Source: a bacterium
Lineage (GTDB): Bacteria; UBA8248
DNA: 64,000 nucleotides
Reading direction: 5' to 3'
Assembly (NCBI GenBank): GCA_965261085.1
Contig: OZ253442.1
Coordinates: forward strand, 3,584,001-3,648,000
Part shown: positions 1 to 64,000 of the stretch, one piece after another
How the letters are laid out: every line of letters starts with the position of its first letter
How positions within the stretch are numbered: the first letter of the stretch is position 1
Notes under the pieces: generated by a model
Database searches by the model: none
What the model saw: the letters and a program-made list of their open reading frames with translations, nothing else
What the model was told of the DNA's origin: nothing
Translations under genes and position numbers: made by a program

Positions 1-3
1 ATC

Positions 4-900
4 ATGCAAAGAGAAGAAACCATCGGCTTCATCGGCCTGGGCCTCATGGGCCGGGCGTTTTCCAAAAATCTGATCGAAGACGGCTACCGCCTCGTGGGGA
101 CGGACCCGGTTCCGGCGGCGCAGGATGAATTCAAGGCTCTGGGCGGTGCGCCGCTCCCCTCACCCAAAGACGTGGCCGAGGCGGCTGATTTCGTCTTCAT
201 CTCGGTGCCCAACTCGAAAATATCGCTGGGATGCGCGACGGGTACGGATGGATATTTGTCCGCCAATCCTGCGAAAAAGCCTAAAACCGTCATCGACACC
301 ACCACCTCGGACCCAGACGACACGCGCGAGATGGCGCGGCTGTGCGCTGCGCGCGGGTTCGACTTCATGGAGGCGTGCGTGAGCGGCAACAGTGAAAACG
401 TGAAAAACCGGGTGGGCCTTTTTCTCGTGGGCGGGGAGGAGCGAACGCACGGCATGGTGAAAGACATGCTCGGCCGCCTGCTTTCGGATCAGATCCACTG
501 CGGGGCGGCGGGCGCAGGCGCGACGATGAAGGTGCTCATCAACTACCTCACCTGCCTGCAGCGGTGCTCCATCGCCGAGACGCTCAGGATGGGCCTGAGA
601 GCGGGGGTGAAAGGAGAATTGATGCTCGACGCCTTCATGCGAAGCGCCGCCGACAGCAGGCAGCTCAGAAACCGCGGCCCCCGGATGATAAGCGGAGACT
701 TTTCGAATCCCGTGAGCACGCTCGACGTGCTGACGAAAGACATCAAGCTCGGCCTCGCCTTAGGCCAAAGCGTAAACGCCAATATGCCCCTGGGCGAGCT
801 TTGCGCCCCCTTTTTCACCGAAGGACAGGAACTGGGCTTCGGCGCCCTCGACAGCGCAGCCGTCTACAAGGTGTTCGAGGCGAGGGAGGGAGGTGATTGA
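4..900 (+). CDS. NAD(P)-dependent oxidoreductase, 3-hydroxyisobutyrate/6-phosphogluconate dehydrogenase family
   Basis: N-terminal GFIGLGLMG Rossmann motif; VSG motif; catalytic K in MKVLIN; C-terminal KD motif. Confidence 0.85.
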   Translation: MQREETIGFIGLGLMGRAFSKNLIEDGYRLVGTDPVPAAQDEFKALGGAPLPSPKDVAEAADFVFISVPNSKISLGCATGTDGYLSANPAKKPKTVIDTTTSDPDDTREMARLCAARGFDFMEACVSGNSENVKNRVGLFLVGGEERTHGMVKDMLGRLLSDQIHCGAAGAGATMKVLINYLTCLQRCSIAETLRMGLRAGVKGELMLDAFMRSAADSRQLRNRGPRMISGDFSNPVSTLDVLTKDIKLGLALGQSVNANMPLGELCAPFFTEGQELGFGALDSAAVYKVFEAREGGD

Positions 901-944
901 AAGTGCTGTTGTAGGAGGGATTGCTCGGGTGCGGATACAAACAA

Positions 945-1010
945 CGGGCGGACACATGCGAACTTCCCTTTCTCAGGAAAGTTCGACACCCCTGCGGGGA
1001 GAGCGGCCCG
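945..1010 (+). repeat. 66-bp direct repeat copy A (GTAG-REP variant with internal hairpin)
   Basis: Matches 2985-3050 with 2 mismatches; a related copy lies at 39509-39561 on the minus strand. Confidence 0.95.
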
Positions 1011-1031
1011 AGAAGGGGTTCGTCCCTACGA

Positions 1032-1739
1032 CTATTCGTCATTTCCTCCCGGTGGTCCCGTTCCGAGTTTCTCCAGCCGCTCAACCCACGCATTAAAGTG
1101 AGGACATTTGGAGCGGATGTTCTCCAGACCAATCAGTTCGGCCATCTGTGAGCCGTTTGTCGGCTTCGAGTCTTCATATTCGGGAAATTGATCGCTAATT
1201 CGCTTCGATGGAGCCGAATGTTGGCCGTCGTCGATCAGTTCCGGGGACTGGACTTTATCGGCTATTTTCTGCAAAGCGGAGATTTTGGAATCCGCATTAT
1301 CAAAGAAGGAAGCGAACCGGGATACATCGGAAAACAAATAAGCCTCGAATTCATGCAACTGAATGAAAGGGATGAAGCGACTATTGCCGGTCTCATCAAG
1401 CCAGGACTTTTCGAGAGCCTCCACACGCTTATATGGGTCGTGGCGTAATTTTTCAGCCTCCTCAATGCCGGGGAAATTCGCATGTAGGGCGTAAAGATCT
1501 ATCATGGTGGTGAAAAACACGTGATTGCCCGACTCCTGTTTGAGTCGGCGGTTGATGTCCTTCTGCATTGCCGTGAAGTTTCTTCCGCCCCCTCGGTTAA
1601 CTCCGCCTTTCTTTCTAGCGTGCGCAATCAGAACCGGTTTGTGCATGAAGACATCGAAAGTAGCCAGATGCGGCTTCAAGACCGTATCGGCGAATGTTTG
1701 TTCTGTTTGACCTTCGGCGAAGAGATGGAGCCGAACCAT
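1032..1739 (-). CDS. DUF4276 family protein (TOPRIM-like partner of the AAA ATPase)
   Basis: Start MVRLHLFAEGQTE overlaps the ATPase stop (TGATG); EG-x-TE, HEFEA and PSKRI motifs. Confidence 0.8.
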   Translation of the reverse strand: MVRLHLFAEGQTEQTFADTVLKPHLATFDVFMHKPVLIAHARKKGGVNRGGGRNFTAMQKDINRRLKQESGNHVFFTTMIDLYALHANFPGIEEAEKLRHDPYKRVEALEKSWLDETGNSRFIPFIQLHEFEAYLFSDVSRFASFFDNADSKISALQKIADKVQSPELIDDGQHSAPSKRISDQFPEYEDSKPTNGSQMAELIGLENIRSKCPHFNAWVERLEKLGTGPPGGNDE

Positions 1740-2839
1740 CAGTGCGGCCCCGCACCGAGGATATTTTTCTCCCAGATTTCCCCGAGCGAGTAGTCCTCCA
1801 GCCATGCGTCGAGCTTTTCGGTTTCCGGTCTGTCGAACGTCGTCGCTTCCTTATTTCGCTCGACGACCACGATATCCTCCGGCTCGAAACTATCGAGAAA
1901 CGCGCTGGACTGCGTGCTGACGAGAACCTGTGTATGCTGACTTGCGGCGCGAAACAACGAGGCAATAATATTGAGCGCATAGGGGTGTAATCCCAGTTCC
2001 GGTTCATCCACCACTATGAGTATTGGAAGGTCCTCCTTGGGTTGCGACAGAAGCGAAATCAGGCAAATGGCCCGCAGCGTACCGTCCGAGAGTTGATGGG
2101 GTCCAAAAACGAGATCGGATTCGCAATGCCGCCAATTGAGAATGATGTCCTTGGAATCAGTCGGCTCCAGATCGAAATCCTCGAAGAACGGCGCCACCTG
2201 TCGAATCGTCCTCACGATCCGGTGATATACTGTTTCTTTGTAAGACTTCAGTTTATGGAGTATCGCCGCTAAATTCGCCGCGTCGGGCATGAGCCAGCGA
2301 TTATCGCTAACGTAACAATACTGCCGGACTCTCGATGTCGGTGATGTATCGTGAAAGTGATAGACGCGACAGCCATTCAGCAAATACCTGAGCGTTTTCG
2401 CCGCGGGATCGTCCTTGTAAGCATCGTCTCCAATCCGCGTTTCCTGATGAGCCGCCCCCAGCGATACGAATTTTGGGCTGGGATAGCCTTTTTGCTGGAA
2501 GGAAAGTATCTCTTCGGCAAAAATCAACGAATCACCGGCAGCATGGAACAACCTCATTCGATAGGTGTCGGTTCCATTCTCCACCTCGAACAACATTTCC
2601 GCTTCCAATTGGGGGGTTACCTTGGGGCCAAAGTGCAAATTGGCCGTGGCTCGCCCCGTCGCCCCGATATGTTTCTGAAGCCGTCCGCCCATGAGCTCGC
2701 TCACCAGCTTGAAAAAAGCAATGAAGTTGCTCTTGCCGGCCCCATTGGCGCCGATTAGAACATTGAGCGGTCGGAGTTCCAGCGTCATCTCTTTGATAGA
2801 CCGAAAGCCCTCGAGCTTGATTCTTTTCAATTTTGACAT
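1739..2839 (-). CDS. AAA_21/AAA_15 (ABC-type) ATPase, putative defence ATPase
   Basis: Walker A GANGAGKS, signature LSDGT, Walker B VVDEPELGLHP; translationally coupled to DUF4276. Confidence 0.9.
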   Translation of the reverse strand: MSKLKRIKLEGFRSIKEMTLELRPLNVLIGANGAGKSNFIAFFKLVSELMGGRLQKHIGATGRATANLHFGPKVTPQLEAEMLFEVENGTDTYRMRLFHAAGDSLIFAEEILSFQQKGYPSPKFVSLGAAHQETRIGDDAYKDDPAAKTLRYLLNGCRVYHFHDTSPTSRVRQYCYVSDNRWLMPDAANLAAILHKLKSYKETVYHRIVRTIRQVAPFFEDFDLEPTDSKDIILNWRHCESDLVFGPHQLSDGTLRAICLISLLSQPKEDLPILIVVDEPELGLHPYALNIIASLFRAASQHTQVLVSTQSSAFLDSFEPEDIVVVERNKEATTFDRPETEKLDAWLEDYSLGEIWEKNILGAGPH

Positions 2840-2984
2840 ATTCGTTTTTCCTTACTCATCCTGAATAACGCGCATCATACCACGCCCAACACGCACAGTT
2901 ATGGTTTCGCCCATCAAGAGGCGATGCGCAAGAGAGAATCTTCTTGAGATAAGAAAAAAGGATCGCCTTGCTAATCAAACCCAT

Positions 2985-3050
2985 CGGGCGGACACATGCG
3001 AACTTCCCTTTCTCAGGAAAGTTCGACACCCCTACGGGGAGAACGGCCCG
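2985..3050 (+). repeat. 66-bp direct repeat copy B
   Basis: Matches 945-1010 at an offset of 2040 bp. Confidence 0.95.
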
Positions 3051-3259
3051 GAGCAGTCATTCCGCGGCGGTTTTACACGGAATCCAGAACCGATGCGGGG
3101 GAGATATGACGGCATTTCATTTCCTCGACCATTGGCCGGCATGACGGTAACAAACAAAGGACGAATTCCCTGTATTCCGGCAATCCCTCTCTCCCCGGTC
3201 GGCAGGCGAAGCAGCCCCTCCTTCACCAGTCGGGGCTGAGTTCCCCGCTCGGGTTTGGC

Positions 3260-3732
3260 AACGCATTTCCCCGCATTTGCGACGCCCGTGAAATTTCCGG
3301 ATTCCGGTATCGTGCGCGTGGCACAGGGCGAAGGATGCCCCGCATTGGCCGGATTTGGCCTGTAAGGGGGGAGTGATGTTGAAAACCGCGTTTTCCGTAA
3401 GGGCCGTTCGAAAGCAGTCCCTAAAGCATGTTGTCCCGTCTGATCCGAAGGGGCGAACTCTCGCTCGGGTTCGGCTGAAGGAGGGACATGCTCATGGACC
3501 CGGCAATCACAAGAAAATGAAGATAATCCAATTTTCGATAAATATCGATAAATTCACGGTGTTTTTCGATAAATTCCTGAAAATGATACCGATGTAAAAA
3601 ATATGATAATGTATATTATTTCAATTAGTTGCGATATATATCTAATGTATGAAATAAATATTTTATCGAAATTTATCGAATAAAAAAGTTTTTTAGGTTC
3701 CCCGCATTTTCCCACATTTCCCCGCATTTGCG
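3260..3732 (+). repeat. AT-core non-coding repeat element, copy 1
   Basis: CCCGCATTT repeats at both ends; TCGATAAAT x3; IHF-like TTTCAATTAGTTG at 3619-3631; inverted TTTATCGAA x2; homologous to 36690-36960 and 39176-41320. Confidence 0.85.
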
Positions 3733-3892
3733 CACCGAGCACGGCAGGCTCCCAGAGAAGCCCGAACCCCACGCCCCGGGCGGGATAGACGACCCGGAAG
3801 CCTCTCGCGCGTTCCAGCGCGGCGGTTTCGTTCATGGGCCGAACGTGGTATATTCGAGGCTCATCCACACTGCCTTTGGAGACGCGCCATAT

Positions 3893-6694
3893 ATGGAGAC
3901 GAATCCTCAGGAAATCGGGGAAGTACCGGTAGGAGAGAACGGTTCATCCCTAGCTACCAACGGGATGAACCAGGACGACTCCGGCGATTCGAAGTATCTG
4001 CCCGATTCGGGGAGCACGTCCGTTTCCGAGGATGAAACAGAACTCGACAAGATAGAAACCGACGAGTGGCTCGAATCGCTCGACTACGTCTTACAAACCA
4101 GGGGTCCCGAGCGGACGAAGACCCTCCTTCGCCATTTGCAGGTTCGCGCCGTGCGCGCGGGCGTCGTTCGTCCCTTTTCGGCGAACACCCCGTATATCAA
4201 CACTATCCCCCTGGAAAAGCAGCCCCCATTCCCCGGAGATCGGGGGATCGAGCGGCGGATCAAGAGCCTCGTTCGCTGGAACGCGATGGCCATGGTGGTG
4301 CGCGCCAATGTGGAGGACGCCTCCATCGGCGGGCATATCTCCACCTTCGCCTCGGCCGCCACGCTGCTGGAAATCGGGTTCAACCACTTCTTCCGGGGGA
4401 AAAACCACCCGTGCGGCGGCGACCTCATCTACTTCCAGGGCCACAGCGCGCCCGGCATCTATGCGCGGGCATTCCTGGAGGGGCGCCTGACGGAGAAAAA
4501 CCTCGAAAACTTCAGGCGGGAACTCAAAGACGGAGGCGGGCTCTCCTCATACCCCCACCCCTGGCTGATGCCCGATTTCTGGGAATTTCCCACCGTATCG
4601 ATGGGACTCTCCTCCCTGATGGCGATATATCAGGCGCGCTACCTGCACTACCTGGAAGACCGCGGCCTCAAGCCGGCGACGGGCCAGAAGGTATGGGCTT
4701 TCCTCGGCGACGGCGAGATGGATGAACCCGAATCCCTGGGCGCCATCACCCTCGCCGCGCGGGAAAAACTCGACAATCTGGTTTTCGTCATCAACTGCAA
4801 CTTGCAGCGTCTCGACGGGCCGGTTCGGGGCAACGGCAAAATCATTCAGGAACTCGAGGCCGCATTCCGGGGCGCGAGGTGGAACGTCATCAAGGTCATC
4901 TGGGGGGATGATTGGGACCCCCTCGTGGCGATCGACGATGAGGGTGCGCTGCTCGAGCGAATGAACGAGACGGTGGATGGCCAATACCAGAAATACAGCG
5001 TCGAGAAAATCAAAGAGGGCGGCTACCTGCGGGAGCATTTCTTCGGCGGCGATGAGCGATTAAAGGCAATGGCCGACACCCTCTCCGACCATCAACTCAA
5101 CAGAATGCGGCGCGGGGGACATGACCCCGAAAAAGTGTTCGCCGCCTACCAGGCCGCCATGGAATGCGAGGGGCGTCCCACGGTCATTCTCGCCAAGACG
5201 GTGAAAGGATACGGCCTGGGCGAGGGGGGCGAGGGCAGGAACGTCACCCACCAGCAGAAAAAACTCAACCAGGATGAACTCCAGGAGTTCCGGACGCGCT
5301 TCGAGATTCCCATGTCCGACGAAGAAGTGGCCGAGGCGCCGTTTTACCGGCCGCCGGAAGATAGCCCCGAAATCAAATACCTGAAAGCAAAGCGAGAAGG
5401 GCTCGGCGGGTATGTCCCCACCCGGCGGAGCGTGTCCACGCCCCTCAAGCCGCCGCCTAACGCCTTGTTCGAGGAGTTCCTGCAAGGCACGGACGGGCGT
5501 GAAGTCTCCACGACGATGGTGTTCGTCAGAATCCTGAACAAACTGCTCCGCGACGAGGCGTTGGGCAAGCTCATCGTTCCCATCGTGCCCGATGAGGCCA
5601 GGACGTTCGGCATGGAAGCCCTTTTCCGGCAAGTGGGAATCTACTCCCACTCCGGTCAGTTGTATGAGCCCGTCGACCGCGACAGCCTTCTATATTACAA
5701 AGAAGCGCAAGACGGACAGATTCTCGAAGAAGGAATCACCGAAGCGGGTTCCATGGCCTCATTCATCGCCGCCGGAACCGCTTACTCTACACATGGGGTG
5801 AACACCATCCCGTTCTATATCTACTATTCGATGTTCGGCTTCCAGCGCATCGGCGATCTCATATGGGCCGCGGCGGACATGTGCGCGCGGGGCTTTCTGA
5901 TCGGGGGAACGGCCGGCAGAACCACCCTGAATGGGGAAGGACTTCAGCATCAGGACGGCAACAGCCATCATCTCGCATATCCCGTCCCCAATCTGCTCAC
6001 ATACGACCCGGCTTTCGCCTTCGAGATGGCGGTGATCATTCAGGACGGGATTCGCCGAATGTATCAGGAGCAGGAGAAAATATTCTACTACCTCACCTCC
6101 TACAACGAGAACTACGCCATGCCGCCTATGCCGGAGGGAGCGCAGGACGGGATATTGAAAGGCATGTATCTCTTCAGGCGATCGGAGATAGACTCGGGCC
6201 TCAAAGCGCAGTTATTGGGCAGCGGCACCATCATGAACGAGGTGCTCAAGGCGCAGGAGATGTTGGAGAAACGCTATTCGATTTCCGCGGACGTCTGGAG
6301 CGTCACGAGCTACAAGGAACTCAGGCGAGACGCTCTCGAAGTTGAGCGATGGAACATGCTGCATCCGGATTCTGCGCCGAAAACTCCTTACGTGACGCAA
6401 TCCCTCGCGCCCGCGCCCGGCGTTTGCGTGGCGGCTTCGGACTATGTGAAAGCCACGCCCGATTCGATATCGAAGTGGGTGCCAAAACCCATGATTTCGT
6501 TAGGAACCGAGGGATTCGGAAGAAGCGAGTCGAGAGCATCCCTGAGAGATTTCTTTGAAATCGACGCGCGCTATATCGTGCTCGCCACCTTGTATAGCCT
6601 GGCGCGCGATAAGAAGATATACCCCGAACTCGTGAACAAGGCGATGAAAGACCTGGATATCGACCCCGATAAAACCAACCCGATGATTTCCTAA
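3893..6694 (+). CDS. aceE: Pyruvate dehydrogenase E1 component, homodimeric type
   Basis: GGHISTFAS, FPTVSMG, ThDP motif GDGEMDEPES...NCNLQRLDGP, GEGLQH; exact start uncertain. Confidence 0.97.
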   Translation: METNPQEIGEVPVGENGSSLATNGMNQDDSGDSKYLPDSGSTSVSEDETELDKIETDEWLESLDYVLQTRGPERTKTLLRHLQVRAVRAGVVRPFSANTPYINTIPLEKQPPFPGDRGIERRIKSLVRWNAMAMVVRANVEDASIGGHISTFASAATLLEIGFNHFFRGKNHPCGGDLIYFQGHSAPGIYARAFLEGRLTEKNLENFRRELKDGGGLSSYPHPWLMPDFWEFPTVSMGLSSLMAIYQARYLHYLEDRGLKPATGQKVWAFLGDGEMDEPESLGAITLAAREKLDNLVFVINCNLQRLDGPVRGNGKIIQELEAAFRGARWNVIKVIWGDDWDPLVAIDDEGALLERMNETVDGQYQKYSVEKIKEGGYLREHFFGGDERLKAMADTLSDHQLNRMRRGGHDPEKVFAAYQAAMECEGRPTVILAKTVKGYGLGEGGEGRNVTHQQKKLNQDELQEFRTRFEIPMSDEEVAEAPFYRPPEDSPEIKYLKAKREGLGGYVPTRRSVSTPLKPPPNALFEEFLQGTDGREVSTTMVFVRILNKLLRDEALGKLIVPIVPDEARTFGMEALFRQVGIYSHSGQLYEPVDRDSLLYYKEAQDGQILEEGITEAGSMASFIAAGTAYSTHGVNTIPFYIYYSMFGFQRIGDLIWAAADMCARGFLIGGTAGRTTLNGEGLQHQDGNSHHLAYPVPNLLTYDPAFAFEMAVIIQDGIRRMYQEQEKIFYYLTSYNENYAMPPMPEGAQDGILKGMYLFRRSEIDSGLKAQLLGSGTIMNEVLKAQEMLEKRYSISADVWSVTSYKELRRDALEVERWNMLHPDSAPKTPYVTQSLAPAPGVCVAASDYVKATPDSISKWVPKPMISLGTEGFGRSESRASLRDFFEIDARYIVLATLYSLARDKKIYPELVNKAMKDLDIDPDKTNPMIS

Positions 6695-6715
6695 TACAAA
6701 TCCCGAGGGAGTTCC

Positions 6716-8110
6716 ATGACCATTGAACTCAAACTCCCCGAACTCGGGGAAAACATCACGTCCGGAAAAGTGATCGCCGTTTTGGTGAACGTGGGAGAAA
6801 CTATAGCGGTGGATCAGTCGGTTATTGAAGTGGAAACCGACAAAGCGCTCATCGAAGTCCCCTCGTCCGTCGGGGGCAAGATAACGGAAATTCATCTCAA
6901 ACCCGGCGACGACGCCGAGGTGGGGAAAACCATTCTCGTCATCGAAGAAAGCGATGCTGGCATGGAGTCCACTTTGTCTGAGGAGATTTTCGAGGAAATC
7001 TCCTCAGACACCGGTAAGCCGATAGAACAGGAAGAAACTCAACCCATGCTGATAGATGAATCCCCCTCTCCCTCAGAGACAAAAGTCGAAGATGCCGTCA
7101 CGCCGGAGTCCGCGCCTACTAGCTATTCGCTGGAATCCACCGAGGCGCCTGCGCCGGAGACTTCCGAAACTCCCGTGCCGAAGAGTAGAAAAGAACCCGC
7201 GCCCGCGGCCCCCTCGGTACGCAGAATCGCTCGTGAGGCGGGCGTCGACATAAGTGATGTGCCCGGCAGCGGAATTGGAGGCAGAATATCCGCGCAAGAC
7301 GTCAGGGAATTCGTGGTGGCTCAAGGAGGCGCCGCCGTACCGGATGCGCCTGCTCCCGCGCTGATGAGCGTACCCGTTCAACTGCCCGACCTAGCCCGCT
7401 GGGGCGGGATTGAACGCAAGCCGATGTCGGGAATCCGCCGTGCGACGTCCGTGAACCTCGCTCGCGCGTGGACGACCATCCCCCATGTGACTCAGTGCGA
7501 AAAAGCAGATATTTCCGAACTCGACGCCTTAAGAAGAAAATTCGCTCCGAAAGCGGAGGATGCGGGCGGCAAACTCACCATCACCGCCATTCTCATAAAA
7601 GTCATCGCCTCGTCCCTCAAAGTCTTCCCCCAATTCAACGCTAGCGTAGATACGGCTACGAATGAGATCGTCTACAAGAACTATATCCATGTGGGCGTTG
7701 CCGTGGATACCGAAAATGGTTTGCTCGTTCCGGTGATTCGCGATGCGGACAAGAAAAACATCATCGAGCTGTCGGTGGAATTGGGCGAAGCGGCGGAGCG
7801 CGCCCGCTCCCGAAAACTCGCTCCCGACGACATGCAGGGCGGCTGCATGACCATCACGAACCTCGGCGGCTTTGGCGGCACATATTTCACCCCGATAGTG
7901 AACTGGCCCGAAGTCGCCATTCTCGGCGTTTCCCGGGCGCGCATGGAACCGGTTTGGTCGAAAACCGAGGAGAAGTTCGAGCCGCGCCTGATGCTCCCGC
8001 TCATGGTTTCTTATGATCACCGCGTCATCGACGGGGCGAATGGCGTCAAATTCCTGAGGTGGGTGGCCGACGCGCTGGAAGAACCCATACTCATGAGCCT
8101 CGAGGGTTGA
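6716..8110 (+). CDS. aceF: Dihydrolipoamide acetyltransferase (PDH E2), single lipoyl domain
   Basis: ETDKA lipoyl motif; E3-binding domain PSVRRIARE..GSG..GRI; YDHRVIDG catalytic motif; follows aceE. Confidence 0.93.
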   Translation: MTIELKLPELGENITSGKVIAVLVNVGETIAVDQSVIEVETDKALIEVPSSVGGKITEIHLKPGDDAEVGKTILVIEESDAGMESTLSEEIFEEISSDTGKPIEQEETQPMLIDESPSPSETKVEDAVTPESAPTSYSLESTEAPAPETSETPVPKSRKEPAPAAPSVRRIAREAGVDISDVPGSGIGGRISAQDVREFVVAQGGAAVPDAPAPALMSVPVQLPDLARWGGIERKPMSGIRRATSVNLARAWTTIPHVTQCEKADISELDALRRKFAPKAEDAGGKLTITAILIKVIASSLKVFPQFNASVDTATNEIVYKNYIHVGVAVDTENGLLVPVIRDADKKNIIELSVELGEAAERARSRKLAPDDMQGGCMTITNLGGFGGTYFTPIVNWPEVAILGVSRARMEPVWSKTEEKFEPRLMLPLMVSYDHRVIDGANGVKFLRWVADALEEPILMSLEG

Positions 8111-8259
8111 AAAAGCCTTGCAGGGACGTGATGCAGGCGCCTTATTGGACATAACGGGGAAAGCCATCTCCAGAACTCCAGATTAAGCGCTTCCGCACAT
8201 CATCCAATTAAACCTTTTGGAGTATTCCAGGGGGCTTTGGGTTCTCCTCGACTTATCCT

Positions 8260-8853
8260 TTGGATGTGTTATCGATGGCGAATCTTGTGGGTGATTGGAA
8301 TTTTTTGCAATACTGGTGGTGGAAACCCTACATCAAGCCCCTTATCGGTCTGGCCTGGTTTGCGGGCGTCATCGCGCTCGGAGCAATCATCTTCTTCGCC
8401 ATCATGGGAAGCGCCAGGCTCTCCGAGTACAGAGAAGCCCTCTTCCCCCCCAAGGAACCCGAGATTCCCGAGGACGAAGCGGCGCTCGTCGAATTCATGG
8501 AGTCTTTCTTCCCGGAAGCGTCGGAAGAGGAAATCATCCTGATGGAACAAATCCTCGACGACGTCATGAAGGAGGATATCCATCCGCAAATGGCGCGTGA
8601 AATCGAAGAGCGGGGTATCCCCATCCGGCTGTTGATGCTCCCGCCACCCGAAATCGTCCGCGCGGTGGGGAGCTACCCCGTAGCCGTGTGGATTCCCCGC
8701 CTGAATGCGATAGAGATCTACGCATCGGTCGTCAAAAGCGAGTGCCGGCGAGACCCGAGACGCTACAGAGAGAAGATGGGCGATTTACTGCTGCATGAAA
8801 TCGGCCACGCCCTGGGTCTGGATGAACCGAAAATCAAGGATTTCGGCGTTTAG
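8260..8853 (+). CDS. Membrane-anchored minimal zincin-like metallopeptidase
   Basis: N-terminal hydrophobic helix; C-terminal LLHEIGHALG (HExxH). Confidence 0.7.
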   Translation: MDVLSMANLVGDWNFLQYWWWKPYIKPLIGLAWFAGVIALGAIIFFAIMGSARLSEYREALFPPKEPEIPEDEAALVEFMESFFPEASEEEIILMEQILDDVMKEDIHPQMAREIEERGIPIRLLMLPPPEIVRAVGSYPVAVWIPRLNAIEIYASVVKSECRRDPRRYREKMGDLLLHEIGHALGLDEPKIKDFGV

Positions 8854-8858
8854 CGACT

Positions 8859-10379
8859 CTATCCTTCCGCGCTATGCTCACCCAGGTCGGCGGGGTCGGT
8901 CACCTCGATGCTCCCCTTGAGCCCGAACAGGCGCTGCATCTTCTTCCTGAAGGCCGGCGTAAAGAGTTTTTCGGCATAATACCGGCCCGCCACCCTTTTG
9001 TTCACCTGCGCCAGGGTGGGATACACGTGAACCGTATCCACCACCTCCTTGACGTGCATCTTCTTTCGGACGGCCAGCACGAACTCGTGCAATATCTCTC
9101 CCGCCGCAGGTCCGACCAAATCGGCCCCCACGAGCCTGCCCTTCTCGTCGCACACCACCTTGCAAATACCCTCCGTTTCCCCATCCAGGACGGCGCGGTC
9201 CACCCGGCTCATCGGAAAGCGAAGCACTTGCACGCGGTTCGCCCCCAACGCCGCTTCGGCGTCCGCTTCGCTCAAGCCGACGTGCGCCGCCTCGGGCGTC
9301 GTGTAGATCGTCCATGGCACGGCGTCGTAGTTCGTTTTTTTCTTGAGAAACGGGAGCGGAACCCCGAAAGGCGCGCTGAAGAGCATGTTCCTGAGCGCCA
9401 CGCCCGCTTCATACTCCGCCATGTGGGTGAAGAGATATTGGCCCCGAATATCACCGGCAGCGAAGATGCGCGGATTCGCGGTTTGAAGATATTCGTCCGT
9501 CTCCACGCCGCGAGGGGTGTACTTCACACCTGCTTTCTCCAGGTCCATCCCGGCCACGTTGGGCGATCGGCCAGTCGCGATGAGTAGTTGATCACAAACC
9601 CATTCTCTCTTCCCCGATGGCGTATCCGCTTCGAGGAAAATCTCCTCGCCGCGTTTTTCGACTCTTTGCGTGTTCACGTTGAAATGAAGTTTAAGACCCG
9701 ATTTCGTCAAGGAATCGCCCAGAATCTCAGCCATCTCTTTATCGAGCCTTGGCAAGAGTTTCGGCGCGCTTTGCAGCACTTCCACCTCGGCGCCGAGTTG
9801 TTGAAACGCTTGGGATAATTCCAGGCCGATGGGTCCGGCTCCCAGCACCACCAGGCGTCTGGGCAACTCCTCCAAATCAAAAACGGTTTCGTTCGTGAGA
9901 TAGGGCACGCTATCGAGGCCGGCGATGGGCGGCACGAAAGGAGAACTTCCCATGGACAGCAAAAACCGCTTGGCACGCAGCGTCCGCTCTCCCACCTGAA
10001 ACGTGTCGGGGCCGGTAAAAGCACCATCGCCGAATATCACCTCGATGCCCATCCCCTCGAAACGCTCGGGCGCATCGTGCTCGCCGATGTGAGATTGAGC
10101 CGCCTTCATGCGCTTCATGACGCGGGGGAAATCGACCCGAACGTCGCTCACGTCAATCCCGAACTCGGGCATCGAGCGCGCCTGCGCCGCCAGCCTCGCC
10201 GCGCGTATCAGGCCTTTCGAGGGCACGCATCCATAGTTCAGGCAATCCCCGCCGAGCTTCGTCTTCTCGACGAGCGCGGCCTTGGCGCCCAGTTGCGCCG
10301 CGCCAACGGAAGCCACCAAACCACCGACGCCTCCTCCGATGGCCACCAAATCAAACACCGATTCATTTTGCATCTTCAT
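8859..10379 (-). CDS. FAD-dependent pyridine nucleotide-disulfide oxidoreductase (MerA/E3-like family)
   Basis: GGGVGG, GGDCLNYGCVP, GAGPIG, HVYPT; start at MKMQ with a GGAGAGGA RBS. Confidence 0.88.
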   Translation of the reverse strand: MKMQNESVFDLVAIGGGVGGLVASVGAAQLGAKAALVEKTKLGGDCLNYGCVPSKGLIRAARLAAQARSMPEFGIDVSDVRVDFPRVMKRMKAAQSHIGEHDAPERFEGMGIEVIFGDGAFTGPDTFQVGERTLRAKRFLLSMGSSPFVPPIAGLDSVPYLTNETVFDLEELPRRLVVLGAGPIGLELSQAFQQLGAEVEVLQSAPKLLPRLDKEMAEILGDSLTKSGLKLHFNVNTQRVEKRGEEIFLEADTPSGKREWVCDQLLIATGRSPNVAGMDLEKAGVKYTPRGVETDEYLQTANPRIFAAGDIRGQYLFTHMAEYEAGVALRNMLFSAPFGVPLPFLKKKTNYDAVPWTIYTTPEAAHVGLSEADAEAALGANRVQVLRFPMSRVDRAVLDGETEGICKVVCDEKGRLVGADLVGPAAGEILHEFVLAVRKKMHVKEVVDTVHVYPTLAQVNKRVAGRYYAEKLFTPAFRKKMQRLFGLKGSIEVTDPADLGEHSAEG

Positions 10380-10434
10380 ATCCTCTCCAGATGGCGAAAA
10401 CCGCCTATCCTGCAACAAATGCGGATTGACCCGC

Positions 10435-11961
10435 TCAAGACGTTTCCTTATCCAAGGGTTTGAGCCCAAACGCGAAGAACAAAACCGCGATGAGGAAATA
10501 ACCGACAGCTATGCCGGGCGCCGCCCCCCAGCCGAAGGAACTGACGACGCCGCCGGGCGTGATTCGCCAGGCGTGGATGATGCCGAACCAACTCAAGACC
10601 GCACCGGCCATGGCCCAGCCTCCCGCCTGTTTCGGCTCGCGGTCCACCAGCTTCGCTACGATGGCCGTCATGATGATGGACGTAAAAAGAAAACCGCGCG
10701 CCAAGGTAACCATCCCCACCATGTGGAATCCCGATTTAACGAACGCGTCCTGCCCCACTTTCCATATGTTCGTGCCTGCCGCCCGGAGGGAGGATTCCAC
10801 CATCAACAATCCCCACGCGGCGATGGCAGGTATCAACCCGATGGCCACGGCCGGTCCGTGGCGCGCCGGCGACGCCTGAAACGCCTGGGTGAGCATCATC
10901 ACCCCAATCCAGAGCATGAGGGCGAAGAGTGCTTCACCCGGAATGATTTTCGAGAGCGCTGCAATCGAGCCAGTGAAACAAAGAATCGTCATAACGACCC
11001 CGTTCATCGCACTATAGGCCGAGCGTGCCCCAACCGCCTTCCACGCCGGGTGCCCAATATACAAGGTGGTGGGAAAACAACTACCCAAGCACGCCGCAAG
11101 AAGCGAGCCCGCGCCGTTCACCGCCAGGGAACTGCCCGTATCAAAATTGTCTCCGCCCGCGGCCGCGCTTTCGAGGCACATCAAACTGCCCACCAGCGTC
11201 ATCAGACCCATGGGGATGGAAACGGAGAGATAATCCCAGGCCAGCGGACCGAAAAGAGCGTCGGATAAAGGGCCCAGGGCCGAGGTTGGGAGCGCCAAGC
11301 CCACAGGCGCAGGAATCCCGCCCGGAAATCCCTTGATGACGGCGGATAGGACCACTCCCACCGCCACCGCCACGAGGCCGCCCGGCACGCCGAAGGGAAA
11401 CCGGAATCCTCCGAAATAATGGAGCAGTATGATTCCAAGCGGGATCATGGAGAGGAGTGGATTTTCCCAGATTCGGAACGTGAAATCCATGGCAATGAAC
11501 GTGAGCGCGATGCCCCCCAGAGCGGAGAGCAAAGCGGCCCTCGGCGCGAGCCGCCTGATATGCTTGCCCACCAGCGAGCCGACGGTCTCTATCACCCCGC
11601 TCACGAAACAGGCCGCCAGTCCCGCTTGCCAGGCCGCCTCGGCGCTTCCGGTCTTCAGCTTCACGGGCAGCATGACGAAAATAATGAACGCGAATAGCGT
11701 CACCGTGTTGATGCCGTACGGCATGGCGGTCACGTCGTCGCGGCCTTCGCGCGCGGCCAGGCGCCTCGCCTGCCAAGAGTAGAAGAGGTTGCCCCCCAGG
11801 AGGCTTAAGGCCGCGGCGGGCAACACGCGCCCGAAAATGAGCGAATCGGGAAAGCCCATCATCCCTTTGAGGAAACTCACGATGAGAAGCAGATTGATGA
11901 GGTTGTCCATCCACAGGCCGAAGAAGCCATCGACATCACCCTTCACGAACCACGTAGACAT
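10435..11961 (-). CDS. NCS2-like (xanthine/uracil/AzgA-related) permease
   Basis: GDVDGFFGL, TAMPYG, YIGHPAWK motifs; about 12 hydrophobic segments. Confidence 0.8.
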   Translation of the reverse strand: MSTWFVKGDVDGFFGLWMDNLINLLLIVSFLKGMMGFPDSLIFGRVLPAAALSLLGGNLFYSWQARRLAAREGRDDVTAMPYGINTVTLFAFIIFVMLPVKLKTGSAEAAWQAGLAACFVSGVIETVGSLVGKHIRRLAPRAALLSALGGIALTFIAMDFTFRIWENPLLSMIPLGIILLHYFGGFRFPFGVPGGLVAVAVGVVLSAVIKGFPGGIPAPVGLALPTSALGPLSDALFGPLAWDYLSVSIPMGLMTLVGSLMCLESAAAGGDNFDTGSSLAVNGAGSLLAACLGSCFPTTLYIGHPAWKAVGARSAYSAMNGVVMTILCFTGSIAALSKIIPGEALFALMLWIGVMMLTQAFQASPARHGPAVAIGLIPAIAAWGLLMVESSLRAAGTNIWKVGQDAFVKSGFHMVGMVTLARGFLFTSIIMTAIVAKLVDREPKQAGGWAMAGAVLSWFGIIHAWRITPGGVVSSFGWGAAPGIAVGYFLIAVLFFAFGLKPLDKETS

Positions 11962-12138
11962 CGGAGTCCTCCTGCTCAAAGTGAAAAACGTCAAACCAGG
12001 CGCGCCGCAATTCTCGGGATAGTAAAACAAGCGGCAATATTCGCCAAAGCGCCCGAGGCTGTTTTTCTCATCTCCATCGTTTTGATATGCTTTATCCGTA
12101 AACAAAAATTACGTTCGCGCTCATAGGGGAGAAAAGCG

Positions 12139-12891
12139 ATGGAAGCTGTCAAAGTTTATACGCGGCACGGGTGATATACCTGCGCCCTTACGAGAGAGTT
12201 TCTCTCGTCCAGCGGTCTGGAAGTCATTAACCGGGACTGTACGAACGACGCCGAGGCTCAGGCGGAGCTCAAGGCGCTGGGAATCAAGGCCCTGCCCGTC
12301 GCCGTGCGCGGAGAGAACGTGGTGGTGGGCTATGACGTGGATGCGCTTCGCAAAGCCTTCGATATCGAACAGGAAGGCGCAGGCCCCCTCTCGTCTGAAA
12401 AAATGCTCCACTACTTCGAGATGGTCTTCGACGCCCTTCGCCGCGCGGTCCGCCAAATCCCGCAGGAAACGCTCGATTGGGTATCTCCCGGTAGACCCCG
12501 TACGCTTCGCCAACTCACATGGCACAGCTTCGAGCGTCCCGACCTGGTGATGCAGACCCACGCATCGGGGGAATACACCGAGGATATGGTGAGGGAATAT
12601 GAAACGGTGGCGAACAACTACCACACCCAAGAGGATATCTGCGGCTACGGCGATGAAATTCAGGCCAAGCTCACCGATTTTCTCACCGACGGCGGCGAGG
12701 CGCTCGCGCGGAAAGTGTCGAGCTATATGGGACCCATCACCGTGCATGAGTTGATGATCCTCTCCCTGGGGCACGCTTTCCAGCATTTGCGGCAAACCTA
12801 TCACTATTTCGGGATGCTGGAGATTGAGCCGGAAAATCCCTTACGCCCCGAGGATTACGAGGAAGTGCCCGTGCCCAAGGATCTTTTCTAG
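12139..12891 (+). CDS. Selenoprotein: glutaredoxin/NrdH-like domain (UxxC) fused to a DinB-like domain
   Basis: RBS AGGGGAGA, ATG at 12139 in frame with ORF 12304; MEAVKVYTRHG-TGA-YTC...ALPV...VGYD; DinB-type H...HAFQH; hairpin downstream of the TGA. Confidence 0.85.
12172..12215 (+). promoter_or_regulatory. Putative bacterial SECIS element
   Basis: In-frame TGA at 12172; stem ACGAGAGA/TCTCTCGT (12190-12208) with a GTT loop whose G is 24 nt after the UGA. Confidence 0.75.
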
Positions 12892-12920
12892 CCAGACGTC
12901 GAGTTTAAGGAGGCCGCCTG

Positions 12921-14198
12921 ATGCCCTCGAAAGATACATTCCCCCTTCGCGCCAACCGCGCCCGCATGAGGCGTGAATTCAACGCCCAGGCGCGAATCGG
13001 CAAATACGGGAAAACGGGCCTCGACCGCGTAGCCTTTACGCCGGCCTACAACGATGTTCGCGACCTCGTCCAAGGCTGGATGAAGGAGGCGGGCCTTAAG
13101 ACGCGCGTCGACGCCGTGGGGAATCTGTACGGAAGAAAAGAAGGCCGCATGGGCGGGCTTCCCGCCGTGATGGTCGGCTCGCACCTCGATTCCCAAAGCC
13201 CGGGCGGGCGATTCGACGGGCCCGCAGGCGTCCTCACCGCCTTGGAGGCGGTCCGGCGCATTGACGAGGCGGGATTCACGCATGCTCACCCCATTGAGGT
13301 GGTGGCCTTCGTGGGAGAAGAATCCGCATGCGGGATGACGGTGTTCGGCAGCAGCGTCGCCACGGGCGTCGTGGGCGTGAAGGACTTGAAGAACACGGAG
13401 CATCCCCCCACCGGAAAATCGCTGTATGAGGCCATCGAGGCGGTGGGCGGAAGCCCTGCGCGCGTGCGCTCCTGCAAGATTCAGGAAGGGTCGCTCAAGG
13501 CCTTTTTGGAGCTTCACATCGAACAGGGGCCGGTTCTCGAATCAGCCGAGGCGCCCATCGGCATCGTGGACAGGGTCGTGGGATACACGAGAGGCGAGGT
13601 TCACTTCTCGGGCGTCGCGGCGCACTCGGGCGGACAGCCCATGCCTTACCGGAAGGACGCCGGCATGGCGGCGGCGGACTTCATGGTGCGGATGGAGAAC
13701 GCCGTGAAACGCGCGCCCGAATCCCAGCGTCTTACGATTACCTTCGGCGAGATGGAAGCGCTCCCCGGGTGGGTATCCATCGTGCCCGGAGGCGCGAGGC
13801 TTTCCTTCGACCTGAGGAGCAGAAGCCAGGCGGTGATGGAGCGTACCCTCGCGCGAATGGAGAAAACACTCGCCGCCATCGAGAAGGAGCGCGGCGTTCA
13901 GGGGCGCTTGTCCGGCGTGAACAAGCTGGCCGTCTGCCCCACGTCCGCCAACATCCAAAAGGCTCTCCGGCGCGCCTCTAAAGAGACGGGACACGCCTCG
14001 CTCACGCTATCGAGCGGCGGGGTGCACGACGCCTGCCGCATGGCGGCGATATGCCCGATGGGCATGGTGTTCATTCCCTCGGTGGGTGGGCTCTCGCACA
14101 CTCCGGAGGAGTTCACGCACTTTGACGACATGGTGAAGGGTGCGGAAATCCTCGCCTCAGCCACCCTGCGTCTTACCGATGAGAAGGTGAAGGCGTAA
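12921..14198 (+). CDS. Zn-dependent hydrolase, M20 allantoate amidohydrolase/N-carbamoyl-amino acid hydrolase family
   Basis: GSHLDS, GGRFDG, EE, ELHIEQGPVLE, GGVHDA, GLSHTPEE. Confidence 0.92.
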   Translation: MPSKDTFPLRANRARMRREFNAQARIGKYGKTGLDRVAFTPAYNDVRDLVQGWMKEAGLKTRVDAVGNLYGRKEGRMGGLPAVMVGSHLDSQSPGGRFDGPAGVLTALEAVRRIDEAGFTHAHPIEVVAFVGEESACGMTVFGSSVATGVVGVKDLKNTEHPPTGKSLYEAIEAVGGSPARVRSCKIQEGSLKAFLELHIEQGPVLESAEAPIGIVDRVVGYTRGEVHFSGVAAHSGGQPMPYRKDAGMAAADFMVRMENAVKRAPESQRLTITFGEMEALPGWVSIVPGGARLSFDLRSRSQAVMERTLARMEKTLAAIEKERGVQGRLSGVNKLAVCPTSANIQKALRRASKETGHASLTLSSGGVHDACRMAAICPMGMVFIPSVGGLSHTPEEFTHFDDMVKGAEILASATLRLTDEKVKA

Positions 14199-14482
14199 GA
14201 AAAAAACCAACAAGCGAAGCCTCCCCGAAATCATCTCTTCTTTGCGATGCCCAGCGGCCTTGCGCCTTTGATGGCCCTCCCGCCCCGACGGACGTTCCTC
14301 GCACTTCTGCGTTTTTTACCCTAATCCCTCTTTTCCCCTATTTGTGGGGCGAGGCGTTTTGTGGTAAATTCTGGAGCACTAACCAGTCACAAGGGAAGTG
14401 CAGATTTGTTGCCGCAGCTTCGTATGCGGCGTAGTGTCTCGAAACCAGAAACTCTACAGGCGCAATCGAGAGGGAGAAAAAA

Positions 14483-15745
14483 ATGGGCAGGATATTCAGG
14501 CACGTCATTTTCGGGTTCTTGCTGCTCCTCGCGGCGAGCATCGCTTTCACCCCCGCGGCGCAGGCGGCCAAAAAAGAGGTCACAATCGGATTCAGCATGG
14601 CGCTGACCGGGCCACTCGGCCCCGCCGGCAAGGCGGCGCTGCTGGCCATCCAGATCTGGCGCGACGACGTGAACGCCAGGGGCGGATTGCTCGGCCGCAA
14701 GGTCAAGTTGGTCTATTACGATGATCAGACCAAACCCGCCAACGTTCCGGGCATCTACGCCAAGCTTCTCGACGTGGACAAGGTGGACTTCGCCGTCTCG
14801 GGCTACGGGACGAACCTCATCGTCCCCGCACTGCCGATCATGATGGAGCGGGGCATGGTGTTCATGGGCCTGTTCGGCCTCGACGCGAACGCCAAGTTCA
14901 AATACGACAACTACTTCCAGATCATGCCGGCCGGCCCCGACCCGGTGGTGGACTGGTCCCGCGGCTTCTTTGAACTCGCCGTGAAGCAAAAGCCCCGGCC
15001 CAAGACGATAGCGCTGCTCTCGGCCGATTCCGAGTTCGCGCGCAACGCCGTGGCCGGCGCCCGTAGGAACGCGAAGAAATACGGCCTCAAGGTCGTCTAC
15101 GACAAGCGCTACCCCTTCCCGGGCACGACCGACTTCACGCCGATTCTGCGCGCGGTCAAGGCTACCAACCCCGACACGTTCTACGTGGGTTCCTACCCAG
15201 GCGGCTCGGTGGGCATCGTGAAGGCCGCGCATGAGATCGACCTCAAACCCAAGCTCTTCGGCGGCGGCATGGTCGGCCTGCAGTACACCGCCATTCAGAT
15301 GAACCTCGGCAAACTGCTCAACGGCATCACGAACTACTGGTTCTGGGCGCCGGAGAAGACCCTGAAATTCCCGGGCATCGAAGCCTTCCTGGCGAAATAC
15401 CAGAAAGAAGCGCCCAAACAGAAGCTCGACCCGCTGGGCTACTACCTTCCGCCGTTCGCCTACGCCTACGTGCAGGTGCTCGGACAGGCGATTGAGGCCA
15501 CCAAGAGCTTCGACCAGAAGAAGGTCGGCGCCTACATCCGCAACAACACCCATTCCACCGTGGTCGGAAAGGTGAAGTTCGGCAAGAACGGCGAATGGGC
15601 GACCTCCCGGACGTTCCAGGTGCAACTCCAGAACATCACGAGCAACAAGATGAGCGAGTTCAGCAAACCCGGCAAGATGGTGGTGCTGTATCCTGAGGAA
15701 TTCAAGTCCGGAAACCTGATCTACCCTTACGAGAAAGCCAAGTAA
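14483..15745 (+). CDS. Branched-chain amino acid-type ABC transporter substrate-binding protein
   Basis: Signal peptide; LTG..., VNARGGLLGRKV, YYDD motifs; first gene of a Liv-type operon. Confidence 0.9.
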   Translation: MGRIFRHVIFGFLLLLAASIAFTPAAQAAKKEVTIGFSMALTGPLGPAGKAALLAIQIWRDDVNARGGLLGRKVKLVYYDDQTKPANVPGIYAKLLDVDKVDFAVSGYGTNLIVPALPIMMERGMVFMGLFGLDANAKFKYDNYFQIMPAGPDPVVDWSRGFFELAVKQKPRPKTIALLSADSEFARNAVAGARRNAKKYGLKVVYDKRYPFPGTTDFTPILRAVKATNPDTFYVGSYPGGSVGIVKAAHEIDLKPKLFGGGMVGLQYTAIQMNLGKLLNGITNYWFWAPEKTLKFPGIEAFLAKYQKEAPKQKLDPLGYYLPPFAYAYVQVLGQAIEATKSFDQKKVGAYIRNNTHSTVVGKVKFGKNGEWATSRTFQVQLQNITSNKMSEFSKPGKMVVLYPEEFKSGNLIYPYEKAK

Positions 15746-15760
15746 CGAACCGGAGATGAT

Positions 15761-15797
15761 GACGCGGACCGGGGGGACACACCCCCCGGTCCGCGTC
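15761..15797 (+). terminator. Intercistronic stem-loop after the SBP gene (mRNA stabiliser or attenuator)
   Basis: GACGCGGACCGGGGGG / CCCCCCGGTCCGCGTC perfect 16-bp stem, no U tract. Confidence 0.6.
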
Positions 15798-15820
15798 CGG
15801 CTCGCAGGAGGAGAGCATCC

Positions 15821-16693
15821 ATGCTCAGTGTCGAATTTTTTCTGAACGCGCTCATGGCGGGCATCCTGCTGGGCGGTTTCTACGCCGCGATAAGCGTGGG
15901 GCTTTCGCTCTCCTTCGGCCTGCTGGACGTCGTGAACATCGCCCATCCGGCGTTCATCCTCTGCGGCTCCTATGTGACTTTCTACGCCAACGAGCATTTC
16001 GGGGTCGACCCGATAATCGCAGGCGTCGTTTTCGCCGTTCCGTTCTACTTCGTGGGTGTCGCGGTCTACCGGATTTACTATAACAGCTTCGAGAAGACGG
16101 GGGCCGAGTCCCTGCGGGGGCTGGTATTTTTCTTCGGACTGTTTTTCCTGATCGAAGTCATCCTCATCATCACCTTTGGGGTGGACTACCGCCTCGTCCA
16201 GGCGTTCTACATCGGAAAATCCACGTCCATCGGCCCGGTGGGAATCGCCTACCGGCTGTTCGTGCCCTTCCTGGTGGGCGGGATACTCGCCACCGGCCTG
16301 TATCTGTTTCTCTCCAAAACATTTTTCGGACGCGCCGTCATGGGCGTGGCGCAGGACAGCCTCGCCGTTCAACTCATGGGGGTCGACCCCATCCGGATCA
16401 AGACGGTCGCGTTCGGCATCAGCATCGCCACCGCCGTGATCGCCGGTTCCCTGCTCATCATCATCGGCCCGGTCGAACCGACCATCGGGCGAGAGTACAT
16501 CGGCCGTGTCTTCGCGGTCACCGTCCTCGGCGGGCTGGGCAGCATGACGGGCACGCTCGTGGGCGCGCTCGTCCTGGGCGTCGCGGAGAGCTTTACCTCT
16601 TCTTTCTTCGGTCCCTCGTGGTCGCTGGCCGTCTCGTTCGGCATTCTGCTCATATGCCTGGCGGTCCGGCCGTCCGGCCTGTTCGGGAGGTAG
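15821..16693 (+). CDS. LivH-like ABC permease
   Basis: GLSLSFG..NIAH, LGGLGS, RPSGLFG. Confidence 0.9.
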   Translation: MLSVEFFLNALMAGILLGGFYAAISVGLSLSFGLLDVVNIAHPAFILCGSYVTFYANEHFGVDPIIAGVVFAVPFYFVGVAVYRIYYNSFEKTGAESLRGLVFFFGLFFLIEVILIITFGVDYRLVQAFYIGKSTSIGPVGIAYRLFVPFLVGGILATGLYLFLSKTFFGRAVMGVAQDSLAVQLMGVDPIRIKTVAFGISIATAVIAGSLLIIIGPVEPTIGREYIGRVFAVTVLGGLGSMTGTLVGALVLGVAESFTSSFFGPSWSLAVSFGILLICLAVRPSGLFGR

Positions 16694-16697
16694 CTCC

Positions 16698-17657
16698 TTG
16701 AATAGCGAAAGGAGGCTCTTCCTGATCGTGGCCGCGGTGCTGATCGTGGGAGCGTTCCTCATCACCACCCAGATGGAAAACCGATTCTACTACAAGGCGG
16801 CCTATGTCGTTTTGCAGTACGTCGTCCTGGCCACCGCCTGGAACATCCTGGGCGGCTACACCGGCTACGTGAACTTCGGCACGGCGGCGTTCTTCGCCAT
16901 GGGCGCTTATACCGCCGTCGCGCTCATCAAGACCTGGAAGCCGCCCCTCTACGTGCTGCTCGTCGCGGGCGGCCTCGTCTCGGGCCTGTTGGGACTCGGC
17001 ATCGGCTACCTGACCTTGAGGCTCAGGGGCGTTTTCTTCTCCATCGCCACCCTGGCGCTCGCCATCGTGCTCCAGATGCTCGTCTCGAACTGGGACTACG
17101 TGGGCGGGGGCGCGGGCACGCCCGTCCTCAAGCCGAGGAGCGTGCCGCTGTTCTCGAACTACGACGAGTTCCTGTTCTTCGTCATGGCGGCGCTCGCGGT
17201 GGTCGCCGTGTCGACCGCCTGGCTCATCGAGCATTCCTGGGTCGGGCGGGGAATGGCCGCCATCCGCGACAACGAGGAGGCGGCCGAGTGCATGGGCGTG
17301 CCCATCCTCAAGATCAAGCTGTTCGCCACCACGGTGAGCGGCGCCCTGATGGGGATCGCCGGCGCGCCGTTTTCCTATTTCGTCGTCTACATCGAACCCA
17401 CCTCGGCCTTTCACCTCGATTACGCCGTGAACAGCCTGGCCATGCCCATGATCGGCGGCACCACCACCTGGCTCGGCCCGCTGGTCGGCGCGGTTCTCGT
17501 CGGCACGGCCCAGCAGATAGCCACCGTCACCCTCTCTTCGGAGATGAACCTGCTCATCGTGGGCAGCCTGCTCGTGGGCTTCGTGGTGTTCGCTCCCGAC
17601 GGCCTCGTGGGCCTGTTCGGTAAAATCCGCGCGCGCCTCGCAGGGAGGGAGGCATAA
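16698..17657 (+). CDS. LivM-like ABC permease
   Basis: WNILGGYTGYVNFG, AIRDNEEAA, GPLVG. Confidence 0.9.
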   Translation: MNSERRLFLIVAAVLIVGAFLITTQMENRFYYKAAYVVLQYVVLATAWNILGGYTGYVNFGTAAFFAMGAYTAVALIKTWKPPLYVLLVAGGLVSGLLGLGIGYLTLRLRGVFFSIATLALAIVLQMLVSNWDYVGGGAGTPVLKPRSVPLFSNYDEFLFFVMAALAVVAVSTAWLIEHSWVGRGMAAIRDNEEAAECMGVPILKIKLFATTVSGALMGIAGAPFSYFVVYIEPTSAFHLDYAVNSLAMPMIGGTTTWLGPLVGAVLVGTAQQIATVTLSSEMNLLIVGSLLVGFVVFAPDGLVGLFGKIRARLAGREA

Positions 17658-18382
17658 TGAGCGACAATCTCCTCGACGTACACGGCGTCACCAAACGCTT
17701 CGGCGGCTTCAGCGCGCTCACCAAAGTGGATTTGCACGTGAAGGAAAACGAGCGCTTCGGCCTCATCGGCCCCAACGGATCGGGCAAGACCACCCTGATC
17801 AACTGCATCTCGGGCGCTCTCGCCAACGACGAGGGGAACATCGTCTTTTCCGGCCGGGACATCACCACCATGCCCGCCTACAAGCGAACCCGCATGGGCA
17901 TCGCCCGCAGCTTCCAGATTCCCAAGCCGTTCGTCAGCATGACGGTGCTCGAGAATCTGTGCATTCCGCTCGAATACGCCGCCCACAAGCATTCGCACGG
18001 GGCGGACCTTCAAGGCGAGGCCATGGAGATACTCGAAGTCATGAGCCTGGCGGACAAGGCCGACGCGCGGACCGGGGGGCTCACGCAGATCGAACTGCGC
18101 AAGCTCGAACTCGCCCGCGCCATGGCGGCCAAGCCGCGATTGCTCATATCGGACGAGGCCATGGCCGGCCTCTCCAACACCGAGGTGGACGACATTCTCG
18201 AAATCCTCGTGCGCCTGAACGAAGAGGGCCTCACCGTCATCATGATCGAGCACATCATGCGGGCGGTCATGAGTTTTTCGGAGCGCATCGTCGTCTTGGA
18301 CGCGGGTGAGAAAATCGCCGAGGGCGCGCCCGATGAGATCGTCAACAACAAAGACGTGGAAAGGGCCTACCTTGGCGCATAG
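17657..18382 (+). CDS. LivG-like ABC ATP-binding protein
   Basis: GPNGSGKTT, RSFQ, IEH. Confidence 0.9.
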   Translation: MSDNLLDVHGVTKRFGGFSALTKVDLHVKENERFGLIGPNGSGKTTLINCISGALANDEGNIVFSGRDITTMPAYKRTRMGIARSFQIPKPFVSMTVLENLCIPLEYAAHKHSHGADLQGEAMEILEVMSLADKADARTGGLTQIELRKLELARAMAAKPRLLISDEAMAGLSNTEVDDILEILVRLNEEGLTVIMIEHIMRAVMSFSERIVVLDAGEKIAEGAPDEIVNNKDVERAYLGA

Positions 18383-19103
18383 GATAGTCGTCGAAAACGT
18401 CTCCGCAGGCTACGGGGCAGTGCGCGTGCTGCACGGGGTCTCCATCGAGGTGAACGACGGGGAGACCGTCGTGCTCCTCGGCACCAACGGCAACGGCAAG
18501 AGCACCCTCATCAAGTGCATCATGGGCATCGTTGAGCCCGACGAGGGCGAGATATACCTGGAAGCCGACGGCGAGCGCATCAGCCTGGTGGGCCGAAAAC
18601 CCGAAGAGATCGTCAACATGGGCGTCACGCTCGTGCCCGAGGGCAGGCGTCTCTTCCCCCTCCTGACGGTGGAAGAAAACCTCCTCTTAGGCGCCTACCG
18701 CGAGGAGGCCCGCCGCGACATCGATCGCAACCTGGCCTTCTCCTTCGAGGCCTTCCCGGTTCTCAAGGAACGCAAGAGCCAGCTCGCAGGCAGCATGAGC
18801 GGGGGCGAGCAGCAGATGCTGGCCGTGGCCCGCGCCTTGATGTCCGCTCCCCGGGTGCTTCTGGTGGATGAGCCTTCCGTCGGCTTGGCGCCCATCCTCG
18901 TTACCCGGGTGATCGCCAAAATCCGCGAACTCAAAGAGAAATACCAGCTCACCATCCTCATGGCCGAGCAGAACTTCAACCAGGCGGTCAAGATAGCCGA
19001 CAGGGGCTACATCATCGTCCACGGCGAAATCGCCTTCGAGGGAGTGAACACCGAGGCCCTCGCGGGCCACGAACTCGTGAAGAAATACTACCTCGGGGTG
19101 TGA
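18372..19103 (+). CDS. LivF-like ABC ATP-binding protein
   Basis: GTNGNGKST, VPEGRR, MSGGEQQM, DEPS; TTG start overlapping the upstream gene. Confidence 0.9.
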   Translation: MAHRIVVENVSAGYGAVRVLHGVSIEVNDGETVVLLGTNGNGKSTLIKCIMGIVEPDEGEIYLEADGERISLVGRKPEEIVNMGVTLVPEGRRLFPLLTVEENLLLGAYREEARRDIDRNLAFSFEAFPVLKERKSQLAGSMSGGEQQMLAVARALMSAPRVLLVDEPSVGLAPILVTRVIAKIRELKEKYQLTILMAEQNFNQAVKIADRGYIIVHGEIAFEGVNTEALAGHELVKKYYLGV

Positions 19104-19410
19104 GGGGACGGACAGCGCTTCGCTGCGCGAATCATCCTCTCCTCCTCTTCACCCGCCTTCCCCAAAAAAATTTGTTTTGCCGTTAGACGTGGACGACGAG
19201 AAAAGCGTTCGCTTATCCTCGCTTGTTTCGATTCAATATCCCAAATCCTTGGCGGGGGTATCGGAGGCCACCTGTATCACGATGCCCTCGGTCTCATCGG
19301 GGTGTAAGAACAGGATTTCGTATCCTCGGGGGGTATAGGCGCCCGGGCCGAAGCCTTCCAAAGCGGGAACCAGAATCAGACAGACCGGAAATCCTCTCAT
19401 TTTTCACTTG

Positions 19411-19439
19411 TTGACATCGGAATACCGAGATTCTATGAT
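19411..19439 (+). promoter_or_regulatory. Sigma70-type promoter of the second Liv-type operon
   Basis: TTGACA-17 bp-TATGAT; the spacer contains an inverted repeat TCGG-N4-CCGA (possible operator). Confidence 0.65.
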
Positions 19440-19526
19440 TTTCGCATCGCAAAAGATTCGAGGAGATATTGGTAGCAGCGCATGAAGCGTCTTCATGTCA
19501 TTCAGTCACTTCAAGGAGGAACATTC

Positions 19527-20810
19527 ATGAGTCGTTTGGACAGAAGAAAATTCCTGAAAGGCGCAGGCCTCATCGGCGGCATCGTCGCCGCGCAGACCGC
19601 TCCCCCGTTCCTGAGAGAGGGTCTCGGCGCCCGACCAATCAAGTGGGGCTCCATCCATCCGACGACGGGTCCCTACGCCACCGAGGCTTTCGACCAGGTG
19701 GAAGGCGTTAAAATCGCCATCGAGGACGTCAACAAGGAAGGCGGCGTGGATGGGCGCCAGATCAAGCTGCTCTTCCGCGACGATCAGTTCAAATGGGATC
19801 AGACCACCACGCACGCGCTCGACCTGATCGACAACCACAGGGTCGATTTCATCGCGGGCTCCATGGTCGGCCCCGAGGAAGTGCGTCTCAACGAGTTCTC
19901 CCGCAAGCGCAAGATCATTTATGCGAACTATCCCCAGCACATCATGTCTACTCCGGGAAACGCGAACAAGATGTCGCCCCTGTTCTTCACGGCGAACACC
20001 ACGCCGTATCAGTTGGCAGCGAGTTCGCTCACCTATATCGCCAAGAACAACCTGGGCAAAAAGATTCACTGCGTATTCGACGACTACATCTGGCCCAAGA
20101 TGTTCATCCCCGCCTTCAAGAAGCTGACGAAGGACTTCAACCTCACGTGGAACGAGAACAGCTCCGTCTCCTGGGTTCCCTTCCCGACCTCGATGGACTA
20201 TTCCGCCACGTTCCCGAGAATTTTGAAAGAAAAACCAGACGTCCTCTACGTGCTGTGCTGGGGACAGCGTCAGGTCGCCTTCGTCAAGCAGGCGCGCGAA
20301 GCCGGTCTCGACAAGAAAGTGAAGATCGTCCTCGGCGCCACCGAGGTCACCATCCCCGAGGCCGCCGGCCCCGGTTCGTATGACGGCTTCAACGCGGCGA
20401 TGATGTGGCACCCCTCTCTCGCGAGCAAATACCCCGCCGCCAAGGCGCTGAACGATAAGTTCCTGGCGCGCCGTAAACGTCCGTGCTCGAGCTACGGAAT
20501 GCTCGCCCACGACCTCACGCGGCTGATTCTGGATACGGCGAAAGAGACCAAGCTCTACAAGCGCCGCGATCACTTCAAGCTCGCAAAGGTGCTGGAAGGC
20601 AAGAAATTCCAGTACAGCAAGGGCCCGTGCGAGATTCGCGCCTGCGACCACGTCTGCATCTCGGAGGTTTTCGTGATGCGCGGCAAATCCAAGGCCGAGA
20701 TGAAACACCCCTTCGATCACATCGAGGTCATCGGCTCCTCCAGCGGCGCGGGCAACACCGTCTCCTGCGAGGCGAAAGGTCTGAAAGGACCCGCCAGCGA
20801 CAGGAGCTAG
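19527..20810 (+). CDS. Liv-type ABC substrate-binding protein with Tat signal
   Basis: MSRLDRRKFLK twin-arginine signal; AGGAGG RBS; NKEGGVDGRQI..DD. Confidence 0.88.
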   Translation: MSRLDRRKFLKGAGLIGGIVAAQTAPPFLREGLGARPIKWGSIHPTTGPYATEAFDQVEGVKIAIEDVNKEGGVDGRQIKLLFRDDQFKWDQTTTHALDLIDNHRVDFIAGSMVGPEEVRLNEFSRKRKIIYANYPQHIMSTPGNANKMSPLFFTANTTPYQLAASSLTYIAKNNLGKKIHCVFDDYIWPKMFIPAFKKLTKDFNLTWNENSSVSWVPFPTSMDYSATFPRILKEKPDVLYVLCWGQRQVAFVKQAREAGLDKKVKIVLGATEVTIPEAAGPGSYDGFNAAMMWHPSLASKYPAAKALNDKFLARRKRPCSSYGMLAHDLTRLILDTAKETKLYKRRDHFKLAKVLEGKKFQYSKGPCEIRACDHVCISEVFVMRGKSKAEMKHPFDHIEVIGSSSGAGNTVSCEAKGLKGPASDRS

Positions 20811-20840
20811 GAAAGCACATCGAAGCATCGTCAGACGCCG

Positions 20841-20877
20841 GCCTGGGCGGTTGGAAATCCAGCCGCCCAGGCTTTGT
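20841..20877 (+). terminator. Stem-loop after the SBP gene
   Basis: GCCTGGGCGG...CCGCCCAGGC followed by TTTGT. Confidence 0.55.
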
Positions 20878-20956
20878 CCTCATGGCGTTTGACAGCGGCG
20901 GCGTTTCATCCTAGACATTGCACTCTTGCGACTTCCCCGTTTCCAAGGAGCGTGTT

Positions 20957-21940
20957 TTGCCAAGCGGCGGTGGTATTGAATTCTCGGAGTTCGTCCAGCA
21001 TTTGTTTCTCGGGCTGGTGCAAGGTTCCTTCTGGGTTCTGCTGGCGCTGGGCCTTTCTATCGTGTTCGGGCTGATGGGCATCATCAACTTCGGACACGGC
21101 GCCTTCTACATGCTGGGCGCGTACGTGGGGTACACGATCTCGAACCTCATTTTCACGCCCATTTTCGGACCGAACGTGGGCTTCATCATGGCCGTCGCAC
21201 TTGTACCGGTCGTCATGTTCGGAATCGGGATGGTTTTTGAGAAATACGTCATCAGCAATATATACAATACGGAAAACGAGCGGTTCTCGGGCGTTCTCAT
21301 CATGTTCGGCACGTCCATCTTCTTGCCGGACTTCGTCCGCTTCATCTGGGGCAGGCCGGGGAAACCCTTCAACATCCCGCCGATGTTCGGGTTCTCCCTC
21401 TTAAAGACGGGCACGCTCGACATCTCGGCCTACAGGAGCTTCGCCATCATCACCGCGGCGATTCTCGTCGCCCTCCTCTGGCTGCTCATCTACAGGACCA
21501 ACCTGGGCATGATGATTCGCGCGGGCACCAACAACAACACGATGGTGAAGGTGCTGGGCATCAACGTGTCACGTATCTGGCGGCTCACCTTCGGTTTGGG
21601 CATCGCCCTTGCCGGATTCTCCGGCGTCATGATAGCGCCCCTGTTCGCGGTGGACGCCACGATGGGCGAACTGATTCTGGTGCAGACCTTCATCGTCGTC
21701 GTCGTCGGCGGCATGGGGAGTTTCATCGGCCCGGTGATCGGCGGGCTGATTCTGGGCCAGCTCTGGGCGCTCACGCCCCTGGTGGGCAGAACCCAATACG
21801 TGGTTCAAAACTGGACAGGCACGGTGATAGGCCCCGATTTCTGGGAAAAAGCGTCCGACATCCTGCTCTTCATCGTGATGGCGGTAATCCTTCTCTTGAG
21901 ACCAAGAGGGTTGTTCGGCCAAGAAGGCGCTTTTGATTAA
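20957..21940 (+). CDS. LivH-like ABC permease
   Basis: GLSIVFGLMGIINFGHG, VVGGMGS, RPRGLFG; TTG start after AAGGAG. Confidence 0.9.
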   Translation: MPSGGGIEFSEFVQHLFLGLVQGSFWVLLALGLSIVFGLMGIINFGHGAFYMLGAYVGYTISNLIFTPIFGPNVGFIMAVALVPVVMFGIGMVFEKYVISNIYNTENERFSGVLIMFGTSIFLPDFVRFIWGRPGKPFNIPPMFGFSLLKTGTLDISAYRSFAIITAAILVALLWLLIYRTNLGMMIRAGTNNNTMVKVLGINVSRIWRLTFGLGIALAGFSGVMIAPLFAVDATMGELILVQTFIVVVVGGMGSFIGPVIGGLILGQLWALTPLVGRTQYVVQNWTGTVIGPDFWEKASDILLFIVMAVILLLRPRGLFGQEGAFD

Positions 21941-21972
21941 AGATCCTTATCGTCTCGGGAGAGATTTCTAAA

Positions 21973-23175
21973 GTGGACTCTGCAGCTCCAAAAAACCGAT
22001 TCACTCCCAGGGAATTCTGGGCCTGGATCTCGGAAGTTTTAGACAACTACGGAATACTGATACTCGCCGGTCTCCTGCTGGTGTACCCGTTTTTCTTCAG
22101 CGCCCTCAACGATTCGATCATCTGGCTCGAGGACAACAACTGGGAGACCTCCGCCGAGATTCTAACGGAGATTCGCGGCTTCGTGCCGAGCACGCCCCTG
22201 ATGATTCAGATTCTCATCTACACGCTGTTCGGCATCGCCTTCAACATCCTGCTCGGCAACACCGGAATGCTCAGCCTGGGCCATTGCGCTTTCTTCGGCG
22301 TGGGCGGCTACACCGTGGGCATCATGCACGCCTGGATCAAGCCCGGCACCTATGCCCCCGACTGGATGGTCAGCGCCTTCAAGGTGTTGCCTCTGGAAAT
22401 CTCGCTCATCACTTGCGTCATCGTTTCCACCTTCGTCGCCTGGCTCATCGGCACCATCTGCAGTTCGAAGCGCGGCGTGTATTTCGCCATGGTCACCCTC
22501 TCCATCAGCATGATCTTCTACTACTCCGCACAGACGTTCGACGACCTCACGGGCGGAACGGACGGCCTGGGAGGGCTTGAGAACATGCGGCTGGGCTCCA
22601 TCGGCCTTCGCGTGGGCATCATGGACGCGAACATCACCTATTACTTCGTCTTGATACTGAGCATCATTTGCATCGCCGTCATCTGGCAGGTGCTTCGCTC
22701 GCCGTACGGTCACGTGCTCAGAGCGATTCGTGAAAACGAGAACCGCGCGCGCATCTGCGGCTACAACGTGGCGAAAGTCCGGCTCATGGCGTTCACGATG
22801 AGCGGGGCCATCTCGGGAGTCGCGGGCGCGCTGGCGATCATATACGGCGAGACCGTGCCAATCGAGAACATCCACTTCGTCACCTCGGGGCAGATCGTCA
22901 TCATCACCCTCTTCGGAGGCGCGGGCACCTTCCTGGGGCCTGCGGTGGGTTCGTTCATCTACTGGTACCTGAGGCAGTTGATGAGCGTGGAATTCGTGAA
23001 ATACCTGGCCATCTTCCAGTATTGGGAAGCGTGGGTGGGCGGCATCTTCGTGCTGATCGTGCTCTTCGTGCCCTCGGGCATTCTGGGCACCATCCGCAAC
23101 ATGACGCTCGAATACCGCGAGAAGAAATATCTGGCGAAAAGAGAGGCGGCCGAGGCGGCGGCCGACCCGGAATAA
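21973..23175 (+). CDS. LivM-like ABC permease
   Basis: NILLGNTGMLSLGH, YFAMVTL, TGGTDG, AIRENE. Confidence 0.9.
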   Translation: MDSAAPKNRFTPREFWAWISEVLDNYGILILAGLLLVYPFFFSALNDSIIWLEDNNWETSAEILTEIRGFVPSTPLMIQILIYTLFGIAFNILLGNTGMLSLGHCAFFGVGGYTVGIMHAWIKPGTYAPDWMVSAFKVLPLEISLITCVIVSTFVAWLIGTICSSKRGVYFAMVTLSISMIFYYSAQTFDDLTGGTDGLGGLENMRLGSIGLRVGIMDANITYYFVLILSIICIAVIWQVLRSPYGHVLRAIRENENRARICGYNVAKVRLMAFTMSGAISGVAGALAIIYGETVPIENIHFVTSGQIVIITLFGGAGTFLGPAVGSFIYWYLRQLMSVEFVKYLAIFQYWEAWVGGIFVLIVLFVPSGILGTIRNMTLEYREKKYLAKREAAEAAADPE

Positions 23176-23187
23176 CGGAAAGACAAA

Positions 23188-23922
23188 ATGCCTATCCTGG
23201 AAACCAAAAACCTGAGCAAGCATTTCGACGCCCTCATCGCCGTGGACGGCGTGGATTATTCGGTCAATGCCGGCGAGTTGCGCTCCATCATCGGCCCCAA
23301 CGGCGCGGGCAAAACGACTTTCTTCAACATGATCGCGGGCGAACTGATGCCCACATCGGGACAGGTGCTCTTCGATGGAGAAGACGTATCGGAAGTCCCC
23401 GCCCATGAGCGCTCCCACTTAGGGATCGGCCGCACCTACCAGATCACCAACATCTTTCCCAAGCTGAGCGTGCTGGAGAACATCCGCATCGCCGTGCAAT
23501 CGCGCAAGATGACGTTTAACCTTTGGTCGACGATTGGAAACCACAAGGAGTTGATCGAAAGGGCCGACGAGATACTCGAGCGCATCAACATGACGGAAAA
23601 ACGCGGCGAGCTCGCCGGCACGCTCGCGCACGGCGAGCAACGCTACCTGGAAATCGGAATCGCTCTCGCCACCGACCCCAAGCTGCTCCTGCTCGATGAG
23701 CCGACGGCGGGCATGAGCCCCGAGGAAACGATTCAGACGGGTGAGTTCATCAAGAGCCTGGCCGATCCGCTCACCATCGTGCTCGTGGAGCACGACATGG
23801 ATGTGGTGCTGGGCATTTCGGACAAAATCACCGTGCTGCACAACGGCGCTTTTCTCGCCGAGGGCACGGTGGAGGAAGTTCGCGCGAACGCAGAAGTGCA
23901 GCGCGTATACCTGAGGGAATAA
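23188..23922 (+). CDS. LivG-like ABC ATP-binding protein
   Basis: GPNGAGKTT, LLLDEPTAGM, VEHDM. Confidence 0.92.
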   Translation: MPILETKNLSKHFDALIAVDGVDYSVNAGELRSIIGPNGAGKTTFFNMIAGELMPTSGQVLFDGEDVSEVPAHERSHLGIGRTYQITNIFPKLSVLENIRIAVQSRKMTFNLWSTIGNHKELIERADEILERINMTEKRGELAGTLAHGEQRYLEIGIALATDPKLLLLDEPTAGMSPEETIQTGEFIKSLADPLTIVLVEHDMDVVLGISDKITVLHNGAFLAEGTVEEVRANAEVQRVYLRE

Positions 23923-24626
23923 TGCTCGAAGTAGATTCCATCAACACGTTTTACGGCTTAAGCCACGTGCTTCACGACTTGAGCCTCAAGGTGGGCGAAG
24001 GCGAGGCGGTGGCCTTCCTCGGCAGGAACGGGGCGGGCAAATCCACCACCATGAAGACCGTCATGGGTCTGTTGACGCCCCAGAGCGGCAAAATCACCAT
24101 GGAGGGAAAAGACATCACCGAGGCCGAGGCGCACACCGTCTCGCTCGCGGGGGTTTCATGGATCCCCGAGGATCGCCAGGTGTTCACCAACCTCACCGTG
24201 TTCGAAAACCTCAAGATCAGCCGCATCCCCATCGACGGCGCCAAGAACCTCGACACGCATCTCGACTGGATTTTCTCCCTCTTCCCGCGTCTCAAGGAGC
24301 GCATCAACAACAAGGGCAACCAGTTGAGCGGCGGCGAGCAGCAGATGCTCACCATGGCGCGGGGCCTCGGCACGGAGCCCAAGCTCATCATGGTGGACGA
24401 ACCCACCGAGGGCCTGATGCCCGCCTATGTCGAAACCATCGAAAACGTGCTGGTGGAGATCCAGAAAAAAGGCATCGCCATCCTGCTCGTGGAGCAGAAC
24501 TTCCGCATGGCGCTCAACATCACCAAGCGCGCCTATCTGATAGAAAAAGGCATCATCCAGTGGGAAGGCGCTTCCGCCGACCTGCTCGAAGACCAGGAAA
24601 CCCGAAAGAGGTATCTGGGCGTCTAG
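23922..24626 (+). CDS. LivF-like ABC ATP-binding protein
   Basis: GRNGAGKST, LSGGEQQM, DEPTEGL, VEQN. Confidence 0.92.
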   Translation: MLEVDSINTFYGLSHVLHDLSLKVGEGEAVAFLGRNGAGKSTTMKTVMGLLTPQSGKITMEGKDITEAEAHTVSLAGVSWIPEDRQVFTNLTVFENLKISRIPIDGAKNLDTHLDWIFSLFPRLKERINNKGNQLSGGEQQMLTMARGLGTEPKLIMVDEPTEGLMPAYVETIENVLVEIQKKGIAILLVEQNFRMALNITKRAYLIEKGIIQWEGASADLLEDQETRKRYLGV

Positions 24627-24687
24627 CCCAGGCGCAGGAAAACCCCGCCGAACCTTCCGGCCTTTCGACATCCAAGAAGGAGACGAT

Positions 24688-25113
24688 ATGGACCAGCGTC
24701 TCAGCATCATCACCCTGAGCGTAGACGATCTTCCGCGTGCGCGCGCGTTCTACGAGGCGCTCGGCTGGCGTGTGGCGAGCGAGGAGCACGCCGATTCCAT
24801 CGTCTGCTTCACGCTCAACGGAATCGGTTTCGCCCTCTATTCCCGCGCCAAACTCATCGAGGATATCGGGCCACAGGCCGGCAGCGGCGACGCGACGGGT
24901 GCGGTCACCCTGGCCTACAACGTTCGCGCACGAGAGGACGTCGCCAAGGTGCTTGCCGAAGCGGAACGCGCCGGCGGCGTCATCGTCAAGCCTGCGCAGG
25001 ATGTCTTCTGGGGCGGGCATTCGGGATATTTCCAGGATCCCGACGGACACTTTTGGGAAGTCGCCTGGAACCCCTTCTCACCGCTCGATGACAAGGGAAA
25101 CTTCGCCTGGTAG
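24688..25113 (+). CDS. VOC/glyoxalase family protein
   Basis: ITLSVDDL..ARAFYE, FWGGHSGYFQDPDGHFWE. Confidence 0.9.
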   Translation: MDQRLSIITLSVDDLPRARAFYEALGWRVASEEHADSIVCFTLNGIGFALYSRAKLIEDIGPQAGSGDATGAVTLAYNVRAREDVAKVLAEAERAGGVIVKPAQDVFWGGHSGYFQDPDGHFWEVAWNPFSPLDDKGNFAW

Positions 25114-25302
25114 GCGGTGGGATCATAGCACGCAAGAAACCGCATCCCGGCGAAGACTCAAGCGGAGCACCCGAGTTCCCGACGGCTCGAACCTTTTGCA
25201 GCTTCAGGCTTCATGTCTGATGAGGGTGCGCAGAGCGCAAGCGCCTCTCAAATTCCTTGCCGAAGCCTCCTCCCTCACACCCGAAGCGCGATGAGCAAGA
25301 TT

Positions 25303-25576
25303 ACTCCCCCCTTGAGAGTCATTTCCGACAAATGCAGGAGGGAATGTCGCAGAAGCCGAGCCTCTGGCGAAGGCTGATGCGGTGGGGGGGTAATTCCGAG
25401 CGAGGAATTGCGAACCGATGTTCTATTCGTCCGCTGCAATCGCTCCTTCATCAGTCACGAGAATTTCTCCTTTTTCAGTCGAAATTCACCCCCCACCGGC
25501 GCGACTGCGGGCTTACGCCCTTGTCTTGCCGACAATCCCTCATTCTTCAATCGGGATTGACCCTCAAGGGGGGAGT
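25303..25576. repeat. Long palindromic MITE/REPIN-like element (ACTCCCCCCTTGAG...CTCAAGGGGGGAGT family)
   Basis: 14-bp perfect terminal inverted repeat; internal homology to 35107-35310 and 52670-54645. Confidence 0.85.
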
Positions 25577-25675
25577 GAATTCTAAGACCTCAAGTAGAAG
25601 GTGGTCCAAACAAGAGTGATTCGCCGACACCGGCTCCGAGCGGACGGGAGAGCAGGATCAGTGCGATTTTCCGTT

Positions 25676-25879
25676 CGTCATTCCGGCGCATGCCGGAATC
25701 AAGGCGGACGAGACGTTCATTGGTTCTGGTCAACCTTGCGGTTGCCACCGGCATCCGCCGGAATAACGGCGATGTGGCCTATTGCTCACAATGCGAGAGG
25801 GAGTACGCTTCCCTCCCCGGACTCGATACGAAAAACAGGGCGGACACGCAGGTGGCAGACATATATGTCTGACCCTACG
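25676..25879. repeat. REP cluster: GTCATTCCGGC-type pair plus a GTAG-type REP
   Basis: CGTCATTCCGGCGCATGCCGGAATC (also at about 62794); CAGACATATATGTCTGACCCTAC. Confidence 0.75.
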
Positions 25880-25929
25880 GGCATGCGCCGAACGAGAGAG
25901 CAAGATTGCCTGAACTCGATGCGACGCGC

Positions 25930-25975
25930 CTCAACGCTCATCGACCAAGCGGCGCGCCTTCACGTCGCGCATCGG
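25930..25975 (-). repeat. Duplicated 46-bp 3' end of the CoA-ligase gene
   Basis: Identical to 26984-27029, including the stop codon. Confidence 0.95.
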
Positions 25976-26123
25976 GTCTGGTCAACCTTGCGGTTGCCAA
26001 CAGAATGCGCCTGAATGACGGCGTTATGAAGCAGTCCAGACCGATGCACAAGACGCAAATTGGTGGAGACATCCTGCGAATCACACTGTACTGTGAAATG
26101 GTTTCACTTTCCTTACACAACCG

Positions 26124-26879
26124 TTATCTGGAACCTTTGCAGTACCAATTGACGTCGTCGTGAACATCTAATTGCCAAGTCAGTGGTAAAAGAACGGACC
26201 GAGCCTCTCCTAATGCATCTTCAGCTTCGGTACGTGTCGGTCGATAGCCTTCTTTATGAACCACTTCATTCCTCAGCTCAGGTATATTCGTGCGCCTTAT
26301 TCGCTCAAGAAAGTGTGCAAGTTTCCTGTCTACTAACGAGTTCAATTCGGCATCCTCGGGAGGGTTAGAATTAGCAAGAGCAACTATGTACGTCTCGGAT
26401 TCACCTAGATTGGATGGTGGAATAGAATCAATGGCTAAATGCAAGAAAAGGTTACGCATCTTCCAAAAAGTGAATTTCTTTGTTTTACTCGAAAGCTCCC
26501 GAGATAACTGGTTCATTTTAGCCTGGGCATTGGAACCCCGGTTAGAGTTGGCTCCAAATGGCACATAGAGAAGCTTTACTCTCAAATATAAGCTGAAAAA
26601 CATTTCATATGCTTGACATACATTTAGAATGCAGTTCATGTAGCGCTTGGCTTCAAGAAGATCATGACAAGAATAAATGATTGCTTCGTGCCGTTCATTT
26701 ACGCTGTCGCCATTGAGCCAAAAACCTCCTTTACAATCAAAGCAAGATACATTGGCTCCAAATATCGGTTCGAACGTACAGAGATCCGATGCGCGATTGA
26801 ATACAAGCTCGTGACCACACCGAGGACAATCAACAACGATATTTTCGTAGTCGGAATATTTTATCTTTGCTGTCAGCAT
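26124..26879 (-). CDS. AT-rich hypothetical protein with an N-terminal Zn ribbon and a HEPN-like RxxxxH motif
   Basis: CPRC...CFDC; LRNEVVH near the C-terminus; AT-richer than the flanks. Confidence 0.65.
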   Translation of the reverse strand: MLTAKIKYSDYENIVVDCPRCGHELVFNRASDLCTFEPIFGANVSCFDCKGGFWLNGDSVNERHEAIIYSCHDLLEAKRYMNCILNVCQAYEMFFSLYLRVKLLYVPFGANSNRGSNAQAKMNQLSRELSSKTKKFTFWKMRNLFLHLAIDSIPPSNLGESETYIVALANSNPPEDAELNSLVDRKLAHFLERIRRTNIPELRNEVVHKEGYRPTRTEAEDALGEARSVLLPLTWQLDVHDDVNWYCKGSR

Positions 26880-26984
26880 TGTTTTTCGGTTTCCTGCAAA
26901 CTCGACCCATTCATGACTTACCGCTATCGAAGAGGAATTTGTATCATACCGATATGGCTTCGATCCGCCTCGCAGTTTCGTATC

Positions 26985-28325
26985 TCAACGCTCATCGACC
27001 AAGCGGCGCGCCTTCACGTCGCGCATCGGATCGTGAATCACGCCCGGGGCCACGAATTCGAGAACCGGCCTTATCATCACCGCTCCCCGCACCCGATCCG
27101 GCAAGGACGCGCCGAGCCGCTCGCGCTCGGAATCCTCGGCTTCGAGGCGAATGATCAACTCATCCATCGAATCCGCGTCGTCGGGTGTTGATTTGCGAAT
27201 CCGGATCTGAAACTCGCGAATCACCCGCTCTTTCGCCAGAAGGTCGAAGACGATCTCGGGGTTCATCAGCATCCCGCGCACCTTGAGGAGGTCACCCGTC
27301 CTTCTCGGCAGGCGCACGATGCGCTCGCCCACCCGCCCGCAGTGCGGACAAGGCTCCCATTTGAGCGCAATGAGGTCTCCGATGAGATAGCGCAGAAACA
27401 CCGTGCCCCTGCGGTGCAGGTGCGTGAGGGCTATCGCCCCCTCCTCCCCCTCGGCGACACGCTCGCCCGTCTCGGGGTTCACCACTTCGAGCAGATAGAG
27501 TTCGGGCACGACGTTGTGCGGCATCGCCTCGTTCGCGCACTGCACGAGGCCGCCCTGCATCTCCGTCGCCGCGTAGCGTACGCGCACCTGCGGGTCGCGC
27601 GCCCCGAAATAGCGCAAGTGATCCATATACTCCTCGCGCAGGGCGTCGCTCACCGCTTCGCCCGTGGTGAGCACCATGCGCGCGCGCGGGAGTTTGACGC
27701 CGCGCTCCCGCGCCCTCCTCAGGAACCGGCGGACGAAACTCGGCACCCCCCAGATGATGGTGGCCCCCGAATCAGCCACCACGTCGAGAGCCTCATCGAG
27801 CGACCTTCGCACGGGATATTCAGGATGCGGGCTACCCGTCAGCGCGCTCACCACGGGAAGACCCATGATTTCCGCGGAGCGCACGCAGCAGAGAAACCCA
27901 CCCAGGGGCATGGGCGAGAGCGGGTAGAGATTCGCGACGACGTCCCCGGCCCGCAGGCCTTCCGCCTCGTTGCAGGCCCTCGCCTGGAGCATGATGTGGT
28001 ACTGATCGTGCGTGGTGTTGAAAAAAGGCGACGGTCGCCCGCTCATGGTGCCCGTGGTGTAGGCCACGTTCCACATCGTCCGCTCCTCGAAGGGAAGCTC
28101 GGGCAGCCAGGCGGGATCGAGGCTGAAATCCTCGGGCGCGGCCATGAAATCCTCTTTTTTCGTCAGGGGGATTTTCTGGAGATCGTCGAGTTCCTGTACC
28201 GCCTCGGGGATGAGGTTCGCCTCCGCGAAGCGGCGCTTGTAAAACGGATGCGCCCGCCCGCACAGGGCGACCATTCTCCGCAAGCGTTTTCTCCTCAACT
28301 CGTGCAGCGCATCTTGCTCGTTCAT
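26985..28325 (-). CDS. Phenylacetate-CoA ligase-like AMP-binding protein
   Basis: YTTGTMSGRP, TGE, YAATE, RYLIGD, RTGDLLKVRG. Confidence 0.85.
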   Translation of the reverse strand: MNEQDALHELRRKRLRRMVALCGRAHPFYKRRFAEANLIPEAVQELDDLQKIPLTKKEDFMAAPEDFSLDPAWLPELPFEERTMWNVAYTTGTMSGRPSPFFNTTHDQYHIMLQARACNEAEGLRAGDVVANLYPLSPMPLGGFLCCVRSAEIMGLPVVSALTGSPHPEYPVRRSLDEALDVVADSGATIIWGVPSFVRRFLRRARERGVKLPRARMVLTTGEAVSDALREEYMDHLRYFGARDPQVRVRYAATEMQGGLVQCANEAMPHNVVPELYLLEVVNPETGERVAEGEEGAIALTHLHRRGTVFLRYLIGDLIALKWEPCPHCGRVGERIVRLPRRTGDLLKVRGMLMNPEIVFDLLAKERVIREFQIRIRKSTPDDADSMDELIIRLEAEDSERERLGASLPDRVRGAVMIRPVLEFVAPGVIHDPMRDVKARRLVDER

Positions 28326-28346
28326 AGCCTCTTGTCTCCCACCTTT

Positions 28347-28742
28347 CTAAAAAATTCCGGCTTTTCTCTGCAGCCAGCGCACGTACTGCACGATCAGGGC
28401 CACCTCTTCCGGTTTCACGCCCGGCACAGGCTGCATGTCGCCGAACTTCCAGTGGTGGCTCTTCACCCCGCGCGTGACCGCCAGAAAGAAAGCGCCGTCC
28501 CCGTGATGGGAGGGCTCATAATACTTATGAACCAGCGGCGGGCCGATTCGCGTACCTTTGGCCTCCGGCCCGTGGCAGCGCATGCAATTGCGCGAAAACA
28601 GCGATTTTCCCTGGTTGATTTGCGCCATATTTTCAGATACGGGCTGCGCCGCTTGTCTTGGCGGCTCCGGCTTTTTCGTCAAGGTCACGAGAATACCAAA
28701 CCCCGCTATGAGAAAAAGTCCCGCCGCCAACGCCTTGTTCAT
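28347..28742 (-). CDS. Monoheme cytochrome c
   Basis: N-terminal membrane anchor; CMRCH; GPPL; HHWKFGDMQP. Confidence 0.88.
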   Translation of the reverse strand: MNKALAAGLFLIAGFGILVTLTKKPEPPRQAAQPVSENMAQINQGKSLFSRNCMRCHGPEAKGTRIGPPLVHKYYEPSHHGDGAFFLAVTRGVKSHHWKFGDMQPVPGVKPEEVALIVQYVRWLQRKAGIF

Positions 28743-28851
28743 AGCCCGTAAACTCCTCCTGCGGAGCGTTTTCACGTCTCGAAGCACGCTCCGCCACTAA
28801 CAACATCTCTCATCAAAAATTCAAGAGATCACCCAAAGCGGCGCAGACAGC

Positions 28852-30255
28852 TTAAGTGGATTCGCGCGCTGATTTCAAACCCCGACCGCCCATCAATCCC
28901 CGGATATTCCCGCTCCGCGCCCACAGGAAAAACCACCCGAGCAGGAGCGCGCCGCTTAAAATCTGACCCCCGCTCACCGCCCACCAGACGCCGCTTGCGC
29001 CCACGGCGAAGCCGAAAGACAGGAGATAGGCGGCGGGAAGCTGAACGCCCCAGCGGACGACGCCCTCCACCATCATGGGTGGCTTCGAGCGCGAAGCGCC
29101 CTGGAACGCGCCCGCCATCACCCGGCGGATAGACTCCATCAATAGACCGGCGCACAGGATTCTCAGCGCCATGACGCCCGTCGTGTCGTCCTTCATGCCG
29201 AAGAACGAGACGATCCCCTGCGCCCAGGCGAACATTACGAAGCTCACGACCGTCATCAGAATTACCAGGGCGGCAACAGAGAGCCACACCGTGCGGGCCA
29301 CGCGCTCCGGTCTCTCGGCGCCCATGTTCTGGCCCACCAGCGTGCGCACCGAACTTTGAAGCCCGAAGCTGGGCATCCGGGCGATCATCGTCACGCGGTT
29401 GCCGATGCTCCAGGCGGCCAGGGCGCTCGGTCCGAACGGCGAGAGCATCCGCACCATGAGCACGAGGGCGCTGCGCTCGAGCAGGTTCTGCGCAATCGCG
29501 GGCCACGCGAGGCGCGAGACGCGGGATATCTCGGAAGCGCGAGGGCGCAAATCCGCCCACCTCAGGCTGAGCCTGGATTTGCCCTTCACGATGAAGGTCA
29601 GCATCGTTAGGAAACCGCCCAGCCTCCCCACGCCTATTCCCAGGAAACTGCCCGCAAGCCCTAAGGCGGGAACAGGGCCGAAGCCGAACATAAGCAGGGG
29701 AATAAAAATCAGCGTCAAGACGGTGGAGGTGACGACGCCCGCGATGGTGATGCCGGGCTCGCCCGTTCCCCTCAGAATCTGGCCGATGACGAACATCGCC
29801 TCCGCGGCGAGCAGCACGGCGAAGCCCGCCCGGATGTAGACGACCCCCAGGGCGGCCAACCGGGGGTCGCGCGTCATGAGATCCATCATGAACGGGGCGA
29901 GTAAAATCCCCAGAAACGTGGCGATGAGGGAGAAGACGCCGACCAGAAAGATGGTCTGCCCGGCCATGATCGACGCGCCCTCGCCATCGCCAGCGCCCAC
30001 GCGCTGGGCCACGAGCGCCTGGCCTGCGATTCTCAGCCCGAAAGGGGCCGAGCGAATGAACAACAAGGTAATAAAGCCCAAAGACGCGGCGGCGAGGAAC
30101 TCGGGCCCCATCTGGCCGAGCCAGTAAATCTCAAAGATGCCGTCGAGATTGCGCAGGATGCGCTCACCGCAAATGGGAACCGATAGGCGCGTGAGCGCCC
30201 AGCCGATCGAACCCTGGGTGTAATCATACCCGCGCGTACTCTTGGAGTGACTCAG
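28852..30255 (-). CDS. MATE family efflux transporter (probable CTG start)
   Basis: VAQRVGAG, GQNMGA; the frame stays open upstream to DYTQGSI; CTG at 30255 follows a GAGGT RBS. Confidence 0.85.
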   Translation of the reverse strand: MSHSKSTRGYDYTQGSIGWALTRLSVPICGERILRNLDGIFEIYWLGQMGPEFLAAASLGFITLLFIRSAPFGLRIAGQALVAQRVGAGDGEGASIMAGQTIFLVGVFSLIATFLGILLAPFMMDLMTRDPRLAALGVVYIRAGFAVLLAAEAMFVIGQILRGTGEPGITIAGVVTSTVLTLIFIPLLMFGFGPVPALGLAGSFLGIGVGRLGGFLTMLTFIVKGKSRLSLRWADLRPRASEISRVSRLAWPAIAQNLLERSALVLMVRMLSPFGPSALAAWSIGNRVTMIARMPSFGLQSSVRTLVGQNMGAERPERVARTVWLSVAALVILMTVVSFVMFAWAQGIVSFFGMKDDTTGVMALRILCAGLLMESIRRVMAGAFQGASRSKPPMMVEGVVRWGVQLPAAYLLSFGFAVGASGVWWAVSGGQILSGALLLGWFFLWARSGNIRGLMGGRGLKSAREST

Positions 30256-30347
30256 AAGCGCACCTCGACTCTGGTGGAGATACCGGAAAGCGACGCTTCC
30301 ATGATACGCTAGAAGCCCCTGATACGTTAAGCAAGAAAGAGGATTCG

Positions 30348-31616
30348 ATGCCGCACCCAGACTTTGCGCGCTGCGCGCGCCACCTCACCGCAGACGCCGT
30401 GCGCGAACTCCTGAGCGAGATGGTGGACATCCCCAGCCCCACGGGCGGTGAGGCGGATATGGCGCGCTATATGGTGGAGCGCATGGGGCGCGCAGGCCTT
30501 AAAACCCGGCTTCAGGAGGTCGACCCCGGAAGGCCGAACGCCATCGGCGCGAGAGAAGGCGCGGGCGACGGCCTGAATCTCCTGTTCACCGGCCACATGG
30601 ACACCTCTTATGACGGCGATGAGGACTACCTGACCGGCGAGGGCTTCAAGCCCAAAGCGGTCTACCGCGGCGGCTGGGTGTGGGGCTTGGGCGCCAACAA
30701 CATGAAGAGCGGACTTGCGGGCGCGCTGGCGGCGATCGAGGCCATCTGCCGCGAGGATATCGCCTTGCGCGGGGACATCTCGCTCGCAGGCGTGGTGGGC
30801 GAGATAGAAAAAGCGCCTATCGAGGAATTCTCAGGCGCATCCTACTCAGGCTACGGGACGGGCACGCGCCACCTCATACTGCATGGCGAGACGGCGGATT
30901 GCGCCATCCTGGCGGAGCCGACGGGGCTTAAAGTCTCGAATGCGAACATGGGCGTCGTGTGGGCGAAAATCACCACCACAGGCACGATGAGCCACAGCGT
31001 GTTCTCGAACCGCCCGGGGGTCGTGAACGCAGTGCGCGCCATCCACGAGATACAAACCGCCCTAGAGCGCTGGATACCCGATTACGAAGCCAGACATTCC
31101 TGCATGGGAGAACACCCCAACGTGACGATAGCCGCCGTCCGGGGCGGCTGGCCCTGGCGGCTTTCCAGAAACCCCGCCGAGGCGAGCCTGTATCTGGACA
31201 TCCGCACCGTGCCGGGCCAAAACACGGAGGACATCAAGCGCGAACTGCGCGGCGTGCTCGATGAAACGGCGGAAGAAGCCGGACGTGCCGCGCTCTCGTT
31301 CTACGTGAACGACCCGCCCACCCTGCTCGATGAGGACGCCCCGCTCGTACAGGCGGCGCTTACCGCGCACGAAGAGGTTACGGGCGAGGCTTCGAGGCCC
31401 GTCATCAGGAGACCCGCGGCCGATTCCACGCATTTCAACCACTACGGCATCCCGTGCGTCTGCTATGGCCCCGGCGGGCGGATGCACCCCGAAGCCGAAA
31501 AGAAAGGTCTGATGCACGCCGTGGGCGAGCACGTGCTCATCGAGGACGTAGTGACGGCGGCGAAAGTCTATCTCGCCGCCGCGCTCGCAATTTGTAGCCA
31601 AAAAGCCGTTTCATAA
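30348..31616 (+). CDS. M20/ArgE-DapE family metallohydrolase
   Basis: FTGHMDT, GLGANNMKSG, AEPT, C-terminal H..GEH. Confidence 0.88.
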   Translation: MPHPDFARCARHLTADAVRELLSEMVDIPSPTGGEADMARYMVERMGRAGLKTRLQEVDPGRPNAIGAREGAGDGLNLLFTGHMDTSYDGDEDYLTGEGFKPKAVYRGGWVWGLGANNMKSGLAGALAAIEAICREDIALRGDISLAGVVGEIEKAPIEEFSGASYSGYGTGTRHLILHGETADCAILAEPTGLKVSNANMGVVWAKITTTGTMSHSVFSNRPGVVNAVRAIHEIQTALERWIPDYEARHSCMGEHPNVTIAAVRGGWPWRLSRNPAEASLYLDIRTVPGQNTEDIKRELRGVLDETAEEAGRAALSFYVNDPPTLLDEDAPLVQAALTAHEEVTGEASRPVIRRPAADSTHFNHYGIPCVCYGPGGRMHPEAEKKGLMHAVGEHVLIEDVVTAAKVYLAAALAICSQKAVS

Positions 31617-31708
31617 GGCTCTAAAAAGTAAAACATCATAAATAGGAGAGCGCGCGGACACTCCCGCCTCACCGCGAGCCGGATTCATAAACCAGAAAGG
31701 AAATTTAT

Positions 31709-32884
31709 ATGGATTTCGAACTGAATGAAGAGCAAAAGAGCCTGCAGTTACTCGCGCGAAAATTCGCAATGGAGGAGATGCTGCCCGTAGTCGCGGAACT
31801 CGAAAAACGACCCGACGGGGAGGACAAGTTCGCCTACGATATGGTGAAGCGCGGCGCCTCGCTCGGGTTTCACTCCCTCGCGGTGCCGAAGGAATACGAG
31901 GGCGACGGAGCCAGCGTACTTACCCAGTGCGTCGTGATGAGCGAACTCTCCGCCGGCTCGCCCGCCGTCTCCAAGGTGTTCAGCCACAACTGGAAGGCGA
32001 TAGCCGGCCTCATCGCCGTGGCGACCGACGAACAGCTCGCTCGCGTGATTCCCGATTACCTCAAAGACCCGCTCTATTGCATCGGCATCGCCGTCACGGA
32101 ACCCAACTCGGGCAGCGACAACGCGCTTCCCTTCGATGCGGACCTCGCCGCAGGCCCCGCCCTGAGCGCGGTGCGCGACGGGGATTCCTACGTTTTGAAC
32201 GGGATGAAGCAGTTCATCGCCATGGGCGCGCAGGCGAAATACGTCACCGCCTTCGCCCGGACCGACAAGAGCGTCCCGTGGACGAAGGGCGTGACGGGAT
32301 TCATGCTCTTTCCGCCGCACGAGGGCTTCGAGGTCGGCAGGCTGCACGAGAAGGTGGGTTTGAGGTGTTACCCCCAGTACGACCTCATCTTCCGCAACGT
32401 GCGGGTCCCGCTGGAAAGCCGCCTGGGCGAGGAGGACAAATTTCAGGAAGGAAGAAGGAGCGTCGTCAACGTCGGCACCCTCGAGGCCACGTCCACGGCT
32501 TTGGGGATCGCCCAGCGGGCTTACGATCTGGCGCTGGGCCACGCGCGCGTGCGCGTACAGGGCGGAAAACCCATCATCGAGCACGACCTCATCGGCTCGC
32601 TCCTGCTCGATATGTACACCCGGCTCGAAGCTTCGAGGACGCTGCTCTGGCGCGCAGCCTGGGGCATCGACCAGGGGCTGAATGATCAGAAACTCGCGCG
32701 GGCGACGAAGGTGCTCACCGTCGAGATGCTGAATTATATGACCATGCGGACCGTGGAGATTTGGGGGGGCATGGGCGTGATGAAGGACGCGCCGGTGGAG
32801 AAGGTGCACCGCGACGCGATTCAGCTATTCCACATGGGCAACACGAACCAGGTGAACGTCTTGAAGGCGCTGCCCCACCTGTGA
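31709..32884 (+). CDS. Acyl-CoA dehydrogenase family protein
   Basis: MDFELNEEQ, TEPNSGSD, LNGMKQFI, RVQGGKPI, WGGMG. Confidence 0.92.
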   Translation: MDFELNEEQKSLQLLARKFAMEEMLPVVAELEKRPDGEDKFAYDMVKRGASLGFHSLAVPKEYEGDGASVLTQCVVMSELSAGSPAVSKVFSHNWKAIAGLIAVATDEQLARVIPDYLKDPLYCIGIAVTEPNSGSDNALPFDADLAAGPALSAVRDGDSYVLNGMKQFIAMGAQAKYVTAFARTDKSVPWTKGVTGFMLFPPHEGFEVGRLHEKVGLRCYPQYDLIFRNVRVPLESRLGEEDKFQEGRRSVVNVGTLEATSTALGIAQRAYDLALGHARVRVQGGKPIIEHDLIGSLLLDMYTRLEASRTLLWRAAWGIDQGLNDQKLARATKVLTVEMLNYMTMRTVEIWGGMGVMKDAPVEKVHRDAIQLFHMGNTNQVNVLKALPHL

Positions 32885-33034
32885 GGAATCCATCTTCTGC
32901 GCGCCCTTGTCTTTCGGGCGGTTTTTGATGATCCTAAACAAGGCGCTCGACCATGGGGGCTGCCGAGGGAACCGGCCCGCATGAAGAGGAGCTCCCTTGA
33001 TGAAGCGCCTCACGGGGAGTCGGCCCGTATGAAA

Positions 33035-33060
33035 AGGGACGCATATATGCGTCCCCTACA
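33035..33060 (-). repeat. GTAG-family REP
   Basis: GGGACGCATATATGCGTCCC palindrome followed by CTAC. Confidence 0.75.
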
Positions 33061-33086
33061 GGTAAATCCAGATGGGATGAAGGAGT

Positions 33087-33491
33087 ATGAAAATGACAGA
33101 AAAAACGGATGCGGAATGGCGCGAGCAACTCACGCCGGAGCAATACCACGTCACCCGGAAGGCGGGAACCGAGCGCGCCTTCAGCGGGAAATACTGCGAC
33201 TGCCATGAGGACGGCGTCTATACGTGCATATGCTGCGGGACGGAGCTGTTCGATGCGCAGACCAAGTTCGACTCGGGCACGGGCTGGCCGAGTTTTTATC
33301 AGCCGCTCAAGCCCGAGAACGTGGGCGAGAAGGAGGACAAATCGCTCTGGATGCGCCGCGTGGAGGTGGTGTGCTCAAATTGCGACGCGCATCTGGGCCA
33401 CGTGTTCCCCGACGGCCCTGCGCCCACCGGTCTTCGCTACTGCATGAACTCGGCATCTTTGGACTTGAAACCGAAAGACGCATCCGAATAA
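33087..33491 (+). CDS. msrB: Peptide-methionine (R)-S-oxide reductase
   Basis: [33 protein letters not shown]. Confidence 0.97.
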
Positions 33492-33591
33492 TTTCATACG
33501 GGCATGGAAGGGCGAGCCTCGCCTCATGTGACGCCCCTCTGCGCAATAATCCAAGCGCATCTTTTTTAGAGAATGACGGGAGAGAACACCC

Positions 33592-34035
33592 ATGGGTATT
33601 GAGCGCTTTCATAACGTATCCCTGACGGTGAAGGACGCGGACGCATCTTCCAAATGGTATGCAGAGCACTTCGGCTTCGAGGTGGAATCCGATTCCGAGC
33701 GCACGCCGGAGTTTTCCGCGCAGGTGACGGGTGTTCCGGGCGCGCACTTGCGCGTGGTGCACATGGGCGGCCACGGGCTTCATCTCGAACTCATGGAGTA
33801 CAAGAGCGCGGCAGGCGAGACGATAAACACCGACCCCAACAACACGGGCTGCCTGCAAATCGGCTTCGTGGTGGACGACGCCAAGGCTCTCTATGAGAAA
33901 CTCCAGGCGGAGGGAACCACCATGTGCTCGCCTGAACCCGCCACGGTGCCGACCGGCCCCATCCAGGGTTCAAAGATTTTCTTCTGCAAAGACCCCGACG
34001 GCGTGGTGCTGAAGTTCTTGTCGATTAAGAAGTAG
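33592..34035 (+). CDS. VOC family protein
   Basis: HNVSLTVKD, LELMEY, DPDG. Confidence 0.85.
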   Translation: MGIERFHNVSLTVKDADASSKWYAEHFGFEVESDSERTPEFSAQVTGVPGAHLRVVHMGGHGLHLELMEYKSAAGETINTDPNNTGCLQIGFVVDDAKALYEKLQAEGTTMCSPEPATVPTGPIQGSKIFFCKDPDGVVLKFLSIKK

Positions 34036-34066
34036 GGGTTGGTGATTTGTAGGGACATGTTGCAGG

Positions 34067-35045
34067 TGTAGGGGCGGACCTATGTGTCCGCCCTTGTTAC
34101 CTTAGGTCGCCCGAAGTGGTAATTTTTCCCCTTTGGTCATATTGTTTAATCGATCTGCTTCCACAAGATAGACTCCCCTTTCCTCACCGCCCTGTGAGAC
34201 ACGCGGAAATCCAATGAGAAGTGACATGGCTCGCTTTGATCACAAGACCGCTTGTAAAGTTTTTCGTGATCATTGTCGTGAAAGAGGAATTTCGTTACAG
34301 CTTATCCCCGAGAGCCGTGAACCCAATGAGCGCCGCCCCGATTTTGAGATTAGAATTGACGATAAGCACGTAGTCGTTGAAGTCAAAGCGATAGTACAGA
34401 ATAAAGAAGACAAGAGCAGCGCTGAAAAGGTGAAAGCGGGTGAACCAGTCGTATTCAGCCACACACCCGGTGATGGGTTGCTCAAAAAGTTGCAGAAAGC
34501 GAACGGGCAGCTTCGTCCGTCCGTCAATCAGGGCATTCCAAGCATCGTCTGTGTTTTCGATTAATCTTCTCGCCGGTTTTTAGATTCATACAATATTCAC
34601 GCCGGAATGTTCGGGCTGGACGCTGTCTCAATCTCGATTCCGGCAGACTACACCCAACAGCCTCGTTCCCTGGGCCACAAATCCGGCAGACGGGAAACGT
34701 TGACAAAAGAGCACAACACCTCAATTTCGGCAGTTATGGTATTTAGGGCGACAGGCCCTAATCAATATGATGCGAGGCTTTTCCACAATCACTTCGCCAA
34801 ATGTCCGCTTCCAGAAGATTGCGCTTCTCGTTTGGTGGACTGGCAGTATCGGAGTAGAAATAGAGAAGGCCGGATTGGCGATCCTTGGAATCTAATCGAA
34901 TGAATCCTGGGACTTTAGATTCTGCAAGGGCGGCTCGCGAGCCGCCCCTACGAAAAAACGCGCTCTCGCGCTCTAGGTCAAACGGGCACAATTTCCCCTT
35001 CTCGGCGATGCACAATGCGGGCGGACACATAGGTCCGCCCCTACA
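34067..35045. mobile_element. REP-bracketed cargo cassette
   Basis: 27-bp perfect inverted GTAG-REPs at 34067-34093 and 35019-35045 enclose an AT-richer gene; extra REP at 34926-34951. Confidence 0.6.
34214..34903 (+). pseudogene. PD-(D/E)XK nuclease-like protein interrupted by an in-frame TAA
   Basis: RPDFEI...VVEVK motif; ORFs 34214-34564 and 34607-34903 share a frame, separated only by TAA at 34562. Confidence 0.7.
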
Positions 35046-35106
35046 AAATTTATTCATGATGGGGAATCATCACACAACATCGTCATTCCGATAGGGCAGC
35101 GAACAA

Positions 35107-35310
35107 CACTCCTCCCTTGAGGGTCATTGTCGACCGATGAGGGAGGTTTTGCTTCGGATGAGAAACACACCGGTTAACAATTCTTCGCTCCTCGCTTGGA
35201 ATAATTCTTCTTTTCTCAGTCGGAATTCCCCCCACCGGTTCGGTTGCGGGCTTACGCCCTTACCCCACCGTCGGACTTTCCCCTCGGAAAGCCCGACCCT
35301 CAAGGGAGTG
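35107..35310. repeat. Long palindromic element (CTCC..CTTGAG family), degenerate copy
   Basis: Ends CACTCCTCCCTTGAGGGTC / GACCCTCAAGGGAGTG; shares CCCCACCGG..TGCGGGCTTACGCCCTT with 25303-25576. Confidence 0.8.
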
Positions 35311-35382
35311 AATATATGACCACTCATGTTTCTGATGAGAGGCAGTCCCCCGCGCCTGTTCTGAACGCATCCTCCCTGAGGA

Positions 35383-35445
35383 AGAACAATCACGGGGGGC
35401 AGGACAACCACGGGGGGCAGGACAACCACGGGGGGTTGTCCCTAC
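35383..35445. repeat. 18-bp tandem repeat x3 ending in a GTAG-REP
   Basis: AG(A/G)ACAA(T/C)CACGGGGGGC units; the last ends in TTGTCCCTAC. Confidence 0.85.
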
Positions 35446-35582
35446 GTTCGAGAACGAACCCTCCCCTCCATATGCCCGGCCTTGCGGACGCAACCCTGCG
35501 AGGCCACAATGCGCTCGCCTCCTCTCAGGAGCACAGCGGCGGTTCACGAACCATTTCTCAAGAGACGAAAAAGGGAGACGCC

Positions 35583-36578
35583 ATGAGCAAGCCGTCCGTT
35601 ACGATAGTGACGACCGGGGGGACGATTTCATCCAAATACGACACGCGGGGAGGGGAGAACGTGCCTGCGGCGAGTGCGGAGGAGTTGGTCGCTTCGGTTC
35701 CTGAACTCAGCAGTGCGGCCCAAGTGCGCGTCGTCGAGCACTCGAACGTCACCAGCGACGTCTTGGAAACGTCCACGGCCTTCGGCCTTCGCGACCGCCT
35801 GCGCGGGATTCTGGCGGATGAGGAGACGGCCGGGGCGGTCATCACCCACGGGACCGCCACCATGGAGGAGACGGCCTATCTCTTAGACCTCACCCTGGGC
35901 GGCGAGAAGCCCGTGGTGATTACGGGCGCGATGCGCAACGCCGTCGCCCGGGACGCGGACGGACCCCGGAACATCTTCTACGCCGCGAAGATCGCAGCAG
36001 ACCCCGAAACGCGGGGCCGGGGCGTGCTGGTCGCGCTGGACGGCGAGATATTCGCCGCGCGGGACGTCATCAAGGTGCACAGCCAGCGGCCCCATGCCTT
36101 CGCCTCCAGAGACGGCGGGCCTATCGGCGTCGTCTCGGATGAGGGCGTCTTCTTTCACTACCGCCCCGAGCGGCGGCTTCACTTCGAGGTCGACGCCGTG
36201 AAGGAAAACGTGCAGTTCCTCACCGTGACCCAGGGGGTGAACGACCTGCTCGTGCGCGCGTGCATTCGGGAGGGAGTGGACGGCATCGTGGTGGAAGGCG
36301 TCGGCGCGGGCAACGTGAACGTTCCCTTTTATCACGCCCTGTGCGACGCGCTTGCGGCGGGAATCCCCGTGGTGATGGGGGTGCGCATCTTCGCGGGCGC
36401 GCCGCACCGCGCAAAGGCCCACGCGGGCTCGTTCCGGAGCCTGCTCGAGCGCGGAGCGATATCCGCAGGCTATCTGAGCGGAATCAAGGCCCGGATTCTG
36501 CTGATGGTGGCGCTGGCGCATACGCAGGATTTAGGAGAGTTGCAGGATATTTTCGAGCGGGCGGGCGGACGAGCGTAA
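35583..36578 (+). CDS. Asparaginase/glutaminase family protein
   Basis: TTGGTI, THGTATMEET, VITGAMR, DGPRN, GAGN. Confidence 0.92.
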   Translation: MSKPSVTIVTTGGTISSKYDTRGGENVPAASAEELVASVPELSSAAQVRVVEHSNVTSDVLETSTAFGLRDRLRGILADEETAGAVITHGTATMEETAYLLDLTLGGEKPVVITGAMRNAVARDADGPRNIFYAAKIAADPETRGRGVLVALDGEIFAARDVIKVHSQRPHAFASRDGGPIGVVSDEGVFFHYRPERRLHFEVDAVKENVQFLTVTQGVNDLLVRACIREGVDGIVVEGVGAGNVNVPFYHALCDALAAGIPVVMGVRIFAGAPHRAKAHAGSFRSLLERGAISAGYLSGIKARILLMVALAHTQDLGELQDIFERAGGRA

Positions 36579-36689
36579 AGAGGGGGGAATCGCCGCAGTC
36601 TCCCAGGTCGGCAATTCCACGTTCCTCACTCTGAAAGGTCAGGCTTCCCCTCCTCGGGGAAGCCTGACCTTCCTCACTCGGGTTCGACC

Positions 36690-36960
36690 ACGCATCTGCC
36701 CGCAATTCCCGTCATCGCGTCTTCTCCGGGATGTGTCAGAATCCGCCGCTAGAAGAGGAGGCTTTTTCATGGAACCCGGCGATAGGGCAAGAGTAAAAAC
36801 GGCAATCTCTCCCGCATTGGTCGAGATTGACCACCGTGAGGAGGTGAGGCGTACTCATCGACTCAGGCGTGACAAGGAAATATGAAAATAATCCAATTTC
36901 CTGAAAATATCGATAAATTCACGGGGTTTTTCGATAAATTAACGGGGTATTTCTGCAAAT
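36690..36960 (+). repeat. AT-core non-coding repeat element, copy 2 (truncated)
   Basis: ATGAAAATAATCCAATTTCCTGAAAATATCGATAAAT core; GAGGAGGCTTTTTCATGGAA block shared with copy 3. Confidence 0.8.
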
Positions 36961-36987
36961 AAAAGAGTCGAAAAAGGGGGCGGACGC

Positions 36988-37443
36988 CTAGGAAACGCTC
37001 ATCTTCCGACCGCTCTCGTACCACTCGGGACCAGGCTGTTCGGGGGGATCGTCGTAGCGTTTGATCTCGAGTTCGACGTTGTCGGGATCGTAGAAATAGG
37101 TGGCGTAGCCCACGCCGAAAGCGCCGAGGTTCTTCTCCTCGCCCCGGTGAGGCTCTCTGCCACTTGCTCGTAAACGATTGATTACATTGTGGTATTCGGC
37201 GTCATCAAGACAAAACGCGATGTGGTCCATCCCGCCCTTCACGTCGACGTCGTCTGATACGAACGAATCGGAATGGAACAGGACGAGGATGTCATCCCCC
37301 ACGCGGAAGACGACCTGGTCGATCTCGCCGCCGTGAATGAGCCGGCGGCCGACGGGCTTGAAACCCATCACGTCGCGGTAGAACACGATGGAACTATCGA
37401 GATTCGTAACGCGCAGGGCGACGTGCTCGATCATTCGTTTCAT
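36988..37443 (-). CDS. VOC family protein
   Basis: IEHVALRV, MDHIAF, YFYDPDNVELE. Confidence 0.88.
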   Translation of the reverse strand: MKRMIEHVALRVTNLDSSIVFYRDVMGFKPVGRRLIHGGEIDQVVFRVGDDILVLFHSDSFVSDDVDVKGGMDHIAFCLDDAEYHNVINRLRASGREPHRGEEKNLGAFGVGYATYFYDPDNVELEIKRYDDPPEQPGPEWYESGRKMSVS

Positions 37444-37471
37444 GGCGGCCTCCTTTACTGGAGGAGAGGGG

Positions 37472-37993
37472 CTAGTTCTCGTAGGCCTTCACCGTGGGAA
37501 CCGTGATGGGAGATTCGGGTTCGGTCCTGCCCTCGGCCACGGCGCGAATCGCCGCGATAATCTGGCGATATCCCGTGCAGCGGCAAAGGTTTCCGGTGAG
37601 CCAGTGCTGAATTTCCGCCTCGGAGGGGTCGGGATTCTCATCGAGCAGTTTCTTGGCCGAAACAATCATCCCCGGCGTGCAATAGCCGCACTGGGTGGCG
37701 CCGTACGAGGCGAAAGCGGCTTGTAAGGGATGCAAGTCTTCGAGGCTGCCGAGGCCTTCTATCGTCTCTATATTCGAGCCATCGGCGCGCACCGCGAGGG
37801 TGAGGCATGAACTGATGAGTGCATCATCCATGATGATCGAGCAGGAGCCGCACGCGCCTTGATCGCAGGAGCGCTTGGTGCCCATCATCCCCAAGTCCTC
37901 ACGGATGACGTCCACGAGATAGCGGTTCACGGGAACCATGACTTCGACGGGGTCTCCGTTGAGAACGAAAGATATCATCCTTTTTTCAGACAT
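37472..37993 (-). CDS. CoxS/XdhC-like 2x[2Fe-2S] small subunit
   Basis: GTKRSCDQGACGSC, QCGYCTPG, GNLCRCTGY. Confidence 0.92.
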   Translation of the reverse strand: MSEKRMISFVLNGDPVEVMVPVNRYLVDVIREDLGMMGTKRSCDQGACGSCSIIMDDALISSCLTLAVRADGSNIETIEGLGSLEDLHPLQAAFASYGATQCGYCTPGMIVSAKKLLDENPDPSEAEIQHWLTGNLCRCTGYRQIIAAIRAVAEGRTEPESPITVPTVKAYEN

Positions 37994-38077
37994 ATCAGTC
38001 CCCCACTTTTTGTGGCCATGCACTGTTGTCTAGTAACCCAATTATATCACGTTTCACCCGTCCATGCATGGAAACCA

Positions 38078-39091
38078 TCAGATTTTCCTGAGCTCCGGGA
38101 TGAGTTCGTCCGAGATCATCCGCATGCTGTGAAGCGCCGTGGAAAGCGGCATCCCCGCCCAGTGGGTACGGATGATGAGGTGGCTCATCCCCACTTCCTC
38201 CCAGTAGGGGCGAAGCTGCTCGTAGCACTCCTCGGGCGATCCGAGGATGAAGCGATCCTTTAAGAGATCGTCGAATTCCTGGTCGAAGCTCTCATCCTCG
38301 GGCATGGCGTCGTCCTGGCCCCACTTGGCGTAATCCTTGTACTTGCCGAACAGATAAGGCCCCGCCATCTCGAGGGCGGTCTTTCTGTCGCGGCTGCAGA
38401 AGACCTCCTTCATACAAGGGAAATCCGCCGGAAACGGCTTGCCGCACCGTTCCAGCTCCGCGCGGTAGAGCGCCATCTGGCGCTTGATGGTCGCCGTGGT
38501 CGAATGGGGGTTGATGAACCAGTTATCGCCGATGCGCGCGGCGCGCTCTATTGCCTTGTCGTTGTTCGCCGCCACCCAAATCGGCGGATAGGGCTTCTGC
38601 ACCGGGCGGATGTTCATGCGCACGCCGTCGAGCTTGCACACGTCGTCCTCCCAGGTGACTTCCTCTTCCGTCCAGAGGCGCTTCACGAGTTCGAGACACT
38701 CCTCGAACCTGCGCACGCGGTGGCCCTTCGGCACGCGGAAGGCGTCGAACTCCGTCTCGCGGTAGCCCAGGCCGATGCCGAACACGAAGTTCCCCCGGCA
38801 GATGACGTCCATCGTGGCCACCGTCTCGGCGACGTAGACCGGGTTGTGGAGGTTGATGAGCAGGATGCCGAGCCCCAGCGTCATCTCGCCCGCCTCGGCC
38901 TGAAGGCGCGCCAGGAAGGGCACGATCTGGAGCTGTTGGTTGTCGCCCTCGTTCAGGTAGTGCTGCCCGGTGAAGAGCGAATCCCAGCCCTTGTCCCGCG
39001 CCAGGCGCACCATGGCGTACTGATCGTCCAGGGCGCTGACCATGTCGGTTTCGAGACGCTGCTGGTTGGTGATGAAGAGGCCTACTTTCAT
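38078..39091 (-). CDS. LLM-class (luciferase-like) flavin-dependent oxidoreductase
   Basis: QH motif, VAETVATMD, GIGLGYR, RPVQKPYPPIW, RAARIGD. Confidence 0.9.
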   Translation of the reverse strand: MKVGLFITNQQRLETDMVSALDDQYAMVRLARDKGWDSLFTGQHYLNEGDNQQLQIVPFLARLQAEAGEMTLGLGILLINLHNPVYVAETVATMDVICRGNFVFGIGLGYRETEFDAFRVPKGHRVRRFEECLELVKRLWTEEEVTWEDDVCKLDGVRMNIRPVQKPYPPIWVAANNDKAIERAARIGDNWFINPHSTTATIKRQMALYRAELERCGKPFPADFPCMKEVFCSRDRKTALEMAGPYLFGKYKDYAKWGQDDAMPEDESFDQEFDDLLKDRFILGSPEECYEQLRPYWEEVGMSHLIIRTHWAGMPLSTALHSMRMISDELIPELRKI

Positions 39092-39674
39092 GTCGCGTTC
39101 CTATGCTTGAGGTGGATGATTGGGGGCTACCATACCGCAAGGCCACGGATGCCGCCATGCTTGCCGGCCTATCGGGGAGAGGGGAAATGCGGGGTAGTGC
39201 GGGCAGATGCGGGGGACGAAAAAACTTTTTTTATTCGATAAAATTCGATAAAATATTCTTTTTCTGCTTTAATATAACGGCATAACTATTTGAAATAAAA
39301 CCGATTATCGTTCCATTCTCTCTAGCGTTACTTTTCAGATATTTATCGAAAAAACCCGTCAATTTATCGATATTTTCAGGAAATTGGATTATTTTCATTT
39401 CCTGCGTCACGTTTAAGTCCATGAGTCGAACGCGAGCGAGGAGCGAGCGTTCGCCGACCGAGGAAGGAGGGTTCGCTGTCGCGAGAGAGGAGTGCAGGTT
39501 TACGTCTTCGTAGGGGTGTCGAATTTCCCCGAGGAGGGGGGAGTTCGAATGAAGCCGCCCGCGTTCTTCTAGGATTGCCATCTTCACTCTCACCCCATCG
39601 CCTGATTCCATGAGAAAGCCTCCTCTCCTTTTGATCAATTCCGACTGATGAAGAAGGTCAAACGCGAGTGAGGA

Positions 39675-41196
39675 GGGGTTGTTGAAAAACCCCTGACTCT
39701 ATGCTTGGATGTATGGATATTACGCGCCCGAGAAGGGAATATCCGCGATGTTGGGACGCAAGAACCGCGCCCAGATGGATTTGTTCATCACCGGTTCGCT
39801 GGAGAGGTTGATTCCCGAGGATCACATATTGGCCCGCGTGAACCGCGTTCTGGACCTGAGTTGGCTGCGCGAGGAAGTGGCGGATTGTTATTGCGCGGAC
39901 AACGGCCGTCCTGGGATCGACCCCGAAGTGGCGGTTCGGTTGATGTTGGCGGGCCTTCTGCTGGGGTTCGTGCACGACCGTCGGTTGATGCGCGAGGCGC
40001 AGGTGAACATCGCGATCCGGTGGTTCATCGGTTACGGGCTGGAGGATCGGCTGCCGGATCATTCGAGCCTGACGCGGATACGGCAGCGCTGGGGGGAGGC
40101 CCGGTTCCGGGAGATATTCCGCCGCACGGTCCGTGCGTGCCTGGATGCGAAGGTGGCCAAGGCCGAAGTCGTGCACGTGGACGCCTCATTGATCCGCGCG
40201 GACGTGAGTTGGGAGAGTCTGGTGGAGCGTCACGTGGACGAGGTGATAGCGGAGAACCCCGTCGAGGAGGAGGCCGGGAAGAAGGGTGGAGGAGGCCGCC
40301 GTGGCGGGGGTTCCGGGAAGGTGAGCCGGACGGACCCGGACGCGCGGCTGGCGAGAACGGGCGGGGGATTCGAGCCGAGCTACAAGCAGCACGCTGTGGT
40401 GGACGACACGCGCGGGGTGGTGCTCGACGTATCGGTGACGGAGGGTACGGTGAACGAGCGTGAGGTGCTCGAATCGCAGGTGGAAGCGGTATGCGAGGTA
40501 TCGGGGCGCGCGCCCGCGATGGTGACGGCGGACTCTGGCTACGCCTACTCGAAGGTCTACGCGGCCCTGGAGCGCCGGGGTGTGGCCGCGCTCATTCCGG
40601 CGAAGAGGGAACCCTCGCAGAGCCGTGTTCCGTTGCGCCTGTTCCGCTACGACGCGCGGCACGACATCGTGAAGTGTCCGCGCGGCAAGATACTGAGCCC
40701 CCGTCGGCCCGCAAAGGGGGGGCGTTATTATCGTTCGAAGACCCGTGATTGCGCGGGCTGCGCGCTTCGCGAGGATTGCCTGCCGAAGGCGTGGTCGAGC
40801 AAGGTGGTGTTGGTTCCGCATGCGTATCCGGCGCTGTTGCGCGCGCGCCGGCGCCATGCGCGATGGAGGGAGGAGGAGCGGCGGATGTACCGGCGTCATA
40901 TGTGGCGCTCGGAGGGCTACCACGGCGAGGCGAAGACCTGGCACGGGCTTGCGCGCGCGGTGCGGCGCGGTCTTGAGAACATGAAGATACAGTCCTACCT
41001 GACGGCGGCGGCGATCAACCTCAAGCGGCTCTCCGCCGCACTTGCTGCAAGGTTATTCGCCCTCTGGAGGGCCTGGTCGGCCCGGGAAGAGCCTCTGTGC
41101 GTCCATCGCGGCCTCGCAAGCTGCGCGGGCTTCCTGTCCGCCGCCGCGTGACCCTCCATACCGCCCGCTCCCGAAACCGGGTTATTCAACAACCCC
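39675..41196 (+). mobile_element. IS1182-family insertion sequence, copy 1 (1522 bp)
   Basis: Terminal IRs GGGGTTGTTGAA...; 5-bp TSD GAGGA; same transposase as 52842-54363. Confidence 0.93.
39748..41151 (+). CDS. IS1182-family DDE transposase
   Basis: IPEDH, GRPGIDP, PDHSSL, HVDAS, TDPDA, ADSGY, C-terminal E..GEAK. Confidence 0.92.
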   Translation: MLGRKNRAQMDLFITGSLERLIPEDHILARVNRVLDLSWLREEVADCYCADNGRPGIDPEVAVRLMLAGLLLGFVHDRRLMREAQVNIAIRWFIGYGLEDRLPDHSSLTRIRQRWGEARFREIFRRTVRACLDAKVAKAEVVHVDASLIRADVSWESLVERHVDEVIAENPVEEEAGKKGGGGRRGGGSGKVSRTDPDARLARTGGGFEPSYKQHAVVDDTRGVVLDVSVTEGTVNEREVLESQVEAVCEVSGRAPAMVTADSGYAYSKVYAALERRGVAALIPAKREPSQSRVPLRLFRYDARHDIVKCPRGKILSPRRPAKGGRYYRSKTRDCAGCALREDCLPKAWSSKVVLVPHAYPALLRARRRHARWREEERRMYRRHMWRSEGYHGEAKTWHGLARAVRRGLENMKIQSYLTAAAINLKRLSAALAARLFALWRAWSAREEPLCVHRGLASCAGFLSAAA

Positions 41197-41533
41197 GAGG
41201 AGCAAGCGTTTGCCGACCAATGCGGGAGAAATCACTTTCCCGCGTCTGGCGCACGATACCGAAATACGGGACTTCAGGGAGTACGGCAATTGCGGGGAAA
41301 TGCGGGGAATTGCGGGTTAAGCCGGGGGAGGAATGAAGTGGGGACTAGATATGATGGCGCGGCAAACGAAATCACGATGTAGAAACTTTAACCGTCTGTA
41401 TTTGGTTTTTCCGCTTGCCGAAATACTTCTTTCACTTCATTTATTTTTTCCGCCTTTGCGAATTTCGGAATACGTCTTGAAGATGGATATACTATTGGTA
41501 GGAAATTATACACAACAGTAACATCTACACATT

Positions 41534-42436
41534 TCATTGTCTGGAAGAAGTGCGAGGCTCATAATCGAGTAGGGATGCATCCGCGAGTTGCTTCAACATG
41601 TCGTCGTTGAACAAAGGCGAATTCGAGTCCCATTCAATCCGGGGTGTTACGTTGCGCCTGGCTAAAATAGGTGCCGCAAATACAAACCGCTCGTCATACC
41701 GTCGGTAAATCGTCTCGAAGAATCGTTCGAAGCGTAAAGGACTTTCCTTTGGCGGGAAGGTGTCGAGTAATTTTCCGGTATTCGGGCCGCTCGTTTCCAC
41801 CAAAGCGAGGCTGACCGCTTCGTATTTACTGATTGTATCACGCAAATCAGCGCGTCCCTCTAGTTGTTTGAGTGCTGCGTGATAGCGGACGATTCCGTCC
41901 ACCGGATTCCCGTCTTTCTGGAGCGCAACGTCGTTGACAGCGAGAGCAGGATCGCTCCCGGCACGATGCGCTCGAAGTACTGAGAAGAATCCGATTACGA
42001 GCGCGGCGTAGGTCATATGTAGGTTAGTGCATTCCCCAACCGCTTCCTCCATTCGGTTAGTGAGATTGCGAAACGCATTGCCGGTGGTTTTGCAGGAGAT
42101 AGCAATGGCGGGGCCAATGCCCGGTTTTTCCACGACTACGTCTACATCTTTGGTCTTCAGGCCACCTAATACAGTTGCCTCTTTACCGCTTGCCGCATTC
42201 GGATCGAAGTGCAACTCCTTTTTGACCACCTTGAACGGCGGATGGGGTTTTATCTCATCGGGATGAAACCCGCCTTCGATGACCAGACGGCAGGCGATAT
42301 ACCAATGGATTGGCTTTACGATGTGTTGACTTTGCGTCTTCTCTTTGGATGTAGCAAGATGGTGGAAAGTTTCTTTGGCCCCGAGCCAATGACAGACTTG
42401 CCAATCCTTCTTCGTAAAATCTTCAAGCCGCTTCAT
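41534..42436 (-). CDS. Putative type II restriction endonuclease (PD-(D/E)XK)
   Basis: KDVDVV...ISCK-x13-E with NRMEEAVG (XhoI/PaeR7I-like motif); overlaps the MTase 3' end. Confidence 0.7.
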   Translation of the reverse strand: MKRLEDFTKKDWQVCHWLGAKETFHHLATSKEKTQSQHIVKPIHWYIACRLVIEGGFHPDEIKPHPPFKVVKKELHFDPNAASGKEATVLGGLKTKDVDVVVEKPGIGPAIAISCKTTGNAFRNLTNRMEEAVGECTNLHMTYAALVIGFFSVLRAHRAGSDPALAVNDVALQKDGNPVDGIVRYHAALKQLEGRADLRDTISKYEAVSLALVETSGPNTGKLLDTFPPKESPLRFERFFETIYRRYDERFVFAAPILARRNVTPRIEWDSNSPLFNDDMLKQLADASLLDYEPRTSSRQ

Positions 42437-43925
42437 AATGCCTCCAAGCCTGAAGCGCTGTAATGCTGTCTAAAACAACCTTCTTTACATCCTCTGAAAG
42501 CACCATTTCGGATGGGACCAAGATATTACCCGCCTCTCGGGGTTCCAGCTTTAACATGCCTCCGCCTAACGGATGACCTTCAATTTCGCAGCTAAACTGG
42601 AAGACCCCCGAGCGAAGCGCCGCTTGAATACGTGGTAACTTCGATTTGTCCTTTAGCAGCACTGCATGTAGTGAATTCGTGCACGCGCAACGCGCCGCAT
42701 TCTGCACGAAAGAGACCCGTCGGCCGGACATATAGCTAAGGAAAAAATTGGGAATCTTGACGTCTGGGACTACGTACCAGGGATTGCGCGTTCGACATTT
42801 AAATGCGTCAGCGGCTTGCAAAGCTTGCGAAGTGTGCAGGTATGCCAACACGGATTTTGGGAGTTTTTGTTCTTTTCTCAGGCGTAAAAGTAGAGTTTTC
42901 TGATCCTCTCGGAGCCAGCGGCTGACTGCGGATGGATTGACCTGCACAGGCGGCAAAGAACGTGCGTTTCGCACCGTCGTTTGCAAACAATTGTACGGAA
43001 TACGAAGTTTTTCGACCTCAGACGGGCGCAGGTGGAAAAAGTCGTTTGCCCCCGAAACATAGCCAATATTAACTTGCGCGAATTCACGAAAGCGTAAGCT
43101 GTTCTCATCTGAAGCGAGTTGCTCGTATAGATTTCGGCCCATGGCGGGTAACAAAAAAGGCCGCAGGCGCTTGTTCCACGAGATACGCCAAGTTTCCACA
43201 TTTATATCCGTTGTTTCAGTTGGCGGCATTTCACGGAAAGTAAACTGTTCCAGAACACTCAGTTTGATATGGCTAGTGGACCCGCCTTTGCCGTCAGCGT
43301 AGAGTAGCCAGCAGTCTTCCGATAGTTTTGGGAAAAGCTTTTTTTTAACTGCGACAATTTGTAGGTGGTCGAAATATTTTATTAAATATTCGATCAGCGG
43401 AGCACTATACGGCGCATGTCCGATTTCTGCCGGAACAACGAAAGCCATGCGTCCGCCCTGATGTAGGAGGTGGGCCGTTACAACTAGAAAAAGCGGCCAG
43501 GAAGAGGTGAGTTTTGAGAAAGTGGCCCCAAGTTCAGCGCAAAGAGCTATGGCCCTATCACGCTGAACACCTTTGAAAAGCTGATAGCGGATGAAAGGGG
43601 GATTCCCGGCGGCGCATTCGAAACGCTCTACGGTGTTGCTCGCCCATGCAAAAAAATCACCCTCGTGAACCATCGCTTTAGGCGCGCGATGCATAGCGGC
43701 GGGAGTGGCAAATGGGTCTAGTTCGATACCGACACTATTGGGATGGCCGGCGATGAAGCGCCCATCCCCGCAAGATGGATCCAGAAGGCGATCTTCAGGA
43801 TTCCTGACAGCCCAACTAAGCAGACTACGTACTACCGGGTCAGGGGTATAGTAAGCTCCCTTCTCTTTTGCGCCATTGGCATCGCAGGAGAGATATCCAC
43901 TATACCTGTAGTTACCCGTGCCCAT
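42423..43925 (-). CDS. N6-adenine DNA methyltransferase (gamma class)
   Basis: GAYYTP, LLDPSCGDG (motif I), GNPPF (motif IV), C-terminal GGGMLKLEP. Confidence 0.9.
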   Translation of the reverse strand: MGTGNYRYSGYLSCDANGAKEKGAYYTPDPVVRSLLSWAVRNPEDRLLDPSCGDGRFIAGHPNSVGIELDPFATPAAMHRAPKAMVHEGDFFAWASNTVERFECAAGNPPFIRYQLFKGVQRDRAIALCAELGATFSKLTSSWPLFLVVTAHLLHQGGRMAFVVPAEIGHAPYSAPLIEYLIKYFDHLQIVAVKKKLFPKLSEDCWLLYADGKGGSTSHIKLSVLEQFTFREMPPTETTDINVETWRISWNKRLRPFLLPAMGRNLYEQLASDENSLRFREFAQVNIGYVSGANDFFHLRPSEVEKLRIPYNCLQTTVRNARSLPPVQVNPSAVSRWLREDQKTLLLRLRKEQKLPKSVLAYLHTSQALQAADAFKCRTRNPWYVVPDVKIPNFFLSYMSGRRVSFVQNAARCACTNSLHAVLLKDKSKLPRIQAALRSGVFQFSCEIEGHPLGGGMLKLEPREAGNILVPSEMVLSEDVKKVVLDSITALQAWRHYEAA

Positions 43926-44198
43926 ATAATAATTCCCTTCCGCATGATTTATTGCACAGGCTAAAGACTGCGGCCATTCGTCAAGTAGTCCAAATACTCC
44001 TGATAGAGGCCATGTTTCTTTGTTTCCGTCTTCGGCTCGCGTTCTTCACTACCCGCCTTCTGTTGATCGACCTCTGCATTCCATGCCCTCTTGAGCCATT
44101 TGCTTCCGCCAATTCACCAGTAGACTCAACAGACTTGATCTCGCTGCGCTTCACTATCGCTCGGGGTCTCGTTCGGGCGTGGAATAATTCTGAACAAT

Positions 44199-44227
44199 CA
44201 TACTAATGGGCATTTGTATTTCCGTCA
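44199..44227 (-). promoter_or_regulatory. Putative sigma70 promoter upstream of the R-M pair
   Basis: Minus strand TTGACG-17 bp-TAGTAT(GAT). Confidence 0.4.
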
Positions 44228-44262
44228 AGTGCTTTCGTAAAATTATCGCCTCCCTGTCTAGT

Positions 44263-44297
44263 TCACACAAACCGCCTCACCCCCGGGAACACCTCCT
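44263..44297 (-). repeat. Duplicated 35-bp 3' end of the MBL-fold gene
   Basis: Identical to 45903-45937, ending exactly at the TGA. Confidence 0.95.
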
Positions 44298-44380
44298 TTT
44301 GGTGGGCGCGTTACGGCGTTTCATCCACCTTCGGTGAAGTCAGGATGCCGACAGAAAAGAAAGAAATAAGCGAAACCACT

Positions 44381-44639
44381 GGATTCCGGCATTCGCCGGA
44401 ATGACGGCGTTGTGTAACCAATCTCGGCCAATGAGAAAGGGATTGCTCCGGGTTCTGAACTTGTAGGGGCAGACCCGTGTGTCCGCCCGCCTGCTTCCAC
44501 GGAATGGGAACCTCACTTGTTCGAACCTGGGCGTGAGAAGTTGAAAAGGTAATGATAATGTAGGGGCTTATAAGTCCGCCCTTGATTTAGTTGCCCGAGG
44601 TCGTTGAACTGTGTAGGGGCGGCTCGCGAGCCGCCCCTA
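44381..44639. repeat. REP cluster (one GGATTCCGGC..GAATGAC unit, three GTAG-REPs)
   Basis: GTAGGGGCAGACCCGTGTGTCCGCCC at 44463; GTAGGGGCTTATAAGTCC at 44560; GTAGGGGCGGCTCGCGAGCCGCCCCTA at 44613. Confidence 0.85.
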
Positions 44640-45746
44640 ATTTCGCTCTATTATCACTACTTCTTTAGAAGGAATTGGCGAAGTTTCTTTGTGTCCATCC
44701 TTACGAATCGCTCGGAGTTCAGTCATTAATGCCTCACCATAAGGGGTGAGTTTCCAGTAGTTGTGTATGTCTTTTACGCTTCGGCTCTTGATGCTCTTGG
44801 CTATCAGTTTCAGAGCTATTAGCTGAACTTTGATTGTGTTGAAGGTATTGTTATCAATCTTGAAATTAAACAGATAATGGGGACGGATATTGGGATTTTT
44901 TTGAAGAGATTCGATGTTCACTTCTTGTGTCATGAGATTCAATTCGCTCGTAAGAACGAAATCGCTTGCTTCATCAATCATAAGTGGAGAAAGCCGAGCG
45001 AAAATTTGCGACCAAGATGCAAAATACGAGGCAGAATAAGTGTCATTTAGTCCAAGTATTGAGAAGTGGTCGTTAGGGTCTGAGTTGGATGCTCGAAAAG
45101 TATATTTTATCTCGAATTCGTCGTCGCCTTGCGCCAAATGTGTGGTTTCTTTTGGAGCGGTTGTGCTTACAGTTTCGAGTTCCCGTTCCAGTTCATCGAC
45201 TTTATTCCTGAGTTCCAGAATTTCTTTGTTTGCGTCCTGAGGAGGTAGCAGATCCGCTTTCACCCAACCGATTGCCGGATTATTCCTGATAAGTTTGACG
45301 AGACTACGACTTACGACGGACCCAAGGTCGGCTGGAGTTTTCCAGAAATTAACCATCTTTTTTTGAGCAAAATCGCGGAAGTCGTTCAGCTTTTTCTTTT
45401 TCTCTGGGTCTTCCTCTGTGTCCTCGGCAGGAAGTTTTCCAGGCTCCTTATGCAGGAATGCGATCACTGGTTTCTTTTGTGAAACCGCATACTCGTACTC
45501 CAACTGTGTGAAACTTTTTTCCTCCATGCCAATCGAACCGTAGCGTCCAGCGATGATCACAATATAGTAATCGCAATCGTCAATAGCCCGCTTTATCAGA
45601 GTCCATTGATCATCGTCAGCAGCGGGAAACAGTTCCATACCCGCTGGAATGCAGTCTAATTCCAACAACGCCTGCATAACCTCTTGGCGCGCTTCCCGGA
45701 GGTCTGTATACGTCGAACTTACGAATACTTGATAACGCTTCTCCAT
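44637..45746 (-). CDS. DUF4062 domain-containing protein
   Basis: YQVFVSSTYTDL..RQ, GMELFPA, RYGS, SFTQLEYEYA; coiled coil; AT-rich. Confidence 0.88.
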   Translation of the reverse strand: MEKRYQVFVSSTYTDLREARQEVMQALLELDCIPAGMELFPAADDDQWTLIKRAIDDCDYYIVIIAGRYGSIGMEEKSFTQLEYEYAVSQKKPVIAFLHKEPGKLPAEDTEEDPEKKKKLNDFRDFAQKKMVNFWKTPADLGSVVSRSLVKLIRNNPAIGWVKADLLPPQDANKEILELRNKVDELERELETVSTTAPKETTHLAQGDDEFEIKYTFRASNSDPNDHFSILGLNDTYSASYFASWSQIFARLSPLMIDEASDFVLTSELNLMTQEVNIESLQKNPNIRPHYLFNFKIDNNTFNTIKVQLIALKLIAKSIKSRSVKDIHNYWKLTPYGEALMTELRAIRKDGHKETSPIPSKEVVIIERN

Positions 45747-45902
45747 CGACAATTCCTATGGTGGACATGAAAAAATGCGCAGGCTTAGAGTTGCTAAGCA
45801 TACACGGGAGAGCAACATATCTCGCAATAAAAATCGAATCAAGGGTTTAGGTTCACTCCTTCCCCTCCTTGAACAGGACACTCCCCTCCCTCCCTCCCCC
45901 AC

Positions 45903-46673
45903 TCACACAAACCGCCTCACCCCCGGGAACACCTCCTCCCGCCTCAAGTCTGTCTCGTCGTGTCCGGCGAAGATGAGGTCGGTCGCGTCGGCGAGGTCCT
46001 TGACTTTGTCGAGCGCGCGGAGCGCGTCGTCCACGTGGATGTGGATGCCGGGCGGTATCATGGATTCGAGGCTGCGGTAGAGATAGGCCGCGTCCACGGC
46101 CAGCACCGCCCAGCCCTTGGCCGTGCGGAAACGGATAATCTGGTGGCCCGGCGTGTGGCCGCCCACCCAGTGAACGTGCACGCCGTCCGCTATTTCCGCC
46201 TCCCCGTCCACGAGTTTCATACGGCCAGCCTCATGGAGGCGTTCGGCTTCTTCCAGGTCTCCCAGAAAATGGTTGATGAAGTGATACTCCGCCGCGTCGC
46301 TCCGCCAGAAATCGAGTTCGCGCCTTTGGAGATAAAAGCGCGCGGCGGTGAACAGCCTCGGCGACATGAAATGATCCCAGTGCAGATGGCTCACGATGAG
46401 CGTCTCGACTTCCGAGGGTTTGATGCCGAAATGCCCCAGAAGTTCTCTTTGTTGGCGGTAGTCCGCATAGTCGGGATTGCGCGCCTTCTGGGCCTCCTCG
46501 CTGAAGCCCGTGTCGATGACGATGGGCGCGCCTCCGCCTTCGGGCGTGAGAATCCAGAAGAAATAGGGGAGCGTGCGCGTCCTCCCCGATTCACTTAAAT
46601 ACAAGAGCCAGGAGGCGTCGCACGCGCGCGAGCCCTGGCACAGGGCGTAGAGGTGATAGGTCGTCTCGCTCAA
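45903..46673 (-). CDS. MBL-fold hydrolase, N-acyl-homoserine lactonase-like family
   Basis: IDTG, SHLHWDH, GGHTPGHQ, AGHD; TTG start after GGAGG. Confidence 0.88.
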   Translation of the reverse strand: MSETTYHLYALCQGSRACDASWLLYLSESGRTRTLPYFFWILTPEGGGAPIVIDTGFSEEAQKARNPDYADYRQQRELLGHFGIKPSEVETLIVSHLHWDHFMSPRLFTAARFYLQRRELDFWRSDAAEYHFINHFLGDLEEAERLHEAGRMKLVDGEAEIADGVHVHWVGGHTPGHQIIRFRTAKGWAVLAVDAAYLYRSLESMIPPGIHIHVDDALRALDKVKDLADATDLIFAGHDETDLRREEVFPGVRRFV

Positions 46674-46816
46674 GTTGAAACCTCCATGTTTATCGAGAAA
46701 TCTCGCGAAAAATGATCTTCGTTGTTCGATGGCGATGATTATGCCATTATTTTCCGAACATAAAATGCCCATTTCGGTATTTCGATTTTTGAGAACCATC
46801 CCGAAGGGTCTGTGTC

Positions 46817-49149
46817 TTGGATAATACCCTCATCATCGTTTTCTTCCCGTTCGCAGCCGCCCTCATCATCCCCTGGTTCGCCGAGCGTTTCAGGAAACAC
46901 GCCGCATGGTTCGCCGTGGCCGCCCCGCTCGTAAGCCTGTGGGCGCTCTTTGACCTTTACGGCGAATGGGCGGCCGGCGGACAGAAGACCATCACGCACG
47001 CCATCGCCTGGGTCCCTGCGGCGAACGTGGAAATATCCTTCATGGTGGACGGCCTGAGCCTCATGTGGGGTTTTCTGGTGGCGGGCATGGGCGCGCTCAT
47101 CGTCCTGTATTCGCACTGGTATTTACACGAACACGAGGCCTTGGGGCGCTACTATGGTTTTCTCATCGCGTTCATGGGCTCGATGCTGGGCGTGGTGTTC
47201 GCGGATCACCTGATCGCGCTCTTCATCTTCTGGGAACTCACGAGCATCACCTCGTTTTTCTTGATCGGCTTCTGGTCGGACAGGAAGGCGTCCAACTACG
47301 GGGCCACCAAGGCCATCCTCATCACGGGCGGCGGTGGCCTCGCCATGCTGGGAGGTTTTTTGCTCTTAGGCGATATGGCGGGTGAATGGCGGCTCTCGCA
47401 ACTCGTGCTCACGCCGGGGCTCGCGAAAGAAATATCGCTCGGCGTCTTTTTGCTCATCATCCTGGGAGCGGCCACCAAGAGCGCGCAGTGGCCCTTCCAC
47501 ATCTGGCTGCCGAACGCCATGGAAGCGCCCACGCCCATCAGCGCCTTCCTGCACTCGGCCACCATGGTGAAGGCGGGCATCTATCTGCTCTCGCGCTTTT
47601 ATCCGATTCTGGGCGCGCATCCCGCCTGGGGCTACGTGGTGACGGGCTTCGGCATGACGACGATGATAGCGGGCGGCATACTCTCGCTCAGGGCCTATGA
47701 CTTAAAGGCGATTCTCGCGTACGGAACCATCAGCCAGCTCGGCCTCATCGTCACCTTCCTGGGCTTCGGCGGCAAGGGGGCCGTCATCGGCGCGACGCTT
47801 CATCTGTACAACCACGCGGCCGCCAAGGCGGCGATGTTCATGACGGTCGGCATCATCGACCACGAGGCGGGCACGCGCGACGTGAGGCTGTTGGGCCACT
47901 TAAGAAAATTGATGCCGAAGACGCACATTCTGGCCGTCATCGCCGCGCTGAGCCTCATCGGTATACCGCCCATGGGCGGCTTCATCACCAAGGAGATGCT
48001 CTATGGGGCGAGTCTCCACCCAGGCGGCCCCGGAAGCTGGGGGTGGTTCTGGCCGTATCTGACCGTCTTCGCGGGGGTGTTCACGGCGCTCTATCACCTG
48101 AGATTTTTAAGCGAGCCCTACTGGCAGGCGGCGGAAGGAGAAGCGCCCAAACATCCCCACGACCCGCCCCTGGGAATGCTGGCCGCGCCTGGGGTTCTCG
48201 TTCTCATGGCCCTGGCCTTTGGACTCGCGCCGTGGCTAATCGAGCACTCCCTCGTCGCGCCGGCGGCGGAGGCCACCCTGGGCGGCGGAGCGCATCTGGA
48301 GCTTCATCTTGCGCTCTGGCACGGGGTGAACGCGCCGCTCGTGATGTCAATTTTCACGATGGCGCTGGGCTTGGCGCTCTACTTCGGTTTCGCACAAGTG
48401 AAAGCGGTGCTGGATGCAGTCGCCCGCGCCTGGGGGAATGCCCCCGCCCCGAACAGAATATATGACGCCTCCATCGACTGGCTGCGAAACGGCACGTGGG
48501 AGATTCTCCTCTTAATCCAGGACGGGAATCTGAGGCGGTACATGCGCTGGATGCTTGTCCTGCCCACCGCGGCCGCGCTCTACCTCGTCTGGCGGATGGA
48601 TTGGGGGGCGAAGGTTTTCCCTGAGAATTTCGCGGGCGCATCGTTTCTCCTGGTCGCGATCGCGGTGATGATCATGGCCGCCGCTCTCGCCACCGCGCTC
48701 TTCAAGCGGAGAATCTCTGCGATTCTCGCCCTGGGCACGATGGGCTACGGCATCTCGGGGCTCTATCTGCTCTTAAAGGCGCCCGACTTGGCGCTCACGC
48801 AGATCATGATCGAATCGGCCTCGGTCGTGCTGTTCCTGCTGGTGTTCTACTACCTGCCAGAGCTCAAGCCCGTCCCGCGCTCGGTGGCCAAGAAGGTGAG
48901 GGATTGGGGCATCGCGGTAGCCCTGGGCGTCTGCGCGACGCTCGCCATGGCCGCCGCCATGAACACGCACAAGTTCCGCACGATTGCGGATTACTTCATG
49001 CGCACGAGCAAGCCGGTGGCGGGCTTCAAGAACGTGGTCAACGCCATCATCGTCGATTACCGGGGGTACGACACGCTGGGCGAGATCACCGTGCTGGTCA
49101 TCGCGGGGATAGCCATCTACGCCATCGTGCGGCTGGTGGGAGGAATGAA

Positions 49150-49162
<13 letters not shown>
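46817..49162 (+). CDS. mrpA: Na+/H+ antiporter Mrp subunit A
   Basis: [53 protein letters not shown]. Confidence 0.95.
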
Positions 49163-49575
<413 letters not shown>

Positions 49576-49656
49576 GGTAAGAAAACCCGCAGAGGCGGGC
49601 GGCGGCATGGACCCCCGCCACCTCTCGGGACGCAAAGGCGCTAAGGAGATATAAAA

Positions 49657-50007
49657 GTGATCTGGATACTGGCGATGATAATCGGCGTGCTGGTGACGGT
49701 GGCGTCCTACCTCATCATGCAGCGCAGGATCATCCAGGTGGTGCTCGGCATGGCGGTGCTCAGCCACGCCACGAACCTGATGATCGTCGCCTCAGGCTGG
49801 GTGGGAGACGGTAAAGCGCCCATCGTGCCCAAAGAGGGCGGCCCGCTCGACCCGTTCGCCTACGTCGACCCCCTGCCCCAGGCCATGGTGCTCACCGCCA
49901 TCGTCATCAGCTTCGCCGTGACGGCGTTTCTGCTCGTCCTCGCGTTTTTCACTTACCGCAAGTTCCAGACCGACGACATCGACGAGATCAGGAGGCTTCG
50001 GGGATGA
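49657..50007 (+). CDS. mrpC: Mrp subunit C
   Basis: DPLPQAMVLTAIVI. Confidence 0.95.
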   Translation: MIWILAMIIGVLVTVASYLIMQRRIIQVVLGMAVLSHATNLMIVASGWVGDGKAPIVPKEGGPLDPFAYVDPLPQAMVLTAIVISFAVTAFLLVLAFFTYRKFQTDDIDEIRRLRG

Positions 50008-51479
50008 ACGCCATATTCCCGCTGTTCGTCGTCTGGCCGCTGGCCACGGGCACGCTCTTGTTCCTCCTCCGCAAGAGGAGCGCGCTACAGGAATCCCTGA
50101 GCATGCTCGCGCTGCTGGTGAACCTGATCCTGGCGGTCGCGCTCTTGAGCGCGACGGCGGACGGGACGATTTTCGTCCACAGAATGGGCCTCTGGCCCTT
50201 CCCCTACGCCATCGTTCTGGCCGCCGACAGGCTCACCGCCACGATGTTGTGTCTTTCGGCCTCCATCGTGGGGGCGTGCGCCGTTTTCGCCAGGAGCTAT
50301 CTCACGGATGCGCAGCGAAAAGAGGTGTTCCTCCCATTGGTGCACTTCCTCCTGATGGGGATACAGGGGTGCTTCATCACGGGCGATCTGTTCAACCTCT
50401 TCGTTTTCTTCGAGGTCATGCTCATGGCCACCTACGCGCTGATGGGGTTCTACTACAACCTCGATCAGCTCGAGATGGCCTTCAAGTACACCTGCCTGAA
50501 CCTGATCGCATCGGCCTTTTTCCTGCTGGGCGTCTCGCTCCTCTACGCCCAGGTGGGCACGGTGAACATGGCGGACCTGGCCGAGAAGATAAAACTCCTG
50601 GGGCCGACGCCCCTCATCGTGGTCACCGCCCTGGTCTTCGTGTTCGTCTTCAGCGTCAAGGCGGCCATTTTCCCCATGCACCTCTGGCTGCCCTCGGCGC
50701 ATTCGATATCGCCCACCCCCATCAGCGCCATCCTGGCGGGCGTACTCGTCAAGGTGGGCATCTACGCCATCATCCGCTGCGCCACGCTCATCTTCCCGGC
50801 CGCGTTCCTGATACTCCAGCCGGGGCTCATCGCCCTCTGCCTGTGCACCATCGCCATGGGAGCGCTCGGCGCCCTGCCCCAGACGAGCCTAAAGCGTATC
50901 CTGGCCTACAGCACCATCAACCAGTTGGGCTACATCGCCTTCGGTATCGCCCTGCTCTCACAAGCCGGACTCGCGGCGGCGGTCTTTTACATCGTCGGCC
51001 ACGCGTATCTCAAAAGCGCGATGCTCCTGGGCGCAGGCCTGAACCAGAAGCTCACCGGCACGGTGGATCTGGATGAGATGGGCGGCATGATGGGCAAGGC
51101 GCCCTTCGCGAGCCTGCTCATGCTGGTCGGCTTCCTGTCCCTGGCGGGCTTTCCGCCGTTCGCGGGCTTTTTCGCCAAACTCTTCGTGCTCCAGGCGGGA
51201 TTCTCCCAGGGCGCGATACTCGCGACGGGAATCGCCCTGGGATTCGGCGTAATATCGATTTATTATAATTTCACGACGTACCAGCGCTACGCCTGGGGAA
51301 CGGGCGGCGGCGAGGTCGGCGCAGCAAGCGCGGGCCTTTACGGCTCGTTCGCCTTTCTCTCGGCCTTCGCGGTTCTCTTCGGATTGGGCGCCTACTGGCT
51401 CTTCGAGTGGGCGCAACTCGTGGCCGCCCAGCTCACGAAGCCCGAACTCTACATCGCCGCCATGCGGGACCTCGGATAA
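50004..51479 (+). CDS. mrpD: Mrp subunit D
   Basis: TGDLFNLFVFFEVML, KAAIFP..WLP, KVGIY. Confidence 0.93.
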   Translation: MNAIFPLFVVWPLATGTLLFLLRKRSALQESLSMLALLVNLILAVALLSATADGTIFVHRMGLWPFPYAIVLAADRLTATMLCLSASIVGACAVFARSYLTDAQRKEVFLPLVHFLLMGIQGCFITGDLFNLFVFFEVMLMATYALMGFYYNLDQLEMAFKYTCLNLIASAFFLLGVSLLYAQVGTVNMADLAEKIKLLGPTPLIVVTALVFVFVFSVKAAIFPMHLWLPSAHSISPTPISAILAGVLVKVGIYAIIRCATLIFPAAFLILQPGLIALCLCTIAMGALGALPQTSLKRILAYSTINQLGYIAFGIALLSQAGLAAAVFYIVGHAYLKSAMLLGAGLNQKLTGTVDLDEMGGMMGKAPFASLLMLVGFLSLAGFPPFAGFFAKLFVLQAGFSQGAILATGIALGFGVISIYYNFTTYQRYAWGTGGGEVGAASAGLYGSFAFLSAFAVLFGLGAYWLFEWAQLVAAQLTKPELYIAAMRDLG

Positions 51480-51491
51480 GGGGAAGGCCTG

Positions 51492-51965
51492 ATGTCGCTC
51501 GCCACGCTCGCATTCACCATCGCCACCATCTGGATATTCCTGCACGGAAGCGCTACGCCCGGGCATTTCTTCGTCGGGCTGATCATGGCGGCCCTCATCA
51601 TCCGGTTCCTCAAAAAATCCTACTACCAGGACAGGACGTTTCTCCGCATCGGCAACTATTTCAGGTATTTGGGAAGTTTCACCTGGGAGTTGTTCATCGC
51701 GAACTTCCAGGTGCTGAAAATCGTGCTCTCGCCACGGTTGTCGATTCGCCCGGGCATCATCTCCTACAAGACGATGTGCAAGACGCCCCTGGGCGTGACC
51801 ATGCTGGCCAACTCCATCACCTTGACGCCCGGCACGCTGAGCATAGACGTGTCTGAGGATCACGAGACGATTTTCGTCCATACGCTGGACATCGACCACC
51901 CCGACGAGGTGGTGGAGAGCATCCGCAAGGGGTTGGAAGAACCCATCGTGGGAGCCGTGGAATGA
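51492..51965 (+). CDS. mrpE: Mrp subunit E
   Basis: ANSITLTPGTL. Confidence 0.95.
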   Translation: MSLATLAFTIATIWIFLHGSATPGHFFVGLIMAALIIRFLKKSYYQDRTFLRIGNYFRYLGSFTWELFIANFQVLKIVLSPRLSIRPGIISYKTMCKTPLGVTMLANSITLTPGTLSIDVSEDHETIFVHTLDIDHPDEVVESIRKGLEEPIVGAVE

Positions 51966-52231
51966 TACAGGCGGCCGTACAGATAAGCCTCGTCATGCTG
52001 GGCGTCTCGGTGATCCTGGCGTTCATCCGCCTCATCAAGGGGCCCACGACGTCCGACCGCGTGGTGGCGGCGGACACCCTCGCCACGAACGTGCTCGGCG
52101 TCATCGCGCTGTTCGCCATCCAGACGCACAACAAGCTGTTCATCATCGCCGTACTCGCACTGGCTATCCTGAGCTTCGTCGGCACCACGGTGTACGCGAA
52201 ATTTTTGGAGAGGGGGAAAATCATTGAGTGA
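51962..52231 (+). CDS. mrpF: Mrp subunit F
   Basis: GPTTSDRVVAAD. Confidence 0.93.
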   Translation: MIQAAVQISLVMLGVSVILAFIRLIKGPTTSDRVVAADTLATNVLGVIALFAIQTHNKLFIIAVLALAILSFVGTTVYAKFLERGKIIE

Positions 52232-52595
52232 CGTTCTCGCCGCCGCCTTGTTGCTGGGAGGCGCGTTCTTCATGCTGGTCGCCAGCATAGGCCTCCTGCG
52301 CCTGCCCGACGTCTATTGCCGCATGCACGCCGCCACCAAGGCCACGACCTTCGGAATGGGCGGCATCCTCCTGGGCGCGAGCATCATTTTCCAGAGCGTT
52401 ACCGTCACGACACAGGCGTTTCTGGCCGTTTTCTTCCTGTTCCTGACGGCGCCCGTCGCCGCGCACCTGATATCGAGGGCGGCTTACAAGCGCGGCCCCG
52501 ATCTGTGCCCCGAGACCACACACGATGAATACGGGAAATACCTGGAGGGGCAACAGGCGGAGGAAGAGTCTTCGTCTGAAGATGGGAAAGCGTAG
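52224..52595 (+). CDS. mrpG: Mrp subunit G
   Basis: GLLRLPDVYCRMHAATK, TAPVAAH. Confidence 0.94.
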   Translation: MSDVLAAALLLGGAFFMLVASIGLLRLPDVYCRMHAATKATTFGMGGILLGASIIFQSVTVTTQAFLAVFFLFLTAPVAAHLISRAAYKRGPDLCPETTHDEYGKYLEGQQAEEESSSEDGKA

Positions 52596-52841
52596 CAAAA
52601 CTCCGCAAATTGGGACTGTTGAAAAAGTCTCGATGAACGAGGGTTTGACGCGACCGATGAAAAAGCAAGAACCACTCCCCCCTTGAGGTCAATGCCGACC
52701 AATGCGGGAGGGATTGTTGAACAAGCCGAGCAGTTTGCGCGAAGGCTGATGCGTGGGGGGTCAATTCTGAGCGAGGAGCGAGGAATTGCTGACTGAGGAA
52801 GGAGGGCTGCCTGACTTAAATGGAGCAATCGCTCCCTTCTC

Positions 52842-54363
52842 GGGGTTGTTGAATAACCCGGTTTCGGGAGCGGGCGGTATGGAGGGTCACGCGGCGGCGG
52901 ACAGGAAGCCCGCGCAGCTTGCGAGGCCGCGATGGACGCACAGAGGCTCTTCCCGGGCCGACCAGGCCCTCCAGAGGGCGAATAACCTTGCAGCAAGTGC
53001 GGCGGAGAGCCGCTTGAGGTTGATCGCCGCCGCCGTCAGGTAGGACTGTATCTTCATGTTCTCAAGACCGCGCCGCACCGCGCGCGCAAGCCCGTGCCAG
53101 GTCTTCGCCTCGCCGTGGTAGCCCTCCGAGCGCCACATATGACGCCGGTACATCCGCCGCTCCTCCTCCCTCCATCGCGCATGGCGCCGGCGCGCGCGCA
53201 ACAGCGCCGGATACGCATGCGGAACCAACACCACCTTGCTCGACCACGCCTTCGGCAGGCAATCCTCGCGAAGCGCGCAGCCCGCGCAATCACGGGTCTT
53301 CGAACGATAATAACGCCCCCCCTTTGCGGGCCGACGGGGGCTCAGTATCTTGCCGCGCGGACACTTCACGATGTCGTGCCGCGCGTCGTAGCGGAACAGG
53401 CGCAACGGAACACGGCTCTGCGAGGGTTCCCTCTTCGCCGGAATGAGCGCGGCCACACCCCGGCGCTCCAGGGCCGCGTAGACCTTCGAGTAGGCGTAGC
53501 CAGAGTCCGCCGTCACCATCGCGGGCGCGCGCCCCGATACCTCGCATACCGCTTCCACCTGCGATTCGAGCACCTCACGCTCGTTCACCGTACCCTCCGT
53601 CACCGATACGTCGAGCACCACCCCGCGCGTGTCGTCCACCACAGCGTGCTGCTTGTAGCTCGGCTCGAATCCCCCGCCCGTTCTCGCCAGCCGCGCGTCC
53701 GGGTCCGTCCGGCTCACCTTCCCGGAACCCCCGCCACGGCGGCCTCCTCCACCCTTCTTCCCGGCCTCCTCCTCGACGGGGTTCTCCGCTATCACCTCGT
53801 CCACGTGACGCTCCACCAGACTCTCCCAACTCACGTCCGCGCGGATCAATGAGGCGTCCACGTGCACGACTTCGGCCTTGGCCACCTTCGCATCCAGGCA
53901 CGCACGGACCGTGCGGCGGAATATCTCCCGGAACCGGGCCTCCCCCCAGCGCTGCCGTATCCGCGTCAGGCTCGAATGATCCGGCAGCCGATCCTCCAGC
54001 CCGTAACCGATGAACCACCGGATCGCGATGTTCACCTGCGCCTCGCGCATCAACCGACGGTCGTGCACGAACCCCAGCAGAAGGCCCGCCAACATCAACC
54101 GAACCGCCACTTCGGGGTCGATCCCAGGACGGCCGTTGTCCGCGCAATAACAATCCGCCACTTCCTCGCGCAGCCAACTCAGGTCCAGAACGCGGTTCAC
54201 GCGGGCCAATATGTGATCCTCGGGAATCAACCTCTCCAGCGAACCGGTGATGAACAAATCCATCTGGGCGCGGTTCTTGCGTCCCAACATCGCGGATATT
54301 CCCTTCTCGGGCGCGTAATATCCATACATCCAAGCATAGAGTCAGGGGTTTTTCAACAACCCC
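52842..54363 (-). mobile_element. IS1182-family insertion sequence, copy 2 (1522 bp)
   Basis: Inverted copy of 39675-41196; own 5-bp TSD TTCTC. Confidence 0.93.
52887..54290 (-). CDS. IS1182-family DDE transposase
   Basis: Protein identical to copy 1. Confidence 0.92.
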   Translation of the reverse strand: MLGRKNRAQMDLFITGSLERLIPEDHILARVNRVLDLSWLREEVADCYCADNGRPGIDPEVAVRLMLAGLLLGFVHDRRLMREAQVNIAIRWFIGYGLEDRLPDHSSLTRIRQRWGEARFREIFRRTVRACLDAKVAKAEVVHVDASLIRADVSWESLVERHVDEVIAENPVEEEAGKKGGGGRRGGGSGKVSRTDPDARLARTGGGFEPSYKQHAVVDDTRGVVLDVSVTEGTVNEREVLESQVEAVCEVSGRAPAMVTADSGYAYSKVYAALERRGVAALIPAKREPSQSRVPLRLFRYDARHDIVKCPRGKILSPRRPAKGGRYYRSKTRDCAGCALREDCLPKAWSSKVVLVPHAYPALLRARRRHARWREEERRMYRRHMWRSEGYHGEAKTWHGLARAVRRGLENMKIQSYLTAAAINLKRLSAALAARLFALWRAWSAREEPLCVHRGLASCAGFLSAAA

Positions 54364-54433
54364 TTCTCGGTCGCGATTGACCCCCACCGGCGCGGCTGCG
54401 GACTCCGTCCTTGACTTGCCGACTCCCCCTCAA

Positions 54434-54626
54434 GGGGTTGTTGAAAAAGCCCCCCTGACAAGGGGGGTTGGGGGGTTCATGGCAAGGAAGGATGGGGGGG
54501 GAGTCGGAGGGAATAGTACTTTACCCGTCCCGCTCGCCCTCCCTCGGCTGGAAACCAACCCCCCTGGCCCCCCTTGTCAGGGGGGGTAAAGGCCATGCGC
54601 CCGACGAGGGGTTTTTCAACAACCCC
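54434..54626. mobile_element. 193-bp MITE with IS1182-type ends
   Basis: Ends GGGGTTGTTGAAAAA / GGGGTTTTTCAACAACCCC; TSD CTCAA; internal CCCCCCTGACAAGGGGG inverted pair. Confidence 0.8.
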
Positions 54627-54820
54627 CTCAAAGGGGGGAGTGGTTTGGAATTCTCCCCTGTGGAGGATGCTCGACCTTCTAAGGGGGGAGTCATTCCGTA
54701 AGCGTATATCGATTGGGAAATCCATCCCCTGTTTTTGGGGGACTTTTCCAACAACCACAAATTAGAGAGAATTGCCTTGTTTTTGTCACTCCAACCCATT
54801 GACACAGAGGAACGAGACTC

Positions 54821-55420
54821 ATGAACCGATTTGCGAAGCATGCAGCGGCGCTCATCGCGGCGGCATGGCTGACGACTCCTGCCCTCTCGAACGCCGCCGA
54901 GTGGAGAATCGACCCCGCCCACACGACGGTTACCTTCAAGGTGCGTCACCTGGGAGTCACCTGGGTGCGGGGGGAATTCCAAAAAGTATCGGGCAAGGTC
55001 CGCTTCGACCGGAAGAACCCCGGAGCCACGAAGGCGGATATCGTCATCGACGCCGCCTCGATCAATACACGGAACGCGCGGCGCGATAACCATCTCCGGA
55101 CCGACGATTTCCTGCTCGTCGAGAAACACCCCTACCTGACGTTCAAGTCCAAATCCGTGAAAAATGCGGGATCGGACACCCTCGACCTGATCGGAAACCT
55201 GACCATCCGCGGCGTCACGAAAGAAGTGGTCCTGAAGATGGTCGATATCAGCGGGGAGGTCAATATGCCGGGCGGGACCGTCAAGATGGGCGCGAGCGCC
55301 ACCACCCGGATCAACCGTAAGGATTTCGGGGTGAAGTACAACCGCCTGATCGAAGCGGGCGGGCTCGTCGTGGGAAACGAGGTGCATATCACCATCGACG
55401 TGGAGTTGAACAAGGTATAG
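54821..55420 (+). CDS. YceI family (polyisoprenoid-binding) periplasmic protein
   Basis: Signal peptide; WRIDPAH, RDNHLR..DF, GNLTIRGVTK, INRKDFG. Confidence 0.92.
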   Translation: MNRFAKHAAALIAAAWLTTPALSNAAEWRIDPAHTTVTFKVRHLGVTWVRGEFQKVSGKVRFDRKNPGATKADIVIDAASINTRNARRDNHLRTDDFLLVEKHPYLTFKSKSVKNAGSDTLDLIGNLTIRGVTKEVVLKMVDISGEVNMPGGTVKMGASATTRINRKDFGVKYNRLIEAGGLVVGNEVHITIDVELNKV

Positions 55421-55565
55421 CGCGACTACGGTCCGCCCGGAAAACCTCGAAGCGAGGGCCGCGGGTGACCGCGCCGGCTTGTCATTCCCGCACCACCTGC
55501 GGCATACATTGCGCTACTGTTGAGATGTTTTTGTGATATAATCATGCAACCTGAGATAAACCTCA

Positions 55566-55584
55566 TTCATTGAGAATCATTGAC
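55566..55584. promoter_or_regulatory. Weak Fur-box-like site upstream of the Fe3+-family ABC operon
   Basis: TTCATTGAGAATCATTGAC, 12/19 match to GATAATGATAATCATTATC. Confidence 0.3.
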
Positions 55585-55631
55585 GCTACATGACATGAGT
55601 CCCCTTTAGAGAAAACAAGGAGGATAAACCA

Positions 55632-56981
55632 ATGGCTATCCAGAGAAAGACTCTCGTCGCTATCGCCTTCGGCCTTGCTCTGGCCGTCCTGGCAGCGCCT
55701 TTCGGTGCGGTCGCGCTCGAGAAGAAACTCGTCATCGTCACTTCCTACCCACCGGATACGACGACCACGGTAAAGAAGGCTTTCGAGAAGAAACACCCCG
55801 GCGTCAAGGTCGAGATGCTCAAGAAAAAGACGACGGCCGGCATCAAGTATTTACAGGAGACCGCCTCCAACAACAGGTCAGACATGTTCTGGGCCTCAGC
55901 ACCCGATGCCTTCGAAGTACTCAAGGGCGACAACCTTCTGCAAAAGTACAAGGTCAAGATGAAGGGCATTCCCAAGAAGGTGGGCGCCTTTCCGATCAAC
56001 GACCCTGAGGGTTACTACAAGGGGTTCGCGGCGTCCGGCTACGGCATCATGTGGAACACCCGCTACCTCAAGGCCAAGAAACTGCCCGCGCCCAAGACCT
56101 GGGCCGACTTGGCCATGCCCGTCTACCATGGCCACGTCGGCATGAGCGCGCCGTCTCGTTCCGGCACCACCCACCTGACGGTGGAGACTCTCTTGCAGGG
56201 CAAGGGCTGGGAGAAAGGCTGGGCCGGGTTGAAGGCCATCGCCGGCAACTTCAAGACCGTCACCGAGCGCAGCTTCGGCGTGCCCGACGGCGTCAACTCG
56301 GGTCAGTTCGGCCTCGGCATCGTGATCGACTTCTTCGGCTTATCGTCCGAGGCTTCGGGCTTCCCGGTCAAGTTCATCTACCCGCCGGTGACGACCCTGG
56401 TGCCCGCGAACATCGCCATCGTCAAGAACGCGCCGCATCCCAAGGCCGCAGCGGCGTTCATCGAATTCCTGCTCTCGCCCACCGGCCAAGAAGTCCTTCT
56501 CGACCCGAAAATCAGGCGACTGCCCGTGAACCCGGCTACTTACGCCAAAGCGCCCGCCGGCTTTCCCAACCCGTTCAAGGACAAGTCCATCGGCGCTGCG
56601 GTCAAGTTCGACCTGCAAATCTCCAAAAACCGCTACAACGTGATCAACTCCCTGTTCGACGTGATGGTCACCTACCGCCTCAAGGATCTGCGCGCGGCGA
56701 CCAGGGCGATTCAGATAGCCGAGGCGCAAATGGGCGGCAAGTCCAACATGGCGGCCAAGAAACTGATCGACCAGGCCAAGGCGCTGGTGGCCAAGGTGCC
56801 CATCACCGCCGCCCAGGCGAGCAAAAAGGACTTCAACCGGATATTCAAGAAGAAGCGCAAGAAGGCGACCACCAAGGTGACGGGCCGTCAGGCCGAGATC
56901 GAACAAGCCTGGGATACCGAGGTCAAGGCCAACTACTCCAGCGCCAAGGCGCTGGCCGAGAAGGCGGCGTCCATGCTGTAG
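55632..56981 (+). CDS. ABC substrate-binding protein, Fe3+/PgtC-like family
   Basis: Signal peptide; P.TWADL..P, APSRSGT, AAAFIEFLLS. Confidence 0.85.
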   Translation: MAIQRKTLVAIAFGLALAVLAAPFGAVALEKKLVIVTSYPPDTTTTVKKAFEKKHPGVKVEMLKKKTTAGIKYLQETASNNRSDMFWASAPDAFEVLKGDNLLQKYKVKMKGIPKKVGAFPINDPEGYYKGFAASGYGIMWNTRYLKAKKLPAPKTWADLAMPVYHGHVGMSAPSRSGTTHLTVETLLQGKGWEKGWAGLKAIAGNFKTVTERSFGVPDGVNSGQFGLGIVIDFFGLSSEASGFPVKFIYPPVTTLVPANIAIVKNAPHPKAAAAFIEFLLSPTGQEVLLDPKIRRLPVNPATYAKAPAGFPNPFKDKSIGAAVKFDLQISKNRYNVINSLFDVMVTYRLKDLRAATRAIQIAEAQMGGKSNMAAKKLIDQAKALVAKVPITAAQASKKDFNRIFKKKRKKATTKVTGRQAEIEQAWDTEVKANYSSAKALAEKAASML

Positions 56982-57011
56982 CCCTCGCGCTGGTGCGGAG
57001 AAGGGGGAAGA

Positions 57012-58727
57012 ATGTCTCTGGAAGCGATGGCGCGCGGCCAGTGGGGGCCGGCGGTGGTGGGCCTCATCATCGGCCTGTTTCTGCTCGTCTTCCTGGTCGC
57101 GCCGGTCCTCAACGTGATCTACGTCGCCTTCCAGGACCCCAACACGGGCGCGTTGACGCTCATCAATTTCGTCGACTTCTTCCGCACCAGCCTGTTTCAG
57201 GAATCCTCCATCAATTCGATCTACGTCGCCGGGATGTCGGTGGTGCTGGCGTCGTGCTTTGCGCTTCCGCTCGCCTATTTCACGACCCGTTTCCATTTCG
57301 GCGGCGCCACCCTCATCCAGACCTTAGGCGTGCTCCCGCTGATTATGCCGCCCTTCGTCGGCGCCGTGGCGATGCTGCTGCTGCTAGGCGAGAACGGATC
57401 GGTCAACCTGCTCCTGGATGAGTGGTTCGGCTTCACCATCCCCTTCATGGAAGGGCTCAATGGCGTCATCCTGGTCGAGAGCATTCACTATTTTCCGTTC
57501 ATCCTCCTCAATCTCTCGGCCTCGCTCAACAACATCGACCGCGCAATGGAGGAATCGGCCCAGAACCTGGGAGCCAGCGGCATGCGCCTGTTTCGCCGCA
57601 TCGTGTTTCCGCTGGCCATGCCCGGCTACGTCGCAGGCGCATCCTTGGTATTCCTCAAAGTGTTCGACGACATCGGCACGCCGCTTTTGCTCAACGTGAA
57701 CAACATGCTGGCGCCGCAGGCCTATCTTCGCATCTCCTCCATCGGCATCTCGGACCCCATGGGTTACGTGATCTCGGTCATCCTGGTCATATTCTCCCTG
57801 CTGGCGCTTTGGACCTCGTTTCTGGCGCTGCGGGACAAGGATTACGCCACCGTACAGAAGGGCGGGGGCGGGTTGATGAAGCGAGACCTGAGGCCCTGGG
57901 AGAAAGCCGCCTGCTACGGCGTCGTCGTCTTCATCCTGCTGCTGGTGCTCTCGCCGCACTTCGGCCTCGCCATCTTGTCCCTCGGCACGGTATGGTCGTA
58001 CAGTGTGCTGCCCGACGCCTACACCTTCGCTCACTATCTGCGCGTGATTTCGACTTCGTCTGAATTCATCACCAACACGCTGCTCTACGCCGGACTCGCC
58101 GCGGGCATCGACGTCGTATTCGGCACGGCCATCGCCTACATCGTCCTGCGCACCGGGCTGGCCGGCCGGAAATGGCTCGATTACGCCGCGATGGGAGCGG
58201 TGGCGATTCCCGGCGTGGTGCTCGGCATCGGCTACCTGCGCACCTTCTATCAGTTTAACGTGCCGATCATCGACAAGCCCCTGGCCTCGTGGTGGGTCAT
58301 CATAGTCATCGCTCTCGCCATCCGGCGGCTGCCCTACGCGCTGCGCGCCTGCATGGCGGCCTTACAACAGCTCAGCGTCATGCTCGAAGAGGCGGCCGAG
58401 AACTTGGGGGCGACAAAGGGCCGCACCATCTACCGGATCGTCGTGCCGCTGATGTCCGGCGGCATCGTCGCCGGCTTCGTCACCAGCTTCGCCACAGCGT
58501 CGGTCGAGCTCTCGACGACCATCATGCTGGTGTCGCAGGAATCAGACGCTCCGCTCGCCTTCGGCATCTACGAGTTCATGCAGTCGGCGGCGGGCCGCGG
58601 GCCCGGTGCGGCTCTCGGCATCATCGCCGTGGTCATCGTCGGAATCGCCACCTACGTCTCGCACCGCATCATCCAGCGCAAGGATATCCAGCGAACGCCC
58701 GATATGGCCGTCGTCGCGGGAGTCTGA
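57012..58727 (+). CDS. Fe3+-family ABC permease (two fused membrane domains)
   Basis: Two EAA motifs (EESAQNLGA, EEAAENLGA); PPFVGA. Confidence 0.9.
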   Translation: MSLEAMARGQWGPAVVGLIIGLFLLVFLVAPVLNVIYVAFQDPNTGALTLINFVDFFRTSLFQESSINSIYVAGMSVVLASCFALPLAYFTTRFHFGGATLIQTLGVLPLIMPPFVGAVAMLLLLGENGSVNLLLDEWFGFTIPFMEGLNGVILVESIHYFPFILLNLSASLNNIDRAMEESAQNLGASGMRLFRRIVFPLAMPGYVAGASLVFLKVFDDIGTPLLLNVNNMLAPQAYLRISSIGISDPMGYVISVILVIFSLLALWTSFLALRDKDYATVQKGGGGLMKRDLRPWEKAACYGVVVFILLLVLSPHFGLAILSLGTVWSYSVLPDAYTFAHYLRVISTSSEFITNTLLYAGLAAGIDVVFGTAIAYIVLRTGLAGRKWLDYAAMGAVAIPGVVLGIGYLRTFYQFNVPIIDKPLASWWVIIVIALAIRRLPYALRACMAALQQLSVMLEEAAENLGATKGRTIYRIVVPLMSGGIVAGFVTSFATASVELSTTIMLVSQESDAPLAFGIYEFMQSAAGRGPGAALGIIAVVIVGIATYVSHRIIQRKDIQRTPDMAVVAGV

Positions 58728-58729
58728 GC

Positions 58730-59812
58730 ATGACATCTGAAAACGCCGCAGGCGTCGTCATCGAGCAACTGAGCCTCGCCTACGATACGACCGACGTGCT
58801 CAAGGACGTCGACCTGCGCATCGAACCGGGCGAGTTGTTCACCTTCCTCGGCCCCTCGGGGTCGGGCAAATCGACCCTGCTGCGCGCCGTCGCCGGCTTC
58901 GGTCCCACGCCTCGCGGGCGCATCCTCGTTGGCGAGGACGACGTGACAAGGCTGCCTCCCTGGCGGCGCAACGTCGGCATGGTGTTTCAGTCATACGCGC
59001 TGTGGCCGCACATGAGTGTGCGCAGAAACGTCGCCTTCGGCCTCGAAGAGCGCAGGACGCCCGCCGCCGAGATTCCCAAGCGCGTCGACGCCGCGCTGGA
59101 TATGGTCGGCCTTCTGGAACTGGGGGAGCGGCGTCCCTCGCAGCTATCCGGCGGGCAGCAGCAACGAGTCGCGCTGGCGCGCACCATCGTCGTCGAGCCC
59201 CGTGTGCTCTTGCTCGACGAGCCGCTCTCGAACCTCGACGCCAACCTGCGCGTACAGATGCGCCGCGAGATTCTGGACTTACAACGGGCGCTGAAGCTGA
59301 CCACCATCTTCGTTACCCACGACCAGGAAGAGGCCAACACCATCTCGGACCGGATCGCCGTGCTCGACGACGGGGTTCTCCAACAGGTGGGAGTGCCCAT
59401 GGAACTCTACGACCAGCCGGTGAACCGCTTCGTCGCCCACTTCCTGGGCACGGCGAATCTCATGGACGGGCGTATCGAGGCGGCGGCCGAGGGGGCGCGC
59501 TTCGTGGCGGCCGGCGGCATCGCCTTGCCGCTGTCGGGCGAGGCCCATGCGGCGAGCGAGAATCGAACCGCCATGTTCCGGCCCCAGGACGTGGCCATCG
59601 CAGCACCGGGCGAGACGCTTCCCGGAATCATCCTCACCGGACGGGTGCAGCACCGTGAGTTCCTCGGCAACCTGCTGCGCTACAGCGTCGCTATCGGGGA
59701 GGACACGCTGTTGGTCGACGACACCCATCACCCGGGCCGCCGCGCTTTCGCTGTCGGCGATGATGTCGTTGTCGGCCTCGGCGCTGAACAGGTCCGCATC
59801 CTGGAGCGTTGA
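58730..59812 (+). CDS. ABC ATP-binding protein (PotA/FbpC family)
   Basis: GPSGSGKST, MVFQSYALWPH, LSGGQQQR, DEPLSNLDA, VTHDQEEA. Confidence 0.93.
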   Translation: MTSENAAGVVIEQLSLAYDTTDVLKDVDLRIEPGELFTFLGPSGSGKSTLLRAVAGFGPTPRGRILVGEDDVTRLPPWRRNVGMVFQSYALWPHMSVRRNVAFGLEERRTPAAEIPKRVDAALDMVGLLELGERRPSQLSGGQQQRVALARTIVVEPRVLLLDEPLSNLDANLRVQMRREILDLQRALKLTTIFVTHDQEEANTISDRIAVLDDGVLQQVGVPMELYDQPVNRFVAHFLGTANLMDGRIEAAAEGARFVAAGGIALPLSGEAHAASENRTAMFRPQDVAIAAPGETLPGIILTGRVQHREFLGNLLRYSVAIGEDTLLVDDTHHPGRRAFAVGDDVVVGLGAEQVRILER

Positions 59813-60382
59813 GGCGGACGGGACTCCCCGCCATTCACGATACGTCCGAAAGTAAAGATCTGAAACTTGATATCGTCGCCGAATTGGGCTACATGATTTT
59901 CGGACGGCTCGGTGGAGATTCCACCCCCCAAATAAAATCCAAAATTCAAAACGACATCCTGGAGTTTGGAGTAAAGCGAACCCCTGAACCGAAAAGTATT
60001 TTCGTCGGAGAGGGGGCGTCCGCCTTCGGGACTACGAAGACAAGAAAGCGCATCAACCTGATGCTTTACGACGCGGAGGAGGCTCCATGCGCCATATTCT
60101 CATCCTTTGCACGGGCAACTCGGCGCGCTCGTCGACTGGGGTCTGGCGCGTGCGGTATGGCCCGAGGGCAATGACGCCTAGGACGCATTTCGCCTCATCC
60201 AGGCATCCCTGTCGGCCTCGACCGCCTGGGAGATCAAGACTGTGACAATGAAAGCGCCACGCCATAGGATGGAGGCGTTTTTTGTTGACTCAATCGCATT
60301 GCTGACCTATCATTTTTTGGTGGCTGGGGGGGTTGGTTTTTATCTCTTGACTACATAAACAGGCCTCTTTCAGGATGCTGCA

Positions 60383-61561
60383 ATGGCAGGATTGTCAATA
60401 CCAACGGCCTATAGAGAAGGTTATGAAAGAGCCCGCGAGATAAACCCGGAACTCGCCGATAAGTATATCGAACAAACAACCATCGACGATCCGTTCGCCG
60501 ACGCCGTCATCGACACGCTCGCTGTGTACGGCCCGGAAGACGCCAACCGGTTCATCAAGGCCGGCATGCAGCAGGACGAGAAGGTTCTGGTGGATGCGCC
60601 GGAGGAGCTTCGCAACTTTTTCGATGATCTGGAAAAACAACCCGACTGGTTCGATCCCGAAGCGCTTTATCCGGGCTACCGCGCCTTCCACCAGCATTCG
60701 GACCTGTTCATCCCCGCGTTCTTCCTGGTCACGGTGCGGAATGCATCCACCTTGATCGCCAGGCCGCTCTACGCCAGTGGCCGGGTTCTGAGCGGTTTCG
60801 GCATGCGCCGGATACGGCAGAATACGAGGCATTTCATTGAAATCATGCTGCCCGACGCGCTCGAGCGTCAGGGAGACGGCTGGAAGCTCTCCGTCCGCAT
60901 CCGGCTGGTTCATGCGCAGCTCAGACGATTGATACGCGATGAGAGCGATTGGGACGAATCCGTATACGGAGCGCCGCTCAGTTCCGCGCACCTCGCCCTC
61001 GCCGCCGCCAACTTCTCCGCGACCTTGCTGTCGCATGCCGAGATTCTCGGAGCGAAACTCGATGACGCGACGCGCAACGGCTTCATGCAGGCATGGCGAT
61101 ACGCTTCGTGGCTCATCGGAACGCCCGAGCACCTTCAGTTCGAGGGTGATTATGAGAAAACCCTCGAATTCGCCCGGATCGCGACTTTGTGCGAGCCGCC
61201 GCCCAACGAAGAATCGGCCGCCATTGCAAACGCCCTGATCAACGCCTTGCCCCTCATCACCAGCAAAACAGACTTCGACAAGCAGGAAGCCATGGTGAAG
61301 CACGCATACAGGGTCTCCCGGGCGGTGCTGGGCGACGAACTCTCGAATCAACTCGAATTGCCCAAGATGCAGACCGCAGGGCTTCTGAAATGGATGAAAT
61401 GGTCGCGCCGGTTACAGGGAATGTCCCACAAAATCGCGCCTAACTTCGCTAAGAAGTGGCGGGCCAACTATTTCGTCTTCCTGCTCGAGGCTTCGATGCT
61501 CGAGGACCTCAGATACCGCTTGCCGGATCACCTCGACACGAAAAAAGCCGCCCCATGGTGA
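60383..61561 (+). CDS. DUF2236/MpaB' oxygenase family protein
   Basis: PDW, RRI..T, VRIRLVHAQLR, WRY..WLIG. Confidence 0.8.
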   Translation: MAGLSIPTAYREGYERAREINPELADKYIEQTTIDDPFADAVIDTLAVYGPEDANRFIKAGMQQDEKVLVDAPEELRNFFDDLEKQPDWFDPEALYPGYRAFHQHSDLFIPAFFLVTVRNASTLIARPLYASGRVLSGFGMRRIRQNTRHFIEIMLPDALERQGDGWKLSVRIRLVHAQLRRLIRDESDWDESVYGAPLSSAHLALAAANFSATLLSHAEILGAKLDDATRNGFMQAWRYASWLIGTPEHLQFEGDYEKTLEFARIATLCEPPPNEESAAIANALINALPLITSKTDFDKQEAMVKHAYRVSRAVLGDELSNQLELPKMQTAGLLKWMKWSRRLQGMSHKIAPNFAKKWRANYFVFLLEASMLEDLRYRLPDHLDTKKAAPW

Positions 61562-61685
61562 AGCGCCCGTCCTTGACGTCATCCTGAAATCCCCGGCAAA
61601 ACCGATCGGGCTTGCCATTCGCGCGTCGATCATGGATTCTCCCCCGAAATTCAAAACGGCCCCACGAAATCTGGAGTGAACACGA

Positions 61686-62558
61686 ATGGCTGAACCAAAG
61701 AGCGTTTTCATCGAAAGAGACGGCGTGCGGCTGCACGGCCTGGACCACCGGAGCGAGGGGGAGGATAAACCCGTCATCCTGATGCTGCACGGTGCTGCGG
61801 CCCACGCGCGCTGGTGGGATCACATCGCCCCCCACTACAGGGATATGCTCCGGCCCGTGGCGACGGATCATCGCGGCCACGGGGATAGCGAATGGCTGAG
61901 CGAATACGTCTTCGAGGACTTGCTGCGCGACGTAGACGGCTGGGTGGAATGGGCGAAAGCGGAGAGCGGCAGAAAGCCCTGGCTGATGGCGCACTCGATG
62001 GGAGGCGTCATCGCGCTCAACCTCTTCGCTATTGAGCCTCCCGACGTCGAAGGCCTCATCATCGTGGACTCTCCGCTCAGGACCACGGATGCGATTCTCG
62101 CCGAGGTGCGCGCTTTCGGGAACCGGCCCGCCAGACCCTGGGCGTCGCAGGAACTTTTCATGGAGAAATTCAGGCTCCTGCCCACATCGGACAAGGTTAA
62201 CCCTAAGACCATCGCCCATATCGCGCGCCACACCGTGAAACCAAACGGCGACGGCGCGTGGACGGTGAAGGCGGACAGGCGCTTTCACGCCGCGCGCCCC
62301 GAGACGGATCAGCGCGCCGGCTGGCTGCGGGTCGAGACGCCCGCCCTGCTCGTGGCGGGAGAACTCTCGGATCGCCTGAAATCAGACTCTCTCGACTGGG
62401 TGCGAGAGAAAATACCCCACGTCGAGACCGCCGTCATTCCGGGCGCGCACCACCACGTCTTCATGGACGAACCAGAAGCGTTCATCCGCGTAACGCGCGA
62501 GTTTCTGGAAAGGAAGATTACCATTTCGTCTGAGCGGAGCGCATCCCAGACGGTCTGA
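61686..62558 (+). CDS. Alpha/beta fold hydrolase
   Basis: LHG, DHRGHGDS, HSMGG nucleophile elbow, GAHHHVF. Confidence 0.92.
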   Translation: MAEPKSVFIERDGVRLHGLDHRSEGEDKPVILMLHGAAAHARWWDHIAPHYRDMLRPVATDHRGHGDSEWLSEYVFEDLLRDVDGWVEWAKAESGRKPWLMAHSMGGVIALNLFAIEPPDVEGLIIVDSPLRTTDAILAEVRAFGNRPARPWASQELFMEKFRLLPTSDKVNPKTIAHIARHTVKPNGDGAWTVKADRRFHAARPETDQRAGWLRVETPALLVAGELSDRLKSDSLDWVREKIPHVETAVIPGAHHHVFMDEPEAFIRVTREFLERKITISSERSASQTV

Positions 62559-62584
62559 AGACTCCCTGAAATCCCCCCCTTGAG

Positions 62585-62979
62585 GGGGCTGTTGAAAAAG
62601 TCCTGGTTTCGTGATTCGGCGTATGGAGCCGACCGGGGAGGGAGGAGTGTATGGTTGGCGTTCTGCAAGGGGGGGTCCGTAGCGGACAGGCCCCTGTGCC
62701 TGTCCGAGGTCGCGACCTGTGGGACAGCCCCGAGGAGGGGTAGTGGGACAACCCCGAGGAGGGGTTGTCACTACGAGGCGGTGCGGTTTTGTTCGTCATT
62801 CCGGCGCATGCCGGAATCCATGTGTTTTGCCTTTGTTTTTTATTTTCTGATTGGTTCCCGCCAATGACGGGGAGATGAAAAGCGGAGTATTGTCATTCCG
62901 CTTGGGGATGGATTCCGGCTTTCGCCGGAATGACGGCGGTGGTCAATTCCGAGCGAGGAGGGGGTTTTTCAACAACCCC
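62585..62979. mobile_element. IS1182-end-bounded non-autonomous element packed with REPs
   Basis: GGGGCTGTTGAAAAAG ... GGGGTTTTTCAACAACCCC; no TSD recognised; contains GTAG-REPs and a GTCATTCC pair. Confidence 0.5.
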
Positions 62980-62987
62980 GTATGTGT

Positions 62988-63011
62988 GGCGGACATATAT
63001 GTCCGACCTAC
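62988..63011 (-). repeat. GTAG-family REP
   Basis: CGGACATATATGTCCG palindrome followed by ACCTAC. Confidence 0.7.
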
Positions 63012-63028
63012 AAAACCGCCGCGCCTCC

Positions 63029-64000
63029 CTACTCCGTAACGGCCAAGGGCGCCATGGCCTCGATGTCGCTCACGCAGTCGATGACGACGGGGCGGTTCGC
63101 GCTGAACGCCTGGTCGAGCGCGCTCTTGAGTTCGCCCGGTTTTTCCACCCGGATGCCCAGCGCGCCCATGGATTCGGCGATTTCGGCGAAATTCACTTCG
63201 CTGAGCTTCCAGAGCTCATAGGCCTGCTCGGTCTGCTCGCCGCCGTAGGCGCGATCGAAGCCGCGCTTGGACTGGTTGCCCGAGGCGTTGTTGTTCACCA
63301 GCGTCACCGCGTTTATCTTCCAGCGCACGGCGGTCTCGATCTCGGACAAATGGTACCAGAAGCCCGAATCGCCGTTGAAGGCGAGCACCGGCCGCTCAGG
63401 CACGGCGCACTTCGCCCCCAAACCCGCCGAGAAGGCCCAGCCCAGGTGGCCTGCGCTCCTGATGTAGCTTTGATCCGGATGCGAGAGGTCGTACATGCCG
63501 CCCATCCACATGCCCGAATGGCCCGTATCGCCCAGTACGACGCAATCCGAAGGCAAAGAATCCGTCAACTCCTGGCAGATGCGCTCAGGACGCATGGGGG
63601 CGGCGTCCGATTCGAGATATTCCTTGAACTCATCACGCCACCCCTGGACGAAGCCTTGCGCTCTTTCCACCCAGCCCGCGCGCGAGGCGGCGGATTCCGC
63701 GTTCGCCACGTCCGCCATTTTCTGCAGGCTCACCCTGGCGTCGCCCAGAACCGCAACTTGTAAGGGATAGTTCCGCGCCAGGGCTTCGGGTTCGATATCC
63801 AGTTGAATCGCGGGCGTGCCGATGGGCGGCACGGCCCAGAAGTGCGTCGTCATGCCGCCCGTCTCGGTGCCGACGAAGAAGACCAGGTCGGCTCCGTTCA
63901 CCACCTGATTCGCACTCTTTCTCGAATAGGAGCCCACCACGCCGACGGAGAGCGGGTGATTTCCCGGAATGGTGTCCTTGCCGTTCAAGGAGGTGGCCAC
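63029..64000 (-). CDS. Thiamine pyrophosphate-binding protein (acetolactate synthase-like), 5' part outside the window
   Basis: ThDP motif GDSGF...NN; GHLGWA; open at the window edge. Confidence 0.88.
   Translation of the reverse strand: MATSLNGKDTIPGNHPLSVGVVGSYSRKSANQVVNGADLVFFVGTETGGMTTHFWAVPPIGTPAIQLDIEPEALARNYPLQVAVLGDARVSLQKMADVANAESAASRAGWVERAQGFVQGWRDEFKEYLESDAAPMRPERICQELTDSLPSDCVVLGDTGHSGMWMGGMYDLSHPDQSYIRSAGHLGWAFSAGLGAKCAVPERPVLAFNGDSGFWYHLSEIETAVRWKINAVTLVNNNASGNQSKRGFDRAYGGEQTEQAYELWKLSEVNFAEIAESMGALGIRVEKPGELKSALDQAFSANRPVVIDCVSDIEAMAPLAVTE

Follow-up and report, generated by a model that had tools for sequence, protein, structure and literature searches.

A short intergenic repeat, of which one copy lies at positions 3260-3732 of the window, is probably a multi-copy chromosomal attB for F-type ICEs with two tandem P4-like tyrosine integrases, as judged from comparison of junction sequences. 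The window is a 64,000-nucleotide stretch (G000:C1:3584001-3648000) of G000, whose genome was assembled as one contig of 4.27 Mb with a GC content of 58.7%. G000 and its relatives are sponge-associated, uncultured symbionts with metagenome-assembled genomes, and the genus set comprises 23 genomes (G000 and 22 others). The flagged element belongs to a mosaic intergenic repeat found throughout the genus; this copy is unoccupied and has partly decayed. We call the conserved core of the repeat the T-module. An integrase attachment site is a known kind of object; what is unusual here is a target that lies between genes, is present many times, is under constraint and differs in dialect between species. 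The parts of copy 1 are:

3260-3732, plus strand: copy 1, full unit, about 470 bp
3260-3281, plus strand: left CCCGCATTT array (G-array L)
3306-3318, plus strand: GGTATCGTGCGCG, a conserved block resembling a -10 element, approximately 25 bp past the G-array
3355-3597, plus strand: remnant of a small ORF running through the T-module, its frame closed in this copy by a stop at 3595
3532-3585, plus strand: T-module, the conserved core of the repeat family, with three TCGATAAAT boxes in this copy
3564-3574, plus strand: TTTCGATAAAT, the 11-bp box that is the putative ICE crossover core at occupied sites elsewhere, intact here
3619-3631, plus strand: IHF-like site TTTCAATTAGTTG
3662-3696, plus strand: two inverted boxes TTTATCGAA, then an A-run, a G and a T-run
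3697-3732, plus strand: right CCCGCATTT array (G-array R)

The motifs listed by the initial annotation were all found where it had placed them, including the TCGATAAAT boxes starting at 3535, 3545 and 3566 and the inverted TTTATCGAA boxes at 3662 and 3672. Two arms of 19 nt (3534-3552 and 3662-3680) are 95% complementary and separated by 109 bp, and the ends of the copy carry CATTTCCCCGCATTTGCG as identical 18-nt direct repeats (3264-3281 and 3715-3732). The IHF-like site TTTCAATTAGTTG presumably differs by a single mismatch from the consensus, which we take to be WATCAANNNNTTR. This block is kept in seven orthologous copies in which the surrounding AT-rich DNA has diverged. An Rfam search of the window at gathering thresholds gave no match.

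The T-module is a large family. Searched against the whole G000 genome, copy 1 gave 45 matches, the majority spanning only query positions 291-345. The genome-wide count that the initial annotation had advised gave, with a fuzzy pattern over 4.27 Mb, 74 copies of the core in G000. By 14-mer counts, the T-module is among the approximately five most frequent repeats of this genome. The common part of about 50 bp reads AATTTCTGAAAATA TCGATAAAT TCACGnnGTTTT TCGATAAAT, with the two TCGATAAAT boxes 21 bp apart; TTTCGATAA is retained in 57 of the 74 modules, and an inverted box at +80 to +90 accompanies approximately 7 of them. A strict pattern, GATAAATTSACGNNGKTWTTCGATAA, finds 58 copies in G000 and 3 to 49 copies in 16 of the 22 congeners, and none in 18 genomes outside the genus. 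These motifs are not a product of chance, because TCGATAAAT occurs 167 times in G000 against approximately 12 expected and the reversed control pattern had no match in 41 genomes. Nearly all modules (71/74 in G000) are intergenic, and the arrangement of their flanking genes (18 divergent, 19 convergent and 36 tandem) is as expected if the modules were placed between genes at random. About 44 of 65 modules tallied oppose the direction of replication, a bias that follows from their orientation relative to genes. G-arrays, that is CCCGCATTT-type arrays with a 10-bp period, occupy approximately 40 intergenic places in G000, can point either way and in many cases have a T-module at a distance of 120-160 bp; they are present in 19 of the 22 other genus genomes. 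A distinct repeat headed by a G-box pair has seven copies by strict pattern.

The attachment-site reading comes from occupied sites. In two cases, a sequence with a T-box was found directly upstream of a tandem pair of integrase genes. At G000 217128, the module is cut after ATTTATCGAAAG, continues as ACACGTTCATG... and is followed by two integrase genes, while the far junction (281101) reads ...GCACCT G ATTTATCGAAAAACCCCGTGAATTTATCGA... and passes into the orthologous right flank. ATTTATCGAAA (TTTCGATAAAT on the other strand) is present at both positions as an 11-mer direct repeat bounding the element, and from these junctions and the mapping of the flanks we deduce an insertion of 63,973 bp (64.0 kb). 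As in an integrated ICE, integrase and transfer genes are thus enclosed by the core direct repeat: two proteins with Arm-DNA-bind_3 and Phage_integrase domains adjoin the left junction, and the transfer genes encode a TrwC relaxase, the TrwB coupling protein, TraG_N, TraH, TraN, TrbC, TraC and TrbI. This content fits an F-type ICE with two tandem tyrosine integrases. The flank of this site aligns in nine other genomes through the box to query positions 3738-3744, a few bases beyond it, and then stops; the site is empty in G011, G012 and G021, which have an uninterrupted T-module, and the right flank in G012 maps to 283.9 kb in G000. The second site (G000 3813973) holds another copy of the integrase-side end with the same join to the box. 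The flanks of eight genomes start there at query position 173, which is the junction, and among strict-pattern matches a T-module spans the position in G021, G017, G022 and G019. Relatives with an uninterrupted target thus exist for both occupied sites examined.

The break point within the target is shared by independent insertions. All four core-type junctions read (two in G000, two in G021) consist of ATTTATCGAAAG followed by ACAYG or ACGCG. Across the genus, the integrase-side ICE end gave 15 partial matches, every one of which takes in the box (start at query 3729 or lower). A fifth junction, in G004, reads TTTATCGTAAG and then ACACGG. On the other side, the T-modules at 281101, 1871998 and 3699640 are followed by related ICE far-end sequence.

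The integrase-side junction at 3813973 and the far-end-type T-module nearest to it (3699640) are 114 kb apart, and the interval from 3699640 to 3813985 contains another integrase pair (3742652-3745060) and four junction repeats headed by G-boxes, an arrangement that suggests tandem accretion of elements.

The junctions indicate that recombination takes place within the 11-bp box TTTCGATAAAT. After integration, the entire T-module is retained at one junction, with the ICE far end behind it, and the box alone at the other, beside the integrase genes. The neighbouring box, the spacer, the IHF-like site and the inverted boxes may help to assemble the recombination complex, and the CCCGCATTT end arrays could be a second junction motif at which other islands join, in the window the defence cassettes. 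The proposal that the element resembles an att site is therefore kept in part: the core box is the predicted crossover site, but of a chromosomal target (attB) and not an arm-type site of a mobile element. Similarly, a recombinase does appear to act at the core, and the one that had been called unknown can be named, by prediction, as the tandem tyrosine integrases. Because ICE ends hold the 11-bp core alone, the module is the target and not an ICE scar; for the same reason, the ICE does not explain how whole T-modules spread to new loci. Furthermore, since only 2 to 5 of the 74 modules in G000 are junctions, docking may not be what maintains the family.

The full unit upstream of aceE (pyruvate dehydrogenase E1 gene) is found in 9 of the 22 other genus genomes, complete in G008, G006, G005, G012, G011 and G018, partial in G003, G015 and G021, and is absent from the remaining 13; these orthologues are consistent with vertical descent. 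In a seven-species alignment, 37 of 54 T-module columns are invariant, as compared with 44 of 63 in the aceE promoter and leader and 17 of 70 in the adjacent AT-rich tail. The T-module is thus conserved about as well as the aceE promoter, and we conclude that it is under constraint where it sits. Synteny with G008 begins at window position 3261, the first base of the left G-array, and is lacking to the left of copy 1, where the HEC-01 pair lies. Synteny is broken at the CCCGCATTT end arrays, where defence cassettes (HEC-01 and a type II restriction-modification pair) adjoin.

Two further loci share this polarity. At L015, all nine module-bearing genomes scanned have the T-module approximately 100 bp downstream of the stop codon of an EamA-type gene (in G004 in variant form), and 0.3 to 49 kb of variable DNA separates the module from the next core gene. 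Islands sampled there contain AbiE pairs, a methylase, HATPase proteins and a RelA/SpoT-like gene, with no integrase among 39 ORFs scanned from six of them. Six genomes (G001, G016, G009, G010, G007 and G020) have the core genes of L015 adjacent (66-361 bp) without a module. The L024 module is common to G000, G018 and G015, probably also to G005, and has a variant form in G004; the DNA on its G-array side is specific to G000. In all three hot-spots (aceE, L015 and L024) the variable DNA thus lies beyond the G-array side and not at the T-box, which implies that the defence cassettes of the window were not inserted at the T-box. A Tn7-like two-ended element was considered and rejected, as no inverted box cluster was found on the far side of seven islands.

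The window contains two other copies, listed here with the neighbouring genes:

1032-2839, minus strand: HEC-01B/HEC-01A candidate defence pair, adjoining copy 1
36690-36960, plus strand: copy 2, which ends soon after its T-module (truncated), with the core TTTCGATAAAT intact at 36929-36939
39176-41320, minus strand: copy 3, with G-arrays at 39184-39213 and 41287-41316 and T-boxes at 39342 and 39363
39231-39422: intact small ORF in copy 3, 63-aa form
39675-41196, plus strand: insertion sequence of approximately 1.5 kb with IS1182-like domains, located in a hairpin module of copy 3
41534-43925, minus strand: type II methyltransferase and a neighbour with a weak REase match, adjoining copy 3

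Copies 2 and 3 are indeed homologous to copy 1, as originally described, but the description of a three-copy element does not hold, given the 74 copies of the core. All three keep TTTCGATAAAT with their own tail after it and are therefore unoccupied sites. The split of copy 3 by an insertion sequence is borne out by a transposase with DUF772 and DDE domains (39675-41196). We also agree that copies 1 and 3 abut defence cassettes, HEC-01A/B in the first case and the type II methyltransferase with its weak REase match in the second; it is the outer G-arrays of the two copies that face the side where these pairs join. The insertion sequence sits within a REP-like hairpin module, CGGCAAACGC...GCGTTTGAC, which suggests hairpin targeting by the IS1182-type element. 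An IS1182-type transposase is also the sole recurrent neighbour gene of T-modules, with ten upstream occurrences in G000.

Alternatively, the full unit could itself be mobile, a non-autonomous integrative or transposable element (MITE or CIME) that is gene-less and attP-like and is moved in trans by ICE integrases. We regard this as possible but doubtful. Its direct and inverted boxes, the IHF-like site in the AT-rich centre and the CCCGCATTT direct repeats on either side can be read in this way, with solo T-modules as decayed halves, and such a history would be compatible with a docking role. The near-complementary arms and identical end repeats of copy 1 speak for it, as do the patchy occurrence upstream of aceE, the six genomes in which the L015 genes are adjacent without the module, and the homogeneity of box dialects within a genome (see below). 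MITEs, however, have terminal inverted repeats on most copies, whereas the inverted box is rare among T-modules, and orthologous copies have diverged roughly as much as their flanking DNA, as expected under vertical descent. At the single empty site compared (L015 in G001), no target duplication is recognisable, the sequence being too diverged to show one. No autonomous copy with a recombinase inside it, such as the initial annotation had advised looking for, was seen. With neither a target duplication nor a cognate transposase found, its proposal of a 470-bp non-autonomous mobile element could not be substantiated, and its likening of the boxes to transposon ends found no support. A REP/BIME system with a RAYT is rejected because PF01797 (Y1 transposase) has no match in G000. 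As for an origin, direct repeats of approximately 21 bp and an AT-rich patch are present in T-modules, but this suggestion also gained no support and the 74 dispersed copies argue against it.

It is improbable, though conceivable, that the T-module is instead a high-affinity nucleation or architectural site of a nucleoid protein (a xenogeneic silencer or an IHF-type protein) that insulates or silences foreign DNA. The high-affinity motif of Escherichia coli H-NS is tCGATAAATT (Lang et al., 2007; PMC2094087), to which TCGATAAATT of the T-module is equal. The G004 variant is made of phased A-tracts, and low-GC 500-bp bins are enriched around T-modules (0.14-0.36 against 0.144 genome-wide), on both sides and more strongly downstream, contrary to an expectation of low GC upstream only. 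Usually a genome has three or four genes of the HU/IHF family, and G000 exceeds this with six full-length paralogues (at 2195172, 2266530, 3282204, 2376813, 3749300 and 1834444) and one partial match. Against such a role, the GC-rich spacer is conserved too, which a silencer site does not require, and Histone_HNS (PF00816) had no match in the 23 genus genomes while the control matched E. coli, a search that covers the H-NS family of that Pfam entry. We thus rejected an H-NS nucleation site as such.

Conservation of the boxes might also reflect coding, if the unit were the gene of a small protein of 63 to about 100 aa (MKIIQFPENIDKFTGFFDKYLK...NILSNFIE), a reading that we consider very improbable. 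In the frame ATC GAT AAA TTC the T-module reads (M)KIIQFPENIDKFTGFFDKF, and the small ORF encloses the inverted boxes and the IHF-like site. In 10 of the 36 copies listed, exactly 45 open codons follow GAT and end in ..NILSNFIE*; GGAGG and ATG are conserved, 38 unnamed homologous ORFs occur in public data, and the GAT>GAC change of the G007 dialect is synonymous in this frame. In contrast, differences among the 10 intact copies, which were selected for an open frame, are spread evenly over codon positions 1, 2 and 3 (0.334/0.336/0.333), and 342 changes are non-synonymous as compared with 100 synonymous ones. In the majority of the 74 copies the frame that runs through the T-module is short, stops often lying 5-6 codons before and 9 codons after; the frame is closed in G004, the protein has no Pfam match, and its AF2 model has low confidence (pLDDT 56). 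With no third-position or synonymous excess and no constraint at the amino-acid level, we reject a coding gene and treat the small ORF as secondary.

Least credible of all is a mobile promoter or regulon operator: the T-module has an AT-rich patch with a sharp left edge and sits beside genes, but the gene arrangements do not depart from those at random intergenic positions, the neighbours share no function, and a sigma-70 scan downstream of T-modules revealed no enrichment (best score 4.50 against 4.73 in local shuffles), contrary to the ordinary promoters that the initial annotation had allowed for. Small parts of the window occur in sponge metatranscriptome runs; in four such runs, contigs cover aceE from 3881 and the element barely, although contigs cannot show absent transcription.

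The docking-site reading can be placed among known attachment sites. The attB of ICEs and islands with P4/SXT-type tyrosine integrases (Arm-DNA-bind_3 / DUF4102) is usually a tRNA gene or prfC. The T-module system is similar in that a short segment of identity is duplicated at both junctions, integrase genes lie beside one of them and relatives have an intact target. There are two differences: (i), the target is not a gene but an intergenic repeat of approximately 50 bp present about 74 times per genome; (ii), two integrase genes stand in tandem. As a repeat, the closest counterparts are the Correia elements of Neisseria and BIME-1/RIP of E. coli, which are short mosaic repeats present in many copies between genes, their inverted ends enclosing an IHF-type site. 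The repeat described here is likewise found at gene ends and variable regions; unlike them, most T-modules lack an inverted arm and G000 has no RAYT. We know of no integrase-target role for Correia or BIME-1/RIP elements. The open full-text literature, with subscription journals outside it, yielded no ICE that targets REP- or MITE-type repeats, nor any account of these repeats in Nitrospinota. The likeness to the H-NS site, an identical 10-mer present twice per T-module (PMC2094087), may be chance; no H-NS family protein (PF00816) was found in the genus.

The boxes differ between species. In G004, phased A-tract boxes, GTGAAAAAT or ACGAAAAAAT with a period of 10-11 bp, replace TCGATAAAT at all three orthologous sites (loci L150, at about 1180-1420, L200 and L180), and such arrays number 25 in this genome as compared with 0-3 in the others: this is a concerted change of dispersed sites. 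The box is TTCGACAAATTCACG in G007 and GCGAATTCACG in G001. Genomes that are negative by the strict pattern consequently carry, in part, other versions of the module. A simple co-evolution of box and integrase is not supported, since in G004 the boxes have been replaced and yet the ICE end abuts a TTATCG box (TTTATCGTAAG).

More broadly, the approximately 60-74 T-modules per genome could together act as a docking platform that is spread over the genome and kept by selection, its sites lying at gene ends so that insertions are harmless. ICEs and, via the CCCGCATTT arrays, defence islands would be captured and exchanged on it, and the dialects would reflect a contest or co-evolution between host repeat and integrase. 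We put this forward as unlikely, but if true, the platform would be a distributed functional analogue of the integron platform. Integrative elements are normally thought to be tied to single conserved genes such as those of tRNAs, and this conserved repeat probably offers dozens of alternatives per genome. Its neighbours include the variable regions in which these uncultured sponge symbionts carry defence systems, it provides a sequence handle for island boundaries in metagenome-assembled genomes, and it is a testable case of repeats and integrases shaping genome plasticity, with the dialects raising the question of how dispersed sites evolve in concert.

Several observations concern other repeats. 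In G007 (L214, L216 and L224), a parS-like perfect palindrome, GAATTGTTCCACGTGGAACAATC, lies directly upstream of CCCGCA arrays in several places, approximately 30 bp before the G-array at a locus position of about 1500. In G000 this 16-mer is confined to the origin region (640.8-641.2 kb); a parS link was rejected, as the three parS sites of G000 are in that region, far from T-modules, and the genome has a single ParB. G000 is rich in several further interspersed repeats, its commonest 14-mers being CCCTCAAGGGGGGAG (approximately 140 copies), a CCTCAAG heptamer array (approximately 80) and GGGGTTGTTGAAAAA (77). In the window, nearly 1.9 kb without a called gene (25113-26985) contains stacked hairpin and S-type repeat modules, and this gene-free stretch includes a segment of 44% GC at 26-27 kb. 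Finally, positions 1-430 of G000 contain a further full copy of the element, and the contig begins precisely with the left CCCGCA array of that copy, probably because the assembly was opened within the repeat.

Follow-up and report, generated by a model that had tools for sequence, protein, structure and literature searches.

Among the proteins closest to the one described here are the Sec-glutaredoxins (e.g., Clostridium oremlandii Grx1; cGrx1, 7c10/7c12) and the DinB/YfiT metalloenzymes. cGrx1 was reportedly found by Kim and colleagues in 2011 to be natively a selenoprotein. DinB-fold proteins are numerous, and most of them have no assigned function. A 2026 review of prokaryotic selenoproteins treats glutaredoxins with a UxxC motif as an experimentally supported selenoprotein family (PMC13188914), and another source places bacillithiol, mycothiol and glutathione S-transferases in the DinB superfamily (PMC6300522, citing Newton 2011). 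The bacterial lineage from which our sequence derives is among the most selenoprotein-rich in Table 2 of the BSepDB paper (PMC13326102).

We analyzed a stretch of 64,000 nucleotides (the window) in which a single gene very likely joins a selenocysteine-containing glutaredoxin (Grx) domain to a DinB domain. The gene, its parts and its neighbors are as follows.

12139..12891, plus strand: full selenoprotein gene, 250 codons and a TAG stop, with TGA as codon 12
12126..12131, plus strand: Shine-Dalgarno-like GGGGAG, 7 nt 5' of the start codon, read directly from the sequence
12172..12174, plus strand: in-frame TGA, most likely selenocysteine U12, the first position of U-x-x-C (conserved TGA, Cys in homologues)
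12181-12183, plus strand: TGC codon of C15, the second partner of U-x-x-C
12190..12208, plus strand: SECIS-like hairpin ACGAGAGA-GUU-UCUCUCGU, whose arms (12190-12197 and 12201-12208) form 8 bp around a loop opening with G (12198-12200)
12304..12891, plus strand: shortened ORF of a table-11 gene call, GTG start, 195 aa
12139..12363, plus strand: glutaredoxin (thioredoxin-fold) domain, residues 1-75, with the invariant P53 in L-P-V (Pfam PF00462, AF2, Foldseek)
12394..12816, plus strand: DinB_2 four-helix-bundle domain, residues 86-226 (Pfam PF12867, Foldseek, His triad)
12523-12525, 12772-12774 and 12784-12786, plus strand: codons of the invariant His triad, H129, H212 and H216
12817..12888, plus strand: conserved C-terminal tail, residues 227-250 (P..PL....Y...PVP..LF), from the alignment
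12921..14198, plus strand: hydantoinase/carbamoylase-family M20 amidase (TIGR01879 with 351 bits, over its cut-off of 204)
10435..12105, minus strand: divergently transcribed membrane protein, likely start near 11961, no Pfam or NCBIfam match
8859..10469, minus strand: class I FAD-dependent pyridine-nucleotide disulfide oxidoreductase with a GGDCLNYGC motif (Pfam Pyr_redox_2 and Pyr_redox_dim)

The frame that opens at the ATG at 12139-12141 crosses a single TGA and closes at the TAG at 12889-12891, and its read-through translation is a product of 250 aa beginning MEAVKVYTRHG-U-YTC. The original prediction held that an ORF track starting at 12304 conceals an RBS-preceded ATG at 12139, and we could confirm that the ATG shares its frame with the GTG at 12304 and is preceded by the GGGGAG; a GGGAG/AGGAG-like motif occupies the equivalent site in most of 39 homologous loci. 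Standard annotation does shorten the gene, as had been expected: 34 of the 36 database homologues from one search lack the N-terminus, the remaining two showing W at the Sec column. Six of these homologues have a name, either "DinB family protein" or "hypothetical protein," and the database homologues of 154-233 aa comprise the DinB domain alone.

Conservation of the TGA extends well beyond this genome. All 39 full-length homologues from the same bacterial lineage, at 53-100% identity, carry TGA at the identical codon, and their loci read M-[ED]-x-V-K-[VI]-Y-T-R-[HY]-G-TGA-[YF]-[TS]-C with the ATG at the same position (39/39). In the phylum search, with matches in 40 of 51 genomes, exactly one TGA was present in 39 of 42 match rows, the other three being contig-edge fragments that end short of residue 12. 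A distant environmental subfamily shows V-Y-Y-R-P-G-TGA-F-T-C in all 22 metagenome loci having upstream sequence. As for a possible sequencing error (TGC or TGT), no alternative letter is listed at 12172-12174 in the contigs spanning the codon, which come from three public runs, and RNA-library contigs from two studies span the unchanged TGA (record 3, 12130-12418; record 7, 12157-12373), with carried-over DNA a possibility in these. In 12 comparisons, all against the window, the 11 codons 5' of the TGA gave a pS of 0.875 and a pN of 0.042 (pN/pS of ∼0.05), and pN/pS was 0.34 on the downstream side. Such strong purifying selection before the TGA implies that the stretch is translated.

When 1.84 billion representatives were searched with a profile, 1,663 cluster representatives matched at E<=0.001. 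Among the best 150 of these, 52 have Cys at the Sec column (xPGC[ST]SC), one has W and one has S; the N-terminus is missing from the other 96, of which 88 begin inside the Grx domain. Homologues thus place Cys or a TGA at this column, as the original prediction expected, and the Grx-DinB fusion is retained in Sec and Cys forms alike across hundreds of clusters. The genome also encodes the Sec machinery that had been called for, with selA (579 bits), selB (384 bits) and selD (336 bits) all over cut-off and a tRNA-SeC with anticodon tca; selD itself carries one in-frame TGA.

Downstream of the TGA, an 8-bp hairpin with a G-first loop had been placed at 24 nt. The stem length and the loop are as claimed, and the distance agrees with the loop, whose G (12198) lies 23 nt past the last TGA base, but not with the stem, which begins 15 nt past it. 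The loop is small (3 nt), and the distance and loop rules used for comparison are general background on SECIS elements. By folding energy the 69-nt stretch does not stand out from shuffled sequence (z of -0.69, with 44 of 200 shuffles equally stable), so it is conservation rather than stability that supports the hairpin. Among 51 distinct sequences a 6- to 8-bp hairpin is kept in register, with 91.4% of cells pairing compared to 34-69% with a slid partner, and pair 23-33 is G-C in 29, A-U in 22 and unpaired in none. Where Lys AAA replaces Arg AGA, the pairing Leu codon has changed synonymously from CTC to CTT. The sequences are related, and this covariation probably amounts to no more than two or three events. 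Although synonymous sites elsewhere are near saturation, ACG/ATG and GAG keep their third positions in 51/51. Part of this conservation acts at the protein level, since the hairpin overlaps the peptide motif [RK]EFLS, which is also kept by the Cys forms. Rfam gave no SECIS family match in 12000-12400 at E values up to 10. SelB would bind this hairpin (12190-12208) and so direct Sec insertion at the UGA at 12172.

The TGA could instead be a true stop, with a DinB-only protein made from the GTG at 12304 or another downstream start and the Grx stretch left as a decayed remnant or leader peptide. Gene callers yield exactly that product, both here and in the N-terminally truncated database homologues. 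However, 12304 falls inside strand beta3 of the modeled Grx domain, the codons before the TGA are under strong selection, the ATG, RBS and TGA codon are fixed in all 39 loci down to 53% identity, and full-length Cys forms share the architecture. The truncated calls, moreover, start at scattered profile positions from 17 to 63, as expected when each caller takes the first start codon past a stop, and we give a true stop almost no credence. Another alternative is decoding of the UGA as an amino acid other than Sec: near-cognate read-through, a variant code or, when selenium is scarce, a Cys-loaded tRNA-Sec could place Trp or Cys there. In its favor, three database proteins (P0010, P0018 and P0053) have W at the Sec column. 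These entries are otherwise near-identical to homologues whose DNA has TGA, and are best explained by gene calls that read TGA as W. The natural non-Sec forms carry Cys far more often than W (the 52 and 1 counted above among the best 150), the neighboring genes are long, family-matching ORFs under table 11, and the Sec machinery, the TGA of selD and a hairpin conserved at SECIS distance also speak against non-Sec decoding, which we judge very improbable. The UGA at 12172 is most likely read as Sec, selenium insertion itself being predicted here from sequence.

We are highly confident of Sec decoding together with a two-domain product, and the earlier interpretation of the gene as a 250-aa Sec-dependent Grx-DinB fusion is supported: the machinery is present, the codon is TGA, and the homologues hold Sec or Cys at its column. 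The fuller reading, that of a single gene at 12139-12891 whose product is a 250-residue selenoprotein of Grx and DinB domains with a His3 site, is in our view probable, and the mechanism proposed below less likely than not.

Structure prediction of the read-through product gave an AF2 model with a pLDDT of 90 and a pTM of 0.84, and Foldseek matched both domain folds. The glutaredoxin pattern with TGA at the first Cys of CxxC, noticed in the original prediction, is borne out by Pfam, whose Glutaredoxin model matches residues 4-56 with 32.7 bits, over its cut-off of 22.9. In the model the Grx part has the order beta-alpha-beta-alpha-beta-beta-alpha, with U12 and C15 at the start of helix H13-24 and P53 before strand 3. 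Foldseek retrieved cGrx1 (7c10/7c12) at 38-39% identity and a TM score of 0.88-0.89 on the target, along with other Grx/NrdH chains, and the profile matched 7c12 with an E of 2.4e-14. The protein is related to, and not a member of, the NrdH (TIGR02194, 38.9 bits against 85.75) and YruB-type (TIGR02196, 44.5 bits against 88.55) families, the latter being its best score among the NCBIfam Grx models, all of which it falls under.

The assignment of the C-terminal part to DinB/YfiT was likewise upheld by Pfam, fold and His triad. PF12867 DinB_2 matches residues 93-219 (27.6 bits against 24.8) over model positions 2-127 of 128, and long helices at residues 86-105, 123-143, 164-184 and 202-226 of the model form a four-helix bundle. 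Foldseek found 6iz2 (TM score of 0.83 on the target) and also 1rxq, 2p1a, 3dka, 8f5v and 2nsf. The predicted H...H-x3-H triad is present: H129, H212 and H216, together with R119 and G198, do not vary across an alignment of 25 Sec and Cys forms, and H-H-H occurs in 112 of the best 150 of the 1,663 representatives. The three align with His residues of YjoA (PDB 3dka), which we take to be metal binding, and from sequence the triad is expected to hold a divalent metal. In the tail, P231, P234, L235, Y240, P244, P246, L249 and F250 are invariant or nearly so, and the Cys forms close with a comparable GLPxPxxxW/F motif.

The M20 amidase gene starts 29 nt past the TAG, and the two genes likely share an operon; among 35 related loci, 30 have the amidase gene immediately downstream. 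Tried as the ergothioneine-pathway enzyme ErtE, the amidase stayed under the cut-off (371 bits against 520) and was rejected. The membrane-protein gene is upstream in 28 of the 35 loci, and the disulfide oxidoreductase gene lies downstream of it on the minus strand; the NCBIfam model "FAD-containing oxidoreductase" gives the latter 501 bits, under its cut-off of 620. A FAD disulfide reductase is nearby in 21 of the 35 loci, all of them with 80-98% Grx-DinB protein identity. The amidase, the membrane protein and the reductase are missing from 37 metagenome loci, and in the 16 metagenome loci with clustered flanks the recurrent neighbors are instead LytB, an ammonium transporter and a gene of the glyoxalase family. 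The glyoxalase-family gene is directly upstream in 10 of these 16, in one environmental lineage, and the three checked with Pfam are all Glyoxalase. Since the conserved neighbors differ between lineages, the context yields no firm function.

A sponge metagenome is named in the run list only for runs with shares of 0.31 and lower, from which no habitat is inferred.

The small-thiol pathways of the genome, which is 96% complete, were searched with models for gshA, gshB, bshC and egtB. Neither gshA nor bshC had a match, gshB had one of 70 bits that was under cut-off, and egtB gave partial FGE-like matches, also under cut-off. At 96% completeness, the missing gshA, gshB and bshC mean that they were not found with these models and are no proof of absence.

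We tentatively propose that the protein performs selenol/thiol chemistry together with its His3 metal site. The redox pair U12-x-x-C15 would sit at the start of helix 1 of the N-terminal Grx domain, and the His3 site would bind and activate a thiol-reactive or oxidized small substrate, which the U12 selenolate would attack or with which it would exchange. C15 would resolve the resulting selenenyl-sulfide, and an external reductase would return the U12/C15 pair to its reduced state, a candidate in this genus being the nearby class I FAD disulfide reductase. Overall, Grx and DinB together would make up a GST-like enzyme of redox or transfer type. In a bolder version, the Sec-Grx would be more than an electron carrier: with U12 at the His3 metal, it would provide in cis the nucleophile for which free-standing DinB S-transferases depend on bacillithiol, mycothiol or glutathione. 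That no genes for glutathione or bacillithiol synthesis were detected in this genome would fit this version, which we consider decidedly unlikely. If true, it would mean a protein-tethered selenolate-metal centre and a selenium-dependent, small-thiol-independent transferase or reductase that has converged on the GST plan.

The DinB domain might instead be a conventional S-transferase of the YfiT/BstA or mycothiol S-transferase kind that works with a free low-molecular-weight thiol, the Sec-Grx merely recycling mixed disulfides or delivering electrons in the manner of mycoredoxin or Grx, off the metal site. The fold and the His triad agree with DinB S-transferases, the Grx domain is nearest to free-standing Grx/NrdH proteins, the KEFLS motif also occurs in Sec-Grx genes that stand alone, and the glyoxalase-family gene upstream in the one environmental lineage points in the same direction. 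However, with gshA, gshB and bshC not found over cut-off, the classical role would be left without a visible cofactor pathway. The pTM of the model suggests that the two domains pack in a fixed way and are not strung like beads, and retention of the fusion in Sec and Cys forms over hundreds of clusters also weighs against a mere recycling role. We regard the conventional arrangement as rather unlikely. Conservation of the fusion to a redoxin, which comes in paired Sec and Cys forms, points to a thiol/selenol reaction at the DinB metal site, and a U12C or Cys-form system makes DinB function tractable for assay.

Sec-glutaredoxins are already known. Their fusion with DinB is absent from NCBIfam, DinB, YfiT and PF12867 have 0 occurrences in the 2026 review (PMC13188914), and our literature searches on DinB with selenoproteins or glutaredoxin found no description of a Grx-DinB selenoprotein, which may be filed in BSepDB as "Grx." The suggestion that this domain pairing is undescribed as a selenoprotein has thus held in these sources. 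The bacterial selenoproteome gains a two-domain architecture, Sec-Grx with DinB, and a systematic annotation error is corrected, the public entries being mostly shortened and devoid of the catalytic redox domain.

Compared to the known Sec-Grx, the protein has the same thioredoxin fold, the same Sec/Cys-x-x-Cys at the start of helix 1 and the same KEFLS stretch after the motif. The known proteins, however, are free-standing and of ∼80 aa, whereas the window protein adds a 165-residue DinB domain and the tail. The NCBIfam Uxx-star family and the HUGP/GUXX-star fusion likewise use Sec in a Grx-like domain, with weak HMM similarity to our protein that lies below their cut-offs (37 bits against 66 for NF041212 and relatives, 22 against 325 for HUGP/GUXX-star). 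By their names, these families carry Sec three residues from the C-terminus, whereas here it is residue 12 of 250. YfiT/BstA (1rxq), mycothiol S-transferase (8f5v), DR0053 (6iz2) and the mycothiol-dependent maleylpyruvate isomerase (2nsf) have the same bundle and the same H...H-x3-H triad, but they are just 14-18% identical to the window protein and none has a fused redoxin domain. Finally, Cys-type GSTs (Omega/Xi-like) follow the same plan of a redoxin-fold domain and then an all-helical substrate domain. Whole-length Foldseek alignments to GSTs have an rmsd of 12-16 Å and a TM score of ∼0.3, so that the likeness is one of analogy and not homology, and the helical domain of the window protein takes the form of a DinB bundle and carries a metal triad.

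Read through its single in-frame TGA, the Grx-DinB gene encodes a product of 250 amino acids that begins MEAVKVYTRHG-U-YTC, U12 being the predicted selenocysteine. The ribosome binding site, start codon, TGA and read-through frame described in the original prediction were borne out by direct reading, and standard annotation does cut the gene short, the table 11 ORF list containing only a piece that begins at GTG 12304.

12126-12131, plus strand: Shine-Dalgarno-like GGGGAG before the ATG at 12139
12139-12891, plus strand: Grx-DinB gene, ATG 12139 to TAG 12889-12891, with one in-frame TGA at 12172-12174 (codon 12)

Both halves of the protein score above the Pfam gathering thresholds (Glutaredoxin at residues 4-56, DinB_2 at 93-219). 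No NCBIfam model reached its cut-off for the read-through protein, the closest ones below it being YruB-type and NrdH-type Grx-like families and the Uxx-star (seleno)protein family. In an AlphaFold2 model built on a 20-sequence alignment (pLDDT 90, pTM 0.84), the N-terminal part is ordered as in a thioredoxin fold, U12 and C15 lying where helix 13-24 starts, and four long helices come after it (86-105, 123-143, 164-184, and 202-226). Foldseek matched the Grx part to cGrx1 (7c10/7c12, 38-39% identity), BC3987, and NrdH proteins, and the DinB part to DR0053 (6iz2), YfiT (1rxq), mycothiol S-transferase (8f5v), and mycothiol-dependent maleylpyruvate isomerase (2nsf); the Grx-DinB profile also matches 7c12 at an E value of 2.4e-14. 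Residues R119, H129, G198, H212, and H216 are unchanged in 25 Sec and Cys forms, and the three histidines align to His residues of the DinB-like YjoA (3dka).

A homologue is present in 40 of the 51 genomes of the source genome's phylum, and 39 of the 42 match rows contain exactly one TGA, the other three being contig-edge fragments that end short of residue 12. In all 39 loci read, the ATG position does not shift, a GGAG-like ribosome binding site stands just upstream in most, and the TGA falls at the same codon within the motif K-[VI]-Y-T-R-[HY]-G-TGA-[YF]-[TS]-C, at overall identities down to 53% (48% for a second paralogous copy). Over the 11 codons 5' of the TGA, 12 comparisons, each against the window sequence, gave a nearly saturated pS of 0.875 and a pN of only 0.042, and from this substitution pattern we conclude that the stretch is translated in the Grx-DinB frame. 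A second, diverged copy (44-49% identity) was observed in genomes G047 and G049; at locus L051 (301-1065, plus strand) it has TGA at the same codon, and at L056 it ends at a contig edge before that codon.

Twenty read-through proteins were made into a profile and compared with 1.84 billion cluster representatives; 1663 matches had E<=0.001, and 305 had E<=1e-10. Homologues with Cys aligned to the TGA do exist: among the best 150 of the 1663, 52 are full length with Cys at this position, typically in W-Q-P-G-C-[ST]-S-C, W and S occur there once each, and 96 lack the N terminus, 88 of which begin inside the Grx domain just past the active site. The H-H-H triad is present in 112 of these 150. For one N-terminally shortened subfamily, DNA from metagenome contigs has TGA in 22 of 22 loci with upstream sequence, in the motif V-Y-Y-R-P-G-TGA-F-T-C. 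We consider the finding real and the interpretation first given to it supported. Three public protein records (P0010, P0018, and P0053) with W at this column have near-identical homologues that carry TGA at the DNA level; gene callers that translate TGA as W are the likely source of the W in contigs of this lineage.

Assembly error was rejected as the source of the TGA: three public runs have contigs over the codon, and these list no other letter at 12172-12174. Two of the runs are RNA libraries from different studies, with contigs covering 12130-12418 (record 3) and 12157-12373 (record 7). They would fit a transcript carrying the Grx part, though such contigs can hold DNA too. The Sec machinery is complete for the genes sought in the source genome (G000): selA (579 bits) and selB (384 bits) adjoin, tRNA-SeC was found by ARAGORN, and selD (336 bits; locus L011, G000:C1:3459-4421, minus strand, outside the window) contains a single in-frame TGA, which probably makes SelD a selenoprotein too. 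Also outside the window, partial EgtB/FGE-sulfatase-type matches at G000:C1:568852-569154 and 2691781-2692005, each with one in-frame TGA, may be further unannotated selenoprotein genes.

The predicted hairpin with a G-first loop is present, its stem starting 15 nt past the TGA and not 24 nt as first stated.

12190-12208, plus strand: SECIS-like hairpin, stem ACGAGAGA/UCUCUCGU, loop GUU

Its folding energy is unremarkable (z -0.69), and Rfam matched nothing over 12000-12400. The hairpin keeps its register across 51 distinct sequences drawn from both lineages: 91.4% of cells pair, a share that drops to 34-69% on sliding the 3' partner, and the six inner pairs each hold in at least 46 of the 51. 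One pair covaries (G-C in 29, A-U in 22, unpaired in none), an Arg-to-Lys change (AGA to AAA) going together with a synonymous change at Leu (CTC to CTT), a covariation that represents few independent events. At the Thr/Met codon and at Glu GAG, the third position is unchanged in 51/51. The hairpin overlaps the peptide motif [RK]EFLS, which is also retained by the Cys forms.

DinB-superfamily enzymes are described as transferring a low-molecular-weight thiol that a metal has activated (PMC6300522) and Sec-Grx proteins as efficient thiol-disulfide oxidoreductases (PMC13188914). Our best guess is that the Grx-DinB protein is a metal-assisted redox or transfer enzyme, in which U12 would attack the substrate, C15 would resolve, and an external reductase would recycle the pair. 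No gshA, gshB, or bshC scored over the cut-off in the 96%-complete source genome.

The gene context offers only weak functional hints.

8859-10469, minus strand: class I FAD disulfide oxidoreductase with a CLNYGC motif, sharing 35 nt with the membrane-protein gene at that gene's end
10435-12105, minus strand: membrane protein (508-556 aa), divergent from the Grx-DinB gene
L108:931-1392, L109:796-1383, and L114:590-1399: glyoxalase/VOC-family gene, stopping a few bases before the Grx-DinB start

Among the 35 related loci, which come from kindred genomes, 30 have a hydantoinase/carbamoylase-family (M20) amidase after the gene, and 28 have the membrane protein, for which neither Pfam nor NCBIfam gave a match, upstream of it. 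The oxidoreductase, which scores below every NCBIfam equivalog cut-off, is nearby in 21, beyond the membrane-protein gene; these 21 all belong to the closest loci, those in which the Grx-DinB protein has 80-98% identity. At L074 and L075 the oxidoreductase gene is directly adjacent to and divergent from the Grx-DinB gene. All three neighbours are absent from the 37 metagenome loci; in the environmental Sec subfamily the glyoxalase/VOC-family gene is directly upstream in 10 of 16 loci (flanks clustered), with LytB further upstream and an ammonium transporter downstream. Past the amidase gene, the window holds two branched-chain-amino-acid-type ABC transporter gene sets (14483-19103 and 19482-21940, plus strand), comprising binding protein, permeases, and ATPases.

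BSepDB collects its genes through tblastn searches with families already known, and Table 2 of the BSepDB paper places MAGs of UBA8248 among the ten most selenoprotein-rich bacteria (PMC13326102); one of these shares its isolate name with the record behind locus L083, and NCBI labels them Nitrospinota, Nitrospinaceae, or Tectomicrobia. The gene may already be in BSepDB as 'Grx'. No NCBIfam model covers the fusion, and a search of the selenoprotein, DinB, and glutaredoxin literature found no description of it; in a 2026 review it is absent from the family table, and DinB, YfiT, and PF12867 do not occur (PMC13188914). What the finding offers is the correction of a systematic annotation error and a useful way into DinB-fold chemistry, with no new recoding principle. 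Glutaredoxins with UxxC are an established selenoprotein family in that review, and a metagenome scan (L120-L128) found eight stand-alone Sec-Grx genes of about 80 aa (V-[YF]-T-T-P-T-TGA-P-H-C...KEFLS) and one longer fusion with a C-terminal extension (L120), all nine sharing the KEFLS motif with the Grx-DinB family, so the Grx half is of a known kind.
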